Assembly: GCA_964426605.1 (NCBI GenBank)
Contig: CAYRQK010000001.1
Coordinates: 16,419-80,418, forward strand
Reading direction: 5' to 3'
Origin: an uncultured Candidatus Saccharibacteria bacterium
GTDB taxonomy: Bacteria > Patescibacteriota > Saccharimonadia > Saccharimonadales > UBA4665
Length of the DNA: 64,000 bases
Position 1 is the first letter of the stretch. Every line of letters starts with the position of its first letter. The notes under the pieces were generated by a model. That model ran no database searches and was not told where the DNA came from. It saw nothing but the letters and a program-made list of their open reading frames with translations. Both the position numbers and the translations under genes were made by a program. Shown one piece after another: positions 1-64,000 of the stretch.

Positions 1-33
1 GATAGGATCACTACGTAGCATAAGGGGGTTATC

Positions 34-453
34 ATGAAGAAGGTTCTTATCATACTCATTGCAGTGCTTATTGTTGGCGCTGTCGTTTTTGCGCTTGTAA
101 AAGCTAACTCGAAGTCTGGTGACACCATGTCGGGCATGAACATGTCGTCCTCGTCTACTGACGCCAAAAATCCTGATACATCATCGCAGGCGGTCGCAAC
201 CGATAAGGTTAGTATCAATGACTTTGCCTTTTCGCCGCAGGCTATCACAGTGTCGGCCGGTACAACGGTCACCTGGACCAACAAAGATAGTGCCGAGCAC
301 ACTGTCACGTCTGACGATGCGAGCAGCGATGGTCCCAACAGCCAGCAGCTTGCCCAGGGCGCCAGCTATACATTTACCTTTGCCACGGCCGGTACATACA
401 AATATCACTGTGCTAACCATCCCAACATGACCGGCACAGTCATCGTCAAATAA
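34..453 (+). CDS. type-1 (blue) copper protein, cupredoxin/amicyanin-plastocyanin-like, with N-terminal membrane anchor or signal
   Basis: 139 aa. Has an N-terminal hydrophobic helix (KKVLIILIAVLIVGAVVFALV) and a low-complexity linker. The cupredoxin domain carries a His ligand (SAEHTVTS) and a C-x2-H-x2-M loop (YHCANHPNM). Confidence 0.8.
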   Translation: MKKVLIILIAVLIVGAVVFALVKANSKSGDTMSGMNMSSSSTDAKNPDTSSQAVATDKVSINDFAFSPQAITVSAGTTVTWTNKDSAEHTVTSDDASSDGPNSQQLAQGASYTFTFATAGTYKYHCANHPNMTGTVIVK

Positions 454-598
454 AGGTCAAATATAAAGAACGGCGCGTGGCCGTTCTAGTACGTTCTTGT
501 GGTAGCCATCGATAGGACTACACGGGACGTTATTAAGACTGAACTGATTAGCATGTCTCAAATCGTCACTATGTACGATAGGTATTATGTGGGCTAGC

Positions 599-1156
599 CT
601 AAGCGGCTGTAGTTGAACCCCGGGACTTAAAGATAGACCATGCGGCCAGTAGGGAATAATTAACGATCTTGCCGTTCCGAATCATGGCGTCAACCTCGGA
701 TATTGATGTCCAATGGTCGGAAATATCTTCCTCTCTGTCGCCACCTGCTTTCTTGACTTTGGTACAGTCGCTGGCCAGGTACACGTACATACGAGCGCTG
801 GTGCGGCGGTTGTCGATATAAAACCAGCCAAGCTCTACAGTCTGCTTGGGCCGCAAGCCTGCTTCTTCGGCGAGCTCGCGGATTGCACCCTCTGCAGCAG
901 TTTCGTTTGCCTCGACTTTGCCGCCAGGGAATTGATATAACACCTCATTGGGCGGATACGAATACTCTTGCTGTAAAAGCACCTTATCACCTTGAGTACA
1001 GATGATACAGGCGGAATCACCCCGTTTTTCAAATACGAGGTATGGTACTTGTTGGCCGTCTGGGAGCTCGACATTGTCTTCAATGAGCGTAATACGAGGA
1101 TGAGTGAATATAGTTTTGCTGCTAATTGTTTTCCAAGCCATAATTAATTCTCTCAC
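599..1156 (-). CDS. NUDIX hydrolase (ADP-ribose pyrophosphatase-like)
   Basis: Nudix box GGKVEANETAAEGAIRELAEEAGL. The GTG start overlaps the upstream stop by 4 nt (GTGA); an alternative ATG lies at 1141. Confidence 0.85.
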   Translation of the reverse strand: MRELIMAWKTISSKTIFTHPRITLIEDNVELPDGQQVPYLVFEKRGDSACIICTQGDKVLLQQEYSYPPNEVLYQFPGGKVEANETAAEGAIRELAEEAGLRPKQTVELGWFYIDNRRTSARMYVYLASDCTKVKKAGGDREEDISDHWTSISEVDAMIRNGKIVNYSLLAAWSIFKSRGSTTAA

Positions 1157-2037
1157 AATATTTTGGTTACGAGTAGCTTACCGTCATCTGCACTGGAAAT
1201 GATTGCATTTGATGCGTGAAATTCTTTTTCAATCAACGTATCGGGCAGTACTACACAACCATCAAGTTGCTCTGGTGACGCGACGCTTGCAGCGGCGGCA
1301 ATGACGGTCTTCCCTCCGCTTAAGCGCATATTGCTCGCTAAATAGCGTGATGGAGTCCCGGCGTCTTCCCAATATCCGGGATAGTCTAGGAAATAATGGG
1401 ATACAGCGGAGTGTCCAATAGAGGGACATACTATGTCATGGTATATATTGCAGTTAATTGGGGTGTCGCTGTTTCGACGAGCAGTAGTAATCCAGTTCAT
1501 GAGGAATTGATTACGCAAGATAAAAATGCCGGTAGTGCTGAGGGTATCTTGCAGTGTACGCTTCTCTACTGAACTGGGGTTGTCATTTGTAAGAGCCACG
1601 TATTCACCGTATGGCTTTGGAGGAACTGTGAGTAGTGTGATGTCAGCATCTTCTGACTGGTGTTTTTCCCAAAAATCTAATATCGAAAGACCATCGTATA
1701 TATGGTCGCTCGGGAGTATTAGGGTATCGCCTTCACTGTCGGCATTTGAGATGAGGTCGTAGTGCTTAATTAGAGATCCGCCGCTTCCGATTGTCTCATC
1801 ATCACGAAGTACTTGTACGTTCTGAGTATCCTGAAGATATTCTTCAATCTGCAGACCTTGATAGTCAGTACTTACCCAGACATGTTCGCTTGCGGCGGTA
1901 CTTACTGCTATCGGGAAGTTGATAATACACCCGTCCGGGCTGCCCATTGTAAGTAGCGGTTTCGGCAGTTTTAGTGTGTGTGGGTGTAAACGACTTCCAA
2001 GGCCGCCCGCTGGAATGAACGTAGCTAGTTCACTCAT
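1153..2037 (-). CDS. sugar-phosphate nucleotidyltransferase (NTP_transferase family)
   Basis: N-terminal G-rich loop IPAGGLGSRLHPHTLKLPKPLL. A 4-nt ATGA overlap couples it to the upstream glycosyltransferase. Confidence 0.75.
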   Translation of the reverse strand: MSELATFIPAGGLGSRLHPHTLKLPKPLLTMGSPDGCIINFPIAVSTAASEHVWVSTDYQGLQIEEYLQDTQNVQVLRDDETIGSGGSLIKHYDLISNADSEGDTLILPSDHIYDGLSILDFWEKHQSEDADITLLTVPPKPYGEYVALTNDNPSSVEKRTLQDTLSTTGIFILRNQFLMNWITTARRNSDTPINCNIYHDIVCPSIGHSAVSHYFLDYPGYWEDAGTPSRYLASNMRLSGGKTVIAAAASVASPEQLDGCVVLPDTLIEKEFHASNAIISSADDGKLLVTKIL

Positions 2038-3233
2038 GGATACCTTTCCTTCAGTAGCTTGGCATACACTTTCTCGAGATCAGTAGTGTGATTTGAGATG
2101 TCAAATTTTGAAACAGTAGCTAACCCGTTGCGTGCCAATTTGTGTCCCAACCGCTCATCTTGCAGTATAAGCTGTATACTAGCGGCAAAAGATTTTTCGT
2201 CTTCAGGTTGCGACATAAGACCATTTTTGCCATGAGTTACGATTTCGTCGAGCCCGGTCGTATTGCTGACGACCAGAGGAACTTGTAGAGCCTGCGCTTC
2301 AATTGCCGACAAACCCAAGCCTTCATATAACGACGGAACGATGGTACACTTTGCAGCCTTGTAGAAAAAGGGCAAAACTTCACGGGGAATGACCTTGTGT
2401 GGTCTAATAATTTTTGTATCAACAGATAGCTCTTTAGCGAGTTGGTTCACCTGCAGGGCATAATGTATATCAAACGGGTCGTACATGCCGGTTAAGACTA
2501 GCTTAAGCTCATGCTTCTTATTGATAATCTCGAGCGTGCGAACTGCGGTAAGAATCCCCTTTTGTGCCGTAATACGTGAGGAGAGAATCATGTATGCGTC
2601 TTTAGGGGTCAACGCGCTGCCGAAGTACTCACTGAATGTATCGTTGTTTGCCGTAAAGGGGTGTTGCAAAGTATCAAGTTCGATACCAAGATAGGAGAGA
2701 GTAGTTTTATTTTCTTCGACACCGAGGGCTACTAAGGAATTACGATAAGCTTTGCTGCCCGCAATAATGCAATCGTAGGCGTTCGTCGCAATAATGAATT
2801 TTGCTAGTGCAATATCCAAGTCGGCCGTAGGATAGTAGCCAATCGAACGTTCTTCTAGCACCGGCGTATTATAGGGAATGAAAACGATAGGACATTTGAT
2901 CAGTTCACGGTAAGTGCTCACTAAAAGCATTGGCATAAAGTTAGATACCTGCAAAATGTCAGGAAAAACACGGTTAATATGCTCGTAAAGCTCTTTACCT
3001 GGCCTTCGCATACCCTGTTTGCCGGTAGCGAATGATTCTAAGTCGTGGACGTACTCTAGGGAGAAGGGAAAGGATCGGTCGGTGTGCTGTGCCTTGAGAG
3101 CGTAATCAGTAATGACTGTAACCGTGTGCCCGCGAGTTGCCAGCGCGTGAGCAATTGAGTAAGCGGCCGTCCCGCTACCTACTACCTGTGGGTAGAACCG
3201 AGCACTAACTATACATACGCGAAGACCGAGCAT
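2034..3233 (-). CDS. glycosyltransferase family 4 (GT-B fold)
   Basis: 399 aa. N-terminal motif FYPQVVGSGTAAYSIAHALATRGHTVTV. The C-terminal half contains the EGLGLSAIEAQALQVPLVVS E-x7-E-type motif. Confidence 0.85.
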   Translation of the reverse strand: MLGLRVCIVSARFYPQVVGSGTAAYSIAHALATRGHTVTVITDYALKAQHTDRSFPFSLEYVHDLESFATGKQGMRRPGKELYEHINRVFPDILQVSNFMPMLLVSTYRELIKCPIVFIPYNTPVLEERSIGYYPTADLDIALAKFIIATNAYDCIIAGSKAYRNSLVALGVEENKTTLSYLGIELDTLQHPFTANNDTFSEYFGSALTPKDAYMILSSRITAQKGILTAVRTLEIINKKHELKLVLTGMYDPFDIHYALQVNQLAKELSVDTKIIRPHKVIPREVLPFFYKAAKCTIVPSLYEGLGLSAIEAQALQVPLVVSNTTGLDEIVTHGKNGLMSQPEDEKSFAASIQLILQDERLGHKLARNGLATVSKFDISNHTTDLEKVYAKLLKERYP

Positions 3234-3270
3234 ACTATTTTAATAACATAAAATACTTAAATAAGCAGTA

Positions 3271-3347
3271 TGGTAGCGGCGACAAGACTTGAACTTGTGA
3301 CCCCAGGCTTATGAGTCCTGTGCTCTAACCAGCTGAGCTACGCCGCC
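3271..3347 (-). tRNA. tRNA with CAT anticodon (elongator Met or lysidine-modified Ile2; not initiator-like)
   Basis: The reverse complement GGCGGCGTAGCTCAGCTGGTTAGAGCACAGGACTCATAAGCCTGGGGTCACAAGTTCAAGTCTTGTCGCCGCTACCA folds as a cloverleaf. The anticodon loop is CTCATAA and CCA is encoded. The anticodon stem lacks the GGG/CCC of initiator tRNAs. Confidence 0.9.
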
Positions 3348-3381
3348 TCGTGACATTTTGTTATTGCAAAAGCAGTACGAG

Positions 3382-3397
3382 AACAGGGGAGATTGTA
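3382..3397 (-). promoter_or_regulatory. tRNA promoter -10 plus conserved discriminator (TACAAT-CTCCCCTGTT)
   Basis: The minus strand reads TACAATCTCCCCTGTT about 35 nt upstream of the tRNA 5' end. The same -10/discriminator block precedes four other tRNA units in the window. Confidence 0.55.
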
Positions 3398-3422
3398 GCA
3401 GGTTTTGTCCCTGTTGGCTAGG

Positions 3423-4184
3423 TTAGTAACTACGAAAAGCGAGGTAGGCCACGGTAATCAAGCCCAACACGATGATTGCGATACGAATCGAATGTGACGA
3501 AATTCGTCGGGCAAATCGCGCACCACTATAACCACCAATGGTACCGCCAGCCGCCATTATGAGCCCGGCGTGCCAGTCGATGATATTGCCACCGGTCAGT
3601 ATAGCGATCGATACAGCGCACATTACCGTGCCGGCGACGTTTTTCATAGCGTTCATTTGGTGCACGTCGTGGATGTTTGTAAAACCCAAGAAGGCTAGCA
3701 TGATAAAGCCCATCCCAGCCCCGAAATAACCGCCGTATACCGCGACAGGCAACAGACATATACCGATGATGACGAGTGGTTTGATACGCTTGCTGCGGCT
3801 GTGTAAGTGCTTGTGTAGATAAGCGTGCAAGAATGGTTGGAAGGCGAACAAGGCTAGTGCAAATAGTAGGAGCGGCGGAATGATGTGTGCGAAATCATCG
3901 CCACTCGTGTTACGTAGTGCCGTCGCACCAACCGCCGAACCAATCACGCAGGGAACGAGCAGCCAGGTATATTTCAGCGGCACTTTGCGCAGGTGGTCGC
4001 GGTAGCCAAAAGCTGATGCCATCTGACCGGGTAAGACCATTATATTGCTTGTGGCGTTGGCAACGAGTGCGGGCAAGCCATAGGCCAGCAGAGCCGGGAA
4101 ACCTAACAGTGTCCCACCTCCAGCAACGGCGTTTATGATACCTACGACGATACCAATCCCAAATAGAAATAATTCTTTGAGCAC
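3423..4184 (-). CDS. TauE/SafE family sulfite/anion exporter (membrane protein)
   Basis: 253 aa, polytopic and Gly-rich. Helix composition is typical of the TSUP/TauE family (GGGTLLGFPALL, GGYFGAGMGFIMLAFL). Confidence 0.75.
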   Translation of the reverse strand: MLKELFLFGIGIVVGIINAVAGGGTLLGFPALLAYGLPALVANATSNIMVLPGQMASAFGYRDHLRKVPLKYTWLLVPCVIGSAVGATALRNTSGDDFAHIIPPLLLFALALFAFQPFLHAYLHKHLHSRSKRIKPLVIIGICLLPVAVYGGYFGAGMGFIMLAFLGFTNIHDVHQMNAMKNVAGTVMCAVSIAILTGGNIIDWHAGLIMAAGGTIGGYSGARFARRISSHSIRIAIIVLGLITVAYLAFRSY

Positions 4185-4759
4185 TAACTCGTGACCTTGT
4201 GTGTTTGCGCAAACCAGGCAGCTGCCTGGTGATAGGCGTCTTTGTCACCTTGTGCGTCACCCACAATACCCTCATCATAGGTCTCAGCAATGCTGTAGCG
4301 GCTGCCACGCAGCGCTACAACTTTCGAGATGGGCGGACCTTCGTTGCCGCGTGGCTCGCCTAGTACTACGCCCGGTACATCGTGCCGAAACAATACTGTC
4401 TCGTACTCGTTTTGATAGATCAGGTATTGCTGCAAGATAATCGTTTTGTCTGTGAGCGTGTTAGTGAGTCGGATAAAATCATCTGGCGTGAACCAATGGT
4501 TCATCGATTTCATGTATGCGCCAGGGAATCCGCCGAGCGCCGGTATTGACCACGAATCATCAGTCACAAGCACGGGCTTGCCTACAGCTGCGAAGGCCTT
4601 GGCCGCCTTATCCCGGACGATCAACTCAGCGTCTTCGCCCTGGATTTCATCGATATCAAGGATGATCTGTTCCAGGTTAATGCCGTGCTTGGCAAAGGCT
4701 GACTGAGCGAGCGCAAATTTGTGTTTATTACCCGTGGCACAGAGTAGGGTGTTTGTCAT
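4184..4759 (-). CDS. non-canonical purine NTP pyrophosphatase (Ham1/RdgB/ITPase family)
   Basis: 191 aa. N-terminal ATGNKHKF motif, and GFPGAYMK later in the protein. TATACT lies 10 nt upstream of the ATG. Confidence 0.75.
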   Translation of the reverse strand: MTNTLLCATGNKHKFALAQSAFAKHGINLEQIILDIDEIQGEDAELIVRDKAAKAFAAVGKPVLVTDDSWSIPALGGFPGAYMKSMNHWFTPDDFIRLTNTLTDKTIILQQYLIYQNEYETVLFRHDVPGVVLGEPRGNEGPPISKVVALRGSRYSIAETYDEGIVGDAQGDKDAYHQAAAWFAQTHKVTS

Positions 4760-4979
4760 GATGCATATCAGTATAGCGTACCGTGATAACTGCGCTGCGT
4801 AGGCACGGGTTGTATAATATAGGCGTGTTCTTTAACACATTCGATTACAACTTTCGCTAAGAGCGGCCAAAAGGGGTCGAGGCCCGACCTTTCCTGGCCG
4901 CTCTCAGAACAAGACAGTGTACCGCACCCGTGTGTGGGACTATAGGCTGGCTTGGCGACGCTCGCAGGAAGGGAATGCC

Positions 4980-5789
4980 ATGACAAAGGCATCCTTGGCT
5001 CAGGGGAAGCAGATCCTCGATCTGTTCTCTGGTTGCAGCAGTGAAGAAGTTCAACAGTTTATCGAAGCCGGTGACTTGCTTGGTATGATGGCCGTAACCG
5101 ACCTCAAACGAGTTGATCGTAGGGCTTTTGCCGATCTGCTGGCCGGGTCGGTACCGGCAGCAGCACTCAAGCTATGGTCCACTGCTGATGTTCTCCGAGC
5201 TTTTGTAGCCCGGAATAACGAACGCGGATGGGGCTTTACGAGAGAACAGATTAGTACTCTGGAGGTGAGTATGCCGGCTGACGCTGTCAGTCGTCTCGAC
5301 GATATGTCCAGCTTGGAGATATGGCTGGGTGACCTGCCGACGACCTTCGAGGAACTATGGGCCTGGAATGTACATGTGCATGGCAGTGCCTGGCGCTACG
5401 ACGGACTCAAGTCAGACTCGCAGCATCTGCGCTTGCTTGACCCTGAACAGTCCTATAGTAGTCAGCTGTCAGCTAGGTGGGTCAAGCTCGACATCACTGC
5501 CAACCGCGGTCAGACATCGGAGGATATTGACGACTCCATGGGCTACCCGGGGCTTGCCGTCCTGGCGGCCGCCGCGCTGCAACCCATCTGGTTGCCAGCC
5601 ATTGATCGCGATGGTCTGTTGGGCGTTTGGCTGTTTGGCCTACTGGCGATGATTCCTGGCGAGCATGCCTGGAGGAATGTCCCACTTCTATTCTGGGATC
5701 ATGGCAGTCATGATGAGGTTGGTCTCCATGCCCGTTGGAGCGGTCACCGACGCCGGGATTGTACAGTCCCGGTGTTCAAGAAGTTGTAA
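4980..5789 (+). CDS. hypothetical protein (no recognisable domain)
   Basis: The ATG at 4980 is preceded by GGAAGGG 6-7 nt upstream. The track start at 4917 lacks an RBS. The ORF appears more GC-rich than its neighbours by eye. Confidence 0.55.
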   Translation: MTKASLAQGKQILDLFSGCSSEEVQQFIEAGDLLGMMAVTDLKRVDRRAFADLLAGSVPAAALKLWSTADVLRAFVARNNERGWGFTREQISTLEVSMPADAVSRLDDMSSLEIWLGDLPTTFEELWAWNVHVHGSAWRYDGLKSDSQHLRLLDPEQSYSSQLSARWVKLDITANRGQTSEDIDDSMGYPGLAVLAAAALQPIWLPAIDRDGLLGVWLFGLLAMIPGEHAWRNVPLLFWDHGSHDEVGLHARWSGHRRRDCTVPVFKKL

Positions 5790-5867
5790 TCGAGGGAGTC
5801 TTCGGACTCTCGCGGGCGTGGTCGGACTTTATCTGAGTCTTCGGATCGAAGTCCGACCGCCCCACCC

Positions 5868-5927
5868 GGGTACCTGTCGTTTGTTGCTCCGCAGCAATTA
5901 TCAGACAGGTACCCTTTTCCATTTTTT
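5868..5927 (+). terminator. intrinsic terminator-like long hairpin
   Basis: GGGTACCTGTC (5868-5878) pairs with GACAGGTACCC (5904-5914). An inner TTGCT/AGCAA stem is present, and the hairpin is followed by TTTTCCATTTTTT. Confidence 0.55.
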
Positions 5928-5941
5928 GATACCATACGCGT

Positions 5942-6826
5942 ATGCAGATACAGGTTAAGCCGGGGAAATATGTGGTCGCTATCAGTGGAGGCGTGGATAG
6001 CATGGTATTACTGCGCCTATTGTATGGCCAGGAAGGCCTGGAACTGATTGTGGCGCACTTCGACCATGGTATCCGGCCAGATTCGGCACAGGATCGACAA
6101 CTTGTGCAAGCGACTGCCGCCGACCTAGGATTACCATTCGTCTATGCAAATGGCCGGTTGGGCGAGCAGGCCAGCGAAGCCGTGGCTCGTAAGGTGCGTT
6201 ACGATTTCTTGTACGCTACCCAGCAAGAATACGGCGCGAAGGCTATCGTAACCGCGCACCACCAGGACGACGTGCTGGAGACGGCGATTATTAATATGCT
6301 GCGTGGCACCAACCGCCGAGGCCTAAGTTCACTCAAAAGCACCGATGGCATTGTGCGGCCGCTGCTGGATTACCCCAAGCAGGCTCTGCTGGAATACGCT
6401 CGGGCGCAGGGCATTGTCTGGCACGAGGATAGCACCAATCGGGACGAACGCTACGTACGCAATTATATTCGTCGTCAATTGTTAGCGCGCTTTTCGGATG
6501 CAGATCGTCGACAGTTTGCCGCGGTGCTAACAGATAGTGCTCGACTCAACCACGAACTCGATGCACTCATCGCCCAGCAGCTGCAGGCTGTCACGGACGA
6601 TAACCACATTCGCCGCCAGCGTTTTACTGACTTACCTCACGCTATTGCTCGTGAAGTTATGGCAGCTTGGCTCCGTACGTACTCTCTCGAATTCGATAAG
6701 GCAACCATCGAACGGCTGGTTGTGGCTGCCAAGACGGCTCAGCCAGGCAGCAGTGTTGACGTGACTTCTGGCTGGCAATTACACATCACCAAAACTACTC
6801 TGGCACTCCGCCATCCGGAGCGCTAG
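5942..6826 (+). CDS. tilS: tRNA(Ile)-lysidine synthase
   Basis: PP-loop SGGVDSMVLL near the N-terminus. Shows the classic tilS-ftsH synteny. Confidence 0.9.
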   Translation: MQIQVKPGKYVVAISGGVDSMVLLRLLYGQEGLELIVAHFDHGIRPDSAQDRQLVQATAADLGLPFVYANGRLGEQASEAVARKVRYDFLYATQQEYGAKAIVTAHHQDDVLETAIINMLRGTNRRGLSSLKSTDGIVRPLLDYPKQALLEYARAQGIVWHEDSTNRDERYVRNYIRRQLLARFSDADRRQFAAVLTDSARLNHELDALIAQQLQAVTDDNHIRRQRFTDLPHAIAREVMAAWLRTYSLEFDKATIERLVVAAKTAQPGSSVDVTSGWQLHITKTTLALRHPER

Positions 6827-6858
6827 ATAATTAGAATAAGAGATTGTATACTTAGACA

Positions 6859-8733
6859 ATGCCTATGAAAAACCGCCCCAGCGCCCCCAATCATAAACCT
6901 ACCAAACCGGGTCGTCGTAACGCCAAAAATGCGGGCTTTATTGCCTTGATGATTCTAATTGCACTCGTTGTCTTTGCTGCCTATGGTCAGTCGGCCGCTA
7001 GCAAGACTATTCCACTGACCGAAGCTGTCAGCAATAGCAACAAGGGTGAATACAGCAAGATAGAGGTGAAGGGTAATCAACTCAATATTACCAAAAAGGG
7101 CGACAAGCTGCCGACCGTCAAGACCTACAGCGACCCCAATGCGAGCCTAAAAGAACTAGGATTCAACACCCAAAAGGTTGAGGTTTCGTATGATGCCGTG
7201 TCGGATGGCAGCTCATTCTTGGTCCAGTTGCTCCTCACACTTGGCCCAGTATTGCTGATAGGCGGTCTGCTGTTCTTTATGATGCGCAGTGCCCAGGGTC
7301 AAGGTAATCAGGCGCTGAGTTTCGGCAAAAGCCGAGCGCGCTTGTACGGCAACGAAAAAGATAAGGTGATGTTTGCCGATGTTGCCGGCCAGGCCGAGGC
7401 CAAACAGGACCTCGAAGAAGTTGTCGAGTTCCTCAAATTCCCTAAGAAATTTGTTGGTGTCGGTGCCCGCATCCCCAAAGGCGTCTTGCTGGTCGGCCCT
7501 CCTGGTACCGGTAAGACTATGCTAAGTCGTGCTGTGGCTGGCGAAGCCAATGTACCGTTCTTCAGTATTTCCGGTTCGGAGTTTGTCGAGATGTTTGTCG
7601 GTGTTGGTGCTAGTCGTGTCCGCGATCTATTCGCCAAGGCCAAGAAAAACGCACCGTGCATTATATTTATCGACGAAATTGACGCCGTTGGCCGCCGCCG
7701 CGGTAGTGGTATGGGTGGCGGACACGACGAGCGTGAGCAAACCCTCAACCAGATTTTAGTCGAGATGGACGGCTTCGAGCAAGGCCAGAATGTCATCGTT
7801 CTGGCGGCAACTAACCGTGCTGACGTACTCGACCCAGCGTTGCTACGCCCTGGCCGTTTCGACCGCCGCGTGGGTATTGGCCTGCCCGATCGCAAGGACC
7901 GCGAAGCCATCCTGAGGGTGCACTATGCCAAGAAACCACTGGCCAAATCTGTCGATCTCGATGCCCTGGCTGCCAAGACTGCTGGCTCATCTGGTGCTGA
8001 TCTGGCAAACATTGCCAACGAATCTGCCATCATTGCCGCTCGCAACAATCACACCGAGATTTCTCAGACCGACGTCACCGAGGCCTTTGAGCGTGTTGCT
8101 ATCGGCCCCGAGCGTAAGAACAAAATTCTGAACGAAAAAGAAAAAGAGATTACCGCTTATCACGAAGCTGGCCACGCCGTTGTCGGCCACGTGTTGCCCG
8201 ACAGTGATCCGGTACACAAAGTGACCATTATCCCGCGCGGCGGCACCGGCGGTGTTACCTGGTTCTTGCCGCCTGAAGACCGCAGCTATACCAGCATCAT
8301 CGAATTCAAGGACGTCCTGGCTCGCGCTCTTGGCGGCCGGATTGCCGAGGAAGTCATCTTTGGCAAAGACCGCGTCACGACTGGGGCCGGCAATGATCTG
8401 CAAAAGGCTGCCGAGATCGCTCGTGACATGGTCATTAACCAAGGTATGGGCAACAAATTACGCGACCAAGTCTTTCATGTTGAGGACGGCATCATGATGG
8501 AGCGTATCATGCACGAGCGTGAGTATTCCGACGACACTGCCAAAGTCATCGACCACGAAGTCGAAGATCTCATTACCGAGGCTGCCAACCGCGCCCGCGC
8601 TGTTATCAAGGCCAATCTCAAGCGCATCGAAGCCCTCAAGGATCGCTTACTCGAGAAAGAAACCGTCGAAGCCGAAGAGGTGCTCGAGCTGTTGCACGGT
8701 TCAACGCTTCCCAAAGAAGCCGCTCTGTACTAA
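6859..8733 (+). CDS. ftsH: ATP-dependent zinc metalloprotease FtsH
   Basis: Two N-terminal TM helices, AAA+ Walker A GPPGTGKT, Walker B IIFIDEID, the second region of homology, and the zinc motif HEAGHAV. Confidence 0.98.
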
Positions 8734-8777
8734 TAAATAAGTTCACTAAAACCACAAAATAAGTGTCATTTCTCTGC

Positions 8778-8796
8778 CTAGAGGTCCGACCTCTAG
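8778..8796. repeat. REP-like palindrome copy (CTAGAGGTC-C-GACCTCTAG)
   Basis: Perfect 9+1+9 palindrome. It has the same core as the palindromes flanking the RAYT gene at 47850 and 48537. Confidence 0.8.
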
Positions 8797-8918
8797 ATGG
8801 GTTTGTGGGCTTGGGGAACTGCGGGGTGGAGACGATGGATACATGTGTGTGGTTTGGATGCTAGAATGCATCAAACTGACATAATTATCATCGCTCCACC
8901 CCGTGAGGTAGTTCTCTG

Positions 8919-9104
8919 TTAGAGATTGTTTCTGTCGTAACCGAACTTATCCATGAAATTGTCCAGTTCGTTCGCGGCTTTCATGAACAGTTCGTCGTCC
9001 CTGGCGCGGCACTCATCGCACAGCAGATCAAATTGCTCTTCGGTGAATTTCTTGCCGCATTCGTCGCACGCCCCGTGATCTTGCGTGTCGTCTTCGGACA
9101 TCAT
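8919..9104 (-). CDS. small zinc-ribbon protein (hypothetical)
   Basis: 61 aa with two CxxC pairs (CDECGKK...CDEC). It lies downstream of the 9114-9473 gene on the same strand. Confidence 0.5.
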   Translation of the reverse strand: MMSEDDTQDHGACDECGKKFTEEQFDLLCDECRARDDELFMKAANELDNFMDKFGYDRNNL

Positions 9105-9113
9105 TACTCCTTG

Positions 9114-9473
9114 TCAGAGCTCGGAACTGGGCCGGTACTGGGGAGGAGTCTGGCTGTAGTCACCAATGCGAGCACGCTCGAACGGTGATCTATTGCGGAG
9201 GTCGTAGCGACCAGTAGCTTGGGCGGCAAAATTAATATTACCGTAGCCGGCATTCGCGAGTCCGAAGCGGGTACGCATCTGCGCGTTCTGCCAGAAGGTG
9301 TTGGACCTCCGAGCTCGGTCGAGCAGGTAGACAATGCGACCCAGGCGGATCACAACGAGTGCGAGCAGCACGAGCACGGCAATCTGGAACGAGGCCGTCG
9401 GGTGAGTCTGGACAATGTCCACACCCTTGGTGATCGGTCCTTCGAGCCAGCTGAGCGGGTTGAGGTTGAACAT
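9114..9473 (-). CDS. hypothetical single-pass membrane protein
   Basis: The ATG at 9473 (MFNLNPLSW...) is preceded by AGAAAGG 8 nt upstream. One TM helix (FQIAVLVLLALVVIRLG). Confidence 0.5.
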   Translation of the reverse strand: MFNLNPLSWLEGPITKGVDIVQTHPTASFQIAVLVLLALVVIRLGRIVYLLDRARRSNTFWQNAQMRTRFGLANAGYGNINFAAQATGRYDLRNRSPFERARIGDYSQTPPQYRPSSEL

Positions 9474-9746
9474 GTTGGTGCCTTTCTGTTGATGAGTAAT
9501 GATGGGGTGCGGCCAAACGATAGAGTATCGCGTCGTCACAACCCACCATCGACACCAACACCATAAAAGGCAATCTAACAGAGAATTTGTTAAAGTGCTT
9601 CGGAGAAAAGTATTTCTCGACGAAACTATATAATTCTGTCATAAATACTAGTAAATGTCAATACACTCCAAGAAGGAAAGCTTACTGTATTTCTGAAGGG
9701 AACAGGGTACAATAAACCATAAGCCTGTTTTCAGGCCTTATACGTA

Positions 9747-12314
9747 ATGGCAAATATTTCTGACACACTTTCTGGCGCCTCGCGGCGCAAAGTTCCTTCT
9801 CACCAAGAGGGAGTTGTTTTATTACTACAGGTGCCACGTACTAATGACAAAAAAGAGCTGGCCGCCGAGCAGATGTTTGCCAGTCTGCACGGCTTGCTCA
9901 ATACACCGTCGCACAAGCGGTTCACACCGCCCAAGCGCGAGTGTCTGAGCTTTGAGATAGCGGTTATTGGCAAGCGCATCGGTTTCTACGTGTGGGTTCC
10001 AACGTATCTGAAAGATTTTGTCGAAGAGCAGATCTATGCTCAGTATCCGACGGTGCAGATATCCGAAGTACCGGACTATACGCGGAATGATGTGCCGCAT
10101 TTTACGACCACACTGGTTACCGAGATGAAAATGACCACGCACGAAGCCCTGCCTATCAAGACGTTCCAGAGCTTCGAGGTTGATCCGCTGGCCGCCATTA
10201 CTGCTACACTCGCCAAGTTTGAGGAAGACGAGGAGGCTTGGATCCAGTTGCTCATTCGACCAGCTGAGCCTAAGTGGCACAAGAAGAGCGAGCGCTACAT
10301 CGCTGGTCTCAAGGGCGGCACCGGCAGTCGAGGTATCACTCGCGGTCTGGCCGAGGCGTTGTGGAAACCGCCAGAATACAAAACCGAGACTGTCAAGTTG
10401 GCTGATTATGACCAAACCAAAGTCGGCAGTGCCGAGGAAAAAAGCCAAAAATTAGCGTACGAGACCAACCTGACTATTGTTTACCGCGGGCATATGCCGC
10501 GGCCCCAGGCCCAACTGCGTCTACAGTCCATAGTTGCCAGCTACAAGCAGTTCAATACGACCTACTTGAACGGCTACGAAGCCAAGCGTATCAGTGATGA
10601 TCCGTATCGTATTAGCCTATATCAGGCACGGCATTTTGAGCGAAAGGGCAACCTCCTGAATATCGAAGAGGTGGCCACCATGTACCATCTGCCGCACACC
10701 AACGTGGAGACGCCGTATATCTTGTGGGCTATGAGTCAAACGGCCGAGCCACCGGCCAATCTGCCGATAGTAACTACCGCGTATCGTGATGACGTCAGCC
10801 CAGTGGGCAATACCAATTTCCGTGGTCGCAACACTATGTTTGGCATGCCGCGGTCCGATCGCGGTCGGCACCTGTATATCTTAGGGCAAACTGGTGTTGG
10901 TAAATCTGGCCTTTTGGAACTACTAACAATATCCGATATCTACAGTCCGTATGGTTTTGCTGTCATCGATCCACACGGCGATTATGCGGTGAACGTACTA
11001 CGGCGCATCCCGGCCGAGCGGGCCGATGACGTAATCTATTTCAATCCTGCCGATACTGATTTTCCGATTGCCTTCAACCCCATGGAGGTTACCGATCCCA
11101 AGCTCAAAACACACACGGCGTCCGAGCTCATCGGTGTCCTCAAGCGTATGTTCGAGAGTTGGGGTCCGCGTCTGGAATATATCTTGCGTTACAGCTTGCT
11201 AGCACTGCTTGATTATCCCAATGCCACGATGCTCGACATCACCCGCATCTTAACTGACAAAAAGTTCCGCAACGAAGTGCTAGACTACGTCGAAGATCCA
11301 GTAGTGCGCAACTTCTGGACCATCGAATTTGCCAGCTGGAATGATAAATTTGCCGCCGAAGCCGTCGCACCGGTGCTCAACAAAGTCGGTGCCTTTACGG
11401 CCAACCCGCTGGTGCGCAACATCATTGGTCAGCCCAAGAGCAGCTTCAATATTCGGCAAATCATGGACGAGCGCAAAATCCTCATCGTCAACCTCAGCCG
11501 CGGCTTGGTGGGCGAGGACAATGCCAGCCTACTAGGTTCGTTGATGGTTACCAAAATGCAGCTAGGCGCCATGAGTCGAGCCGATATTCCGGCTGAGCAT
11601 CGCAGCCCGTTCTATCTGTATGTTGACGAATTCCAGAACTTTGCTACCGACAGTTTTGCCACTATATTGAGCGAGGCCCGCAAGTACGGCCTCAACCTGA
11701 CGGTTGCCAACCAGTATATTGCCCAGATGCCCATGGAGGTTAAAGATGCGGTGTTTGGTAACGTTGGATCGATCGTATCGTTCCGGATGAGTGCCGACGA
11801 CTCGCGCACCATGGAGCGCTACTTTGAGCCACAGTTTACACAGCATGACTTAGTACACATGCACAATCGTCATTTTGTCATCAGCATGACTATCGAGGGT
11901 GAAAAGGTCCCCGGTTTCTCGGCGATTTCACTCAATTTGCCACCGCAAAACGAAGACCATTCAGCATATATTATCGACCATAGTCGAGCCACTTACAGTG
12001 TCAGCCGCGATTTTGTTGATCGCTACATCCACGAGCGCTACTTAGTTGATGCGCCCAAGGCTGCCCGGCCAGCAGCGGCCCCAAGGACCCCTAAGCAATT
12101 ACCCAAAACAAAGACATCTGTATTGCCAATCACTGCTCCGGTTGAGGGGAAACCAGCGCCGCTCCAACCACAGGCGGCTGCATCTCCTGTCGCACCGGTT
12201 TCGCCAGTCAAACCGAAGCGCCGCCGCACTCGCCGCCGCAAAAAACCGACTGCCGTCACCGGTCAATCGTCTGGTGATATGTCGGGCGACAGTGGCACCA
12301 TTCACTTGAAATAG
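9747..12314 (+). CDS. FtsK/HerA-superfamily ATPase, VirD4/TraD (T4SS coupling protein)-like, with disordered polybasic C-terminal tail
   Basis: 855 aa. Walker A is GQTGVGKSG, followed by AVIDPHGDY; Walker B is FYLYVDEFQNF. The C-terminal ~100 aa are Pro/Ala-rich and end in KPKRRRTRRRKKP. Confidence 0.7.
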   Translation: MANISDTLSGASRRKVPSHQEGVVLLLQVPRTNDKKELAAEQMFASLHGLLNTPSHKRFTPPKRECLSFEIAVIGKRIGFYVWVPTYLKDFVEEQIYAQYPTVQISEVPDYTRNDVPHFTTTLVTEMKMTTHEALPIKTFQSFEVDPLAAITATLAKFEEDEEAWIQLLIRPAEPKWHKKSERYIAGLKGGTGSRGITRGLAEALWKPPEYKTETVKLADYDQTKVGSAEEKSQKLAYETNLTIVYRGHMPRPQAQLRLQSIVASYKQFNTTYLNGYEAKRISDDPYRISLYQARHFERKGNLLNIEEVATMYHLPHTNVETPYILWAMSQTAEPPANLPIVTTAYRDDVSPVGNTNFRGRNTMFGMPRSDRGRHLYILGQTGVGKSGLLELLTISDIYSPYGFAVIDPHGDYAVNVLRRIPAERADDVIYFNPADTDFPIAFNPMEVTDPKLKTHTASELIGVLKRMFESWGPRLEYILRYSLLALLDYPNATMLDITRILTDKKFRNEVLDYVEDPVVRNFWTIEFASWNDKFAAEAVAPVLNKVGAFTANPLVRNIIGQPKSSFNIRQIMDERKILIVNLSRGLVGEDNASLLGSLMVTKMQLGAMSRADIPAEHRSPFYLYVDEFQNFATDSFATILSEARKYGLNLTVANQYIAQMPMEVKDAVFGNVGSIVSFRMSADDSRTMERYFEPQFTQHDLVHMHNRHFVISMTIEGEKVPGFSAISLNLPPQNEDHSAYIIDHSRATYSVSRDFVDRYIHERYLVDAPKAARPAAAPRTPKQLPKTKTSVLPITAPVEGKPAPLQPQAAASPVAPVSPVKPKRRRTRRRKKPTAVTGQSSGDMSGDSGTIHLK

Positions 12315-12381
12315 GCTGTTTTTGGGGTGTTTTTGATGCCCAGGTGCTCTATACTATCAGGCAGAATAGCTCTCTAGAATC

Positions 12382-13974
12382 ATGAATCCGACTGCACCAA
12401 CCACACCCCGAAAGAAGCGCGTGCCACTTGCCAGTGTGGCAACGCTGTTGATTGTGACCTCGCTGATTGGCCAAGTGCTCGGTTTCTTGCGAACCAAGCT
12501 GGTCAATTCCAACTTTGCCGCTACCGGTCCGCAGAGTACCGATTCCTATTTTGCCGCCTTCAACATCCCCGATTTCTTCTTTTTCACCTTGGCTGCCGGC
12601 GCACTGGGGGTGGCGCTCATGCCAGTGATCAGTGATCATTTACAGCGTGGTGACCGCAAAGCCGTCAACGAACTAGTCTCCAGCCTGCTCAATATGTTGG
12701 CGATTATCATGTTTGTCGTCGGCATCTTTTTGTTTGTGTTTGCGCGTACGCTTATCAGCCACGTGGTGCCCAACATGTCGCCGCCGCAGCTTGATAATGC
12801 CACAACTATCATGCGGCTGATTGCGTTTAACCCGCTCTTCTTCACGATCTCCGGCATCTTGACCAGCTTGCAGCAATCGCTCGGTCGGTTCTTTTTCTAC
12901 GCTATTGCACCACTATTTTATAACGCCTGTATCATCGCCAGTATCTACATCTTCAAGCATAATATTGGCCTGGTTGGCCTCGGTTTGGGTGCATTGATCG
13001 GCTCGATTGCCCAGATGCTGATCATTGGGCTCGGTACGTTCAAGCTGCGCTACCGGTGGAAGCCACGAATCTTGTGGCGGCGCAGCGATTTCCGGCTGGT
13101 ACTTAAGCAGTTGCCGCCGCGTTCACTGGACCAGGGCGTTGATCAACTGAACTCCATCGTAGAAACGCGCTTCGCGCGGCGCCTAGGTGACGGCTATATT
13201 AGCTACTATAGCAATGCCTATACGTTGTCGACGGCACCGGCTTTGCTGATCGGTACCGCCATATCTACGGCAGCATTCCCGCGACTCAACCAACGCCTTA
13301 GCCAGGGGCGGCCCGATTTGTTCCGCAAAGATTTTCTGTTGGTACTACGGATTATTATCTGGATCACTGCGCCGGTCGTTGTAGTGGCATATTTTGGCCG
13401 GGGTTATCTAGCCCGTATGATCTTCTCGCGTGATGCGCCAGAAATTGCCCTGATTTTTGGCTTCCTAGCAGGCGCTATCTTTTTCCGCACCGTGTATACA
13501 CTGGTATCACGTTGGTTTTATGCCCAAAAGGACACAATGACGCCCATGATTGTCTCGCTGTTTACGATTACGCTCAATATTGCGCTGGCGTATATTCTGT
13601 CGAAACAGACCAGCTACGGTGTGGCTGGTCTAGCAATTGCCCAGTCGATTGTGGCCATGACGGAGGTATTTGTCTTGATGACGATTATGGTCGCACGTGA
13701 TCACCAGCTACTCAATAAGGAATTCTGGGGTGGCTGCGCACGTATCTTATCAGTGACGGGCTTTAGTGTCATCGCTGGCTTTGTGATGATATCTATCTAT
13801 CCCTTGCAGGCGGCCGACCAGGGTATCATCACCCTAGGAAGCAAGCTGGGCTTCATCACCGTGGTCGTGTTCTCGACTCACTTGCTTATCTCTGGATTGT
13901 TTGGCCTGAGTGAGGTCCAGCCAATTTATGCTCGACTCCGCAAAATCATTTTCCGTCCGGTCCGGCTCGAATAG
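12382..13974 (+). CDS. murJ: lipid II flippase MurJ (MviN family)
   Basis: 530 aa with about 14 TM helices. N-terminus is typical of MurJ (LGFLRTKLVNSNFAATGPQSTDSYFAAFNIPDFFF). Confidence 0.88.
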   Translation: MNPTAPTTPRKKRVPLASVATLLIVTSLIGQVLGFLRTKLVNSNFAATGPQSTDSYFAAFNIPDFFFFTLAAGALGVALMPVISDHLQRGDRKAVNELVSSLLNMLAIIMFVVGIFLFVFARTLISHVVPNMSPPQLDNATTIMRLIAFNPLFFTISGILTSLQQSLGRFFFYAIAPLFYNACIIASIYIFKHNIGLVGLGLGALIGSIAQMLIIGLGTFKLRYRWKPRILWRRSDFRLVLKQLPPRSLDQGVDQLNSIVETRFARRLGDGYISYYSNAYTLSTAPALLIGTAISTAAFPRLNQRLSQGRPDLFRKDFLLVLRIIIWITAPVVVVAYFGRGYLARMIFSRDAPEIALIFGFLAGAIFFRTVYTLVSRWFYAQKDTMTPMIVSLFTITLNIALAYILSKQTSYGVAGLAIAQSIVAMTEVFVLMTIMVARDHQLLNKEFWGGCARILSVTGFSVIAGFVMISIYPLQAADQGIITLGSKLGFITVVVFSTHLLISGLFGLSEVQPIYARLRKIIFRPVRLE

Positions 13975-14001
13975 CTGCCACCTCTGTTATAATAGACAGC
14001 A

Positions 14002-15807
14002 ATGAACCAAGACCATATTCGGAACTTTTGTATAGTGGCACATATCGACCATGGCAAATCAACGCTGGCTGACCGTTTGCTGGAGCTAACTGGCACGGTG
14101 CAGAAACGTGATATGAAGGCGCAGTTGCTCGACCGCATGGATCTAGAGCGCGAAAAGGGTATTACTATCAAGCTGGCCCCCGTCCGTATGCAGTACAAAG
14201 ACTACGAGCTGAACCTGATCGACACCCCCGGACACGTCGATTTTAGTTATGAGGTATCTCGGAGCCTTGAGGCCTGCGAGGGGGCTTTGCTCGTAGTAGA
14301 TGCCAGTCAGGGCATCCAGGCCCAGACACTGGCCAACGTGTATCTGGCAATGGCCGCCAATCTGGCAATCATCCCCGTTTTGAACAAAATAGACCTACCG
14401 GCTGCCGATGTTGAACGCGTGGGTGCTGAAATAGTCAGCTTGTTGGGTTGCCAATTCGAGGACATTATACAGATATCGGCCAAAACTGGCTTAGGTGTTG
14501 AAACGGTGCTGGAGCGCATCGTCACCGATGTCCCATCGCCATCTAGAGGTCCGACCTCTAACGGCGAAAGTGACCTGGATGCAACGGATACGAGGGCGTT
14601 AATTTTTGATAGCTACTACGATGATTATCGCGGTGTAATTTTGTATGTACGGGTGTTTGAGGGTGAAATTGGCAAGGGTGTTCACATTCGCATGATGGCC
14701 ACCGGCGCCAACGGCATTGCACTAGAGGTCGGTGCGCTCAGGCCTCAAATGTCACCCGGCAAAGGTTTGGCCGCCGGCGAGATTGGCTACATCGTCACCA
14801 ACCTCAAAACCACTCGTGATGCCAAGGTGGGTGACACGGTTACGCTCACAGCTCAGCCTGCCACCCAAATGTTGCCTGGCTACAGGGATGTACGACCGTT
14901 TGTGTATGCGGGCTTCTTCCCGGAGAGCAATGAATTCTATCAGGAGTTGAAGGACGCTGTTGAGAAGCTTTCTTTGAGCGACAGTGCCTTGCAATTCGAG
15001 CCGGAGAATTCGCCGGTGCTAGGCTTTGGTGTGCGCATTGGTTTCTTGGGTTTACTGCATATGGATATTGTGCGCGAGCGACTAGAGCGCGAGTACAACC
15101 TGGAGTTAGTGGTCACTAACCCCTCAACCGACTACCAAGTGACGATGACGAATGGGGAAGAGATTGATATCAAGAGTGCTGCCGACCTGCCCGATCCGGC
15201 ACACATCGAGGAGATTCATGAGCCGTGGATCAAGGGCGAAATTGTTGTCCCGGATAGGTATGTTGGTGCGGTCATTCAGCTCATTAATAGCAAGCGCGGC
15301 TTGCACAAGAATCTTAGCTATGTCGATACGCAAGCACTCGTCAGCTTCGAGGCGCCGCTGGCCAATTTACTAACGGATTTTTACGATCAACTCAAAAGTA
15401 TTACGAGTGGCTACGGTAGCTTCAACTACGAGCTTGATGATTACCGGGCGGAAGATTTGGTGCGGGTAGATTTCTACGTGGCTGGCGAAATAGTCGGTGC
15501 GCTCAGTGTCATGGCTCACCGCTCGGAGGCGCAGAGCCTAGGTCGTACCACAGTTGAGAAACTCAAGGAAGTCATACCACGGCAGAATTTCCAGGTGGCA
15601 TTGCAGGCAGCCATTGGCGGTAAGTTTATCGCTCGCGAAGACTTGAGTGCCTACCGCAAAGACGTTACAACTGGTCTGTACGGTGGTGATGTGTCGCGCA
15701 AGAAAAAGGTCTTGGCCAAACAGGCTAAAGGCAAAAAACGCATGAAGCGCTTTGGTAAGGTTGATATTCCAGCCGAAGCCTTCACCATCATGCTCAAACG
15801 AGATTAG
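14002..15807 (+). CDS. lepA: translation elongation factor 4 (LepA)
   Basis: IRNFCIVAHIDHGKSTLADRLL, DTPGHVDF and NKIDL motifs, plus the conserved LepA C-terminal domain. TATAAT (13988-13993) lies 8 nt upstream of the ATG. Confidence 0.98.
   Translation: MNQDHIRNFCIVAHIDHGKSTLADRLLELTGTVQKRDMKAQLLDRMDLEREKGITIKLAPVRMQYKDYELNLIDTPGHVDFSYEVSRSLEACEGALLVVDASQGIQAQTLANVYLAMAANLAIIPVLNKIDLPAADVERVGAEIVSLLGCQFEDIIQISAKTGLGVETVLERIVTDVPSPSRGPTSNGESDLDATDTRALIFDSYYDDYRGVILYVRVFEGEIGKGVHIRMMATGANGIALEVGALRPQMSPGKGLAAGEIGYIVTNLKTTRDAKVGDTVTLTAQPATQMLPGYRDVRPFVYAGFFPESNEFYQELKDAVEKLSLSDSALQFEPENSPVLGFGVRIGFLGLLHMDIVRERLEREYNLELVVTNPSTDYQVTMTNGEEIDIKSAADLPDPAHIEEIHEPWIKGEIVVPDRYVGAVIQLINSKRGLHKNLSYVDTQALVSFEAPLANLLTDFYDQLKSITSGYGSFNYELDDYRAEDLVRVDFYVAGEIVGALSVMAHRSEAQSLGRTTVEKLKEVIPRQNFQVALQAAIGGKFIAREDLSAYRKDVTTGLYGGDVSRKKKVLAKQAKGKKRMKRFGKVDIPAEAFTIMLKRD
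14542..14560. repeat. REP-like palindrome embedded in the lepA coding sequence
   Basis: TCTAGAGGTCCGACCTCTA is read in frame as S-R-G-P-T-S. It contains a 17-nt perfect palindrome at 14544-14560. Confidence 0.75.
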
Positions 15808-15871
15808 CCAGTCGTCTTGCTCGCTTGCTCTGTTGACATTCTGTCATGAGAGTTTACAGTAGTGTCCAATC

Positions 15872-16114
15872 ATGACTAATTGTGAGCACTACGGTCAAAT
15901 GAATAAAGACCCCGAGTCGGGGGATTGCGACATTATTGATTTTGGGCTGTGGCGTAGCCGCAAGGGCGCCCGGGCCTACTTGGACCAATTTGAGGAGTCG
16001 GTACCAGAGCAAAAGTTCCGGCTACATCTGATGTACGATCAGGCAGCAGCAGATCAACAACAGTTTTTTACAAGTGGTCACCAGCCGCCCGAGCACGGCG
16101 ATATCTCGTATTAG
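15872..16114 (+). CDS. hypothetical small acidic protein
   Basis: 80 aa. An upstream TTGACA-16-TACAGT promoter-like pair lies at about 15833-15860. No homology recognised. Confidence 0.4.
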   Translation: MTNCEHYGQMNKDPESGDCDIIDFGLWRSRKGARAYLDQFEESVPEQKFRLHLMYDQAAADQQQFFTSGHQPPEHGDISY

Positions 16115-16569
16115 GCTTGGAGTGTCTTGAGATCTTGGATAATCTCGGCGGCGTGCGTTTTGGGGTCAACACCACGATATTCTTTAACAATCTGGCCATC
16201 TGGGCTGATGATAAATGTGTTGCGCTCGGTACCCATGTACTCACGGCCCATGAACTTTTTTGGTTTCCAGCTGTCGTAAGTTTCGATAACTTTGTGCTCG
16301 GTGTCGCTTAGGATTGTAAAGTTGAGATGGTATTTCTCGGCGAATTTCTTGTGACTAGCGACCGAGTCCTTGCTGATGCCGACCACCTCGACGTTGCCGA
16401 TTGCTGTAATATCATCCCGTTCGTCGCGGAAGTTACAGGCTTCTTTGGTGCAACCCGGGGTATCGTCCTTGGGGTAAAAGTACAGCACCAGCCACCGGCC
16501 GGCGTAGCTGGCTAGCGTTTTGGTATTGTCGTCTTGATCTTGGAGCGAGAAGTTGGGGGCTTGTTTCAT
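16111..16569 (-). CDS. bcp: thioredoxin-dependent thiol peroxidase (peroxiredoxin Bcp)
   Basis: The FYPKDDTPGCTKEAC active-site motif is typical of Bcp/PrxQ. Confidence 0.92.
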   Translation of the reverse strand: MKQAPNFSLQDQDDNTKTLASYAGRWLVLYFYPKDDTPGCTKEACNFRDERDDITAIGNVEVVGISKDSVASHKKFAEKYHLNFTILSDTEHKVIETYDSWKPKKFMGREYMGTERNTFIISPDGQIVKEYRGVDPKTHAAEIIQDLKTLQA

Positions 16570-16623
16570 ACCCTTTACTATACTCGCTTGCGTCGCCCCG
16601 CGACTACCCCGTATACTTGGACG

Positions 16624-17340
16624 GTGGAAGAGACTTTACAGCAACTCGTCGATTCGTATCGCGTTTCTCCAGAAGCAGTCGAGCTCGTTAAGACGACGCC
16701 AATCGTGTTACTGGTGGGCGTCAGTGGGGCCGGCAAAGATACTATTAAGCATCGTTTGCTCGCAACGGGTAACTATCATCACATTGTGTCGCACACTACG
16801 CGACTCCCTCGCGAGAACGGTGGTGTGCTCGAGCAAAGTGGCGTCGAGTATCACTTTATTACCAAGGAACAAGCCGCTGACATGCTCCGTGCCGGTAAGT
16901 TCGTCGAGGCTAAGAAATACGGCGAAAATATTTACGGTACCAGCGTGGCTGAGATTCAAAGGGCACATGACGAGGGCAAAATAGCTATTACGGACATCGA
17001 AGTTCAGGGCGTTGCCGAATACAAGGCTATTTCGTCCGGCGTGATCGCTGAGTTTATTTTGCCGCCCAGTTATGAGGAATGGCAGCGTCGTCTGCAGGCT
17101 CGTTATGGTTCGCAAGGGGCTGACCCAGTCGATATGGACAAACGTATGCGCACTGCAATCATTGAGCTCAGAGAAGCGCTTGACAAGCCGTACTATCACT
17201 TCGTCGTTAACGAACATATTGATGAAGCGGTAAGGGCAGCAGACAGTATTGCGCACCACTACGATCAATTTACGACCATCGATCAAAGTTTTCGTATCTG
17301 GGCCGAGCGCTTACTCGAAGCCCTGCAGGCTGGTTCCTGA
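16624..17340 (+). CDS. gmk: guanylate kinase
   Basis: P-loop GVSGAGKDT and the SHTTRLPRENG...GVEYHFI motif. The start is uncertain. The track start at 16534 would overlap bcp by 36 nt. The GTG at 16624 sits 6 nt after TATACT (16612-16617). Confidence 0.8.
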   Translation: MEETLQQLVDSYRVSPEAVELVKTTPIVLLVGVSGAGKDTIKHRLLATGNYHHIVSHTTRLPRENGGVLEQSGVEYHFITKEQAADMLRAGKFVEAKKYGENIYGTSVAEIQRAHDEGKIAITDIEVQGVAEYKAISSGVIAEFILPPSYEEWQRRLQARYGSQGADPVDMDKRMRTAIIELREALDKPYYHFVVNEHIDEAVRAADSIAHHYDQFTTIDQSFRIWAERLLEALQAGS

Positions 17341-17344
17341 AATA

Positions 17345-17371
17345 CTGGCACTCTAGACTTTTGAGTGCCAA
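17345..17371 (+). promoter_or_regulatory. CIRCE operator (HrcA box) overlapping the hrcA promoter
   Basis: CTGGCACTC-TAGACTTTT-GAGTGCCAA is an inverted repeat with a 9-nt spacer. The spacer contains the -35-like TAGACT, and TATAAT lies 16 nt downstream at 17376-17381. Confidence 0.85.
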
Positions 17372-17391
17372 AACGTTATAATTGGTGCACT

Positions 17392-18102
17392 ATGACGAGT
17401 CGACAGCAACAGATTTTACGGGCCATTGTCGAGCAATATGCCGAAGTTGCCAGTCCGGTTGGCAGTAGCTTGCTGGCCAAGGTTTTCGACGTGTCGAGCG
17501 CTACGGTACGTGCTGAAATGGCTGAGCTAGAGCGTGGTGGCTACATCATGCAGCCGCATACCAGTGCCGGCCGCATCCCGACCGACAAGGGTTACCGTCT
17601 GTATGTAAATAACCTGACCGAGGGTGGTGAGCACGACATACTTGCCGAAAAACGTGGTGAGCGGGCTCTCGTGCAACGCGTGCAAGCTGGCGGCGCGCCG
17701 GAGCGCCAAATCCGCAACGCGGTCGACACACTAGTACAGCTAACTCAGAATTTAGGTTTGGCTACAATTGGCAATCAACTGTACATGAGTGGTCTATCCA
17801 ACCTATTTGGTCAACCGGAGTTTATGAATGGTCAGCAAGTGCAACAAGTTGCTCGTTTGCTCGATAACCTGGAGCCGTGGCTGCGTGAAGCCGCCCCCAA
17901 TGAGCCCCTCAGTGTCTACATAGGTCAAGAGAACCCTATTGGTCGCACCGCCGGCTGCAGCCTTATTATTAGCCGTTTCCGCAGCCCATTTAGCGATCGT
18001 AGTTACATCGGCCTACTGGGTCCGACTCGCCAAAGTTACCGCGAGAGTATGCTGCTTGTGCGCCGGGCTGGCGAAGAACTCGAGGAGGCCATCTATGCTT
18101 AA
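17392..18102 (+). CDS. hrcA: heat-inducible transcription repressor HrcA (short form)
   Basis: MTSRQQQILRAIVEQYAEVASPVGSSLLAK...VSSATVRAEMAELERGGYIMQPHTSAGRIPTDKGYRLYV. Only 236 aa. The track start at 17365 falls inside the CIRCE and the -10. Confidence 0.9.
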   Translation: MTSRQQQILRAIVEQYAEVASPVGSSLLAKVFDVSSATVRAEMAELERGGYIMQPHTSAGRIPTDKGYRLYVNNLTEGGEHDILAEKRGERALVQRVQAGGAPERQIRNAVDTLVQLTQNLGLATIGNQLYMSGLSNLFGQPEFMNGQQVQQVARLLDNLEPWLREAAPNEPLSVYIGQENPIGRTAGCSLIISRFRSPFSDRSYIGLLGPTRQSYRESMLLVRRAGEELEEAIYA

Positions 18103-18316
18103 GAAATCTTTACGTGTCGTCGACAGAGTGAGCGAAGAAATCATCGAACACCCCATCAGAAATGCCAAAATCGCGGCCGGTACTATCATTGCCTGCCTCG
18201 CTTTGGAAAAACTTCATGAGGGTTACAACACGTGGCGTGATCGTTCCGCGGAGGAGCCTACTCTCCGGGAGGAAATGCCGGCTCAACCACAACCATTGGA
18301 GGACTACCATGAGTGA
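18095..18316 (+). CDS. small hypothetical protein inserted between hrcA and grpE
   Basis: 73 aa (MLKKSLRVVDRV...). A strong SD, GAGGAGG, lies 7 nt upstream. The ATG lies 3 nt upstream of the hrcA stop, so the two ORFs overlap by 8 nt, and the ORF end overlaps the grpE start by 8 nt. Confidence 0.5.
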   Translation: MLKKSLRVVDRVSEEIIEHPIRNAKIAAGTIIACLALEKLHEGYNTWRDRSAEEPTLREEMPAQPQPLEDYHE

Positions 18317-18779
18317 TAAGAAAAAAGTCACTAAACGGCCCGCAGCCGACAGTGCGCAACAAATTGCCCAGCTGACCGAAGCGTTGCAACGCGAACGGGC
18401 TGATGCTACGAATATCCGCCGTCGTCATGACGAAGAAATGACCAACCTGCGCAGCCGTGTAAAATCCGCCGTCGTCCAAGACTTGCTGCCGATTATCGAT
18501 AACTTTGATCGGGCACTCAAGCACGTACCCAAGGACCTCGAAGGCAATGGCTATGTCAGTGGTATACAAAGTATAGTAAAGCAATTCGAGAAGACGCTAA
18601 CAGATATGGGTGTGGAACGCATCAAGACTGTCGGTGAGCCATTCAACCCGCACTTGCATGAAGCCGTCAGTATGGAAGAGGGCGATAGTGGTGAGGAGAT
18701 TATCAGCGAAGAATTGCAGCCGGGCTACAAGATTGGCGACGACATTGTCCGTCATGCCATGGTACGCGTTAAGGGTTAG
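18309..18779 (+). CDS. grpE: nucleotide exchange factor GrpE
   Basis: The ATG at 18309 is preceded by GGAGGA. Conserved LLPIIDNFDRAL and FNPHLHEAV motifs. Confidence 0.92.
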   Translation: MSDKKKVTKRPAADSAQQIAQLTEALQRERADATNIRRRHDEEMTNLRSRVKSAVVQDLLPIIDNFDRALKHVPKDLEGNGYVSGIQSIVKQFEKTLTDMGVERIKTVGEPFNPHLHEAVSMEEGDSGEEIISEELQPGYKIGDDIVRHAMVRVKG

Positions 18780-18781
18780 CA

Positions 18782-19048
18782 ATGCGGGAGCGACTATTCG
18801 CTGGGTCTGATTATTATTCCGAGGATGAACCCCTTGTGGTGACGCCAGAGATCGCATGCGGTGCCGGTCTGTGTTTATTTCTTTTACAAAGCGAGGGAGC
18901 CGAACCTACCGCTGAGGACAAGGCCTTGATTATCGAGACGGCAAATTATGATCTTCGCCGAGCTGGTCTAGAAGAGACAGTCGATGAGGCGGTATTTGCA
19001 ACTGTTCGGAACGTGATTGGCACATCGCTCACAGATATGAAAGGCTAA
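18782..19048 (+). CDS. hypothetical protein between grpE and dnaK
   Basis: 88 aa, acidic. It starts 2 nt after the grpE stop. No recognisable domain. Confidence 0.4.
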   Translation: MRERLFAGSDYYSEDEPLVVTPEIACGAGLCLFLLQSEGAEPTAEDKALIIETANYDLRRAGLEETVDEAVFATVRNVIGTSLTDMKG

Positions 19049-19049
19049 A

Positions 19050-19076
19050 TTGGCACTCTTGACATGTGAGTGCCAA
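19050..19076 (+). promoter_or_regulatory. CIRCE operator 1 of dnaK, overlapping the -35
   Basis: TTGGCACTC-TTGACATGT-GAGTGCCAA is a perfect inverted repeat, extendable to 19047-19079. TTGACA (19060-19065) lies in the spacer, and TATGCT lies 17 nt downstream at 19083-19088. Confidence 0.9.
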
Positions 19077-19097
19077 TTTATGTATGCTACAATTGTA

Positions 19098-19124
19098 TTA
19101 GCACTCTACCGTGATAACTGCTAA
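19098..19124 (+). promoter_or_regulatory. CIRCE operator 2 of dnaK (degenerate), downstream of the -10
   Basis: TTAGCACTC-TACCGTGAT-AACTGCTAA. The left arm is consensus; the right arm has 2 mismatches. Confidence 0.65.
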
Positions 19125-19147
19125 CAATGAAGAAAGGGTATTTTTAG

Positions 19148-21064
19148 ATGAGTAAAATTATTGGAATCGACTTAGGGACCACTAACTCGGCGATGGCCGT
19201 CATGCAGTCTGGCAAGCCGGAGATTATCGCTAACAGCGAGGGTAATCGCACCACGCCATCAGTGGTGGCTGTGAACAAAAGCGGCGAACGTTTGGTGGGT
19301 CAAGTGGCTCGTCGCCAGCAGGTTACCAACAGCAAAAACACTATTTATGAAGTCAAGCGCCTGATCGGTCGCAACTTTAGCGACAAGGAAGTCCAGCGTG
19401 ACCTCAAATTGATGGGTTACGAGATTGTCAAGAGCGGCAACAGCGTCAAGGTCAAGATGGGTGACAAAGAGTACAGCCCCGAAGAAGTTAGTGCTATGAT
19501 TCTTGGCAAGCTGAAAGCTGACGCTGAAGCTTTCCTGGGCGACAAGGTGTCGGAGGCAGTCATTACGGTGCCGGCCTACTTTGACGACAGTCAGCGCCAA
19601 GCGACCAAAGACGCTGGTAAGATTGCCGGACTTGAGGTTAAGCGGATTATTAACGAGCCGACTGCTGCCGCTCTGGCCTACGGCCTCGACAAAGACAAGG
19701 CCGAGGAAAAGATCGCTGTCTACGACCTAGGTGGTGGTACGTTTGACGTTTCGATCTTGGAGCTGGGCGATGGCGTGTTTGAAGTGAAAAGCACCAATGG
19801 TGATACCCATCTCGGTGGTGCTGACTTTGATCGCGTCATCATCAATTACTTTGCCGACGAGTTCAAAAAAGAGCACGGTATCGATATCAGTGACGACAAG
19901 GCAGCCATGCAACGCTTGCGTGACGAGGCCGAGAAGGCCAAGATTGAGCTATCGGCCGCTCAAGAAGTCGACGTTAATTTGCCGTTCTTAACGGCTGACG
20001 CCGACGGTCCCAAGCACTTCGAGCACAAACTGACCCGTGCCAAGCTCGAGAGCCTGGTTGGTGAGCTGATCGACAAGACGGCTGATCCCTGTGAAAAAGC
20101 GCTCAAAGACGCTGGCCTCAAGGCCAGTGACATCGACGCTGTTGTGCTGGTCGGTGGTATGACCCGTATGCCAGCCGTCCAGGAAAAGGTTAAGAAAATC
20201 TTCGGTAAAGACCCCATGAAGGGCGTGAACCCCGACGAAGTTGTGGCCATCGGTGCCGCTATCCAGGGCGGTGTGCTGCAGGGCGACGTCAAAGACGTGC
20301 TGCTGCTGGACGTGACTCCTCTATCGCTTGGTATCGAGACCATGGGCGGCGTCATGACTAAGTTGATCGAGCGTAACACCACCATTCCAACTAGCAAATC
20401 CGAAGTATTTAGTACCGCCGCCGACAACCAGCCACAAGTTGAGATCCATGTTGGTCAGGGTGAGCGCGACATGATCGAGGGCAACAAATCACTCGGCCGT
20501 TTCGTGCTGGACGGCATTGCGCCGGCGCCACGCGGCGTACCGCAAGTTGAAGTCACCTTCAACATCGACGCCAACGGTATCCTCAATGTGACCGCCAAGG
20601 ACAAGGGCACCGGCAAAGAACAGAATATTACCATTCAGGGCAGTGGGAGCCTCGACAAAGCCGAGGTAGAAAAGATGGCCAAAGATGCCGAGGCCCACGC
20701 CGACGAAGACAAAGCCAAAAAAGAAACGGTCGAGGCCCGCAACTTGCTGGATAGTAGCATTTACCAGGCTGACAAGTTAAAGAGCGACAACGGCGATAAG
20801 ATCAGCGATGATGATAAGAAGACCTTAGATGAGGCTGTTGAGGCTGCCAAGAAAGTCGTAGCCGATGACAAGGCCACCAAAGACGCGCTCGAAGCCGCTG
20901 CCAAAGAGTTGAACGACAAAATCATGCCCATTGGTGCCAAATTGTACGAAGCAGCAGCTGCCGAGGAAAAACCAGCCGAGGATACTGACAACACCGGGGA
21001 CAGTAAAAAATCCAAAAAAGACGAGGGCCCCATCGAAGGCGAAGTCGTTGACGACAAGAAATAG
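19148..21064 (+). CDS. dnaK: molecular chaperone DnaK (Hsp70)
   Basis: [18 protein letters not shown] and [10 protein letters not shown] motifs, with an acidic C-terminal tail. Confidence 0.99.
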
Positions 21065-21081
21065 TAATGTCACTATGCCCC

Positions 21082-21117
21082 AAAGCCTCTCTCGAAATGA
21101 AGAGAGGCTTTTATCTT
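21082..21117 (+). terminator. intrinsic terminator after dnaK
   Basis: AAAGCCTCTCT-cgaaatga-AGAGAGGCTTT followed by TATCTT. Confidence 0.7.
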
Positions 21118-21167
21118 GACCAGGTGGCGGCCGACTGACCTGCGGGTGTCACAGAGTACGTGTATGA

Positions 21168-21446
21168 GTGGTAGCTATGTTTGGCTTTAATCGAGAAGTA
21201 CCACTGCCCGAGCAGTGGCAGGATGAGCGTATTCAGTCGGTAGCGGCCTTGCTTAGTTTGGCGGCTAATGTGTTAGTGGAAGGCGGGTCTGCGCAGCAAT
21301 CCGAGGAACGTTTACAACAAGTTGCGGCCCAGTATAGTCTGGATCCCGATCAGATATATCGGGCTATGTATGAGCATGAAGACTTTTTGGCGTTTCAGGA
21401 AAAGGACCACGCCTTGGCCAAAGTAGCTTTCAAGGAATTTTTCTAG
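21168..21446 (+). CDS. hypothetical protein between dnaK and dnaJ
   Basis: 92 aa (GTG start, or ATG at 21177). No recognisable domain. Confidence 0.4.
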   Translation: MVAMFGFNREVPLPEQWQDERIQSVAALLSLAANVLVEGGSAQQSEERLQQVAAQYSLDPDQIYRAMYEHEDFLAFQEKDHALAKVAFKEFF

Positions 21447-21470
21447 TGTACGCATTGGTACGGGTAAGGA

Positions 21471-21497
21471 CTAGCACTCTTGAACCTGGAGTGCTAA
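21471..21497 (+). promoter_or_regulatory. CIRCE operator overlapping the dnaJ promoter
   Basis: CTAGCACTC-TTGAACCTG-GAGTGCTAA. TTGAAC (21480-21485) lies in the spacer, and TAAAAT lies 17 nt downstream at 21503-21508. Confidence 0.88.
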
Positions 21498-21517
21498 CAG
21501 CGTAAAATAGGACAGTA

Positions 21518-22627
21518 ATGAGCACTAAACGCGACTACTACGAAGTGCTTGGCGTTGGCAAAGACGCCAGCGCCGACGAAATCAAGAAAGCCTTCCGGCG
21601 GAAGGCCGTTGAGCTTCACCCTGACAAAGAGGGTGGTGACGAGACTAAATTCAAAGAGATGAATGAGGCCTACGAAATACTAAAAGACCCCGCTAAAAAG
21701 CAGCGCTATGACCAATTTGGCCACGCCGGCGTTGGGGGTAACGGTGGCCTGGGTGGTAATCCGTTTGAGGGCTTTGGTGGCTCCTACGGCCAAGGACAGA
21801 ATGTCAATTTTGACTTTGGCGATTTGGGTCTGGGCGATATCTTTGGTAGCTTTTTTGGTGGCAGCCAGCAACGGGGACCGCGAGCGAACCGTGGCCGCGA
21901 CGTCGAGGCCCGAGTCGAAATTAGCTTCGAGCAAGCTATCTTTGGCACCGAAGTCGACCTCAAACTCACACTCGATGATACGTGCGAACACTGCAAAGGT
22001 ACCACCGTTGAACCGGGCTACGAGCTTAAAACCTGCAATACCTGCAAGGGCTCCGGACAAGTCGTTAGCCAGACACGTACCATCTTTGGTAATATCCAGC
22101 AGGCCAGCGTTTGTCCGACATGTCACGGCAGTGGTAAAGTGCCAGAAAAGGTGTGTAGTGTCTGCCACGGCAAAGGCACTCAGAACAAAACCAAAACCGT
22201 TGATCTCAAAATACCGGCTGGCATCGACGATGGTGCAACTATCCGCCTCCGTGAGTATGGCGAGGCAGTCGCTAACGGCCCCAAGGGCGATCTGTATGTT
22301 AACGTTCGCGTCAAGTCGCACAAAAAGTTCACCCGCGAGGGTGACCTCATCCTATCCGAAGAGCACATTGGCATGGTGGATGCGGCGCTGGGTACCGAGA
22401 TTGAAGTTGGGACAGTTGATGGCATGGTGCGTATGAAAGTTCCCGCCGGTACGCAGAGTGGTAGTGACTTCAAGCTGTCGAGCCATGGTGTGCCCCATAT
22501 GAAGAGTGAAAGCCGCGGCGCTCATATTGTGACGCTTATTGTGGATATACCAACCAAGCTCAGCAAGCAGCAGAAAGAGTTGCTCGAACAGTTTGGGGCT
22601 CAGCCCAAAAAGCGCGGTATATTCTAA
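21518..22627 (+). CDS. dnaJ: molecular chaperone DnaJ (Hsp40)
   Basis: J domain with HPD (ELHPDKEGG), a G/F-rich region, and four CxxCxGxG zinc-finger repeats. Confidence 0.98.
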
Positions 22628-22872
22628 CTGGCGTGCGGTAGGGATTGCCCCGGGTCGTCCGGTACATCTGCTGACGCGTAGGGTATGATCTCGGCGCTCG
22701 TTTTGTTTGTACTCAGTACTTCAAAAGCAGGGTATGCCAAGTGGTGTTCGCGCATCCAGTAAAAGAGGTGTCCGGCTGCGGCAGCAGCTTGACCTTCCGC
22801 CGTCATGTCTTGCGGCGTTGCGAATTCATCTTTGGGCTCAGGTCGAGGATATGACTCGTTACTGCTTGTCAT
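22624..22872 (-). CDS. hypothetical protein
   Basis: 82 aa. TATAAC (22887..22882) lies 9 nt upstream of the ATG. It is convergent with dnaJ, with a 4-nt overlap. Confidence 0.4.
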
Positions 22873-22936
22873 GGTTCACCCGTTATACTCCCTTTCCATG
22901 TCCACTGTCAACGGGCATTCATGATATTATGCATGT

Positions 22937-23071
22937 ATGGAACGCTTACGTTTACTGACCCGACGTACGCACGATAATCAGGTCGGTTTTATACCCCTAC
23001 TACTCACTATTTTATTCGTTGTTGTCTGCGGCGTAGTACTCATATATCTTCGTGTCAAAAACGCCCAATAG
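22937..23071 (+). CDS. possible 44-aa single-TM micropeptide (below the ORF-track cutoff)
   Basis: MERLRLLTRRTHDNQVGFIPLLLTILFVVVCGVVLIYLRVKNAQ. TATTAT (22925-22930) lies 6 nt upstream of the ATG, matching the leaderless pattern seen elsewhere. Confidence 0.3.
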   Translation: MERLRLLTRRTHDNQVGFIPLLLTILFVVVCGVVLIYLRVKNAQ

Positions 23072-23324
23072 TGAGCACTGACATGATATTGTAAAATAGT
23101 AACTCTTGTGTTATGGCTTACAAATTATGGCCAAAGTCAGTACTGTAGAACAAATTTGCGCCAATAGGCAGTGAAGCCGACAAACTGTTAGCATATCCTT
23201 TTGAAGCACTTGTACATAGCTACCTAACTGGCAGTGAACTTGTCACCGATCTATCAGATAGTTTTAGTTTTACTGAGTTCTCTAAGTAAGCGGACGAGCT
23301 GCTTGCTTCTCGGGGCTGCCTTCG

Positions 23325-23684
23325 ATGGCAGATCGCATACCAACGGTTGAGTTGTGCGAACAAGGGAAAAATCGGGGCTTTAGCTTTCCGAAAGCACCAG
23401 GATCAACAGTCGGCCGTGCAGATTTTAACTCTATTAAACCGCACGGTGATCACGATACCCTTCGTCTTATGGAGGAAATCGTTACAGACCTGCGGCCGAG
23501 CAAAGAGCAACTCGCAGTTAAGGCAGCTGAGTTTGAGGCTACGGGATTGAACCCAGAAGCCACTCGTAAAAAAGCACGTACTGCACTTGATGTCGCCGAG
23601 TTCCTTCGCAAACGAGCTGCTGAAGAATTGAGTACTCCTATTGCCGAAGGGCCCGTTCCAACAAAGCGAGGGAGTATACAATAG
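23325..23684 (+). CDS. hypothetical protein
   Basis: 119 aa with no recognisable domain. It lies in an AT-richer, gene-poor stretch. Confidence 0.4.
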   Translation: MADRIPTVELCEQGKNRGFSFPKAPGSTVGRADFNSIKPHGDHDTLRLMEEIVTDLRPSKEQLAVKAAEFEATGLNPEATRKKARTALDVAEFLRKRAAEELSTPIAEGPVPTKRGSIQ

Positions 23685-23782
23685 CTATTGCAAAAATAAG
23701 TTAAATATGCTATAGTTACGCCTGTTAGTGTTCTCGGAAATTCATACATAAGCATTTTTGCGATCTGCGCTATGATGCTAGA

Positions 23783-25195
23783 GTGAGCCGTTTACCACAC
23801 AGTCGCCTAACGAAAGGAGCAGTTATAACTTCACATAAACTACCAGTCGAATATAACCACAGTGCTCCCATTGGAGTGGTGAGTGTTGATGCCTATAACC
23901 TGTTATTCTATGATAAATTTTTTGATGATTTTAAGGTAGTAACCCCTTTGCGACAGGATTGGCTGAGTGATACGGGTATGACTGGTGAGGTTAAGACTCT
24001 AGCGTCGTCGCTCAAGCAGCCTGACAGTGTTTCGAAAATCATGCAATCCAAGCGATTCATTGATTATTTCAGAGGTGATAACAAGCGCAAATTTGTGATG
24101 TATTCACCCATCGATCCACCATACAAGATCAATCCGTTGGCGTATCTTATGAATTCGCCAACCATTGCTCATGCCTACGAGAATAAGCGCTATTTCCGCG
24201 ATGAGTTTGCTGACCTGATTCGCATGCCTGAGTACGAAATCCGCTATATGAGCGAATTGGACCGCGCGGCATCGTACAAAGATCTGGCTGACCGTTACGG
24301 CTCGTTTATGCTACAAGACGAAGAATCTTCGGGTTCAAAGGGCACCTATGCCATCCAGAATCATGATGATTATGTGGATGCCATTAAGTCACTCAAGAGA
24401 TTCTCGCGTGGTCGTACCATCGTGGTCTCGAAATTCGTCAAGGGCGAGACTTCTAGCATTCAAGTCTGTGTGACCAAGTACGGTATCTTTAGTGGTGGTA
24501 TTCAGCGACAACTCATTGACGCACCTGAGCTATGCAACTTAAAGCTAGCCGGTGCTACCAAGTGGTGCGGTGGCGAAGTGGGCGCCGTATACCCCGATAT
24601 TATTCAGCACCAGGCTCGCGAAATGGCCAGTGTGGTCGGCTCGGAGTTGGCTAGTCATGGCTACAAGGGTGTGTTTGGTCTCGACCTGATTGTGACCCCC
24701 GATAACGAGGTGTATGCCATCGAAATCAACGCTCGGCTGACGGGTTATTCGCACGTCATCAGCGATTTGCAGTACTGCGAGGGCAAGATTCCATTTATGC
24801 TGTTGCACCTATTTGAAATGGGCAACTACAAGTACGAAGTTACCAACACAGAAGCGCTGCCGAGTATTAGCCAGTATCGTAAGCCTGCCTCACTACTCAT
24901 AATCAACAATCCGCTCGAGGAAGATCTGGTGCTATCACAGTACATCAAGCCGGGCATATACGAGCAAAAACGCGACAGTATCAAGTATATCCGACCAGGC
25001 TATTCGCTGGCGGACCTCAAGAATGATGACGAGTTGATCATCTCGTGCCGTTACAATCGGTTCGATGCGGTTCGTAGCGGCAAGCGTGTGGTCAAGATCA
25101 TGAAATTTGGTGAATTGATGAGCAAGGGCAAACTAACACCCAAGGCTCGCAAGCTCGTGAAAGCCGTCAAAAACACTTTCGAACTGCCTGATTAA
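23783..25195 (+). CDS. ATP-grasp domain protein (carboxylate-amine ligase family, unknown substrate)
   Basis: 470 aa. ATP-grasp core: SSGSKGTYAIQN..., VVSKFVKGETSSIQVCV, and GVFGLDLIVTPDNEVYAIEINARLTG. The ~170-aa N-terminal region is unassigned. The GTG start lies 6 nt after TATGAT (23771-23776). Confidence 0.7.
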   Translation: MSRLPHSRLTKGAVITSHKLPVEYNHSAPIGVVSVDAYNLLFYDKFFDDFKVVTPLRQDWLSDTGMTGEVKTLASSLKQPDSVSKIMQSKRFIDYFRGDNKRKFVMYSPIDPPYKINPLAYLMNSPTIAHAYENKRYFRDEFADLIRMPEYEIRYMSELDRAASYKDLADRYGSFMLQDEESSGSKGTYAIQNHDDYVDAIKSLKRFSRGRTIVVSKFVKGETSSIQVCVTKYGIFSGGIQRQLIDAPELCNLKLAGATKWCGGEVGAVYPDIIQHQAREMASVVGSELASHGYKGVFGLDLIVTPDNEVYAIEINARLTGYSHVISDLQYCEGKIPFMLLHLFEMGNYKYEVTNTEALPSISQYRKPASLLIINNPLEEDLVLSQYIKPGIYEQKRDSIKYIRPGYSLADLKNDDELIISCRYNRFDAVRSGKRVVKIMKFGELMSKGKLTPKARKLVKAVKNTFELPD

Positions 25196-25224
25196 CGCGG
25201 GCCTGCTTATGCTATAGTGTGGGC

Positions 25225-25725
25225 ATGTCTCCAGATGTGATTTACGTGCTACTCATCGCCGTTCCGGCAGTGGTCTTAATGGTGCTGAAAGCCAATGCCT
25301 CGCTAGTGTTTTTGAGCGCCTGTTTGGGCGAAGTGTTGCTGCGCTATGTGGGTGGCGAAGCCAAAGATTTTTTTGCGACTTTCCTGCCGTCAGTGCAGGT
25401 TAACGACGTCAAGTTGCTGCTGTTGCTACTGCCGGTTGTCTTGACCGCCGTGTTTATGATGAAGACGGTTAGTGGGGCACGGTTAGTATTCAATGTGCTG
25501 CCGGCGCTGGGCACGGGGTTGCTGGTAAGCTTTTTGATCGTGCCGCTGTTGCCGGGTGGTTTGGTGGCAAGTGTCCAAACTTCGAATGCCTGGCACCAGG
25601 CGCAAAATCTACAAGCATTGATCGTTGGTATCAGCGCATCGACCTGCCTATTCTTCTTGTGGCTGCAGCGTCCGAAGAGTGTCGGCAAAGAGGCCAAGCA
25701 TGCTAAACACCGCTCGGTGCATTGA
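25225..25725 (+). CDS. hypothetical polytopic membrane protein
   Basis: About 166 aa with 4-5 predicted TM helices. The extended -10 TGCTATAGT (25210-25218) lies 6 nt upstream of ATG 25225. The track start at GTG 25219 abuts the -10. Confidence 0.5.
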   Translation: MSPDVIYVLLIAVPAVVLMVLKANASLVFLSACLGEVLLRYVGGEAKDFFATFLPSVQVNDVKLLLLLLPVVLTAVFMMKTVSGARLVFNVLPALGTGLLVSFLIVPLLPGGLVASVQTSNAWHQAQNLQALIVGISASTCLFFLWLQRPKSVGKEAKHAKHRSVH

Positions 25726-25833
25726 CTTTTTACTCAAAATATCGATAATCTAAGAAGTTATTCTGTGTTTTGCAGCTAACCGAGTTTGTAGTCAAAAGGA
25801 CATTAGCGTCTGGATACAAATTTGAGAAAATAG

Positions 25834-25910
25834 GGGCCAGTAGCTCAGCCGGTTAGAGCACCTGCCTTTTAAGCAGGGTGTCGTGGGTTCAAGTCCCACC
25901 TGGCCCTCCA
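25834..25910 (+). tRNA. tRNA-Lys (TTT)
   Basis: GGGCCAGTAGCTCAGCCGGTTAGAGCACCTGCCTTTTAAGCAGGGTGTCGTGGGTTCAAGTCCCACCTGGCCCTCCA. Anticodon loop is CTTTTAA and CCA is encoded. Confidence 0.95.
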
Positions 25911-25940
25911 ATCTATCTCTAGTGGGATACTATTGCAACC

Positions 25941-25961
25941 AAGAGCCGTTTACCGGCTCTT
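25941..25961 (+). terminator. hairpin after tRNA-Lys
   Basis: AAGAGCCG-tttac-CGGCTCTT followed by a weak T tract. Confidence 0.4.
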
Positions 25962-25978
25962 CTTGATATAGTTAAGCC

Positions 25979-26752
25979 ATGTATAAAACCTTTACTGCCG
26001 ATGACTCTATCAGAACCATTGGAAATTACCTGCAGGCTACACGGTTCACGGTTTTATTGTATTTGGGACCTTTCATCCCGGCCCCTATGACCAACTCGAA
26101 GAAGAAATATCAAAGATGGATGTAGATGTTAGCTATAGCAAGGTTTCAGACAACCCATACTTTGCACCGATTTTATAGTTTACAGTCGGCGGCAAGAAGT
26201 ATTGGTTCACGATAGCCTACAGTGGAACTATGTTAAGCGAGTGGACGCACCTCTAGCATGTTTGTTTGGCGGTCAGCGCAATATTGTATTGGCAGTTGCG
26301 GGGGTTTATTTGCCAAAGCCGACACGCCAGAAATAATCGTGCCGACCTATGCTTATACTGGAGAGAGTACAACCCGTATGTATGAACCGAACGACAACAA
26401 TCAGCATAGTTTCGACGAAGAACTTAATGAAAGACTTATTAAGCGGCTAGAAGATAAGCATAAAGTGTGGCATGGACCCACAATTACTTGTCAGGCTATG
26501 ATGGCAGAAACATGGGAAGATATTCAGCAATGGTCAAATGATGGCTATTACGGCGTTGAGATGGAGTCAGCGACCGTCTTTGCCGTTTCTAATCACTTCA
26601 AACGTAGCTCAGTGGCGCTGCTGGTCATCGGTGACAATCTCGTGTAAGAAAAAACTGTTCTGGATGTGAATTATGAGGGCGGAAGCTTAACGCGGCAACG
26701 AGTACGCCAAGATATGCTGCAAGCTGCGTTGCAAGAAATGATTAAAAGCTAA
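25979..26752 (+). pseudogene. decayed nucleoside phosphorylase (PNP/UDP_1 family) gene
   Basis: Homologous peptide pieces lie in three frames: ...GGKKYWFTIAYSGTMLSEWTHL(TAG), LACLFGGQRNIVL, and IGSCGGL...GVEMESATVFAV...IGDNLV(TAA). After the TAA at 26645 the same frame stays open for 34 more codons to 26752. An additional in-frame TAG lies at 26176. Confidence 0.65.
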
Positions 26753-26778
26753 CAATAAATATGTTCGGTCTATCTTGC

Positions 26779-26853
26779 AATTTAGTTACAATAGTTAACA
26801 CTGAGGACCTCCAATCCTGATTAGCTTAAACTCCTCTGCTGTGAGGAGTTTTT
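26779..26853 (+). ncRNA. candidate small RNA/leader: conserved 36-nt motif (copy 1) plus terminator hairpin
   Basis: AATTTAGTTACAATAGTTAACACTGAGGACCTCCAA (26779-26814) matches copy 2 at 30 of 36 positions. It is followed by AAACTCCTC-tgctgt-GAGGAGTTT-TT (26828-26853). Confidence 0.4.
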
Positions 26854-26921
26854 CTGTATCTTTATTTTGTTAATCCCTATACTATTGATAACTATAAGCT
26901 TCTTAAAGCGAGAGAGACAAA

Positions 26922-36233: not shown

Positions 36234-36881
36234 TTATTTTTTGTGCCCAAGCATAATAACTGCCACTGTTCCAGCAACTATCAGGAGTATGATGACAATG
36301 CTAATAATTTTTGATTGTCTGGTAGCTGTTTGAGTTTGAGTGCCGTGTTCTTTCATGTAATTGAAGGCTGACTGGAAGCCACCGTACAGGCCAGTGGCCG
36401 AAGATACAAAGTGGCCATCCACATTGCCAATCGGCAGTGGTTGCAGGAGTTTACACTGTAGTTGCGCGTTACTAATAACAAATGAGTCCTGCATAAATGA
36501 GACCCCCGTGTCGGTCAGTGCACTTTCAAAAACTGATTCTAGTTGGTTGCCCGAACTGACTAAATCTGTTGTGGCCCCAGATTGTGCGGCAACCCCAACA
36601 TCGAGTGCCCGGTAAATACGGACCTGCGTGTCGGTGAAGGTGAGGTAGCCGACGAAACGGCCCACCACTCCTTCTGGACTGCGGGTTATGCCCGTGGCAA
36701 GGTTAAGGTCAGTTTCGTAGAAACTGTCGTTAATACCCTTAATGATACCTTCAATAACGACTGCAAAGCGGGTATCGGCCGGTAGAAGCGACATGGCCGT
36801 AGCGCCATCTTGCAACGCCCGCATGGTGGCCACTTTTTCGGCTGCAGCATTAGTTGCATTAGAAAGTGGGGTGTATTGCAT
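36234..36881 (-). CDS. hypothetical tail-anchored membrane protein
   Basis: 215 aa with a single C-terminal TM helix (IISIVIILLIVAGTVAVIML). TATAAC lies 7 nt upstream of the ATG. The gene interrupts ruvA and ruvB on the opposite strand. Confidence 0.5.
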   Translation of the reverse strand: MQYTPLSNATNAAAEKVATMRALQDGATAMSLLPADTRFAVVIEGIIKGINDSFYETDLNLATGITRSPEGVVGRFVGYLTFTDTQVRIYRALDVGVAAQSGATTDLVSSGNQLESVFESALTDTGVSFMQDSFVISNAQLQCKLLQPLPIGNVDGHFVSSATGLYGGFQSAFNYMKEHGTQTQTATRQSKIISIVIILLIVAGTVAVIMLGHKK

Positions 36882-36960
36882 GTGCTTAGTTATACGCTAT
36901 AAATACTCAGCGTCAATCCCCTGGTGTCCTCTAGTGGCAAGTCGCGTATAATACACATAT

Positions 36961-37992
36961 ATGATTGAGCGAATTATTGCGAATGCACCGGCAGCGGATG
37001 ATCCGGTTGAGGAAGAGTTTGAGAACAAACTACGGCCGCATGACTTTGCTGGTTACATTGGTCAGGAGCGGCTGAAGCAGAACCTGAAGCTGGCAATTGC
37101 CGCTGCTAAAAAGCGTGGTGAGCCGATCGACCACGTATTGCTATACGGCCCGCCGGGGCTCGGAAAAACCACCATGGCTAGCGTCATTGCCAATGAAATG
37201 GGCGCGCAGATACGCATCACATCCGGGCCGGCCATCGAGCGGGCCGGTGATCTGGCCAGCTTGCTGACCAACCTTCAGGACGGCGACGTACTGTTCGTAG
37301 ATGAAATCCATCGCTTGCATCGCACCATCGAGGAGACGTTGTATTCGGCTATGGAGGATTTCAAACTGGATATCATGCTAGGTAAGGGGCCGAGTGCCCG
37401 CAGCTTGCGGCTGGACTTGCCAAAGTTTACTATCATCGGTGCGACGACTCGGGCCGGGGCACTGGCCGGACCGCTGCGTGATCGCTTTGGGCATATTCAC
37501 CGTTTGGAGTTTTATACACCAACTGAAATTCGGCAGATTATCGAGCGTACCGCTGGCATACTCGATGTCAAAATTGACCCGGCCGCTGCTGGGATGCTGG
37601 CCGGCCGGGCTCGCCTGACGCCGCGTATCGCCAATCGACTGCTCAAGCGAGTGCGCGACTACGCTGATGTCAACGGCGACGGTATTATCGACATGGCCAT
37701 CAGTACCAGCGCCTTGGATTTACTTGAAATTGATGCGCTCGGGCTTGATCCGGCCGATCGTATGTTGCTGACTGCGATTATTGATAGTTACAGTGGTGGA
37801 CCAGTGGGCGTCGAGACGCTGGCGGCACTAACGGCTGAAGAGCGTAGCACTATCGAAGATTTCATCGAACCCTATCTGATGCAAATCGGCCTGCTGGAGC
37901 GCACACCACGTGGTCGCAAAGTCACGCCCAAGACATACATGCACCTCAATAAGGTACAGGCGACTGCTGACGACCAGCCGCGACTAGTATAG
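36961..37992 (+). CDS. ruvB: Holliday junction branch migration DNA helicase RuvB
   Basis: Walker [10 protein letters not shown] and Walker [16 protein letters not shown] (36947-36952) lies 8 nt upstream of the ATG. Confidence 0.98.
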
Positions 37993-38002
37993 AATAAGTC
38001 AT

Positions 38003-38656
38003 ATGCAACCCAACGACCCGTTTGACCCGACTGCCCAACCGGCACGTAGCGCTTCGGCACAGCCGGCTGTACGTAATCCGCTAGCCGCTATGCGTCCTGG
38101 CGAGAAAGTGCTGTGTGAGATCAAGCGTCACCCCATTGGACTCGTTACGTCATACGCTGGGATCGCACTACTGTTATTACTGATCGCGGTTGTCGGTTAC
38201 AGTGTTGCGCCATCGATCTTCACGGCTTACAGCAAAACGCAGGTCTACGGCATCGTAACAATTGTATTTTTGTGTACAGCGGTGCTGGGATTGTTGTTTG
38301 CGATAGTGGCACATGTCGTGTACTTGGGCAATCGTTGGATTGTCACTGACGACAGCGTGACACAGATAGTACAGGTAAGTTTGTTTAGTAAACAGAGCAG
38401 CCAGTTGTCGATGGGTAACCTGGAAGATGTGACGGCTGAGCAAAACGGCATCTTGCCACACCTATTTAACTACGGTGTGCTCAAGGCCGAAACGGCTGGC
38501 GAGCATTCGAAGTTCCGATTTATTTATTGCCCCAATCCTAACTTTTACGCGCAGTGTATTTTGCAGGCCCGCGAAGCGTTCGAGCAAGGGAACCAGCACA
38601 CCCCTGAGCAGCAGACCTATCCGTCTGCGCCGACGCTACCGCCAGTACAGCAATAG
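38003..38656 (+). CDS. membrane protein with bacterial PH (YdbS/YdbT-like) domain
   Basis: GEKVLCEIKRHPIGL, then two TM helices, then a PH-like C-terminal domain. TAGAAT lies 7 nt upstream of the ATG. Confidence 0.55.
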   Translation: MQPNDPFDPTAQPARSASAQPAVRNPLAAMRPGEKVLCEIKRHPIGLVTSYAGIALLLLLIAVVGYSVAPSIFTAYSKTQVYGIVTIVFLCTAVLGLLFAIVAHVVYLGNRWIVTDDSVTQIVQVSLFSKQSSQLSMGNLEDVTAEQNGILPHLFNYGVLKAETAGEHSKFRFIYCPNPNFYAQCILQAREAFEQGNQHTPEQQTYPSAPTLPPVQQ

Positions 38657-38659
38657 TAA

Positions 38660-38968
38660 CTAATCGTTGAACGGACTGTCGCGCGATTCGTTGAATAGTG
38701 TTTGGACGTTGACGCTATTGTCTTTAAGGCTCTCTAGCTGTTGTACGGCAGACTTATCGATGTGTGGTGTCAATTTTGCCGTCTCGGATACGACAGTAGA
38801 GTTATCGGGCTGGGCGCTGGACAGCGTGGATATGCGTAGCAGTACGAAGCCGTACGTTGCAGCGACTGATATGAAGAATAAAATCGGCACATAACGCAGC
38901 AATTTGTGTCCAGCTTGGGATAATAATTGTGGCAGAGCCTTCATGTCTATATTAATGTCTTTACTCAT
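38660..38968 (-). CDS. hypothetical single-TM protein, last gene of the pilus operon
   Basis: 102 aa. A 4-nt ATGA overlap joins it to pilO. One TM helix (YVPILFFISVAATYGFVLL). Confidence 0.5.
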   Translation of the reverse strand: MSKDINIDMKALPQLLSQAGHKLLRYVPILFFISVAATYGFVLLRISTLSSAQPDNSTVVSETAKLTPHIDKSAVQQLESLKDNSVNVQTLFNESRDSPFND

Positions 38969-39564
38969 GGCTTGATGTACTCATCTAGGGTTAGGGTGAA
39001 ACCGACATTCGTGGAATTCTTGACGTCTGGTGTCAGGTTGATATTACTAACTAAGGCAGTGCGCCGGTTGTTCTCGAGATCCTGGAGGAAGGTGAGCAAT
39101 TGACTGTAGGGCACGGTATGCGCCGGATCTGACTGGACTGAAATCTGCAATATATAGACCCCAACGATTCCTTTCACGGGTGTGAGTTGTGAAGTGGACA
39201 GGGATGCCACACTTGGTGCCAGCGTAGTACCGAGCGTGGATGAGGGGAACGAAATGCTGCCCAGTTGTATGCTGTTGCTGCTGGCAATGTTGACGATTTC
39301 GCGCACGGCTTGTGCCTGATCTTTATCCTGGGGCACGATACTCTGGGCGATGCCGGCGAGCGAACTGTATTGCTTGACGTCTCTCTTGGCGCCGCCCAGC
39401 GCATTGCTCTGAGCGTCTAGTGTCTGGATCTTCAACCGTTGCTCGACCAGCTTGTGCGACGATGACGCCAGTAGACTATTCACGGCGTACGCTCCACCGA
39501 AGATGCCCATGAGTATTACGATGTTGAGTCCCGTCAGCACCAGGAAAAGTCGTTTGCTGTTCAT
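38965..39564 (-). CDS. pilO: type IV pilus assembly protein PilO-like
   Basis: The ATG at 39564 (MNSKRLFLVLTGLNIVILMGIF) overlaps the pilN stop (ATGA). The architecture is a TM helix, a coiled coil and a ferredoxin-like C-terminus. Position in the operon supports the call. Confidence 0.6.
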   Translation of the reverse strand: MNSKRLFLVLTGLNIVILMGIFGGAYAVNSLLASSSHKLVEQRLKIQTLDAQSNALGGAKRDVKQYSSLAGIAQSIVPQDKDQAQAVREIVNIASSNSIQLGSISFPSSTLGTTLAPSVASLSTSQLTPVKGIVGVYILQISVQSDPAHTVPYSQLLTFLQDLENNRRTALVSNINLTPDVKNSTNVGFTLTLDEYIKP

Positions 39565-40169
39565 AGTTTGGCCTCGTTGTGTATGAATAAGAATGAAGTG
39601 CTGTTGGAGAACAGGGCTCGGATGGTGATGGTGCAAGGGTACTTGCCGTTTATGCCGTCGGAACTGCCCCCGGTGCTACTGCAGCTTATGTTTACGATGT
39701 CGGCTTTACTGAAGATCTTGTTGTTGGGGTCGGCCAAGTTGACTTGCAGCTGAGTTGCGGCGTTGTAGTCGGTTGCCTGGGCGGTAATGTCCACCGCGCT
39801 GTCACCCTGCGTAATGTTGAGAGTGGAGAGCACGGCATTGCGGGGGGTAACGGCGGCGAGTTGTTTAAGTAATTTAGAGAATAGGACTTCCTTCGAAAGT
39901 ACTTGGACCGCGAGCTTGAGGCTACCGCTGATGGTTTTGACTTCCTGCTGCGTTTTGTCGAGGTTTTGAGACTGGAGTGTAGTTGTTGTGTCGTTGATTT
40001 GCTTAGTATACGAGCCCGATATCTGGTGCATGTACAGCCAGCCGAAACCCCCGATGACTACTAGCCCGGCCAGTGCAAGGCAGCTCGCGATGAGCCAGTG
40101 GCGCATACGGACATTCAGGAGCGCGTAGCGATAGTGTGACTTGGTATCTGGTGGCAGTAGATTGATCAT
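39561..40169 (-). CDS. pilN: type IV pilus assembly protein PilN
   Basis: The MINLLPP N-terminus is typical of PilN and is followed by a TM helix. The track start at 40232 overlaps pilM. Confidence 0.7.
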   Translation of the reverse strand: MINLLPPDTKSHYRYALLNVRMRHWLIASCLALAGLVVIGGFGWLYMHQISGSYTKQINDTTTTLQSQNLDKTQQEVKTISGSLKLAVQVLSKEVLFSKLLKQLAAVTPRNAVLSTLNITQGDSAVDITAQATDYNAATQLQVNLADPNNKIFSKADIVNISCSSTGGSSDGINGKYPCTITIRALFSNSTSFLFIHNEAKL

Positions 40170-40212
40170 AGAGTATTGCCCCCCAGTGGCGTGTTGGCGG
40201 TACGTGTCCGAA

Positions 40213-41289
40213 TCATGCGTGGAATACCTCACGAGGATTTAGAAAACTTAAACCCGCAGCTGTGGCAAACATCGGATGATCGGCGAGAGCCGGTAACTGC
40301 ATGTGTTTGGCGCTGAGATAGTTCCATGGGTCGCATGTTCGAACCGGAATCCGCAGCTCGCTGGTCAAATAATCGGTAAGGCCTGGCATGTTTGCCCCAC
40401 CACCAAGTGCGATTACCTGACCGATGGGGTGATCGGTACCGTATCGCTCTTCGTAGTAACGGATCATACGCTGAATTTCCTTGGCAAGCTGTGCCAGTAT
40501 GGGCGATAGTGCGGTCACGATCTCACCCTGCTTCTTGCTAGTTGCCATGCCATATCGTGTTTTGATAGTGGCTGCTTCGGCTTCACTGACCTTGAGCTTT
40601 TGAGCGATAGAGCGGGTAAATACGAGCCCTCCAGAAGGTACAGTACCAGTTACGAGTACAGCGTTGCGGAAAATGCTAATGTCGCACGACAACGTTCCAA
40701 AGTCGATGATGACCGTCGCTACGTCACTGTGGCTGTCGCGACTAAAAAGTCGCCCAGCTGCCGACATAGTAGTCTCGATGAGTACCGCCTCGAGTCCGAG
40801 CACTCGGGTCAGGTCGAGATACGAGTCAACGATTTTCTTGGGGATAGCGACAGCCATAAATTCGTTGAGCTCCTCATCTTGAGAGGTCAGCATATAGTCA
40901 ACATAGACATCATCTATAGGGATCGGTGTGTATTGTTCGACTTCGAGCCGAATAGCTTCGTCGAGCTCGCCGGGCTTCAATTTAGGTAACTGAATCGACC
41001 TGGAGTAGGCACGGTACGATGGAATAGCCATCGAGACCCGTCGTGTCGTGATGTCGCCGATCAGACGGTGCTGGAACAGGTTGAGCGTAGCCTTGGCTAT
41101 GGCCTCGGGGTTCGTAACAACACCGTCTACAATTGCACCTGCCTCGAACTCAGCACTGCCGTAGCCAACCACGTGTGGCTTGGCGTGATCGATCTCGCAT
41201 TGCATAACTTTCAACGTGCTCTGGCCAATATCTAAGCCGAAAACAGGTTTGTTGTGATAGAAGTTGCTGTGTTTGCTCATGCCACCCAT
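40213..41289 (-). CDS. pilM: type IV pilus assembly ATPase-fold protein PilM
   Basis: Actin/FtsA-like fold signatures: FGLDIGQSTLKV, IIDFGTLSCDISIF and VIALGGGANMPGL. An alternative ATG lies at 41280. Confidence 0.85.
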   Translation of the reverse strand: MGGMSKHSNFYHNKPVFGLDIGQSTLKVMQCEIDHAKPHVVGYGSAEFEAGAIVDGVVTNPEAIAKATLNLFQHRLIGDITTRRVSMAIPSYRAYSRSIQLPKLKPGELDEAIRLEVEQYTPIPIDDVYVDYMLTSQDEELNEFMAVAIPKKIVDSYLDLTRVLGLEAVLIETTMSAAGRLFSRDSHSDVATVIIDFGTLSCDISIFRNAVLVTGTVPSGGLVFTRSIAQKLKVSEAEAATIKTRYGMATSKKQGEIVTALSPILAQLAKEIQRMIRYYEERYGTDHPIGQVIALGGGANMPGLTDYLTSELRIPVRTCDPWNYLSAKHMQLPALADHPMFATAAGLSFLNPREVFHA

Positions 41290-41346
41290 TCAAGCGTTAG
41301 CTCTTTGATCATAAGTGTACCATTTCCCGAGTATCCATGGCTAGAG

Positions 41347-42777
41347 TCAGTATATTTCCTGGTAGCTTCTGATGGTCCAGGTACGAGCACCAGAAGCAAG
41401 TGTGGTCCCGAAGGTGATTGAGGCAGAACCACTGAGGTCGACTGACTGCCCAATGGCGGAGCCGATGATGTTGGCTCCACCGACCGATATCTTACCCCAG
41501 TATGCGTCAAAGACAATACCGGGCAAGATAGTCGCCCCGCTGACTGTGATGGTTTGTTGCTGAGACGAGTTATACAGGTCGGTACCCGTGGGTGTAGCCG
41601 CTGGATTGCCGGTACTATTTTTGAAGCTAATAAACTCCACCCCGGTACCGCTACTGTTGGCGGCCATCGAGGCTGCCCCGTTGACAGTAATGGTGCCATC
41701 AACGATGACGACCGGTCGTGTTGTGCCGACGCTATTGGCCACTGTCACATGGCTGCTGGCCCCGATTGTCAGGTCGCCAGTTATGTAGGCGTTGCCGTTT
41801 ATAGTCAAATTACAGACACCGCCAATTTTGACGTCGCCAGTTATCTTGACATTGGCTGGCCAGTTGGCGGCGGCGCCCAGCCCCAGTACGCCATTCGAAC
41901 AGCCATATGATCCAGTTGCGCCGGTACCAGTAGTGGCTACAGCATCGATTTGGGCTTGACGATCATAGGTTGGCATGCTGACTTTGGGCGCTACACAGCC
42001 CGGTTGTAGCCCAGAACCCCCAGACAGTCCGCCACTAATGCCAGCTGTGGATGTTTGCCCGGTGGCGCAGACAGTACCATAAATGTGCGACATACCACCG
42101 ACAGAGATCGGCTGTGTGCCGTCGGTACAAACCTGGGGGTAGGTCGCGCCGGGGTTGGAGCCCTGGGGGCACTGATTGTTGGCGACATCCACGGTCAGTG
42201 GTGTGACGAGTGTACCTATCTGGGCGGCACCCGTTAGGGTGATGCTTCCACCTGTATAGATTGCCGAATTGACGATTGCCCCAACACCATTCAGGGTAAG
42301 CCCACCAGGGCCACTGAATACCGAGTAGCCAGTCGAACTCGTTCCTACCATGGTGACTTTAATTTTGCGCGTCGCATATGGCCGCCCCGACTTGTCATTG
42401 TTGTGGTATACATCGCCCGTCGAGATGATGGTTTTTGATCCATCGGCAGCGGTCGTGATGCTGGTTTCGAAGGTAGCTCTGCCTTGTGTGCCATTGTTGA
42501 AGAACTGTTGCGCCGAAGGGTAGCCTGCAAAACTGTCATCTAGATTGAGCTGATGTACCGACTCTTCAATGCCCGCCTCGGCGGTGAGGTAAGCGTTATT
42601 CGAGTACACCCCAGCGCTTGCCAGCTGATATTGTCCGCCGGCGGCCTCCAGGAGTGCGATGCCAATGATGGACAGTACAATGGTCAGCCCCAGCACGGCT
42701 ACGAGTAGGAACCCTTGGCTATTACGGGGCTCCACGGATACTCGACGAGGCTTTAACCAGGAACGTGGCTTAATCAT
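41347..42777 (-). CDS. PilX-N-like pilus-associated protein with Gly/Thr-rich beta-helix-like repeats (candidate tip adhesin)
   Basis: 476 aa. The N-terminal QGFLLVAVLGLTIVLSIIGIALL is pseudopilin-like but lacks Glu5. The rest is G/T/S/N-rich with repeats such as ITGDVKIGGVCNLTINGNAYITGDLTIG. Confidence 0.6.
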   Translation of the reverse strand: MIKPRSWLKPRRVSVEPRNSQGFLLVAVLGLTIVLSIIGIALLEAAGGQYQLASAGVYSNNAYLTAEAGIEESVHQLNLDDSFAGYPSAQQFFNNGTQGRATFETSITTAADGSKTIISTGDVYHNNDKSGRPYATRKIKVTMVGTSSTGYSVFSGPGGLTLNGVGAIVNSAIYTGGSITLTGAAQIGTLVTPLTVDVANNQCPQGSNPGATYPQVCTDGTQPISVGGMSHIYGTVCATGQTSTAGISGGLSGGSGLQPGCVAPKVSMPTYDRQAQIDAVATTGTGATGSYGCSNGVLGLGAAANWPANVKITGDVKIGGVCNLTINGNAYITGDLTIGASSHVTVANSVGTTRPVVIVDGTITVNGAASMAANSSGTGVEFISFKNSTGNPAATPTGTDLYNSSQQQTITVSGATILPGIVFDAYWGKISVGGANIIGSAIGQSVDLSGSASITFGTTLASGARTWTIRSYQEIY

Positions 42778-43441
42778 TTCTAAATACCATCCGGGTGTTA
42801 TATGAAGTAGTGAAGTCCTGGTTATATTTGCGCGCGTTCAGAGTGACGTTAAGGATGATAGACCGAGCATCCACTGGCGCTACATTGCTGTCCGAACCGT
42901 CGCGATACGATACACTGAAGGCCGAAACGTTGTGTAGCACCGCGCGGTCGGCCGGGCAAGCGCTGGTGGCCAGAATGGCTGGGCAGGTAGTCTTTGCCGC
43001 GTTACCACTGACGGTAGAGGCTAAGATGCGGCGATAGAGTGTGCCGCCACTGACGAAATAGATAGTGTTGTTCTTCTCGGTAATATAGTGTGATGCATCG
43101 GCGAAGATGATATTGTGGCTGCTATCTTGGGCGGGAGTTGACAGGACGAGCGTTGATCCGCCCGAAGTCCAGCTATACAGATCGCCGGGAGTTGGTCCGT
43201 TGCTGTCGGGCCAGCGATTATTAATGTCGGCGTTGGAGGACAAGCGGATGTCATCAGCCGCACCGTCTAGCCCTTGCTGAGCTTCGCGCAGCAGATCGGC
43301 TTTAGCGGTGGCAATAGCACTAGCCCGCATACTGCTAGCCATAAACCCCATAATTACAGCCGACATGATGATCGATATGGTGATGGTAACAACGAGTTCA
43401 ACGAGGGTGAAACCGGCACTAGCTTGACGGTGCACGCTCAT
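42770..43441 (-). CDS. minor pilin (prepilin-type N-terminal cleavage/methylation domain, PilW-like)
   Basis: The N-terminus AGFTLVELVVTITI is a G|FTLVE class III signal. Confidence 0.8.
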   Translation of the reverse strand: MSVHRQASAGFTLVELVVTITISIIMSAVIMGFMASSMRASAIATAKADLLREAQQGLDGAADDIRLSSNADINNRWPDSNGPTPGDLYSWTSGGSTLVLSTPAQDSSHNIIFADASHYITEKNNTIYFVSGGTLYRRILASTVSGNAAKTTCPAILATSACPADRAVLHNVSAFSVSYRDGSDSNVAPVDARSIILNVTLNARKYNQDFTTSYNTRMVFRND

Positions 43442-43836
43442 TGCGATATCCCAATCACCCCAATAAGGGAACTGAGCTCAACCTGTCGTTGCGACCCTTT
43501 GTCGGTGTAGCTGACAGTGACATCGACTCGTTTGATACCTGCCACGGGCTCACTGACTTGGGCGGTGCCGCTACGAGGTGCGGGCAAAGTCGATGGTAGG
43601 TTGGAGCTGAAGTCTATAATTTGGCCGTCCACGAGTTGGGTATAGTTGTTGTTCCTGAGTGATTCGACTTCTGTGCGGGCAATCTGGTTGGCGCTTTCGA
43701 GATACGCTGATTGCCGTTGAATGTCTTGCAGACTTAAAAATAGCAGCGATAGTCCTGTTGCCACAAAGCCGAATGTGACAATGGCAATAGCCAGCTCCAC
43801 CACTGTAAATCCTTTAGATGACATAGTTACGCTCAT
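43438..43836 (-). CDS. minor pilin (prepilin-type N-terminal domain, PilV-like)
   Basis: N-terminus KGFTVVELAIAIV. TAGAAT (43848..43843) lies 6 nt upstream of the ATG. Confidence 0.8.
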   Translation of the reverse strand: MSVTMSSKGFTVVELAIAIVTFGFVATGLSLLFLSLQDIQRQSAYLESANQIARTEVESLRNNNYTQLVDGQIIDFSSNLPSTLPAPRSGTAQVSEPVAGIKRVDVTVSYTDKGSQRQVELSSLIGVIGISQ

Positions 43837-43856
43837 GCTTATATTCTATTGTACTA

Positions 43857-43882
43857 AAAACGGGGCGTAATCGCCCCGTTTT
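43857..43882 (-). terminator. intrinsic terminator after pilA (symmetric hairpin)
   Basis: AAAACGGGGCG-taat-CGCCCCGTTTT, with a T-run on the minus strand. Confidence 0.8.
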
Positions 43883-43903
43883 GTAGTACAAACCTATGCC
43901 GGT

Positions 43904-44371
43904 CTAGGTGTTGCTAGACTTTGTGTAGACGTCGGCGCTACCTTCAAGCTGGGCTTTCAGGGTGAACGATGTACAACCATTAGTCGCACTACTTGGGTCA
44001 GTTGCAGTACAACCATTAGTGAAGTAGGTGTAGCCATCCCCTGCTGGGTTAGTGGCAGCCGTACTCGCATTGACGAGCGTGCCAGTCTTAGGACCAATCA
44101 GTGACTGTGGGTCTAAGCCCTTGAGGCTGGTACTGATAAAGGTTGGACTTATTAGGTCAGTGTACGTTGGGTAGTAGCCGTTCTGGGCGTAAAACGCTTC
44201 GAGCTGACTGTCTACTGCATTAATGTCTGTTTGGCGTTGGCTGTCGCGAGCCTTCTGCTGAATACCGGTGAAGGTAACAATAACCAGTGTTGCCAAGATT
44301 GCAATGACAACGATGACAATCAGAAGTTCCACAATTGTGAAGCCGCTTTGTCGCTTTTTTAGTGAGATCAT
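43904..44371 (-). CDS. pilA: major type IV pilin
   Basis: The ATG at 44371 is preceded by GGAGGGTGG. Leader MISLKKRQSG|FTIVELLIVIVVIAILATLV has Glu5. The track start at 44452 is rejected. Confidence 0.88.
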   Translation of the reverse strand: MISLKKRQSGFTIVELLIVIVVIAILATLVIVTFTGIQQKARDSQRQTDINAVDSQLEAFYAQNGYYPTYTDLISPTFISTSLKGLDPQSLIGPKTGTLVNASTAATNPAGDGYTYFTNGCTATDPSSATNGCTSFTLKAQLEGSADVYTKSSNT

Positions 44372-44441
44372 AGGAACCCACCCTCCTACGTTACGTTTTA
44401 TGTATTGATCCCTGCTGCGAACAACAGAGTATCTGCCACTG

Positions 44442-44469
44442 ATTATAACCATAAGCTTATCCAGGTCAA
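44442..44469 (-). promoter_or_regulatory. pilA promoter
   Basis: The minus strand reads TTGACC (44469..44464), a 16-nt spacer, then TATAAT (44447..44442). This implies a 5' UTR of roughly 65-70 nt. Confidence 0.7.
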
Positions 44470-44541
44470 GCCCCGGTTGACAGGGCGCTTCTTGACACCA
44501 GGTGTATTAGCGAGCCTGTCAAGAGGTATGTTTTCGATTTG

Positions 44542-44620
44542 GGGAAAAGGGCAGCCCGAGTCGGCGGATTCGTTCCGCGACTCGGAGCGATGAGAAAAAC
44601 CGTTAGGTTTGTCTCATAAG
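44542..44620 (+). repeat. two-hairpin repeat element, copy 1 (pilC-pilA spacer)
   Basis: GGGAAAAGGGCAGC, then a CCGAGTCG...CGACTCGG hairpin, then GCGATGAGAAAAACCGTTAGGTTTGTCTCATAAG. A paralogous copy lies at 58308-58384. Confidence 0.6.
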
Positions 44621-44629
44621 GCGAAGCCG

Positions 44630-45925
44630 CTAATTGTTGCCGACGTGCTGGCTCAGACTGGCGATTGGACCCATGACGCTGGCAGCAATCAGGCCTACGA
44701 TGGCGCCGAGCACGATGATCATCAGCGGCTCGATGAGTGAGCTCAAGGCATCGATGGCGGTATCGACCTCTTCGTCGTAGAACTCGGCCACCTTAACGAG
44801 GATGGTGTCGATCTGGCCAGTCTCCTCACCGACGGCCAACATTTGAGCGATGATTGGCGGGAAAAGCTTGCTTTTGCCAAGAGGCTCACTGAGGGGCTTG
44901 CCAGCCTTGACCTCCTCGGCAGCGTCCAGCAGCTCCTTCTCGATAACCTTGTTGCCGATGGCACCACCGGTCACTTGCAGCGCATCCAACACCGTAACAC
45001 CAGCCGAGGTGAGCGAAGCAAACGTGCGCGCAAAGCGCGATACGGCTATCTTGATGATGAGCACCTTGAGCACCGGTATGTGCAACAGTAGCGAATGGAA
45101 TTGGAATTTACCCTTGGGGGTATGGATGTAGCGTAGTGTCAGATAGGTGATGATGCCAAAGGCCAGTACGATGAACAGTAGGTTGGGTATGCCGTTGACA
45201 ATCGGGATGAAGTTGAAAGGTGGTAAGTGTTTGATAATGCTGGGACTGATGGAGAAGTGACTGATGCCGAGCAAGGCTCTGGTGTACACGGGTAATTTGG
45301 CATCGGGGCCGCCCAAGTCTGTCAGGATCTTGCCGATCTTAGGCATGATGACGATCATGATGCCAAAGAAGGCGATGATGGTGATAGACAAGATGACGGT
45401 AGGATAGGTCATAGCGCCCTTGAGTTTTTTGCGGATTGAGGCATCCTTCTCGGTTTGGGCGGCAACCCGCTTCAGGATCTCGTCCAGGATACCGCCAGAC
45501 TCGCCGGCTTTGACCATGTTGATATAGACCTCGGAAAAGACATTGGGGAATTCGGCGAAGGCTTCGCCCAGTGTAGTGCCCGACTCGACATTTTTGGTGA
45601 TGTTGCCGATGACGTGCTTGAAATATTTACTCTCAGCTTGATCTTGCAGGGTAGAGAGTGATCGGGGCAGGGGTACACCAGCGCTGACCATAGTACTGAG
45701 CTGGCGGGTAAAGACCATCAGGTCACGGAGTCTGACCTTCTGGTTGAACGTGCGGTCAAAGAACGAAGCCTGTTTTTTGGTGCCCGAACTGGAGCCAATC
45801 TTGATACTAACAGGCTTGGCACCCTGCTTGGCCAGCGCTGCAATCAGGTCTTGTTTGGTGGCGGCATCAAATGTACCGGCAATGGTTTTGCCGTCTCTGG
45901 TGAGTGCTTTGTATATAAATTTCAT
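44630..45925 (-). CDS. pilC: type IV pilus platform protein PilC (GspF family)
   Basis: 431 aa with two T2SSF repeats (FTRQLSTMVSAGVPLPRSL and FARTFASLTSAGVTVLDAL) and three TM helices. Confidence 0.93.
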   Translation of the reverse strand: MKFIYKALTRDGKTIAGTFDAATKQDLIAALAKQGAKPVSIKIGSSSGTKKQASFFDRTFNQKVRLRDLMVFTRQLSTMVSAGVPLPRSLSTLQDQAESKYFKHVIGNITKNVESGTTLGEAFAEFPNVFSEVYINMVKAGESGGILDEILKRVAAQTEKDASIRKKLKGAMTYPTVILSITIIAFFGIMIVIMPKIGKILTDLGGPDAKLPVYTRALLGISHFSISPSIIKHLPPFNFIPIVNGIPNLLFIVLAFGIITYLTLRYIHTPKGKFQFHSLLLHIPVLKVLIIKIAVSRFARTFASLTSAGVTVLDALQVTGGAIGNKVIEKELLDAAEEVKAGKPLSEPLGKSKLFPPIIAQMLAVGEETGQIDTILVKVAEFYDEEVDTAIDALSSLIEPLMIIVLGAIVGLIAASVMGPIASLSQHVGNN

Positions 45926-45933
45926 GGCCTAGC

Positions 45934-47775
45934 TTATTCCTCGGCGGTGACGCGCAAAATTTCTTCGATAGTCGTTTCACCGCGCAATGCCTTAATAAAA
46001 CCGTCGATCTGCATTGTGAGCATACCCTCGGCGATGGCTGTTTCTTGGATTTTCTCACTGGTGGAGTTACTGACAATGAGTGTTTGGATCGGTTCGGAGT
46101 TGTGTAGCACCTCGTAGATACCGATTCGCCCCTTGTAACCAGTGTGATTGCAGGCGTTACAGCCCTCGGGATTCGCTCGGTATAGCGTCTGGATTTTGCT
46201 GGCGCTGGAGCCGAGATCTTTGATGGCTTTACCGATGTTGCCAGCCAGTGCCTGGGTCTCGAGTTGGTGGATTTTGGTCATAGTGTCGGCCTTGTCGATG
46301 CCAAAGTTCTTGGCGAGCTGGTGAGTCTCCGCCTCAGTCGGATTGTGTGCCTGGCGACAGGTGGTACATAGCCGGCGCACCAGACGTTGGCCGATAACGG
46401 CCCGCACCGTGCTGGCGATCAGGAACGGTTCGATGTTCATGTCGAGCAGTCGTGGCAAACACGTCGCGGCGTTGTTGGTGTGCAGGGTCGAGAACACCAG
46501 GTGTCCGGTGAGTGCTGCTTGGACGCCCAGCTCGGCAGTTTCGCCATCGCGAATTTCACCCACCATGATGATGTTAGGGTCTTGTCGCAGCAGGGCGCGC
46601 AGACCGCTGTCGAAGGTCATACCGGCAATAGGGTTGACCTGGGTCTGGTTGACGCCCGGTATGCGGTACTCCACCGGATCCTCGACGGTCGAGATGTTGA
46701 CGTTGGGCGAATTGAGGATGCTGAGCACACTAAATAGTGTCGTGGATTTGCCGGAGCCAGTGGGGCCTGTGACCAGTATCATGCCGTGTGGCTGGACGAT
46801 AGCGTGCTCAACGGTCTCTTTGGCCGAACCCCAGAAGCCCAGTTCTTCGAGGCTGGCAGCCTTGGACGACTCGTTGAGGATACGCATAACCACCTTCTCG
46901 CCGTCGACAATTGGCAGGGTCGAGACACGTAGGGCGTAGACGTTGCCCCCAACTTGGACTTTGAAACGGCCGTCTTGTGGTGCACGGTGTTCGTCAATCT
47001 TGAGGTTGCTGAGGATTTTGATACGACTGACGAGTGCGCCAAGCGTTTTACGTGGTAACTTATTGGCTTCGTGTAGCAGGCCATCGATGCGGTAGCGGAC
47101 AATGACGTAGCCTTCGCGTGGCTCAATGTGGATATCGCTGGCGCCGGCCTTGACACCGTATTCGATGATTAGGTTCACACTTTGGGCGATTGGTGAATCC
47201 TCGGCTAGGTCATCCTCGCTAACTTCATCGACCTCCTCGGCTGTGTCGCCACTGGTTATAACCTCGGTGATTTCATTACTGATATTGTCGCCACGGTACT
47301 GATCGAGTGCGGCCTGTAACAGTGTAGAGGTAGTGATATAAATGCGGATGTCGTCGCCAAGCTGTTTGTGTAAGAAGTTGAGTGCCTGAATGTCGTCAGG
47401 ATCTTCCATGGCAACCAGCTTGACGTCTTGCTTGTCGACGTCAAATACCACGGCGTGATACTGCCGGGCGATGCGCTCGGGCAGCGCCTTCAAAATGTCC
47501 CTTTTGATGTCACGGGCTACCAGTTCGACGAGTGGCACCTCAATCTCGTCGGCGTAGAGCTTGGTCAGATCTTTCTCGCTAACCAAATTCTCTTTAATGG
47601 CCAAATCTTGCAGTGGTTTTTTCTCAGTAGCTTCGCGAGCTCGCAAAGCGTCGATCTGTTCACCAGTTGCTTTGCTGCTTTTTTTGAGTAGTTTTTCGAC
47701 CAAAGAATCCGGTATGCGCACGGTAACACTCTCCACCAGTGACTTTTGTATGCTAACCCTAGAGGCTGGCACCAT
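45934..47775 (-). CDS. pilB: type IV pilus assembly ATPase PilB (GspE family)
   Basis: Walker A GPTGSGKSTT; Asp and His boxes; a tetracysteine motif (CTTC...CNAC); and an N-terminal T2SSE_N-like domain. Confidence 0.95.
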   Translation of the reverse strand: MVPASRVSIQKSLVESVTVRIPDSLVEKLLKKSSKATGEQIDALRAREATEKKPLQDLAIKENLVSEKDLTKLYADEIEVPLVELVARDIKRDILKALPERIARQYHAVVFDVDKQDVKLVAMEDPDDIQALNFLHKQLGDDIRIYITTSTLLQAALDQYRGDNISNEITEVITSGDTAEEVDEVSEDDLAEDSPIAQSVNLIIEYGVKAGASDIHIEPREGYVIVRYRIDGLLHEANKLPRKTLGALVSRIKILSNLKIDEHRAPQDGRFKVQVGGNVYALRVSTLPIVDGEKVVMRILNESSKAASLEELGFWGSAKETVEHAIVQPHGMILVTGPTGSGKSTTLFSVLSILNSPNVNISTVEDPVEYRIPGVNQTQVNPIAGMTFDSGLRALLRQDPNIIMVGEIRDGETAELGVQAALTGHLVFSTLHTNNAATCLPRLLDMNIEPFLIASTVRAVIGQRLVRRLCTTCRQAHNPTEAETHQLAKNFGIDKADTMTKIHQLETQALAGNIGKAIKDLGSSASKIQTLYRANPEGCNACNHTGYKGRIGIYEVLHNSEPIQTLIVSNSTSEKIQETAIAEGMLTMQIDGFIKALRGETTIEEILRVTAEE

Positions 47776-47849
47776 TCACATCTTCTGACCTTATTCTAGC
47801 AATCATTGCAAAAAAGCAGAAGCGTTTTTATCTCCCACCGTCATTATCC

Positions 47850-47876
47850 CTATCTAGAGGTCGGACCTCTAGATAG
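47850..47876. repeat. REP-like palindrome upstream of the RAYT gene
   Basis: CTATCTAGAGGTC-G-GACCTCTAGATAG, with perfect 13-nt arms. Confidence 0.85.
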
Positions 47877-47904
47877 ATTTTTGCCACTGCGCTACACTGG
47901 AATT

Positions 47905-48528
47905 ATGCCCAGTCGTAACGTGCGTAAAACAGATGTAGCCGAGAGTTATTATCACGTGTATGCTCGCGGCATTAGCCGTCAGCGGATCTTTCGAGAACCA
48001 GCCGATTTTGTGAAATTCTTGCGCTTGTTCGGGCGTTATCTGTCGCTACGGGAGACCAAGAGTGCCGCCGGCGTATCGTTCCCTAATTATTACAATAAAC
48101 TCGAGCTGACCTGTTTTTGTTTGATGCCCAATCACTTTCATTTGCTGATTTACCAGCGCCAACAGGGCGCAATGACAGAGTTTATGCGAGGCCTACTGAC
48201 GAGCTATAGTATGTATTTCAATAAGAAGTACAAGCGCAGCGGACCACTGTTTGAGTCGCGCTACAAGGCATCGCTGATATCTGACGACACTTATTTGGAG
48301 CACATCACGCGCTATATTCACCTCAATCCGCGGCTGTGGCGGAACTATGAGTACTCCAGTCTGCCGTATTATTTGCATCAAATTTCGGATGAGTGGGTTC
48401 GGCCCGAACGTATCATTTCACAGTTTCCGACACCCGCCGAGTATCTACAATTTGTCCAAGACTACGTGCAGCGTAAGGAGATGTTGGATATCTTAAAACA
48501 TGAGTTAGCAGACTCCGCAACGAGCTAA
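47905..48528 (+). CDS. REP-associated tyrosine transposase (RAYT; IS200/IS605-like HUH Y1 transposase)
   Basis: YYHVYARGISRQRIF N-terminus, HUH motif MPNHFHLLIY, and catalytic Tyr region ITRYIHLNP. Palindromes flank the gene on both sides. The ATG at 47905 lies 6 nt after TACACT. Confidence 0.85.
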   Translation: MPSRNVRKTDVAESYYHVYARGISRQRIFREPADFVKFLRLFGRYLSLRETKSAAGVSFPNYYNKLELTCFCLMPNHFHLLIYQRQQGAMTEFMRGLLTSYSMYFNKKYKRSGPLFESRYKASLISDDTYLEHITRYIHLNPRLWRNYEYSSLPYYLHQISDEWVRPERIISQFPTPAEYLQFVQDYVQRKEMLDILKHELADSATS

Positions 48529-48536
48529 AATGTCAT

Positions 48537-48555
48537 CTAGAGGTCGGACCTCTAG
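48537..48555. repeat. REP-like palindrome downstream of the RAYT gene
   Basis: CTAGAGGTC-G-GACCTCTAG, 8 nt after the RAYT stop, followed by GTAGC. Confidence 0.85.
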
Positions 48556-48653
48556 GTAGCATTTTGAGTTTGCATTGGATGGTGGTGCGGTATATACCAG
48601 GAGTACAAGCTAACGGTTAATCAACGACCTACGTCGTATAAGGAGAATGAACT

Positions 48654-49697
48654 ATGGCTGCAAAGAAGGAAGAAAAGACAATGGCGGACGTGTCCGCGGT
48701 TGATGGAAAAAGTAAAGCACTAGGATTAGCACTGGAGAGTATCGAGAAGCAGTATGGCAAAGGTTCCATCATGAAGTTGGGTGAGTCGACCCACGCCAAT
48801 GTCGAGACGATCCCAACCGGTGCTGTTTCGCTCGATCTGGCGCTCGGTGGCGGTATCCCGAGAGGTCGCGTGGTAGAAATCTATGGCCCGGAAAGTTCTG
48901 GTAAAACGACCCTGACCCTGCACATCATTGCCGAATGCCAGAAGCGTGGTGGCACAGCGGCATTTATCGATGCCGAGCATGCGCTGGACCCGTCGTACGC
49001 TAAGCGTATCGGGGTGGATACCGAAAACCTGTTGCTGAGCCAGCCGGACAACGGCGAGCAGGCATTGGAGATCACCGAGACGTTGGTGCGCTCTAATGCG
49101 GTTGATGTCATCGTGGTCGACTCGGTGGCGGCACTGGTGCCACGAGCTGAGATCGAGGGTGATATGGGTGACAGCTTACCTGGTTTGCAAGCTCGTCTTA
49201 TGAGTCAGGCACTGCGCAAATTGACTGGTGTGATCTCGCGATCCAAGGCCACGGTTATATTTATTAACCAGATTCGTATGAAGATTGGCGTCATGTTCGG
49301 TAATCCTGAAACGACAACTGGCGGTAATGCATTGAAGTTTTACGCCTCGGTACGCTGTGATATCCGTCGTATTGGCCAAATCAAACAAGGTGAAGATGTT
49401 ATCGGCAACCGTACTCGCGTGAAGGTCGTCAAGAACAAGATTGCGCCGCCGTTCCGCCAGGCTGAGTTCGACATCATGTACAACGAAGGTATCAGTAAAT
49501 CCGGCGACATTCTAGACTTGGCCGTAGAGCGCAACATTGTCGATAAATCTGGCGCCTGGTTTGCCTACAACGATGCCAAAATTGGCCAGGGTCGCGAAGC
49601 CGCCAAGACCTACTTGCAGGAAAATCCCAAAGTCATGGCTGAGATTGCCAAGAAGGTCACGACTGAAGCGACCGCTGAAGCTGCTGCCAAGGAATAG
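48654..49697 (+). CDS. recA: recombinase RecA
   Basis: Walker [10 protein letters not shown], and [10 protein letters not shown]. An AAGGAG SD lies upstream. Confidence 0.99.
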
Positions 49698-49699
49698 CC

Positions 49700-50101
49700 G
49701 TGAGCGAACAATTCTCCATACAGCCGGCGTTACCCTTTAAGGTTGACGAAGATTTGCACTGGTTTAATACGGAGCTTGTTATGCGCCGAGGACTCTTGGG
49801 TAAACGGGCTGTTTCTCGCCTCATCCCGGACCCGAGTACTCCCTCTGGTTTGTCGGAAACGATTGTGAAGATTTCTGAAATCGATAAACTGACCGATCAA
49901 AATTTGCGGTATGCCTTGCGGTATGCGGATGCCGCCAGGACCATTGGGTTATATGTGAGGATACATGCAACCGACCAGAACTTCAGCAGTCGTCTGGTCG
50001 AGGCCGTGTATTTCCCTTTTGCTTCCAGCAGGGACGTCGAGGGCCGTGACAGTTTTACACAGGAGTTACATCGGACTCCCGAGTACGATGAAGATTACTA
50101 A
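49700..50101 (+). CDS. hypothetical protein inserted between recA and recX
   Basis: 133 aa. The GTG start lies 6 nt after AAGGAA. The ORF begins 2 nt after the recA stop and overlaps the recX start by 14 nt. Confidence 0.45.
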   Translation: MSEQFSIQPALPFKVDEDLHWFNTELVMRRGLLGKRAVSRLIPDPSTPSGLSETIVKISEIDKLTDQNLRYALRYADAARTIGLYVRIHATDQNFSSRLVEAVYFPFASSRDVEGRDSFTQELHRTPEYDEDY

Positions 50102-50693
50102 GATCGTTCAGCAGCAGAAACGCGTCAATCGTTATTCGGTTTTTGTTGACGAGACGTACTCGTTTAGTTTGAGTGAGACAGCGCTGCTAGAAAGCGGGCT
50201 TGCCAGTGGGCAAGAACTGACACAGGAGCAGGTTGATGACTACAAAAAGCTCTCGAGCGACGACAAGTTGTATAACCGCGCGCTCAATTATGTTGCACTC
50301 AGGCCGCGCAGTGTGTGGGAGATAGAGTTCTACCTAAAACGTAAAGACTCCCCTGCACCACTTATCGAACAAATTACGAACAAACTGTTAGCGTTAGGAT
50401 TACTCAATGATCTTAAGTTTGCTGAGATGTTCGTGCATGACCGGCGGCTCCTCCGCTCTGCTTCGACTCGAAAAATCAAGTTAGAACTTCAAAAGAAACA
50501 TATTGCAAGCGATGTCATAGAGCAGGTGCTGGCCGAAGATGATACCGACGAGCGGGCAATGCTGGCAGACATTGTTGCCAAGAAGCGCCAGCAGACCAAG
50601 TTCAAAACCGACGACTTAAAGCTCATGCAATACCTGGCCCGCCAAGGCTTCAGTTACGGCGATATTAAAGATGCGCTGGCGCAAACCGATTAG
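50088..50693 (+). CDS. recX: recombination regulator RecX
   Basis: The ATG at 50088 gives MKITKIVQQQKRVNRYSVFVD..., with three-helix repeats typical of RecX. The track start at 49965 is rejected. Confidence 0.8.
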   Translation: MKITKIVQQQKRVNRYSVFVDETYSFSLSETALLESGLASGQELTQEQVDDYKKLSSDDKLYNRALNYVALRPRSVWEIEFYLKRKDSPAPLIEQITNKLLALGLLNDLKFAEMFVHDRRLLRSASTRKIKLELQKKHIASDVIEQVLAEDDTDERAMLADIVAKKRQQTKFKTDDLKLMQYLARQGFSYGDIKDALAQTD

Positions 50694-50905
50694 TGCGCGC
50701 CAGTGAGCGATACCGATGTGTCGCCATTACTCCAGGCTTCGGTGGCTGCCGCCACGCTGTTGTCGGTGTTGTAGATAGACTGTACCGAGCCTAGTGCTTT
50801 ACTAGTTAGCTGTAGCAGTGCGAATGTATAGCCCCCTGCCAGTACTGCCAAAATAACCAAAACTTTCATGAGTCTATGTATAACAGTGCGCTGACTGAGG
50901 AGCAA
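50690..50905 (-). CDS. small hypothetical secreted/membrane protein
   Basis: 71 aa, or 59 aa from MKVLVILAVLAGG at 50869. Has a signal-like hydrophobic N-terminus. Confidence 0.35.
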   Translation of the reverse strand: MLLSQRTVIHRLMKVLVILAVLAGGYTFALLQLTSKALGSVQSIYNTDNSVAAATEAWSNGDTSVSLTGAH

Positions 50906-50923
50906 GCATAGGCAGTACTAGGT

Positions 50924-51439
50924 TTACGCGATGCCAGCGGCGGCGGCTGGTGCACGCTTCATGAGCTCAGTGATGATGATGCGCCGTGGCGTGATCTCTT
51001 GAATTTGCGAGCGGTCGATACTGAGGCTTCCGCCGGTAAAATTCTTGAATATAGATTGCGAAGCATAAATCTTTTGGATAGTCATGCTGCCTGTTTCGAC
51101 CGCGAAATTGCTGACTTTACCAACTTTTTGCTTGGATAGCGTTTCGACTTGCTTGCCGATGAGTTCGAAGCGCAAACCCATAATATCTTTGAGTCGCACG
51201 AGCTCACTGGCCTCGACGAGTCGTTCGTGGTCATCGATAACGAAGCCTTCGCGCAAGTTTTCGCGGATGTCTTGCACGAGTAATACTAACTCTTTTTTCT
51301 CGAGACGATCTTGGCAATAGAAGCCCTCGATTTTGAGGTTATTGGGATTGATGATTGGAGCGACAGCCGTCGCCACCGGCCCACCAGTGCGCAGGCTTAA
51401 AACTTGCCGATTGTGTAGAAATTCACTCAGTTGCAACAT
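50924..51439 (-). CDS. PRC-barrel domain protein (two repeats)
   Basis: MLQLSEFLHNRQVLSLRTGGPVA... resembles YlmC/PRC-barrel. TATAAT (51452..51447) lies 7 nt upstream of the second ATG at 51439. The first ATG at 51448 overlaps the -10. Confidence 0.5.
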   Translation of the reverse strand: MLQLSEFLHNRQVLSLRTGGPVATAVAPIINPNNLKIEGFYCQDRLEKKELVLLVQDIRENLREGFVIDDHERLVEASELVRLKDIMGLRFELIGKQVETLSKQKVGKVSNFAVETGSMTIQKIYASQSIFKNFTGGSLSIDRSQIQEITPRRIIITELMKRAPAAAAGIA

Positions 51440-51542
51440 GGATACCATTATAGCTCGTGACTCCTAAACATACGATACTGTTGTGAAATGAACGTGCTGC
51501 TGCTTGCATCTGTTGTTGGTCGCCCGCTATAGTCAAAAACCA

Positions 51543-52955
51543 ATGAGGCGTAACAACGTATTGCGATGGGCGATGCTACTGGTAACCGCACTGAGCTTGG
51601 CGGTACCAATGCAGGCTGTGGCGGCTAGCGCCCCGACCATGGCCGCAGCAAACGGTTTGTCGATACTTGAACTCAAAGTGACTGGTGACGAGTTCGTGGT
51701 ACTGCAAAACAATTCTGGTGCCGATATTACAGATTTGGGGAACTATGCGCTCTATTACTTTAATAGTTTTAGCCCGCTGGGCGGCGGCGTGAGTAGTTCT
51801 CTGTTCTTTTTGCCAGCTACCACATTGCCTGCGGGCGAGTCGTTGGTGCTGAGCAGCAAGCCGCGCGCCACATGTGGGGCGGCAGTGGCGGGTAATTTAG
51901 GCGTAAGCCTGGGTGATAGTAGCGGCTTTTTGGAAATTGTGCACCTCAACCAGAACCCTGACGGCACTATTACGCAAACAGCTGGCGACATGGTGTCGTG
52001 GGACAGCAAGGCGAATGGCGTTATCCAAAACGTGCCAACTTCCACGAAAGACCCGGCGGCTATGTGGTACCGCTATGACGACGGCACGCCGTATGGGGCG
52101 TGGCAGTATGCGGATGTAAATACTGCTGACGCCTGCCAACTGACGGCAATCATTGGCGACAGCACGGGTATAGTGAACGCGCCGGCCGACGGTCAATTGC
52201 AGAGTTCAGATGGCGATGTAGTGCCTGGCACAATCGTATCACTTGCCGCCACGACTGGCTCGATCGGTCCGTACCTGCCGGCGACCGATACGGGGCTCAA
52301 GGCACCAAAACTGAGCGAGCTTTTGCCCGATCCGGTCTCGCCCGCCACCGATACGGCTGATGAATTTATCGAACTATACAATTCGAACGACCAAGCCTTC
52401 GATTTGAGCGGCTTTGCCCTGCAAATTGGCTCGACTACCTCTGGCGTTCGTCACAACTACGTCTTTCCTTCGGGTACGACCATTGGCGCCAAGGGCTTCA
52501 AGGCATTTTATTCCAGCCAAACGCATCTCAGTCTGAGTAACACCGGTGGTCAGGCTTGGTTACTCGACCCATTTGGTACTGCCATCGCTCAGTCTGACCC
52601 GTACAGTAAGCCTAAAGGTGGTGTATCTTGGGCGACGGCTGACGGCAAATGGTACTACACTACGACGCCAACACCTGGGACGGCCAATAGTGTGAGGGTA
52701 CCAGCATCACCTGCCGCTAAAACTGCTAGCGGCACTGCCAAGACTAGTCAGGGCACGCCGGTGAGTGTTATCGGTGCGGGTTCGGGCGTGGCTGGTACCA
52801 GCACGACTGCTGCGGTGGAGCCGACGACGCCCATTCATCCGCTTACGCTTGCGGCGGTCGTTGGCCTCGCGCTACTATACGGGAGTTATGAATACCGACA
52901 CGACCTGGCAAACAAACTCAACAAGCTCCGACGAAACCGAAGCGATCGGCCGTGA
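51543..52955 (+). CDS. secreted lamin-tail-domain (LTD) protein with C-terminal TM anchor
   Basis: Signal peptide MRRNNVLRWAMLLVTALSLAVPMQAVA. Two LTD-like modules (ILELKVTGDEFVVLQNNS and LSELLPDPVSPATDTADEFIELYNSN). A C-terminal TM helix. Promoter: TTGCAT-18-TATAGT, with the ATG 9 nt after the -10. Confidence 0.65.
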   Translation: MRRNNVLRWAMLLVTALSLAVPMQAVAASAPTMAAANGLSILELKVTGDEFVVLQNNSGADITDLGNYALYYFNSFSPLGGGVSSSLFFLPATTLPAGESLVLSSKPRATCGAAVAGNLGVSLGDSSGFLEIVHLNQNPDGTITQTAGDMVSWDSKANGVIQNVPTSTKDPAAMWYRYDDGTPYGAWQYADVNTADACQLTAIIGDSTGIVNAPADGQLQSSDGDVVPGTIVSLAATTGSIGPYLPATDTGLKAPKLSELLPDPVSPATDTADEFIELYNSNDQAFDLSGFALQIGSTTSGVRHNYVFPSGTTIGAKGFKAFYSSQTHLSLSNTGGQAWLLDPFGTAIAQSDPYSKPKGGVSWATADGKWYYTTTPTPGTANSVRVPASPAAKTASGTAKTSQGTPVSVIGAGSGVAGTSTTAAVEPTTPIHPLTLAAVVGLALLYGSYEYRHDLANKLNKLRRNRSDRP

Positions 52956-53352
52956 TATTGGCGCACGACTTCGGGGTGGAGAGGTCATAGAGCTGGCGAG
53001 CGATCTTGGTGGTGGCAAAACGACTTTTGTTCGCGGCCTGGCGGCGGGCATGGGCAGTCACGATGCGGTTAGTAGCCCCAGCTTTACGATTTCGAGGGTG
53101 TACCAGGCGGGTGATCTGACGCTGCACCACTACGATTTTTATCGCCTGCCCGAGGCGGGCTTGATGGCTCAGGAACTCGCTGAGGTTATCGATGATCCGC
53201 AGAATGTGGTGGTTGTGGAGTGGGCCGGCGTGGTTGATGATGTATTGCCGGCCAAACGATTGACGATTGCCATTCAGGCAACTGGCGAGGACACCCGCAG
53301 CCTTGGGTTCTCGGGTCCAGCTGACTATGTCTATCTGGAAGGTGATCAATGA
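52888..53352 (+). CDS. tsaE: tRNA t6A37 biosynthesis ATPase TsaE
   Basis: SDETEAIGRDIGARLRGGEVIELASDLGGGKTTFVRGL. A GGGAG SD lies upstream. The gene overlaps the LTD gene's 3' end by 68 nt. Confidence 0.88.
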   Translation: MNTDTTWQTNSTSSDETEAIGRDIGARLRGGEVIELASDLGGGKTTFVRGLAAGMGSHDAVSSPSFTISRVYQAGDLTLHHYDFYRLPEAGLMAQELAEVIDDPQNVVVVEWAGVVDDVLPAKRLTIAIQATGEDTRSLGFSGPADYVYLEGDQ

Positions 53353-53744
53353 TGCTCATCCTCACTATCCGTACCGATAAGCCAGAGGCCGAACTTGGTT
53401 TGTTTGACAATGCCAGACAACTGGCCGGTATCTCATGGCAGGCGCATCGCCAGCTTGGCGAAACCATCCACCGAAAGATTGCCGAACTGCTCGAATCGCA
53501 ACATAAGACGTTACTCGATCTCGGGGGTGTCGTGGTTTTCCAGGGTCCTGGTAGCTTTACGGGCTTACGGATTGGTCTTAGTGTGGCCAATGCGCTGGCC
53601 GATGGCTATAGTCTGCCGATAGTAGGTACGATGGACGGCGATTGGATTTCTCGGGGCTGTACGCAACTTGCCAGCGGTGTAGACCAGCACGTCGTCATGC
53701 CCGAATACGGCGCACCGGTGCACATCACCACACCCAAAAAGTGA
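53349..53744 (+). CDS. tsaB: tRNA t6A37 biosynthesis protein TsaB (short, N-terminal domain only)
   Basis: FQGPGSFTGLRIGLSVANALA motif. 131 aa. A 4-nt overlap joins it to tsaE. Confidence 0.85.
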   Translation: MMLILTIRTDKPEAELGLFDNARQLAGISWQAHRQLGETIHRKIAELLESQHKTLLDLGGVVVFQGPGSFTGLRIGLSVANALADGYSLPIVGTMDGDWISRGCTQLASGVDQHVVMPEYGAPVHITTPKK

Positions 53745-53916
53745 CTTATCCACAGAAATCCTCAAAACTACCATAACCACTATTGCCGCCATATCTAAGG
53801 CCGCTCAGAACAAACCAGCGACATCCGACGCCCAGGGCAGTGATCCTTCAACCGCTCCACCCAGTACCATTAAGCCCAGTAGGGCGGCCGTTGAGAACTA
53901 TGCGGTCGGCCCCAAT

Positions 53917-54357
53917 ATGCCGCGTTACCTCAACATTCCCAAGCTGGGTGTACATGCACGCGTATTGTCACTGGGCATACTCAACAATGGGGCGCTGGCA
54001 ACTCCGCACAATGTCTTTGACGTGGGCTGGTACAACGAGAGCAGCTTACCGGGCCAACCGGGCGCCATGTTGTTCGATGGTCACGTGTCGAGCTGGACAA
54101 GCCACGGGGTGTTTTACGGCATCAAGAAGCTCGTCGGTGGTGATATTGTGCAAGTAGTGCGTGGCGACGGCACAACATTTAGCTATAAAGTCGTCAAAAG
54201 CCAGACATTTGACCACGACAATGTCGACATGAACTCGGCCATCAAGCCAGTTGATCCGACTAAGCCAGGACTCAACCTTATAACCTGCACTGGTGATGTC
54301 ATAAAGGGTACCAACGAATTCAACCAGCGCGTGCTTGTCTACACCGAACAGATGTAA
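53917..54357 (+). CDS. sortase paralog (class F-like) lacking a recognisable start/TM anchor; possibly 5'-truncated
   Basis: MLFDGHVSSW (His) and LNLITCTG (Cys). Sortase-homologous sequence (IKPSRAAVENYAVGPN) continues upstream in frame. That frame is open back to 53683 but has no ATG/GTG/TTG and no TM helix. Confidence 0.65.
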   Translation: MPRYLNIPKLGVHARVLSLGILNNGALATPHNVFDVGWYNESSLPGQPGAMLFDGHVSSWTSHGVFYGIKKLVGGDIVQVVRGDGTTFSYKVVKSQTFDHDNVDMNSAIKPVDPTKPGLNLITCTGDVIKGTNEFNQRVLVYTEQM

Positions 54358-54524
54358 TTGCACCCGGCAATTTTTCATCGTATAGTTGAGGATGGAATCA
54401 TCGTTCGAGAGACGAAATCCACTTAGATCAACTCCAAGAAAACTAATTCGATTTCAGATACCGCGGGCGCTAGAGAAGTGATAGCGATGTGCCGGGCGGG
54501 GTCTACAGACAGAAAGGAAACACC

Positions 54525-56039
54525 ATGATTGCTGTCGCTATTATCCTGGCATTGCTAGGTGTTGGTGCTGGTTATGGCACGAACACGGTTATATCAAAAA
54601 AGAAACTCGGATCGGCCGAGGCTGAGGCCGATAAGGAGCGTGCTAAGGCCAAGAGAGAGACCGAAAAGATACTGAGCGAGGCCCGTGAGGCCGCTGCCAA
54701 AGTGGCTGATGAGGCTCGCAAAGATGAGCAGAGTCGTCGCCGCGAACTCAAAGATCTTGAGACGCGCCTGGTGCAGCGCGAGGGTGCGCTCGATAAGAAA
54801 CTCGACGAGCTCGATAAGCGCAACGAGCGCCTTCGCAAGGGCGAAGACGAGGTCGAGGCCCTCAAGAATGAGATTCGCGATATTCGCGTTAAGCAGCAAG
54901 AAAAGCTCGAAAAGGTCGCTAAGCTGAGCAAAGCAGATGCCGCCGAAAAGCTGATGCAAATGACCGAGCGTGATATTCGGGGTGATCTCACCGGTCTGGT
55001 TGCCAAATTGCAAAATGAGGCCAAGGAAAATGCCGAGGAGCTGGCCGGCGCAGTCATTGTACAGGCTATGGAGCGGATGGCGAGCGAGGTAACTGCTGAG
55101 CGAACCATTGCCAGCGTCAAACTCGAGGACGAAGACATGAAGGGCCGTATCATTGGCAAAGAGGGTCGCAATATTCAGGCGCTCCAACGCGCCACTGGCG
55201 TAGACATCATGGTTGATGATACACCTGGTTACGTTGTACTCAGTAGCTTTGATCCGGTTCGCCGCGAAGTTGCCCGCCAGGCGCTCGAGCTGCTTCTCAA
55301 GGACGGTCGCGTGCACCCCGGTCGTATCGAGGAAGTTGTTGCCAAGGCCCAGAAGAATGTTGAGAAAGACGTTGTTCGTGCCGGCGAAGACGCTGCTCGT
55401 GAGGTCGGTGTCATCGGTATTCCTAAGGAAATTTTACATCTGCTCGGCGAACTCAAATACCGCACCAGCTACGGCCAAAACGTGCTCAAGCACTCTACCG
55501 AGATGGCACACATGGCTGGCATGATGGCCGAAGAACTCGGCGCCAACGTCAAAACCACCAGATATGCCGCACTGGTCCACGACTTGGGCAAGGCCTTGAC
55601 GCACAAAATGGAGGGCAAGCACCACCATATCTCAGGCGAAATGCTGCGCAAGTATGGCGCACCCGAAGAGGTTGCCTTGGCCGCCGAACAACACCACGAC
55701 GATGTCGAGGCTACCTCCACCGAGGCTCTCATTGTGCGTGTAGTTGACGCCATCAGCGCGTCTCGACCAGGTGCTCGCAATATCTCTGCCGAGAACTTCA
55801 TCGAACGCATGAAAGAACTCGAGAATGTGGCCAACGGTTTTAGTGGTATCGAGAAGAGCTACGCTATCAGTGCTGGTCGTGAGATCCGTGTATTCGTCAA
55901 ACCACAGGCGATTGACGATCTGAGCGCTATCAAGCTGGCCCGTGATATTGCGACCAAGATCGAAGCCAGCATGCAGTACCCCGGCACTATCAAAGTCAAC
56001 GTTATCCGCGAAACCCGCGCCATTGAGTTCGCCAAATAG
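54525..56039 (+). CDS. rny: ribonuclease Y
   Basis: The ATG at 54525 follows AAGGAAA. Architecture: N-terminal TM helix, charged coiled coil, KH domain (GRIIGKEGRNIQAL) and HD domain (ALVHDLGKAL). Confidence 0.96.
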   Translation: MIAVAIILALLGVGAGYGTNTVISKKKLGSAEAEADKERAKAKRETEKILSEAREAAAKVADEARKDEQSRRRELKDLETRLVQREGALDKKLDELDKRNERLRKGEDEVEALKNEIRDIRVKQQEKLEKVAKLSKADAAEKLMQMTERDIRGDLTGLVAKLQNEAKENAEELAGAVIVQAMERMASEVTAERTIASVKLEDEDMKGRIIGKEGRNIQALQRATGVDIMVDDTPGYVVLSSFDPVRREVARQALELLLKDGRVHPGRIEEVVAKAQKNVEKDVVRAGEDAAREVGVIGIPKEILHLLGELKYRTSYGQNVLKHSTEMAHMAGMMAEELGANVKTTRYAALVHDLGKALTHKMEGKHHHISGEMLRKYGAPEEVALAAEQHHDDVEATSTEALIVRVVDAISASRPGARNISAENFIERMKELENVANGFSGIEKSYAISAGREIRVFVKPQAIDDLSAIKLARDIATKIEASMQYPGTIKVNVIRETRAIEFAK

Positions 56040-56077
56040 TCAATCATTTGCTACTATGCGCTTGATAAGGAGCCGAT

Positions 56078-56662
56078 ATGGCCGAGTATATGCCAAAGCA
56101 CCAGGGTGGCAAAGAGTCTGTCCAGGACTCGCTCCTTGAGCTGAGGAAATCTGTTGGTAGGCTCCTGGCTCGAGCGGGTGTGCTGGGCATGGCAAAGGCC
56201 GACATGTATTTTAGCAGTGATATGGCCGATGGTTCACGCTTGCGGCTTGCAGGTGGGCCGATACGGTTACGGATTGGTGATGACATTGGCCGATTCTTGC
56301 GCCTTACTGAGAACAGGATCTACGAAGGACACCCGGATTCCCGCCAAGATGGTTATGTGCTGGTCAGCGAGCATATTATTGGTCGGGGCGGTGTGAGCAC
56401 GCAGCCGGCAATTGTGTCGCTCGACAGCGAGGGAGTGTTCGACCATCGGTCACCCAATTTGCCGCCGATCATTTGGGAAAGTGCTCAAGACGGTGGTCCG
56501 CACCTTTTTCGAGGTAACCAGCTCTATACCTTGCCCCAGACCGCCATTGGAAGTAGTGCGGAGGGCTTGATGGCCCAGCAATGGGTGAGTAATTCGCTGT
56601 GCAACACGCTGAATCGTTTAACTCCGGGCTGTCACGACGCCATGTATCCACCAACGAACTAA
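56078..56662 (+). CDS. hypothetical protein
   Basis: 194 aa with no recognisable domain. It lies between rny and the CYTH gene. Confidence 0.45.
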   Translation: MAEYMPKHQGGKESVQDSLLELRKSVGRLLARAGVLGMAKADMYFSSDMADGSRLRLAGGPIRLRIGDDIGRFLRLTENRIYEGHPDSRQDGYVLVSEHIIGRGGVSTQPAIVSLDSEGVFDHRSPNLPPIIWESAQDGGPHLFRGNQLYTLPQTAIGSSAEGLMAQQWVSNSLCNTLNRLTPGCHDAMYPPTN

Positions 56663-56716
56663 CAGAAGTTATCACACCCGGTTGGCGTAAATCTACGCGG
56701 ATGAGATACTGTAGCC

Positions 56717-57307
56717 ATGCAACAAGAAGTCGAAGTAAAATTTTTGGATGTCGATCACGACGATATGCGTCGCAAGCTCACGGAGCTTGGTGCGCAGCTG
56801 GAGCATCCAAATCGGCTGATGCACCGCAGCATGTTGGACTTTCCCGATCATCGGCTCGAAAAGCAACACGCCCGTTTGCGAGTCCGTGATGAAGGCAATG
56901 CGCTGACGGTCACGTTCAAGTCACCAAGCGCTACCCGGTATTCCAATGAGATCGAAACGACCGTTGGCTCGTATGATACGACAGTACAGCTATTTGAGGC
57001 TATCGGGTTACATGTTTACGCGACCCAAGAATCCAGGCGCGAAACTTGGCATTACAAAGGTATCGAAGTGGTACTGGACGAGTGGCCGTGGCTTCGGCCA
57101 TACATTGAGATTGAGGGGCTGGACGAAACGGCAATCAAACGTGTGGCCAATGAACTCGGCTTTGCATGGGAACATGCCGCCTATGGCAGCGTGGATACGG
57201 TGTACCGGCACCAGTACCCCGGCATGACCAACGACGAGAGTATCGGAGCGGTTGCGGAGTTATCGTTTGCCGGTGAGCTACCTGGCTGGCTAAAGGATCG
57301 GATGTAG
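56717..57307 (+). CDS. CYTH domain protein (CyaB-like class IV adenylyl cyclase / triphosphatase)
   Basis: N-terminal ExExK signature (QQEVEVKFL). Size and charged beta-strand pattern are typical of CYTH. Confidence 0.75.
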   Translation: MQQEVEVKFLDVDHDDMRRKLTELGAQLEHPNRLMHRSMLDFPDHRLEKQHARLRVRDEGNALTVTFKSPSATRYSNEIETTVGSYDTTVQLFEAIGLHVYATQESRRETWHYKGIEVVLDEWPWLRPYIEIEGLDETAIKRVANELGFAWEHAAYGSVDTVYRHQYPGMTNDESIGAVAELSFAGELPGWLKDRM

Positions 57308-57308
57308 C

Positions 57309-58106
57309 ATGAATATCTTATATATTGGCGATATTATGGGCGAGGCTGGCATCGGGGTTGTCGAGAGAATTTTGCCTTCGTTGCGACGAGAAAAAGGTAT
57401 CGATATGGTTATTGCACAGGCCGAGAATGTCAGTGAGGGCAAGGGGATGACCGTTGCCGATTACCAGCGTCTGCGCAAAACTGGCGTGGATGGCTTCAGT
57501 GGCGGTAATCATACTTTTGCTCGTGCCGAACTGCTGTCGCTACTCGCTGACCCATCTGCCCCCGTGACTGCTCCGGCCAACATGCCAGAATGCCCTGAGC
57601 CTGGCTACAAGTACGTGGGCGAAGGGGATAGACGGGTACTCATCGTTAGCCTGCTGGGTCAAATTGTTGGCAAAGACGCCGCCAAACCAGTTGCCAATCC
57701 GCTCGATACCATCGATGCTATTTTGGCTCGTGAAAAGTCTATTAACAGATCAGCAACCATCATAAATTTTCACGGAGACTATAGTAGCGAGAAGGTTGTT
57801 ATCGGCCACTATCTGGATGGCCGGGTGACGGCAGTGATTGGCGATCATTGGCATATTCCCACAGCGGATGCTCGGGTGCTGCCGGGCGGCACGGCCCACC
57901 AAACTGATGTGGGCATGTGCGGCGCACTCGATTCGAGCCTAGGCGTAGAGTACGACAGCATTATTACTCGCTGGAAAACCGGCAAGCCTAGCCGCAATAT
58001 CATGGCCACCGCACCACCATATCAGTTCAATGCGTTGCTGGTGACTGTAAATGGCCACGGCTTGGCCGAATCAGTCGAATCAATCCGAAAAATTCTCAAA
58101 GACTAG
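57309..58106 (+). CDS. ymdB: YmdB-like metallophosphoesterase (2',3'-cyclic-nucleotide phosphodiesterase family)
   Basis: MNILYIGDIMGEAG...VIAQAENVSEGKG. The rny-ymdB linkage is as in Firmicutes. Confidence 0.88.
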   Translation: MNILYIGDIMGEAGIGVVERILPSLRREKGIDMVIAQAENVSEGKGMTVADYQRLRKTGVDGFSGGNHTFARAELLSLLADPSAPVTAPANMPECPEPGYKYVGEGDRRVLIVSLLGQIVGKDAAKPVANPLDTIDAILAREKSINRSATIINFHGDYSSEKVVIGHYLDGRVTAVIGDHWHIPTADARVLPGGTAHQTDVGMCGALDSSLGVEYDSIITRWKTGKPSRNIMATAPPYQFNALLVTVNGHGLAESVESIRKILKD

Positions 58107-58126
58107 TAATACCACGCAATCTCTAG

Positions 58127-58280
58127 TATCTCTTCAAGATATCGGGCGGTACTCGAAAAATCAAAGCAGGCTTTGCTTTTTCTCCGTTCCTACGCATCTC
58201 TTCGAGATAACCTACGATACTCGTTAAAGCCAAGTAAAACTTTGCTTTAAGTCCGTTTCTCGGTTATAATCACCCCTGTT
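58127..58280 (+). promoter_or_regulatory. two tandem ~68-nt promoter modules upstream of tRNA-Pro(TGG)
   Basis: Module 1 (58127-58194) runs from TATCTCTTCAAGATA through GGTACTCGA and CAAAGCAGGCTTTGCTTT to CTCCGTTCCTACG. Module 2 (58195-58280) runs from CATCTCTTCGAGATA to TTGCTT(58242-58247)-17 nt-TATAAT(58265-58270)-CACCCCTGTT. Confidence 0.65.
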
Positions 58281-58307
58281 GTGCTTTCTGTGGTTAATAT
58301 GGCTACA

Positions 58308-58384
58308 GGGAAAAGAGCAGCTTGGGCAAAAAGTCGCACCTTTTTGCCGGCGCGATGAGAAAAACCGTCGGTTTGGCTCATTAG
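58308..58384 (+). repeat. two-hairpin repeat element, copy 2 (abutting the tRNA-Pro 5' end)
   Basis: GGGAAAAGAGCAGC, then a GGCAAAAA...TTTTTGCC hairpin, then GCGATGAGAAAAACCGTCGGTTTGGCTCATTAG. Confidence 0.6.
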
Positions 58385-58498
<114 letters not shown>

Positions 58499-58531
58499 AC
58501 CGATCAGAGACTTTGCAAGGCAAAGTATCGT

Positions 58532-58629
58532 AGGTCGTCGCAGGTTCGTAAGGGGTGAAGCGCGCAGAAGCTCGGGCTTCGAGCACTGGAGCGGCGGCAT
58601 AGCCAGGCGTCATCCTGTCTCCCCGTCGA
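58532..58629 (+). other. split remnant of a tRNA-Pro 3' half
   Basis: AGGTCGtcGCAGGTTCGtAA (58532-58551) and ATCCTGTCTCCCCGtCGA (58612-58629) match the tRNA-Pro(TGG) variable/T-arm/acceptor 3' region. About 60 nt separate the two pieces, inserted at the T-loop position. Confidence 0.55.
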
Positions 58630-58673
58630 CTAGTCTGTGTTATATTGATGATAACTACCACGAGGAATTCTAT

Positions 58674-59330
58674 ATGGCTATCAAGATTACACGCGATAAA
58701 CGAACCGCATCGGGCACCACTCGGCTATTCGTGGCATGTATTGTGGGTGTTGTCGCGCTGGTTGCGACTGGCAATTGGTTGGCGTGGTACGTAGCACCAC
58801 TGATTGGCTGGGACGTGGCTGCGTTGATGTATCTTGCTTGGATGTGGTTGACCATTCGGGGGCTCGGTGCCCACGAAACCAGTGACTTTGCACTTCGCGA
58901 AGACCCGTCTCGTGGTGTGGCGGATTTTGTGTTGACGTTCGCCAGTCTGGCGAGCCTCGGTGCGGTTGGCACGGTATTGCTCAATTCTGGCAATACAACT
59001 ACGGCGAGTCACCTGGGCCAAGTCGGCCTGGGTGTATTTAGCGTGGTGCTATCCTGGGCGCTGGTGCATACCATATTCATGCTGCGTTATGCCGAGCTGT
59101 ACTACCGCGATCCAAAAGCTGCTGTTGATTTTCCAGGCACCACCGAGCCAACATTCCGGGATTTTGGCTACCTGGCATTTACGATTGGCATGACATTCCA
59201 GACGTCCGATACGGGCTTCCAGTCGACTGAGGCACGAGCTTTGGCAGTGCGGCATGCGTTGCTGTCGTACATCTTTGGTACTGTCATTGTGGCGACTACT
59301 ATCAACCTAGTAGCTGGCCTGAGCAAGTAA
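58674..59330 (+). CDS. DUF1345-family membrane protein
   Basis: 218 aa with 5-6 TM helices. RYAELYY...DFPG...PTFRDFGYLAFTIGMTFQTSD matches my recollection of the DUF1345 signature. A GAGGAA SD lies upstream. Confidence 0.6.
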   Translation: MAIKITRDKRTASGTTRLFVACIVGVVALVATGNWLAWYVAPLIGWDVAALMYLAWMWLTIRGLGAHETSDFALREDPSRGVADFVLTFASLASLGAVGTVLLNSGNTTTASHLGQVGLGVFSVVLSWALVHTIFMLRYAELYYRDPKAAVDFPGTTEPTFRDFGYLAFTIGMTFQTSDTGFQSTEARALAVRHALLSYIFGTVIVATTINLVAGLSK

Positions 59331-59381
59331 CCTGCACATACCTTTGATATGTCTAGTGGTGCTAGTAGTGCCGAATAGTTT

Positions 59382-59420
59382 TTGCTTTACTCCTACTCCT
59401 CGGCTATAATCACCTCTGTT
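59382..59420 (+). promoter_or_regulatory. promoter of tRNA-Pro(CGG)
   Basis: TTGCTT (59382-59387), 17 nt, TATAAT (59405-59410), then CACCTCTGTT. Confidence 0.65.
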
Positions 59421-59452
59421 CTAGGGTAAGGAAATCGTTTCTTTCTCATAAT

Positions 59453-59529
59453 CGGGGTGTGGCGCAGCTTGGTAGCGCGCGTCGTTCGGGACGACGAGGT
59501 CGCTGGTTCAAATCCAGTCACCCCGACCA
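59453..59529 (+). tRNA. tRNA-Pro (CGG)
   Basis: CGGGGTGTGGCGCAGCTTGGTAGCGCGCGTCGTTCGGGACGACGAGGTCGCTGGTTCAAATCCAGTCACCCCGACCA. Anticodon loop is TTCGGGA. Confidence 0.95.
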
Positions 59530-59566
59530 ATGAAATACCACCAGGTATCCTTGGTGGTATTTCATT
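59530..59566 (+). terminator. intrinsic terminator after tRNA-Pro(CGG)
   Basis: 15-bp stem (A)ATGAAATACCACCA / TGGTGGTATTTCATT with an 8-nt loop. Confidence 0.75.
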
Positions 59567-59693
59567 ATCTGAATTTGTACGGTTCTCGCTGTGCACTCTT
59601 TGCTGTGGCACTATGCTATTTGTGTGCTGCCCTGGAGTTGTAGACGATACTACTGTACTCGGTTTGCGCTAGTGGGTTTACAATACGTGCAGT

Positions 59694-60320
59694 ATGGTTG
59701 TACTTGCCCTCACCAGCCTGGCCGTGTTTATTATGTTGCTGCTGAACGAGTGGTGGTGGCGTGGTCGCGTGCACGGTGAGATTAGTCGCAAGTTCGTGCA
59801 CATCAGTGTTGGTACGTTTGTGGCAGTGTGGCCACTGTACCTTAGCTGGGACCAGATCCGTGTGCTGAGTTTATTATTTGTGTTAGCGGTGCTAGTCAGC
59901 CAACGATTTAATATATTCAAGACGATCCACAGCGTCCAACGGCCTACGTACGGCGAGGTGTATTACGGCGCGGCAGTGGGGCTCCTGACCTACGTGGCAC
60001 ATCAACCCGCTATGTATGCTATTGCGCTGATGCACATGAGTCTAGCGGATGGCCTGGCGGCCATTGTGGGGGTCAAATATGGTAGCAGTAGTACGTTTAC
60101 GGTATTTGGGGCTAAGAAATCGATCGTTGGCAGCTTGGCGTTTCTCGTCACATCACTTGTGTTACTTGCGTGCTATGGCGCGGTAGAGAACATCGGTTTC
60201 CCGATCTATTTCGTGGGTATCAGTCTCGGCATGACGGTACTTGAGGGTCTTGCCGTGCGGGGCCTGGATAATATTGTCATCCCGCTTGCGTTGGTGGCAA
60301 CGCTGCGATTACTGGGCTAG
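59694..60320 (+). CDS. polyprenol/dolichol/phytol kinase-like membrane protein (CTP-dependent kinase, CTP_transf_1 superfamily)
   Basis: SRKFVHISVGTF near the N-terminus, and SLADGLAAIVGVKYG...KKSIVGSLAF. TACAAT lies 9 nt upstream of the ATG. Confidence 0.65.
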   Translation: MVVLALTSLAVFIMLLLNEWWWRGRVHGEISRKFVHISVGTFVAVWPLYLSWDQIRVLSLLFVLAVLVSQRFNIFKTIHSVQRPTYGEVYYGAAVGLLTYVAHQPAMYAIALMHMSLADGLAAIVGVKYGSSSTFTVFGAKKSIVGSLAFLVTSLVLLACYGAVENIGFPIYFVGISLGMTVLEGLAVRGLDNIVIPLALVATLRLLG

Positions 60321-60323
60321 GGC

Positions 60324-62195
60324 CTACTCCATGACTTTGATGCGGTGGGCACGCAGGGCGTTGAAGATCACCACGACATCAACAACCTCTTGCAGTATAG
60401 CGCCGAGTACCGGTGAGAACTTGCCGGTGGCGAATAAGCCCATGAGTATGAGGCTGATACCAATACCAATGATGATACTTTGCATGGCTATATTAAAAGC
60501 GCGTTGAGCAGTTGCAACTGCTCGGGCCACGTACATCAGGTCATCTTGCATGATGACGACATCGGCTGATTCGCTGGCCGCGGTGCTGCCGCTGGCGCCA
60601 AGAGCGATACCGATGTCGGCTGTGGTGAGTACTGGTGCATCGTTGACACCATCACCTACGAATGCCACTGGTAGATCCTCGATCTTTTCGATGGCACGGA
60701 CTTTATCGGCTGGCGTAGAGTTGGCCTCAAACTGCTTGATGCCTAGAGTCTTGGCAATAACTTTCGCAACGACCTCGTTGTCGCCAGTCAGCATGAGGAA
60801 ATTCTTGATACCGAGCGTGCGGAGTTTGTCGAGAGTCTTTTTAGATTCGGGTCGCAGCTCGTCCTCGAACGTGATGATGCCCGCCAGTTGTCCGCCGATG
60901 GCAACGTAGGCGGCGGTTTGCTTGAAGGTTTCGGTCTTAAATGTGCGGGGCAGAGATACATCGTGCGAGTTTAGAAAATCGAGCCGACCCACCAGGATAT
61001 CTCGGCCCTTCGCATGGGCGCTCAGGCCATGTCCGGCTGACTCGCTGACGTGCTTGGCTTTAGCAAAACTAACCTTTTGCTGCTCAGCCGCAGTCACGAC
61101 GGCACGCGCCAAAACGTGGTTGGAACTTTGCTCCAGGCTGGCCGCGGCAGACAAGACTTCCTCTGACTTGAACGAACCAAAGGCAGTCACGCCGCTGACG
61201 ACAGGGCGGCCCACGGTAAGGGTACCTGTTTTATCGAAGGCCATGGTTTTGACGTTGGCGAGGCGCTCGAGTGCCGAACCTGTTTTGATAATAATGCCGT
61301 ACTTGCTGGCCCGGCTCATCCCCGAGATGAGGGCGATAGGTGCTGCCAATAGCAGCGGGCAGGGAGTCGCAACGATGATGACTTCCAGGAATCGCAAAGC
61401 GCTGCCAGTCAGGAACCATACGGTCCCGGCGATAGCGAATGCTGCAATGCTGAAGGGAATGCTAAATCGGTCAGCTAGGCGCACAAATGGTGCCGGGCTA
61501 TTTTGAGCATTGCGTACTAACTTAATGATCTGTTGGTATTGACTGTCTTTGGCAGAGTGCAGTGCTCGCACGGTGACTACCCCATCGAGATTAATAGAGC
61601 CACTCAATATCTGTGCACCCTCGTTTCTTACCTGCGGCAGCGGTTCGCCAGTCAAACTCGATTCGTTAAAACTTGCTGACCCATCGATAATCGTAGCGTC
61701 GACCGGTACGATTTCGCCGGGTTTAATAACCAGCTTGTCACCACTACTCACCGAGCTCACTTTGACCTCGACGGTTTTTGCACCCTTGAGTACGTGCGCA
61801 ACTATTGGCGCGCGCTTGAGCAGTGCATGTAGCTCGCTACGAGCACGATGCTCGGCATAATCTTCGAGTGATTCACCACCAGTCAGCATGATAACGACAA
61901 TGATTGCCGCCCAATATTCGTGCAGCAGTACTGCCGAAATAATGGCCGTCAACGCCAAGATGTCCAGTCCGTATTGGCCGTGGCGAAAATCTTGCCACAT
62001 ACCGCTCACCAGCGGAATTATAGAGATAAAAGAGGCTAGACCCAGTACCCAATGCGCCGCCGTATGCAATTTTGCCAGATAGAGGATTATTGCAACGAGC
62101 GTTGCCGCAATTGCAAAACTGAATTGTTTATAGTGCCTTAAAAAGCCAAATATTTTTTTCATCATGCCCCTCGAGTTTGGTAATCTAACTTGCAT
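60324..62195 (-). CDS. heavy-metal P1B-type ATPase without N-terminal metal-binding domain; the TM metal motif is TPCP
   Basis: TGEPLP, DKTGTLT and GDGVNDAP motifs. The transmembrane motif is VATPCPLLLAAP rather than CPC. An alternative start (MMKKIF) lies at 62165. Confidence 0.9.
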   Translation of the reverse strand: MQVRLPNSRGMMKKIFGFLRHYKQFSFAIAATLVAIILYLAKLHTAAHWVLGLASFISIIPLVSGMWQDFRHGQYGLDILALTAIISAVLLHEYWAAIIVVIMLTGGESLEDYAEHRARSELHALLKRAPIVAHVLKGAKTVEVKVSSVSSGDKLVIKPGEIVPVDATIIDGSASFNESSLTGEPLPQVRNEGAQILSGSINLDGVVTVRALHSAKDSQYQQIIKLVRNAQNSPAPFVRLADRFSIPFSIAAFAIAGTVWFLTGSALRFLEVIIVATPCPLLLAAPIALISGMSRASKYGIIIKTGSALERLANVKTMAFDKTGTLTVGRPVVSGVTAFGSFKSEEVLSAAASLEQSSNHVLARAVVTAAEQQKVSFAKAKHVSESAGHGLSAHAKGRDILVGRLDFLNSHDVSLPRTFKTETFKQTAAYVAIGGQLAGIITFEDELRPESKKTLDKLRTLGIKNFLMLTGDNEVVAKVIAKTLGIKQFEANSTPADKVRAIEKIEDLPVAFVGDGVNDAPVLTTADIGIALGASGSTAASESADVVIMQDDLMYVARAVATAQRAFNIAMQSIIIGIGISLILMGLFATGKFSPVLGAILQEVVDVVVIFNALRAHRIKVME

Positions 62196-62229
62196 TAGTA
62201 TAACAGGGTGATCTTTTGGCTGAAACCGG

Positions 62230-62269
62230 CCCCAAATAAAAAGCCCGGTTGATTACCGGACTCTTTATT
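62230..62269 (-). terminator. hairpin/terminator after tRNA-His
   Basis: CCCCAAATAAA...TTTATTTGGGG outer arms with an inner CCGG/CCGG stem. It partly overlaps the tRNA 3' end. Confidence 0.5.
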
Positions 62270-62346
62270 TGGGGCGAAAGACGGGACTTGAACCCGCGAC
62301 AACCTGGACCACAACCAGGGGCTCTACCAACTGAGCTACTTCCGCC
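62270..62346 (-). tRNA. tRNA-His (GTG) with encoded G-1
   Basis: The reverse complement is G-GCGGAAGTAGCTCAGTTGGTAGAGCCCCTGGTTGTGGTCCAGGTTGTCGCGGGTTCAAGTCCCGTCTTTCGCCCCA. The anticodon loop is TTGTGGT. The extra 5' G lies opposite discriminator C. Confidence 0.93.
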
Positions 62347-62371
62347 TCGTCGATAGCTGCAAAGCTGCAGC

Positions 62372-62524
62372 AACAGGGGTGATTATAGCGTAGGAACGGA
62401 GAAAAAGCAAAGCCTGCTTTGATTTTTCGAGTACCGCCCGATATCTCGAAGAGATCCGTAAGAACGGAGATAATGTAAAGTACACTTTGCATTGTTGAGT
62501 ACTGCTGGCTATCTCGAAGAGATA
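62372..62524 (-). promoter_or_regulatory. two tandem ~68-nt promoter modules upstream of tRNA-His
   Basis: The proximal module (62389-62456 on the minus strand) matches module 1 at 58127-58194 with about one mismatch. It is followed by TATAAT (62387..62382) and CACCCCTGTT. The distal module (62457-62524) carries the palindrome TATCTCTTCGAGATA. Confidence 0.65.
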
Positions 62525-62534
62525 CAGATATGCC

Positions 62535-63095
62535 CTAGGTGTGCATGAACGGCTCGGTTGCAGCCAGCACTTGCGTGTAAAAGGCGTATGTTGGTTCGAT
62601 ACGCCCTAAGTGCTTGATACGATGAGCGCGCAGAAGTCGCTTGAGTTCCCGGACCGTAATAAACTTGCTCCACTCGACCTCTTCGCGCTGGGCGTGTATA
62701 TCCACGGTGTGGTCCGGCAAGACCACGACGTAGATATATATAAAAGCTCGATCTTTTTTGTGCTGCGCGGGCCATGCGCGATTTTTGCGGTGAATAGTCA
62801 CGAAGTGCAGGGCACCTTTCCTTATATCCAGTCCAACCTCTTCGCGTACCTCGCGGATGGCGGCCTCCTCGGGTGTTTCATCGCTGTCAACGAAACCGCC
62901 TACCGAAAAATCGAGGAATCCCGGATGCATGCGCATAGCCGTCGAGCGCTTCTGGATCAATATGTACCCGGTCCGAGTACAGACAACCACGTGAACCCCG
63001 CGGTGCCACAGGCCTTTTATGAGCGCATCATTAATCTCGGAAGTTTGCCCGGTAGGTTGATTGTTCTTATCGACGATATCTATTTTGTTTGGCAT
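62535..63095 (-). CDS. NUDIX hydrolase
   Basis: Nudix box GGFVDSDETPEEAAIREVREEVGL. It starts 25 nt downstream of tRNA-Arg, with no obvious promoter of its own. Confidence 0.85.
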   Translation of the reverse strand: MPNKIDIVDKNNQPTGQTSEINDALIKGLWHRGVHVVVCTRTGYILIQKRSTAMRMHPGFLDFSVGGFVDSDETPEEAAIREVREEVGLDIRKGALHFVTIHRKNRAWPAQHKKDRAFIYIYVVVLPDHTVDIHAQREEVEWSKFITVRELKRLLRAHRIKHLGRIEPTYAFYTQVLAATEPFMHT

Positions 63096-63120
63096 ATAAA
63101 TAAGTTCGAATTTGGATGTA

Positions 63121-63197
63121 TGGTGCCCCGGGGTGGATTCGAACCACCGACCTTAGGCTTAGAAGTCCTCTGCTCTATCCAGCTGAGCTACCAGGGC
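63121..63197 (-). tRNA. tRNA-Arg (TCT)
   Basis: The reverse complement is GCCCTGGTAGCTCAGCTGGATAGAGCAGAGGACTTCTAAGCCTAAGGTCGGTGGTTCGAATCCACCCCGGGGCACCA. The anticodon loop is CTTCTAA. The anticodon stem has only 3 Watson-Crick pairs. Confidence 0.8.
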
Positions 63198-63212
63198 GAG
63201 CACCATTGCTTG

Positions 63213-63287
63213 TGGTGCGGGTGCGGAGAGTCGAACTCCGATCACCAGTTTGGAAAACTGGGATAATAACCGCTATACGACACCCGC
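63213..63287 (-). tRNA. tRNA-Gly (TCC)
   Basis: The reverse complement is GCGGGTGTCGTATAGCGGTTATTATCCCAGTTTTCCAAACTGGTGATCGGAGTTCGACTCTCCGCACCCGCACCA. The anticodon loop is TTTCCAA. Confidence 0.9.
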
Positions 63288-63289
63288 CT

Positions 63290-63376
63290 AACAGGGGTGA
63301 TTATAGCGTAAGGACGGAGGTAATGCAAAGTGTAATCTGTTATTATTGAGTACCGAAAGTTGTCTCGAAAAGATAA
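63290..63376 (-). promoter_or_regulatory. promoter module upstream of tRNA-Gly/tRNA-Arg
   Basis: The minus strand reads TTATCTTTTCGAGACAA...GGTACTCAA...TTGCAT-17 nt-TATAAT (63305..63300)-CACCCCTGTT. The tRNA 5' end lies 12 nt after the -10. Confidence 0.6.
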
Positions 63377-63380
63377 CAGA

Positions 63381-64000
63381 TTAGAGCTCGTGCATGACGG
63401 TGATCTGGGCGCCGAGGCTATTGAGGCGCTCTGCCAAATCTTCGTAGCCACGCTGAATAGTGTAGATATTGCGCAGGATGCTGGTGCCGTGCGCCGCTAG
63501 CATACCAATGAGTAGCAAGCTGGCTGGCCGCAGTGCTGGTGGGCACACCACGTCGGCCTTGGTGAATCTGGTTGGACCATCGACGTACAGACGGTGTGGG
63601 TCGGCTAGCTCCACCGTGGCACCGACCTTGGTCATCTCTGTGTAATAAATGGCGCGGTTTTCGTACATCCAATCATGGATCAATGTTCTGCCATGCGCCA
63701 CGCAGGCAATGGGCACAAAGTAGGGCAAATTGTCGGCATTGATGCCCGGATAGGGGTTAGAATGGATCTTTTCGGCCAAGGATCGCAGTTTGCCACCGTG
63801 CTTGTGGATGGTCAAATCGACCAAGTCGGTTTGACCATTGGCGGCCTTATAGCGTTCGGTTTCGTCGAACTCTAGGCCCATCTTTTTGAGCTTTTGGAGC
63901 TCCATGGCCATAAAGTTGATCGGCACCCGCTCAATGGTGATTTTGGAGTCTGTTGTCACGGCTGCCGATGTAAAGAACATTGCCTCGATGGGGTCTTCGG
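63381..64000 (-). CDS. murA: UDP-N-acetylglucosamine 1-carboxyvinyltransferase MurA (C-terminal part; the gene continues beyond the window)
   Basis: The C-terminus ...LLIGMLAAHGTSILRNIYTIQRGYEDLAERLNSLGAQITVMHEL is typical of MurA. The frame is open to the window edge. Confidence 0.9.
   Translation of the reverse strand, partial: EDPIEAMFFTSAAVTTDSKITIERVPINFMAMELQKLKKMGLEFDETERYKAANGQTDLVDLTIHKHGGKLRSLAEKIHSNPYPGINADNLPYFVPIACVAHGRTLIHDWMYENRAIYYTEMTKVGATVELADPHRLYVDGPTRFTKADVVCPPALRPASLLLIGMLAAHGTSILRNIYTIQRGYEDLAERLNSLGAQITVMHEL

Follow-up and report, generated by a model that had tools for sequence, protein, structure and literature searches.

How does a short palindrome come to be translated inside lepA, the gene for EF4, and is such a sequence the fossil of one passive event or the product of a process that has kept acting on it? 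To our knowledge, REP/RAYT systems have been considered strictly extragenic, in larger proteobacterial genomes. How REPs move and remain uniform is unsettled. An earlier note on this locus had proposed that a mobile, REP-like hairpin landed in a tolerant loop of LepA and was kept in frame. Here, we follow up that proposal in the window, by which we mean the whole stretch of 64,000 nucleotides analysed, in the Candidatus Saccharibacteria genome to which it belongs (G000), and in related Saccharibacteria. We consider it highly probable that the lepA palindrome is this genome's RAYT-mobilised REP, that it forms part of a unit of about 27 nt translated in the linker of the protein, and that it has been recurrently rewritten and is not a passive fossil.

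A palindrome in frame in the LepA interdomain linker

The REP core in lepA is the 17-nt palindrome TAGAGGTCCGACCTCTA, whose formal symmetry is 8+1+8; as a physical structure it would form a stem of 7 bp and a loop of 3 nt (-4.6 kcal/mol as DNA). The earlier note had assigned to the palindrome the whole of the 19-nt stretch TCTAGAGGTCCGACCTCTA, which occupies 14542-14560 as read from the window sequence; the 17-mer within this span is indeed palindromic, while the leading TC is not part of it. The codons at the site (CCA TCT AGA GGT CCG ACC TCT AAC GGC) are read S181 R182 G183 P184 T185 S186 (N187), which bears out the proposed in-frame translation as S-R-G-P-T-S, at residues 181-186 of the 601-aa ORF.

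In the LepA of G000, Pfam domains are found at residues 5-178 (GTP_EFTU), 211-281 (GTP_EFTU_D2) and 494-599 (LepA_C), together with EFG_C, and the insert site falls between Pfam domains, at the boundary of the G domain and domain II. The protein is 78-89% identical to its orthologues, and EF4 outside the REP-derived residues is intact and conserved. The linker itself is 16 aa long in G000, compared to 7 aa in 38 of 51 related Saccharibacteria, and alignments to Aquifex LepA (2ywe) and Thermus EF4 (5imq) show a 9-residue gap exactly at the insert position, in agreement with the 9-10 additional residues that had been estimated for this linker. Its description as a tolerant loop also holds, given that the linkers of relatives span 7 to 61 aa and that AF2 predicts residues 183-194 as coil (pLDDT below 50) between two confidently modelled domains. 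A 9-residue insert in a disordered interdomain linker is unlikely to change the function of LepA, for which the finding is an ordinary one.

Excising a 27-nt block (Table 1) gives back a 7-aa linker, SDLDATD, comparable to the KPTDAAE of the related genome G041. Viewed on the bottom strand, the block consists of a 10-nt tail and the 17-nt hairpin, after GTCA. A unit of about 27 nt, made of the hairpin and about 10 nt, may thus have entered the lepA coding sequence at the linker between the G domain and domain II; since 27 nt is a multiple of three and the frame avoids the CTAG stop of the element, such a unit would be translated as 9 extra residues, about RGPTSNGES. The edges of this putative unit are uncertain by a few bases, as close strains with an empty site were not found: a search of JGI metagenome contigs for the two flanks separated by a gap of variable length gave no match to an empty lepA allele, and scanning JGI metagenome contigs for closer relatives with the 19-nt REP returned three unrelated contigs, with single hits only. 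In Logan contigs from four groundwater metagenome runs, all from one study that possibly includes the source sample, the lepA stretch is unchanged inside contigs of 8-36 kb, and therefore it is not an assembly artefact. The contigs of these four runs, of a kind that drops rare variants, show no population polymorphism at the lepA site and no joints. The sequence occurs in DNA metagenome runs only.

Table 1. Features of the REP family and of its lepA site (window coordinates)
Feature	Coordinates	Strand	Remarks
REP copy, intergenic	8779..8795		46 nt downstream of ftsH
lepA (EF4)	14002..15807	+	intact ORF, 601 aa
Extended mRNA stem-loop around the lepA REP	14525..14580	+	UCGCC pairs with GGCGA outside the core
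LepA linker between G domain and domain II, SRGPTSNGESDLDATD	14542..14589	+	residues 181-196, 16 aa
REP core in lepA, 17 nt, TAGAGGTCCGACCTCTA	14544..14560		read (S)RGPTS(N), residues 181-187; identical to 10 other copies
Putative inserted block, 27 nt	14544..14570	+	T AGA GGT CCG ACC TCT AAC GGC GAA AG
REP copy 5' of the RAYT-like gene	47855..47871		within the 27-nt perfect palindrome CTATCTAGAGGTCGGACCTCTAGATAG
RAYT-like Y1 (HUH) transposase gene, 207 aa	47905..48528	+	between pilB-like (T2SSE) and recA
REP copy 3' of the RAYT-like gene	48538..48554		10 nt past the stop codon of the gene

A dispersed repeat family bracketing a RAYT-like gene

The lepA palindrome belongs to a family of repeats that are dispersed in the genome and linked to a RAYT-like transposase gene, a result that agrees with its initial identification as a REP-like mobile repeat. 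The 17-mer occurs in 11 identical copies in the 897-kb genome, a scan of which yielded zero copies with 1-2 mismatches, and the window contains four exact copies against 0.03 expected by chance. This 17/17 match to ten other copies argues against the view that the segment is ancestral linker sequence or a chance palindrome resembling a REP, or that it reflects a chimera of assembly or binning. Nothing beyond the small size of the element favours such an origin, the segment is missing in 38 of 51 orthologues, and the Logan contig sets carry it unchanged; we regard this view as already refuted, its remaining probability being negligible.

Seven of the 11 copies are inside ORFs and read in frame. 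Their host genes, whose identities were confirmed by Pfam, are lepA, ksgA, tatD, mnmA, rnhB (two copies) and a gene for a Wzy_C protein, in whose tail the repeat lies, and orthologue alignments reveal additional residues at each REP site outside lepA. The peptides derived from the repeat are 7-9 aa long and use two different frames, LEVGPLD and SRG(P/R)TS. At the coding sites other than lepA, the net change in length amounts to +6, +12 or about +24 nt; as these values correspond to no fixed unit, simple cut-and-paste insertion does not explain every case. With a genome that is about 87% coding and leaves little intergenic room, surviving copies would be expected mostly in permissive protein loops, where these seven are found.

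The organization of the family is simple. Only two close pairs are present, spaced 46 nt (rnhB) and 152 nt (mnmA) and both same-oriented as judged by the central base, and no clear inverted doublets (REPINs or BIMEs) were seen among the 11 copies, which are mostly singlets. The flanks have the consensus YATC to one side of the core and GRT(A)G to the other, and their complementarity lengthens the palindrome to about 23 nt. CGTC lies beside only one of the 11 copies, and GTCN is found at 14-15 nt from the hairpin in six of them. A 45-nt palindrome (GTCAAA...TTTGAC) was considered as a longer element and rejected, given that ungapped flank complementarity is at background past 3-4 nt and that the outer arms in ksgA and lepA are ancestral coding sequence. 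The copies have neither flanking direct repeats nor structure beyond a single hairpin, unlike a MITE, which has the terminal inverted repeats of a parent IS and a target-site duplication. The central G is on the G-rich strand in nine copies, a replication-strand bias that is suggestive only at n = 11.

The gene bracketed by two of the repeats, an arrangement that is the hallmark of REP/RAYT systems, matches Pfam Y1_Tnp at 6.7e-11, and the best and only NCBIfam match of its product is REP_Tyr_transpos (NF047646), at 41.7 bits, below the cut-off of 80. In an alignment with ISDra2 TnpA, its HFH motif and the FESRY Tyr correspond to HVH and SY; a PDB sequence search with the protein did not find E. 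coli TnpA-REP. The gene is present in a single copy in G000, and in G000, G001, G041 and G042 it shares a contig with lepA, at a distance of 31-35 kb; this single copy and conserved neighbourhood indicate that the RAYT has been inherited vertically as a single-copy gene. An insertion sequence of the IS200/IS605 type, an autonomous element whose transposase and end hairpins move together, usually in several copies, does not fit, since here only the hairpin is dispersed and the gene has one copy and keeps its synteny between species. The bracketed layout recurs in 16 species, in which the RAYT orthologues share 66-80% identity and each is flanked by its own hairpin variant. Across these species, compensatory changes are found in 7 of 10 stem pairs of the hairpin, and 90.6% of cells are paired, compared to 76% in shuffles, none of which (0/500) reaches the observed value. 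Judging from these sequence relationships, the single RAYT-like Y1/HUH transposase may recognise the REP hairpin and mobilise it as single-stranded DNA.

The same loops are filled in several species

A five-gene tree places G041 as the sister of G000 (support 88/90). The LepA linkers of G041 and of the next-nearest genome, G042, are clean, 7 aa long and without a REP, and in G001, G054 and G055 this linker contains the REP variant of the species concerned. In G001, lepA holds TTAATAGGTCCGTCCTATAAT and the REP of the species is TTAATAGGTCCGTCCTATTAA; in G054, the lepA copy is a 20/20 match to the REP downstream of that genome's RAYT gene. The pattern extends beyond lepA: the same loops of lepA, ksgA, mnmA and rnhB contain REPs in several related species, each matching the variant that flanks the RAYT gene of that species, and the mnmA and rnhB copies of G041 are exact matches to the G041 REP. 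An rnhB doublet, absent in G001 and 28 others, was at one point taken to be specific to G000, an idea that was dropped given that G041 and G044 have one REP there. Degenerate remnants of the repeat are present in G055 and G049, and a tail without a hairpin in G053. Genomes without a RAYT homologue have neither the extra peptide nor the palindrome, and their LepA linker is longer only in G003 (+5 aa). The proposal of the earlier note thus survives the test that it had set for its own refutation.

These observations do not support the suggestion that the insertion is datable. Fourfold-degenerate sites are saturated even between G000 and its sister G041 (33% identity), and together with the empty site in G041 and the species-specific variants elsewhere, this points to a recurrent or concerted history and not to one dated event. 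The 12 nt past the lepA hairpin are shared at 11 positions by G000 and G054, and this common tail fits neither simple vertical descent nor independent insertion, a point that also counts against the explanation favoured here. A recombination tract bringing a REP-bearing linker from clade B into G000 was also considered and rejected, as windowed nucleotide identity shows no local peak.

The copies in coding sequence follow the consensus of their species with one kind of exception. In G001 lepA, G001 ksgA and G044 rnhB, the copy differs from the consensus of its species only at bases where an in-frame TAA or TAG would otherwise arise, a pattern consistent with selection on the host ORF, which would veto changes in the REP that create stop codons.

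Could a single passive insertion, on the branch leading to G000 once G041 had diverged, account for the lepA copy, those of G001, G054 and G055 being coincidental and no maintenance, targeting or conversion being at work? The clean linkers of G041 and G042 would fit such an event, the 11 identical copies of G000 are as expected from a young burst, and the linker is prone to indels even where no REP is present, as seen from G003 and from G005 (+54 aa). However, at about 10 copies per genome of 0.9-1.4 Mb, it is very improbable that independent random hits struck the same linker of about 30 nt in three or more further species, and recurrence is also observed at ksgA, mnmA and rnhB. Neither the tail common to G000 and G054 nor the confinement of departures from consensus to would-be stop codons is anticipated by a one-off insertion, which we therefore consider unlikely.

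A different possibility is that the hairpin is a selected cis-element, acting either through mRNA structure, by slowing ribosomes between domains to aid co-translational folding, or as a site for a DNA- or RNA-binding protein, in which case its likeness to the RAYT-flanking repeat would reflect co-option. Its position exactly at the boundary of the G domain and domain II is compatible with such a role, as are the stability of the extended stem-loop (RNA fold of -20.7 kcal/mol, z = -3.57, with 0/200 shuffles as stable), the compensatory changes that keep the hairpin across species, and the filling of the same loops in several of them. Yet the sister species lacks the element, as do 38 of 51 relatives whose LepA is equally conserved, the identical sequence is also intergenic and brackets a transposase gene, and the genes that host it are functionally unrelated. 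Moreover, the remnants in G055 and G049 and the hairpin-less tail in G053 show that the element decays. We find a selected cis-element very unlikely, and recurrent rewriting of a RAYT-mobilised REP remains the explanation that we favour.

Discussion

REP/RAYT systems are reportedly also termed "REPtrons", examples being E. coli TnpA-REP/YafM with REP/BIME and the REPINs of Pseudomonas, in work ascribed to Nunvar (2010), Bertels and Rainey (2011) and Ton-Hoang (2012). The family described here resembles them in having a dispersed short hairpin and a single-copy, vertically inherited Y1/HUH gene bracketed by the repeat, and in that repeat and gene change together between species. It differs from them in having 11 copies and not hundreds, mostly singlets and not inverted doublets, a YATC flank with no GTAG or CGTC tag, a CPR/Saccharibacteria host, a protein that scores below the NCBIfam cut-off for RAYTs, and copies that are for the most part (7 of 11) inside ORFs instead of extragenic. 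In enterobacteria, Gilson et al., in J Mol Evol in 1987, are said to have described differences between species in the consensus of extragenic palindromic units, implying concerted evolution; in the Saccharibacteria studied here, in contrast, orthologous coding copies follow the consensus while avoiding stop codons. RAYTs are described as single-copy, vertically inherited, transposase-like genes (bioRxiv 10.1101/2021.07.10.451892).

Intragenic REPs and in-frame palindromic elements of Rickettsia are already published. Di Nocera, De Gregorio and Rocco described REP super-families with a conserved GTAG or CGTC tetranucleotide at one end, together with intragenic REPs that are read through as extra residues, as single and double insertions per gene (2013, BMC Genomics 14:522, PMC3733652). 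Given this precedent and the translation of 7 of 11 copies in G000, the idea that in-frame insertion is rare for REP elements is not supported. Our family shares with those REPs the read-through of ORF insertions and, in rnhB, a double insertion. However, the intragenic copies of that study make up only a small part of large families and are concentrated in replication and repair genes (PMC3733652), whereas here they are the majority of a tiny family, reside in genes for translation and RNA modification (lepA, ksgA, mnmA) as well as in rnhB and tatD, and occupy sites that are filled by species-specific variants in several species. Rickettsia palindromic elements are likewise selfish palindromes inserted in frame, at positions that suit both the fold and the function of the protein, in unrelated housekeeping genes (Ogata et al. 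2000, 2002; PMC10969869), and both systems involve multiple such genes in a small reduced genome. Those elements, of about 100-150 bp, specify a conserved 30-50-aa peptide, are not associated with any known transposase of their own and survive for the most part as fossils (PMC10969869); in contrast, the element studied here is about 27 nt long, is tied to a RAYT-like gene, and its copies are kept identical. What is unusual in our data is the recurrent filling of the same loops, combined with copies that change in step with the REP of each species.

How this pattern is generated is a matter on which we can offer a tentative proposal. The coding copies could be brought into line with the RAYT-flanking variant either by elements that re-insert repeatedly at preferred positions or by conversion of short patches to the sequence cognate to the RAYT. 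It is possible, although we would not call it probable, that an active and probably RAYT-dependent process repeatedly rewrites the current REP of a species into the same small set of permissive loops in essential genes, so that coding copies co-evolve with the recognition hairpin except where a base that creates a stop codon is blocked.

Regardless of the process involved, one gene and 11 hairpins constitute a minimal system in a CPR genome of 0.9 Mb, where the majority of copies can persist only if they are translated. The frame in which they are read then serves as a built-in reporter, separating hairpin positions that are free to follow the consensus of the species from those at which this is vetoed, and it also reveals the re-use of the same loops across species. 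Our findings carry a warning for annotation as well, in that short exact repeats inside conserved CPR genes are not necessarily assembly errors. If active rewriting proves true, REP/RAYT systems would continually supply ultra-small genomes with templated, in-frame variation in their essential proteins, and the mobility and homogenisation of REPs would become readable directly from protein-coding alignments.

Results

The earlier note had claimed from sequence alone that a REP-like palindrome lies in frame in lepA, the LepA/EF4 GTPase gene, and we confirm both its position and its reading frame (Table). The 17-mer, a short dispersed hairpin repeat (REP), has four exact copies in the window against 0.03 expected, and the whole source assembly (G000; 897 kb, 7 contigs, 51.7% G+C) contains 11 exact copies but no copy that differs at one or two positions. 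An assembly artefact is ruled out, since the lepA stretch is unchanged in Logan contigs from four groundwater metagenome runs, all of one study.

Table. Features of the window, and REP copies translated in G000 with their occupancy in related Saccharibacteria genomes
Feature	Position	Content or REP peptide	REP in	No REP in
LepA/EF4 ORF (+)	14002-15807	contains palindrome; Pfam GTP_EFTU residues 5-178, domain 2 211-281, EFG_C 405-483, LepA_C 494-599		
Sequence around palindrome	14530-14600	...GTC CCA TCG CCA TCT AGA GGT CCG ACC TCT AAC GGC GAA AGT GAC CTG GAT GCA ACG GAT ACG AGG GCG TTA...		
TCTAGAGGTCCGACCTCTA, string named in earlier note	14542-14560	codes for S181-S186 of LepA		
TAGAGGTCCGACCTCTA, true 17-mer palindrome	14544-14560	inside lepA		
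RAYT ORF	47905-48528			
REP copies bracketing RAYT	47855-47871 and 48538-48554			
lepA copy		SRGPTS		
ksgA/rsmA copy		LEVGPLD	G000, G001, G053, G054	G041, G042, G044
tatD copy		LEVGPLD		
mnmA copy		LEVGPLD	G000, G041, G001; remnant in G049	G042, G044, G053-G055
rnhB, two copies		LEVGPLD, then SRGRTSR 46 nt on	G000 (two copies), G041, G044	G001, G055
Wzy_C protein, C-terminal tail	G000 C2:159720-159736	LEVGPLD		

The window also encodes a 207-aa RAYT-like Y1 (HUH) transposase, which matches Pfam Y1_Tnp (IS200-like; 6.7e-11) and, as its only NCBIfam match, the REP-associated tyrosine transposase family, where it scores 41.7 bits, under the curated 80. The protein has an HFH (HUH) motif, and its FESRY sequence contains a Tyr that aligns to the ISDra2 TnpA catalytic region. 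Its gene is single copy in G000, between a T2SSE (pilB-like) gene and recA, and lies on one contig with lepA, 31-35 kb away, in G000, G001, G041 and G042, which suggests vertical inheritance. Scanning GTDB species genomes showed G000 to belong to a Candidatus Saccharibacteria (TM7) lineage and found orthologues of the transposase (66-80% identity) in 16 species, each with its own hairpin on both sides of the gene; the arms (TAGAGG/CCTCTA, TATAGG/CCTATA, AATAGG/CCTATT, CAGAGG/CCTCTG, ACTAGG/CCTAGT, TATGGG/CCCATA) share the core AGG-N5-CCT. When the 16 downstream copies are aligned, seven of ten stem pairs are changed on both sides and 90.6% of cells are paired, against 76% in shuffles (0/500 as high), and slid controls collapse. 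Hairpin and gene together are a REP/RAYT architecture. Upstream of RAYT, ~20-40 nt before the start, many species have only a half-hairpin, whereas G000 and G041 have a full one; the conserved block (C)GTTGTAATTTTGTG-AGG... that precedes the half-hairpin in many species may be a promoter or left-end signal of the locus.

The earlier note also judged the nature and place of the element correctly, a REP-like hairpin in a tolerant linker after the G domain of LepA. This permissive linker leads into domain II. Among 51 Saccharibacteria orthologues, the VPxP-TRALIFDS stretch spans 16 aa in G000 but 7 aa in 38 species, and HMMER opens a 9-residue gap at the REP site when the protein is aligned to Aquifex LepA (2ywe) and Thermus EF4 (5imq). 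In an AlphaFold2 model, whose low mean pLDDT (64.5) is due to a shallow alignment, the flanking domains are confident and residues 183-194 form a coil whose pLDDT stays under 50. The insert most likely leaves LepA function unchanged; the predicted mRNA fold around it has -20.7 kcal/mol (z = -3.57). Taking out the 27 nt at 14544-14570 brings the linker back to 7 aa (SDLDATD), comparable with KPTDAAE in G041, the nearest relative. We infer these boundaries, because JGI metagenome contigs searched with both flanks and a variable gap yielded no close strain with an empty allele. On the bottom strand GTCA is followed by the block, which reads CTTTCGCCGT and then the hairpin, and six of the 11 G000 copies have GTCN at the same hairpin distance.

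Seven of these 11 copies are read in frame, in host genes confirmed by Pfam, with extra residues at each coding site in orthologue alignments. Coding copies are not enriched, since 87% of G000 lies in ORFs by a crude estimate. The REP in the O-antigen-ligase-like Wzy_C gene lies 60 aa beyond the Pfam domain end, with 16 codons left to the stop; rather than inserting into the ORF, it may have lengthened it. In G000, GC skew turns negative near C1:375 kb and positive near C2:115 kb, likely the terminus and origin; the central G is on the G-rich (leading) strand in 9/11 REPs, the ftsH-downstream and lepA copies being the exceptions.

A five-gene tree (1631 columns, insert loops trimmed out) gives (((G000,G041),G042),G001), with support 88/90, 84/82 and 94/92, and a second well-supported clade, G049+(G055,(G053,G054)); a LepA-only tree agrees. 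The lepA linker is clean (7 aa) in G041, G042 and G044. In G001 it contains TTAATAGGTCCGTCCTATAAT; the REP of that genome, present in seven exact copies and flanking its RAYT, is TTAATAGGTCCGTCCTATTAA. The G054 linker matches that genome's own RAYT-downstream REP at 20/20, G055 has a degenerate copy, and linkers are long in all six members of clade G050-G055 of the LepA-only tree, G053-G055 included. Loss of the REP from ksgA of G041, G042 and G044 is rejected, because they retain the ancestral RVPADN loop.

G015, of a different genus and with three RAYT homologues, has GAGGACGGACCT in the mnmA loop and CTAGAGGCTAGGCCTGTAG in the tatD loop used in G000, extending site recurrence outside the G000 group. 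The tatD genes of several relatives (G012, G005, G053, G054) carry in-frame, Pro/Ala/Ser-rich insertions of 20-50 aa in the loop after HPHEA, including REP-like CAGAGGACTGTCCTCTG in G053. In mnmA of G039 (G039:C2:284688-285878) and G025 (G025:C3:28310-29446) the match is split in two inside a single open frame (434 and 386 aa), which implies that a large insertion lies in frame near residue 128-140. G005, which has two RAYT homologues, has a 61-aa LepA linker at the site used in G000, 54 aa above the usual length; it is of low complexity (SSSSGRLRLSVAQGTSEEM...QQEQAAQ), and no hairpin can be recognised in it.

Discussion

The earlier note regarded the lepA insertion as a datable event; a single datable event is the wrong reading, with the linker filled or empty across relatives and four-fold sites of lepA saturated between G000 and G041 (33% identity over 259 sites). 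The mnmA and rnhB copies of G041 are exact G041 REPs, differing from those of G000 by the one base that separates the species consensus (GGACGGACC vs GGTCGGACC). Moreover, the lepA and ksgA copies of G001 and the rnhB copy of G044 depart from their consensus only where it gives an in-frame TAA/TAG. Occupancy, consensus-matching copies, saturated sites and stop avoidance collectively argue for an ongoing process. REPs might re-insert at preferred sites, or short-patch conversion might act toward the RAYT-cognate hairpin, and selection on the host ORF would filter the changes. The same evidence also indicates that these ORFs are really translated through the element.

Some observations fit poorly. 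The 12 nt after the hairpin are common to lepA of G000 and G054 (GGC/GGT GAA AGT GAC, 11/12), and G053 keeps this tail without the hairpin. The linker is clean in several lineages that the tree places between them, and windowed nucleotide identity shows no local peak indicating a recombination tract. Other coding sites have changed in net length by +6, +12 and about +24 nt, not by a fixed unit, so simple cut-and-paste does not explain everything. The G054 linker resembles two units, TCTAT-hairpin-GGTGAAAGT and then TCTATCCCGGGTGAAAAT, a hairpin-less version of the first, and that of G053 has a 9-nt direct repeat, CCAGGTGAA, around 24 nt; both features may have been left behind when a hairpin was lost or duplicated.

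Di Nocera et al. 2013 (PMC3733652) catalogued intragenic REPs, double insertions among them, and Rickettsia offers the classic case of palindromic elements in frame (review PMC10969869). The lepA insert is therefore a further instance of a known phenomenon and, with most G000 copies translated, not the rare event first proposed. Compared with known REP/RAYT systems, the G000 family is very small and lacks a GTAG or CGTC tag and clear inverted doublets. What is unusual is that the host belongs to the CPR, that translated copies predominate in a minimal REP family, that the same loops recur in different species, and that the copies change in concert while avoiding stops.

What the first reader, a model, noticed from the sequence alone, without database searches (positions are those of the whole stretch)
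47850..48555. RAYT-type HUH transposase bracketed by perfect palindromes that are dispersed through the window (REP/RAYT system)
The 207-aa ORF carries the IS200/RAYT hallmarks: YHVYARG, the HUH motif NHFHLLIY and the catalytic Tyr in RYIHLNP.

It is bracketed by two copies of one palindrome:
- 47850-47876: CTATCTAGAGGTC-G-GACCTCTAGATAG
- 48537-48555: CTAGAGGTC-G-GACCTCTAG

The same core recurs at 8778-8796, downstream of ftsH, and at 14542-14560, inside lepA. A stretched relative, GGTCGGAC...GTCCGACC, lies at 5820-5858.

A single-copy domesticated Y1 transposase with short dispersed hairpins is the REP/RAYT architecture, which is known mainly from Proteobacteria. I am not aware of it being described in reduced CPR-like genomes, where repeat expansion is unexpected.
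Basis: partly seen in the sequence, partly recalled or inferred. Interest (0 to 1): 0.7.

Follow-up and report, generated by a model that had tools for sequence, protein, structure and literature searches.

The report
Saccharibacterial RAYT-like gene with cognate palindromes
A single-copy, vertically inherited relative of REP-associated tyrosine transposases sits between pilB and recA in a Saccharibacteria genome, bracketed by a short palindrome whose few other copies, some translated in frame inside housekeeping genes such as lepA, change in step with it from genome to genome.

Summary
A 207-aa HUH/Tyr (Y1) protein is encoded at 47905-48528. It is bracketed by CTAGAGGTCGGACCTCTAG at 47854 and 48537. 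Two more copies lie downstream of ftsH (8778) and inside lepA (14543, one mismatch). None are expected by chance. The "stretched relative" at 5820 is unrelated.

The gene is not an insertion sequence. Orthologues at 71-83% identity keep the order pilB | Y1 | recA in other Saccharibacteria, and synonymous sites are saturated. The predicted fold best matches E. coli TnpA-REP bound to a REP hairpin.

- **Bracketing is family-wide.** In 66 of 74 loci at 31-100% identity, the upstream and downstream flanks share a locus-specific sequence. It is usually a hairpin with an RGG-N5-CCY apex and a covarying stem.
- **Dispersed copies track the flank variant.** In every genome checked they carry that genome's own variant.
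- **Occupancy is patchy.** Sites are filled in some orthologous positions and empty in others.

It departs from canonical REP/RAYT in several ways. Copy number is low (about 4-10 exact copies per related genome). There is no GTAG tag, and the protein scores below the NCBIfam RAYT cut-off. Its motifs fit TnpAY1 subclass 2.1, which was reported to lack REPs. Many copies lie in frame within housekeeping genes.

Verdict: a new variant of the REP/RAYT kind. Mobility is inferred, not shown.

The parts
47850..47876 (.). 5' flanking palindrome CTATCTAGAGGTC-G-GACCTCTAGATAG. It ends 28 nt before the start codon of the Y1 gene.
   Evidence: Single-stranded DNA hairpin -10.4 kcal/mol, z -5.4. An equivalent palindrome lies upstream of orthologues in L006, L032 and L034, and of most family members.
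47905..48528 (+). Gene for the 207-aa Y1 HUH protein (RAYT-like). HUH = H77/H79 (nt 48133-48141). Catalytic Tyr137 in YIHLNP (nt 48313-48315). SS motif at aa 151-152.
   Evidence: Pfam Y1_Tnp 42.8 bits, cut-off 23. NCBIfam REP_Tyr_transpos 41.7 bits, cut-off 80. AlphaFold2 pLDDT 95.6. Best PDB fold match is 4er8_A, TnpA-REP with a REP hairpin. Conserved synteny.
48537..48555 (.). 3' flanking palindrome CTAGAGGTC-G-GACCTCTAG, 8 nt after the stop codon and upstream of the recA promoter region. An imperfect extension spans 48527-48565.
   Evidence: (I4). A positionally equivalent palindrome lies downstream of every orthologue examined.
8778..8796 (.). Dispersed copy CTAGAGGTCCGACCTCTAG, 45 nt downstream of ftsH. 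It sits at the edge of about 1 kb of accessory DNA that related genomes lack.
   Evidence: The site is empty in L115 and L116, and L117 also has no palindrome in the stretch held. A copy of that genome's own variant lies downstream of ftsH in L017.
14536..14567 (.). Intragenic copy in lepA: core 14543-14561 CTAGAGGTCCGACCTCTAA plus outer stem TCGCC/GGCGA. It is read in frame as ..PSRGPTSNG.. in the linker after the G domain.
   Evidence: The window's LepA is 601 aa; most orthologues are 592 aa with no insert at this point.
45934..47775 (-). pilB (type IV pilus ATPase), the conserved upstream neighbour, transcribed divergently.
   Evidence: Pfam T2SSE and MshEN. Same neighbour in L006, L008, L009, L032 and L034.
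48654..49697 (+). recA, the downstream neighbour on the same strand in all syntenic loci where a gene was called there.
   Evidence: Pfam RecA 473 bits. recA is called in that position in L001, L003, L005, L006, L009, L032 and L034. In L008 no recA gene was called, but the DNA downstream encodes a RecA-like N-terminus.

Best explanation
This is a REPtron-like unit. It consists of a domesticated, vertically inherited Y1 HUH single-strand DNA endonuclease/ligase (RAYT-like; motifs of TnpAY1 subclass 2.1 / Bertels Group 1) and its small family of cognate hairpins.

Proposed mechanism: when DNA is single-stranded, during replication, transcription or uptake, each palindrome folds into a hairpin. 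The protein recognises the conserved apex (RGG-N5-CCY). Its variable stem coevolves with the protein. Using the HUH-bound metal and Tyr137, the protein nicks and rejoins DNA at the foot of the hairpin. Over evolutionary time this copies, replaces, flips or deletes hairpin units. The few copies in a genome therefore stay identical to the pair that brackets the gene, while occupancy of individual sites changes. In these gene-dense genomes many surviving copies sit in frame in tolerant protein loops.

Shown here: the catalytic motifs and the fold; hairpin potential; bracketing across the family; genome-specific covariation; presence/absence at orthologous sites; synteny and purifying selection.

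Inferred: binding to single-stranded DNA, cleavage chemistry and position, and that this protein, rather than recombination or selection, drives the homogenisation.
For: 1. Enzyme. The protein has HUH and Y-x3-NP motifs. Pfam Y1_Tnp is above threshold. A high-confidence model (pLDDT 95.6) has E. coli TnpA-REP bound to a REP hairpin as its best PDB match (4er8_A, E 3.8e-6, TM 0.63 normalised to the target, 173 columns). IS200/IS605 TnpAs follow.

2. Domestication.
- The order pilB(-) | Y1(+) | recA(+) is kept in orthologues of 71-83% identity.
- dN is 0.13-0.26 while dS is saturated.
- There is one copy in the window and no tnpB neighbour.
- The family is almost absent from plasmids (13 of 72,556 records, all 36% identity or less) and phages (1 record).

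3. Bracketing is a family property.
- 66 of 74 loci (31-100% identity) share an 11-mer or longer between upstream and downstream flanks, against 2 expected.
- In 45 of these the shared word holds a hairpin stem of at least 5 bp.
- In 74 unique hairpins aligned on their centre, positions +/-3 and +/-4 are G-C (partly by selection) and +/-5 is A-T or G-C. Positions +/-6 to +/-11 use all four pair types yet are 76-99% paired.

4. Genome-specific covariation.
- Window: flanks and both dispersed copies are GGTCSGACC.
- Contig CAVSRJ: all 10 exact copies are GGACGGACC or its complement.
- Genome CAZYFP: 4 of 4 copies are the same asymmetric form.
- Genome CAZHCS: 4 of 4 are gaCTAG..CTAGtc.
- Genome A: flanks and the lepA insert are both TCTAGAGAACGGACCTCTAGA.
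- Genome B: flanks and the lepA insert are both TCAGAGGTCCGTCCTCTGA.
- More distant contigs L039, L046, L056, L079, L091, L096, L104 and L113 also hold extra copies of, or close to, their own variant.

5. Turnover.
- The lepA linker is expanded beyond the common 13-aa state in 33 of 120 orthologues, in at least 10 separate clusters of an NJ tree. Lengths and centre orientations differ.
- All five inserts checked at the DNA level contain the palindrome core.
- The lepA and ftsH-downstream sites are empty in L115 and L116.

6. Specificity. The 19-mer pattern occurs in 20 stretches among 185,579 species genomes, 19 of them Saccharibacteria. It occurs in none of the viral contigs.

7. Self-targeting. 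Distant relatives carry their own palindrome in frame inside the RAYT gene. This was reported for REP-associated subclass 2.4 (PMC6006769).
Against: - No transposition event, excision footprint or target duplication could be defined.
- Copy number is low, and I could not count copies in the source genome itself.
- Several sites recur across genomes: the gene flanks, the lepA linker and the DNA downstream of ftsH (where the distance from the ftsH stop differs). Fixed functional sites that coevolve with a binding protein would also produce this.
- Near-perfect dyad symmetry fits a dimeric double-strand-DNA binder as well as it fits a hairpin.
- The protein is below the NCBIfam RAYT cut-off.
- The palindromes lack the GT[AG]G guide of canonical REPs.
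- Subclass 2.1, which its motifs match, was reported to have no REPs (PMC6006769).
Confidence: 0.7

Rival explanations
1. The sites are fixed and functional, not mobile repeats. On this view the Y1 protein has been domesticated into a sequence-specific DNA-binding or nicking factor. It would act at a handful of fixed palindromic sites: its own promoter, the recA upstream region, the DNA downstream of ftsH, and lepA. Possible roles are regulation or a chromosome function. Protein and sites coevolve, which gives genome-specific variants without transposition.
For: - Copy number is low.
- Sites recur at the gene flanks, in the lepA linker and downstream of ftsH across genomes.
- The 5' copy overlaps the region just upstream of the gene's start, and the 3' copy lies just upstream of a conserved recA promoter-like motif.
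- Odd-length dyad symmetry is typical of dimeric operator sites.
Against: - Sites are occupied patchily. lepA is filled in about a quarter of orthologues, in many separate clusters, with different lengths and both centre orientations.
- The ftsH-downstream and lepA sites are empty in L115 and L116.
- Other copies lie in unrelated genes in different genomes: MnmA, RNase HII, DHFR and a PrmC-like gene.
- Copies occur inside the RAYT gene itself in distant relatives.
- Parallel point changes at every site of a genome are harder to explain than copying.
Confidence: 0.2
2. It is an active IS200/IS605-type insertion sequence. The ORF would be a TnpA that moves itself using the two flanking hairpins as left and right ends.
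For: The fold and HUH/Tyr chemistry are shared with IS608, ISDra2 and IS200 TnpA. The flanking hairpins are in the same orientation in this window, both with a central G.
Against: - The location between pilB and recA is the same in orthologues with saturated synonymous divergence.
- It is single-copy, with no tnpB.
- It has Y-x3-NP rather than the Y-x3-Q of subclass 1.1 (PMC6006769).
- At 207 aa it has a C-terminal extension; IS200 TnpAs are about 150 aa.
- Its two ends are the same palindrome rather than distinct left and right ends.
Confidence: 0.03
3. The palindromes are ordinary transcription terminators or operators of some other factor, and their adjacency to the Y1 gene is incidental.
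For: The 5' copy scores as terminator-like: a 12-bp stem followed by ATTTTTGCCA. Downstream copies in L006 and L009 are followed by T-rich runs.
Against: - The same locus-specific palindrome lies on both sides of the gene in 66 of 74 family loci, against 2 expected.
- There is no upstream + strand gene for the 5' copy to terminate, because pilB is divergent.
- Copies lie inside coding sequences.
- The pattern is confined to genomes with this gene family.
Confidence: 0.03

Closest known systems
E. coli TnpA-REP (RayT/YafM) with REP/BIME sequences: the 'REPtron' (TnpAY1 subclass 2.2, Bertels Group 2; PDB 4ER8)
   Same: Both are single-copy, vertically inherited Y1 HUH proteins with a Y-x3-NP motif, bracketed by their cognate palindromes, with further copies elsewhere in the genome. 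Palindrome sequence is specific to the lineage. 4ER8 is the best structural match.
   Different: - Only about 10% sequence identity in the structural alignment, and below the NCBIfam equivalog cut-off.
- The palindromes lack the 5' GT[AG]G guide and the bulged long stems. They are near-perfect, with an RGG-N5-CCY apex.
- About 4-10 exact copies per genome here. REPs are usually reported at more than 100 copies per genome (PMC2817692).
- Many copies here are intragenic.
- No closely spaced inverted doublets (REPIN/BIME) in this genome.
TnpAY1 subclass 2.1 (Quentin et al. 2018, PMC6006769) = RAYT Group 1 (Bertels et al. 2017, PMC5581495), including the TIRYTs of Di Nocera et al. 2013 (PMC3733652)
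   Same: The key motifs match the second motif set listed for subclass 2.1: NH[YF]H (NHFH here), FQ (FE here, FQ in the family consensus), Y[IV]HLNP (YIHLNP) and a downstream SS motif. Group 1 is the most widely distributed group. Its flanking 16-mers occur only about 12 times per replicon, similar to the low copy number seen here.
   Different: - Subclass 2.1 was reported to have no REP-like sequences near the gene. Some members instead have long terminal inverted repeats with a GGGGWSAS motif. Here short hairpins bracket the gene.
- The proteins here are shorter (about 205 aa against a median of 238).
- The model shows one long C-terminal helix rather than an HTH domain.
- Assignment rests on motifs only. 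The authors' HMMs were not available.
TnpAY1 subclass 2.4 (Bertels Group 4)
   Same: In that subclass REPs are found in frame inside the tnpA-REP gene itself, and 'double-foot' symmetric REPs occur. Distant relatives of the window protein carry their own palindrome in frame at aa 45-65 and 147-155.
   Different: The motifs differ: subclass 2.4 has WQ and YIxNNP. Its REPs carry GT[AG]G...C[TC]AC feet. The window gene itself has no internal copy.
IS200/IS605 insertion sequences (IS608, ISDra2)
   Same: Same HUH/Tyr fold and probable single-strand DNA hairpin recognition.
   Different: Those elements are mobile and multi-copy, have a Y-x3-Q motif and distinct left and right ends, and often carry tnpB. 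None of this applies here.
Rickettsia palindromic elements (RPE; Ogata et al. 2000, from memory)
   Same: Palindromic repeats in a reduced genome that are tolerated in frame inside conserved protein-coding genes.
   Different: RPEs are about 100-150 bp and no associated RAYT is known to me. Here the unit is 19-32 nt and is tied to a Y1 gene.

Membership tests
Y1 HUH transposase superfamily (Pfam PF01797 Y1_Tnp) | Profile match above the curated threshold | tested here: met
   42.8 bits against a cut-off of 23.
Y1 HUH transposase superfamily (Pfam PF01797 Y1_Tnp) | HUH metal-binding motif and a single catalytic Tyr on the following helix, with the fold to match | tested here: met
   H77-F78-H79 and Y137. 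H79 and Y137 are at least 90% conserved in 85 homologues. In the profile alignment to ISDra2 TnpA the HUH motifs and the Tyr-bearing motifs (RYI / KYI) coincide. Foldseek matches 4er8, 2xm3, 2f4f and 2vjv at E from 4e-6 to 4e-4.
RAYT / TnpA-REP (TnpAY1 class 2) | Y-x3-NP tyrosine motif (class 2 signature, PMC6006769) | tested here: met
   YIHLNP at aa 137-142. Y137, I138 and H139 are at least 90% conserved in 85 homologues. N141 and P142 are at least 90% conserved in the closer 28-sequence set.
RAYT / TnpA-REP (TnpAY1 class 2) | Low copy number and vertical, housekeeping-like inheritance | tested here: met
   One copy in the window. pilB|Y1|recA synteny holds in seven related loci. dS is saturated with dN 0.13-0.26.
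RAYT / TnpA-REP (TnpAY1 class 2) | Gene bracketed by its cognate palindromes (REPtron arrangement) | tested here: met
   Window positions 47850-47876 and 48537-48555. 66 of 74 family loci share a flank word, against 2 expected.
RAYT / TnpA-REP (TnpAY1 class 2) | Cognate palindromes dispersed at high copy number, mostly extragenic | tested here: not met
   Two extra copies in 64 kb. 4-10 exact copies in three related genomes. 15 extra copies in 261 kb of related loci. At least 9 non-flanking copies are intragenic: 5 in lepA, plus MnmA, RNase HII, DHFR and a PrmC-like gene. The source genome itself could not be counted.
RAYT / TnpA-REP (TnpAY1 class 2) | Canonical REP: 5' GT[AG]G guide tetranucleotide at the foot of the hairpin | tested here: not met
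   The flanks read C[TC]AT-CTAG...CTAG-AT[AG]G, a symmetric extension of the stem. Across the family the outer stem is variable and no GT[AG]G stood out by eye; it was not scanned for.
RAYT / TnpA-REP (TnpAY1 class 2) | NCBIfam equivalog NF047646 REP_Tyr_transpos score cut-off | tested here: not met
   41.7 bits against a cut-off of 80.
RAYT / TnpA-REP (TnpAY1 class 2) | Binds and cleaves its REP as single-stranded DNA | not testable with these tools
   Only hairpin potential could be computed: -6.3 to -10.7 kcal/mol.
TnpAY1 subclass 2.1 / RAYT Group 1 | Key motifs NH[YF]H, FQ, Y[IV]HLNP and SS (Table 1 of PMC6006769) | tested here: met
   NHFH, FE (FQ in the family consensus), YIHLNP, and S151-S152. 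This is a motif-level comparison only.
TnpAY1 subclass 2.1 / RAYT Group 1 | C-terminal HTH-like domain (Bac_DnaA_C, HTH_23 or HTH_28); median length 238 aa | tested here: not met
   The protein is 207 aa. There is no HTH Pfam hit. The model ends in one long helix, aa 177-205.
TnpAY1 subclass 2.1 / RAYT Group 1 | No REP near the gene, or long TIRs with a GGGGWSAS motif (TIRYT) | tested here: not met
   Short hairpins bracket the gene instead. No GGGGWSAS repeat was seen in the flanks read.
TnpAY1 subclass 2.1 / RAYT Group 1 | Placement by the authors' subclass HMMs or phylogeny | not testable with these tools
   The HMMs and reference sequences are not held here.
IS200/IS605 insertion sequence | Y-x3-Q motif, core-only protein of about 150 aa | tested here: not met
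   YIHLNP, 207 aa.
IS200/IS605 insertion sequence | Multiple near-identical copies at varying loci, often with tnpB | tested here: not met
   Single copy. The locus between pilB and recA is fixed. The neighbours are PilB and RecA.

The most novel reading that the evidence does not exclude
The hairpins may be more than passive repeats. Pairs of same-orientation palindromes could define mobilisable or exchangeable cassettes, with the Y1 protein working as a domesticated single-strand DNA cut-and-join enzyme tied to the competence/recombination neighbourhood (type IV pilus genes, Y1, recA-recX).

Hints:
- In the 730-kb contig CAVSRJ, two small unannotated ORFs (193 aa in L017, 147 aa in L018) are each bracketed by two palindromes 546-636 nt apart in direct orientation, as the Y1 gene is in this window. 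Such close pairs have P of about 0.002 by chance.
- Palindromes sit in accessory DNA inserted between ftsH and the virD4-like gene.
- The gene's position next to recA is conserved in all seven syntenic loci outside the source strain.
Probability: 0.15. Interest if true: 0.8.

Novelty: new variant of a known kind. Interest (0 to 1): 0.55.

Why it matters
REP/RAYT systems are the textbook case of a domesticated transposase with a resident population of non-autonomous repeats. They have been characterised almost entirely in Proteobacteria and Cyanobacteria, with high-copy, GTAG-tagged, extragenic repeats.

Here the same logic appears in ultra-small Saccharibacteria genomes and their metagenomic relatives, in a stripped-down form:
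- There are only a handful of untagged hairpins, with a conserved RGG-N5-CCY apex and a covarying stem.
- They are kept uniform within each genome.
- They are frequently tolerated in frame inside housekeeping proteins such as LepA, MnmA, RNase HII and DHFR.

The protein's motifs match the largest RAYT group (subclass 2.1 / Group 1), for which no cognate hairpins had been found. This family could therefore supply the missing substrate for that group.

The small, well-defined hairpin set also makes binding specificity, strand choice and turnover directly testable. Genetic work is possible too, because some Saccharibacteria are now genetically tractable (PMC10633639).

Tried and rejected
- **5820-5858 'stretched relative'.** It is a real inverted repeat but shares only an 8-mer with the family. 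No Rfam match even at E up to 1. Rejected as a member.
- **Rfam on the whole window.** Only seven tRNAs. The palindromes are not a described RNA family.
- **Viral contigs.** No exact match to the palindrome.
- **Sequence search of the PDB.** Only marginal hits (E 0.27 with the single sequence; E 0.01 for 2xm3 and 0.11 for 4er8 with a profile). Structure prediction plus Foldseek was needed.
- **The search for related loci with the diverse alignment A1.** It failed for lack of a conserved stretch. The closer alignment A2 worked.
- **dN/dS.** dS is saturated, so only the qualitative statement dN << dS can be made.
- **Promoter scan around the gene.** No sigma-70-like site. My hand-read -35/-10 (TAGATA-17-TACACT overlapping the 5' palindrome) is speculative and is not used as evidence.
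- **Target-site duplication or exact insert boundaries in lepA.** These cannot be defined, because the linker itself varies.
- **Variable outer stems from an exotic snap-back mechanism.** Considered and rejected. The outer 2-4 bp are simply genome-specific parts of a longer consensus.
- **LexA/SOS operator for the recA-proximal copy.** No supporting literature in the library. It also would not explain the intragenic copies.
- **Taxonomy of distant homologues via cluster names.** Mostly unnamed, so 'CPR-wide' is not claimed.
- **Counting copies in the source genome.** Not possible. It is not among the GTDB representative genomes scanned, and only 10-kb flanks can be fetched.
Full report
**1. 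What is in the window**

The ORF 47905-48528 (+) encodes 207 aa with YHVYARG, NHFHLLIY (HUH) and RYIHLNP (Tyr137).

The palindromes are as follows:
- CTAGAGGTCGGACCTCTAG lies 32 nt before the ATG. It extends to a perfect 27-mer at 47850-47876.
- A second copy lies 8 nt after the stop (48537-48555).
- CTAGAGGTCCGACCTCTAG lies 45 nt after ftsH (8778-8796).
- CTAGAGGTCCGACCTCTAA lies inside lepA (14543-14561).

That is four matches at up to 3 mismatches against none in 100 shuffles. A looser core scan finds nothing else. All four fold as DNA hairpins of -6.3 to -10.7 kcal/mol.

The neighbours are PilB (divergent) and RecA (same strand). FtsH and LepA are confirmed.

The inverted repeat at 5815-5863 shares only GGTCGGAC with the family and is not a member.

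**2. The protein**

- It passes Pfam Y1_Tnp (42.8 bits against 23).
- It does not pass the NCBIfam RAYT equivalog (41.7 bits against 80).
- Sequence searches of the PDB are marginal.
- An AlphaFold2 model built on 85 homologues is very confident (pLDDT 95.6).
- Its best structural match is E. coli TnpA-REP bound to a REP hairpin (4er8_A, E 3.8e-6, 173 aligned columns). ISDra2, IS200 and IS608 TnpAs follow.
- Its motifs are NHFH, FE (FQ in the family consensus), YIHLNP and a downstream SS. They coincide with those tabulated for TnpAY1 subclass 2.1, which is Bertels Group 1 (PMC6006769).
- It is shorter than that subclass's median and lacks an HTH tail.

**3. It is a resident gene, not an insertion sequence**

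- More than 6,000 homologues were found. The best 120 are 71-100% identical and nearly all 203-207 aa long. The few that carry names are from Saccharibacteria or Saccharimonadales.
- In every related contig fetched the gene sits between pilB and recA: L006, L008, L009, L032 and L034, plus L021 by tblastn.
- Synonymous sites are saturated while dN is 0.13-0.26.
- There is one copy in the window and no tnpB.
- Relatives are nearly absent from plasmids and phages.

**4. The bracketing palindromes are conserved in position and covary in sequence**

Orthologous loci carry their own variants at the same two places:

| Locus | Upstream | Downstream |
|---|---|---|
| L006 | CTAGAGGTCCGTCCTCTAG | CTAGAGGACGGACCTCTAG |
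| L009 | (degenerate copy) | CTATAGGACGGACCCATAG |
| L008 | (degenerate copy) | CTATGGGTCGTACCCATAG |
| L032 | TCTAGAGGTCCGTTCTCTAGA | TCTAGAGAACGGACCTCTAGA |
| L034 | TCAGAGGTCCGTCCTCTGA | TCAGAGGTCCGTCCTCTGA |

A metagenome scan gave 80 more loci at 31-66% identity.
- Of 74 loci with both flanks available, 66 share an 11-mer or longer between the upstream and downstream flank. Two are expected by chance.
- In 45 of them the shared word holds a hairpin stem of at least 5 bp.
- I aligned 74 unique hairpins from 49 loci on their centres. The apex is RGG-N5-CCY. The stem at positions +/-6 to +/-11 uses all four pair types but stays 76-99% paired.
- This is covariation for dyad symmetry. It cannot by itself separate a single-strand hairpin from a double-strand dimer site.

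**5. The dispersed copies belong to the same system**

The 19-mer pattern CTAGAGGWCSGWCCTCTAG occurs in 20 stretches among 185,579 species-representative genomes. Nineteen of these are in Saccharibacteria MAGs. None occur in viral contigs.

Within each genome all copies share the variant that flanks the gene:
- 10 of 10 in the 730-kb contig CAVSRJ;
- 4 of 4 in genome CAZYFP;
- 4 of 4 in genome CAZHCS;
- 4 of 4 in the window.

In two further genomes the lepA insert is identical to that genome's flank variant. Extra copies of, or close to, the locus-specific hairpin occur in several distant contigs.

Copy number is low: 4-10 exact copies in the three genomes with several hits, and 15 extra copies in 261 kb of fetched loci.

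**6. Turnover**

The window's LepA is 601 aa. Most of the 120 closest orthologues are 592 aa and have nothing at this point in the linker.
- 33 orthologues have a linker longer than the common 13-aa state.
- Most of these inserts read like translated palindromes: RGPTS, LRGPSS, IGPSY, GRTS, ERTS.
- They fall in at least 10 separate clusters of an NJ tree, with both centre orientations.

All five inserts examined at the DNA level contain the palindrome core. The lepA and ftsH-downstream sites are empty in L115 and L116. CAVSRJ has its own variant downstream of ftsH.

Either recurrent insertion at a preferred site, or an old insert that is repeatedly lost and kept uniform with the rest, would explain this. 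Both need copying or replacement, not just point mutation.

**7. Many copies are intragenic**

Besides lepA, palindromes lie in frame in these genes, each read as LE[DV][GR]PL[GV]:
- MnmA (L022);
- RNase HII (L012);
- DHFR (L020);
- a PrmC-like methyltransferase (L016).

Only the two stop-free frames are used. In L006 the third frame supplies the recX stop codon.

Distant relatives carry their own palindrome in frame inside the RAYT gene at aa 45-65 and 147-155. This was reported for subclass 2.4. Intragenic REPs are known elsewhere (PMC3733652).

**8. Comparison with what is known**

The architecture works like a REPtron. Several defining features of canonical REP/RAYT are not met:
- high copy number;
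- extragenic location;
- the GT[AG]G guide;
- the NCBIfam cut-off.

The motif-matched subclass 2.1 was reported to lack REPs. Bertels et al. did note about 12 occurrences per replicon of the flanking 16-mers for Group 1.

No paper in the library connects RAYT or REP with Saccharibacteria or the CPR. I therefore rate it a new variant of a known kind.

**9. Limits**

- No biochemical or population-level evidence of mobility exists here.
- The source genome could not be counted.
- The taxonomy of the distant metagenomic relatives is mostly unknown.
- The fixed-site rival remains possible, at about 0.2.

Noticed in passing
window 14536-14567; LepA orthologues P0271-P0390; L031, L033, L117, L118: The LepA linker between 'PAPK' and 'TRALIFDSYYDDYRG' recurs as a site of palindrome occupancy. 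33 of 120 orthologues have linkers longer than the common 13-aa state, in at least 10 tree clusters. All are read in the same frame relative to the palindrome centre, and both centre orientations occur.
   Followed up: yes
L022 3943-3961, L012 6184-6202, L020 6376-6394, L016 7825-7843: Palindromes lie in frame inside MnmA, RNase HII, DHFR and a PrmC-like methyltransferase, translated as LEDGPLG, LEVGPLV or LEVRPLV. Whether orthologues lack these inserts was not checked.
   Followed up: partly
L017 1338-1990 and L018 4950-5514 (both on contig CAVSRJ010000001.1): Two small unannotated ORFs (193 aa and 147 aa, no Pfam match, unrelated to each other) are each bracketed by two palindromes in direct orientation, 546-636 nt apart. 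Such close pairs are unlikely by chance (P about 0.002). They may be cassette-like units.
   Followed up: partly
L056 6154 and 6461; also L058, L061, L063, L065, L079, L080, L089, L096, L113: Distant family members carry their own full palindrome in frame inside the RAYT gene at two spots: aa 45-65, and aa 147-155 just after the Y-x3-NP motif. The window gene has none.
   Followed up: partly
L006 12975-12993: The TAG stop codon of recX is formed by bases 2-4 of a palindrome copy. The insertion therefore defines the C-terminus of RecX in that genome.
   Followed up: no
window 48566-48653: The recA upstream region holds a motif conserved in L006, L008 and L009: TTT(T/G)AGTTTGCA, then about 17 nt, then GTATA(T)AC. 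It is probably the recA promoter and lies immediately after the 3' palindrome.
   Followed up: no
window 8797-9715: About 1 kb between ftsH and the virD4-like gene is absent from L115 and L116, where the intergenic region is 67-80 nt. It holds small ORFs. One is a 61-aa ORF with two Cys pairs, possibly a zinc ribbon (8919-9104, - strand). Another is a 141-aa ORF with a hydrophobic stretch (9114-9539, - strand).
   Followed up: partly
window 9682-9720; L115, L116, L017, L117: A conserved motif ACTGTATTTGT...AAAAGTGAGAGAATAG lies directly upstream of the virD4-like coupling-protein gene in all five genomes. It is a likely promoter or operator.
   Followed up: no
window 5815-5935: Nested G+C-rich hairpins with TTCG loops are followed by a long terminator-like hairpin (GGGTACCTGTC...GACAGGTACCC plus a T-rich tail) after ORF 4917-5789, which has no Pfam match. 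No Rfam family matches.
   Followed up: partly
window 58461-58498, 59529-59566, 62229-62275: Strong A+T-rich hairpins (two with perfect stems, one 90% complementary) abut or overlap the ends of tRNA-Pro(TGG), tRNA-Pro(CGG) and tRNA-His. They are probably terminators or processing signals.
   Followed up: no
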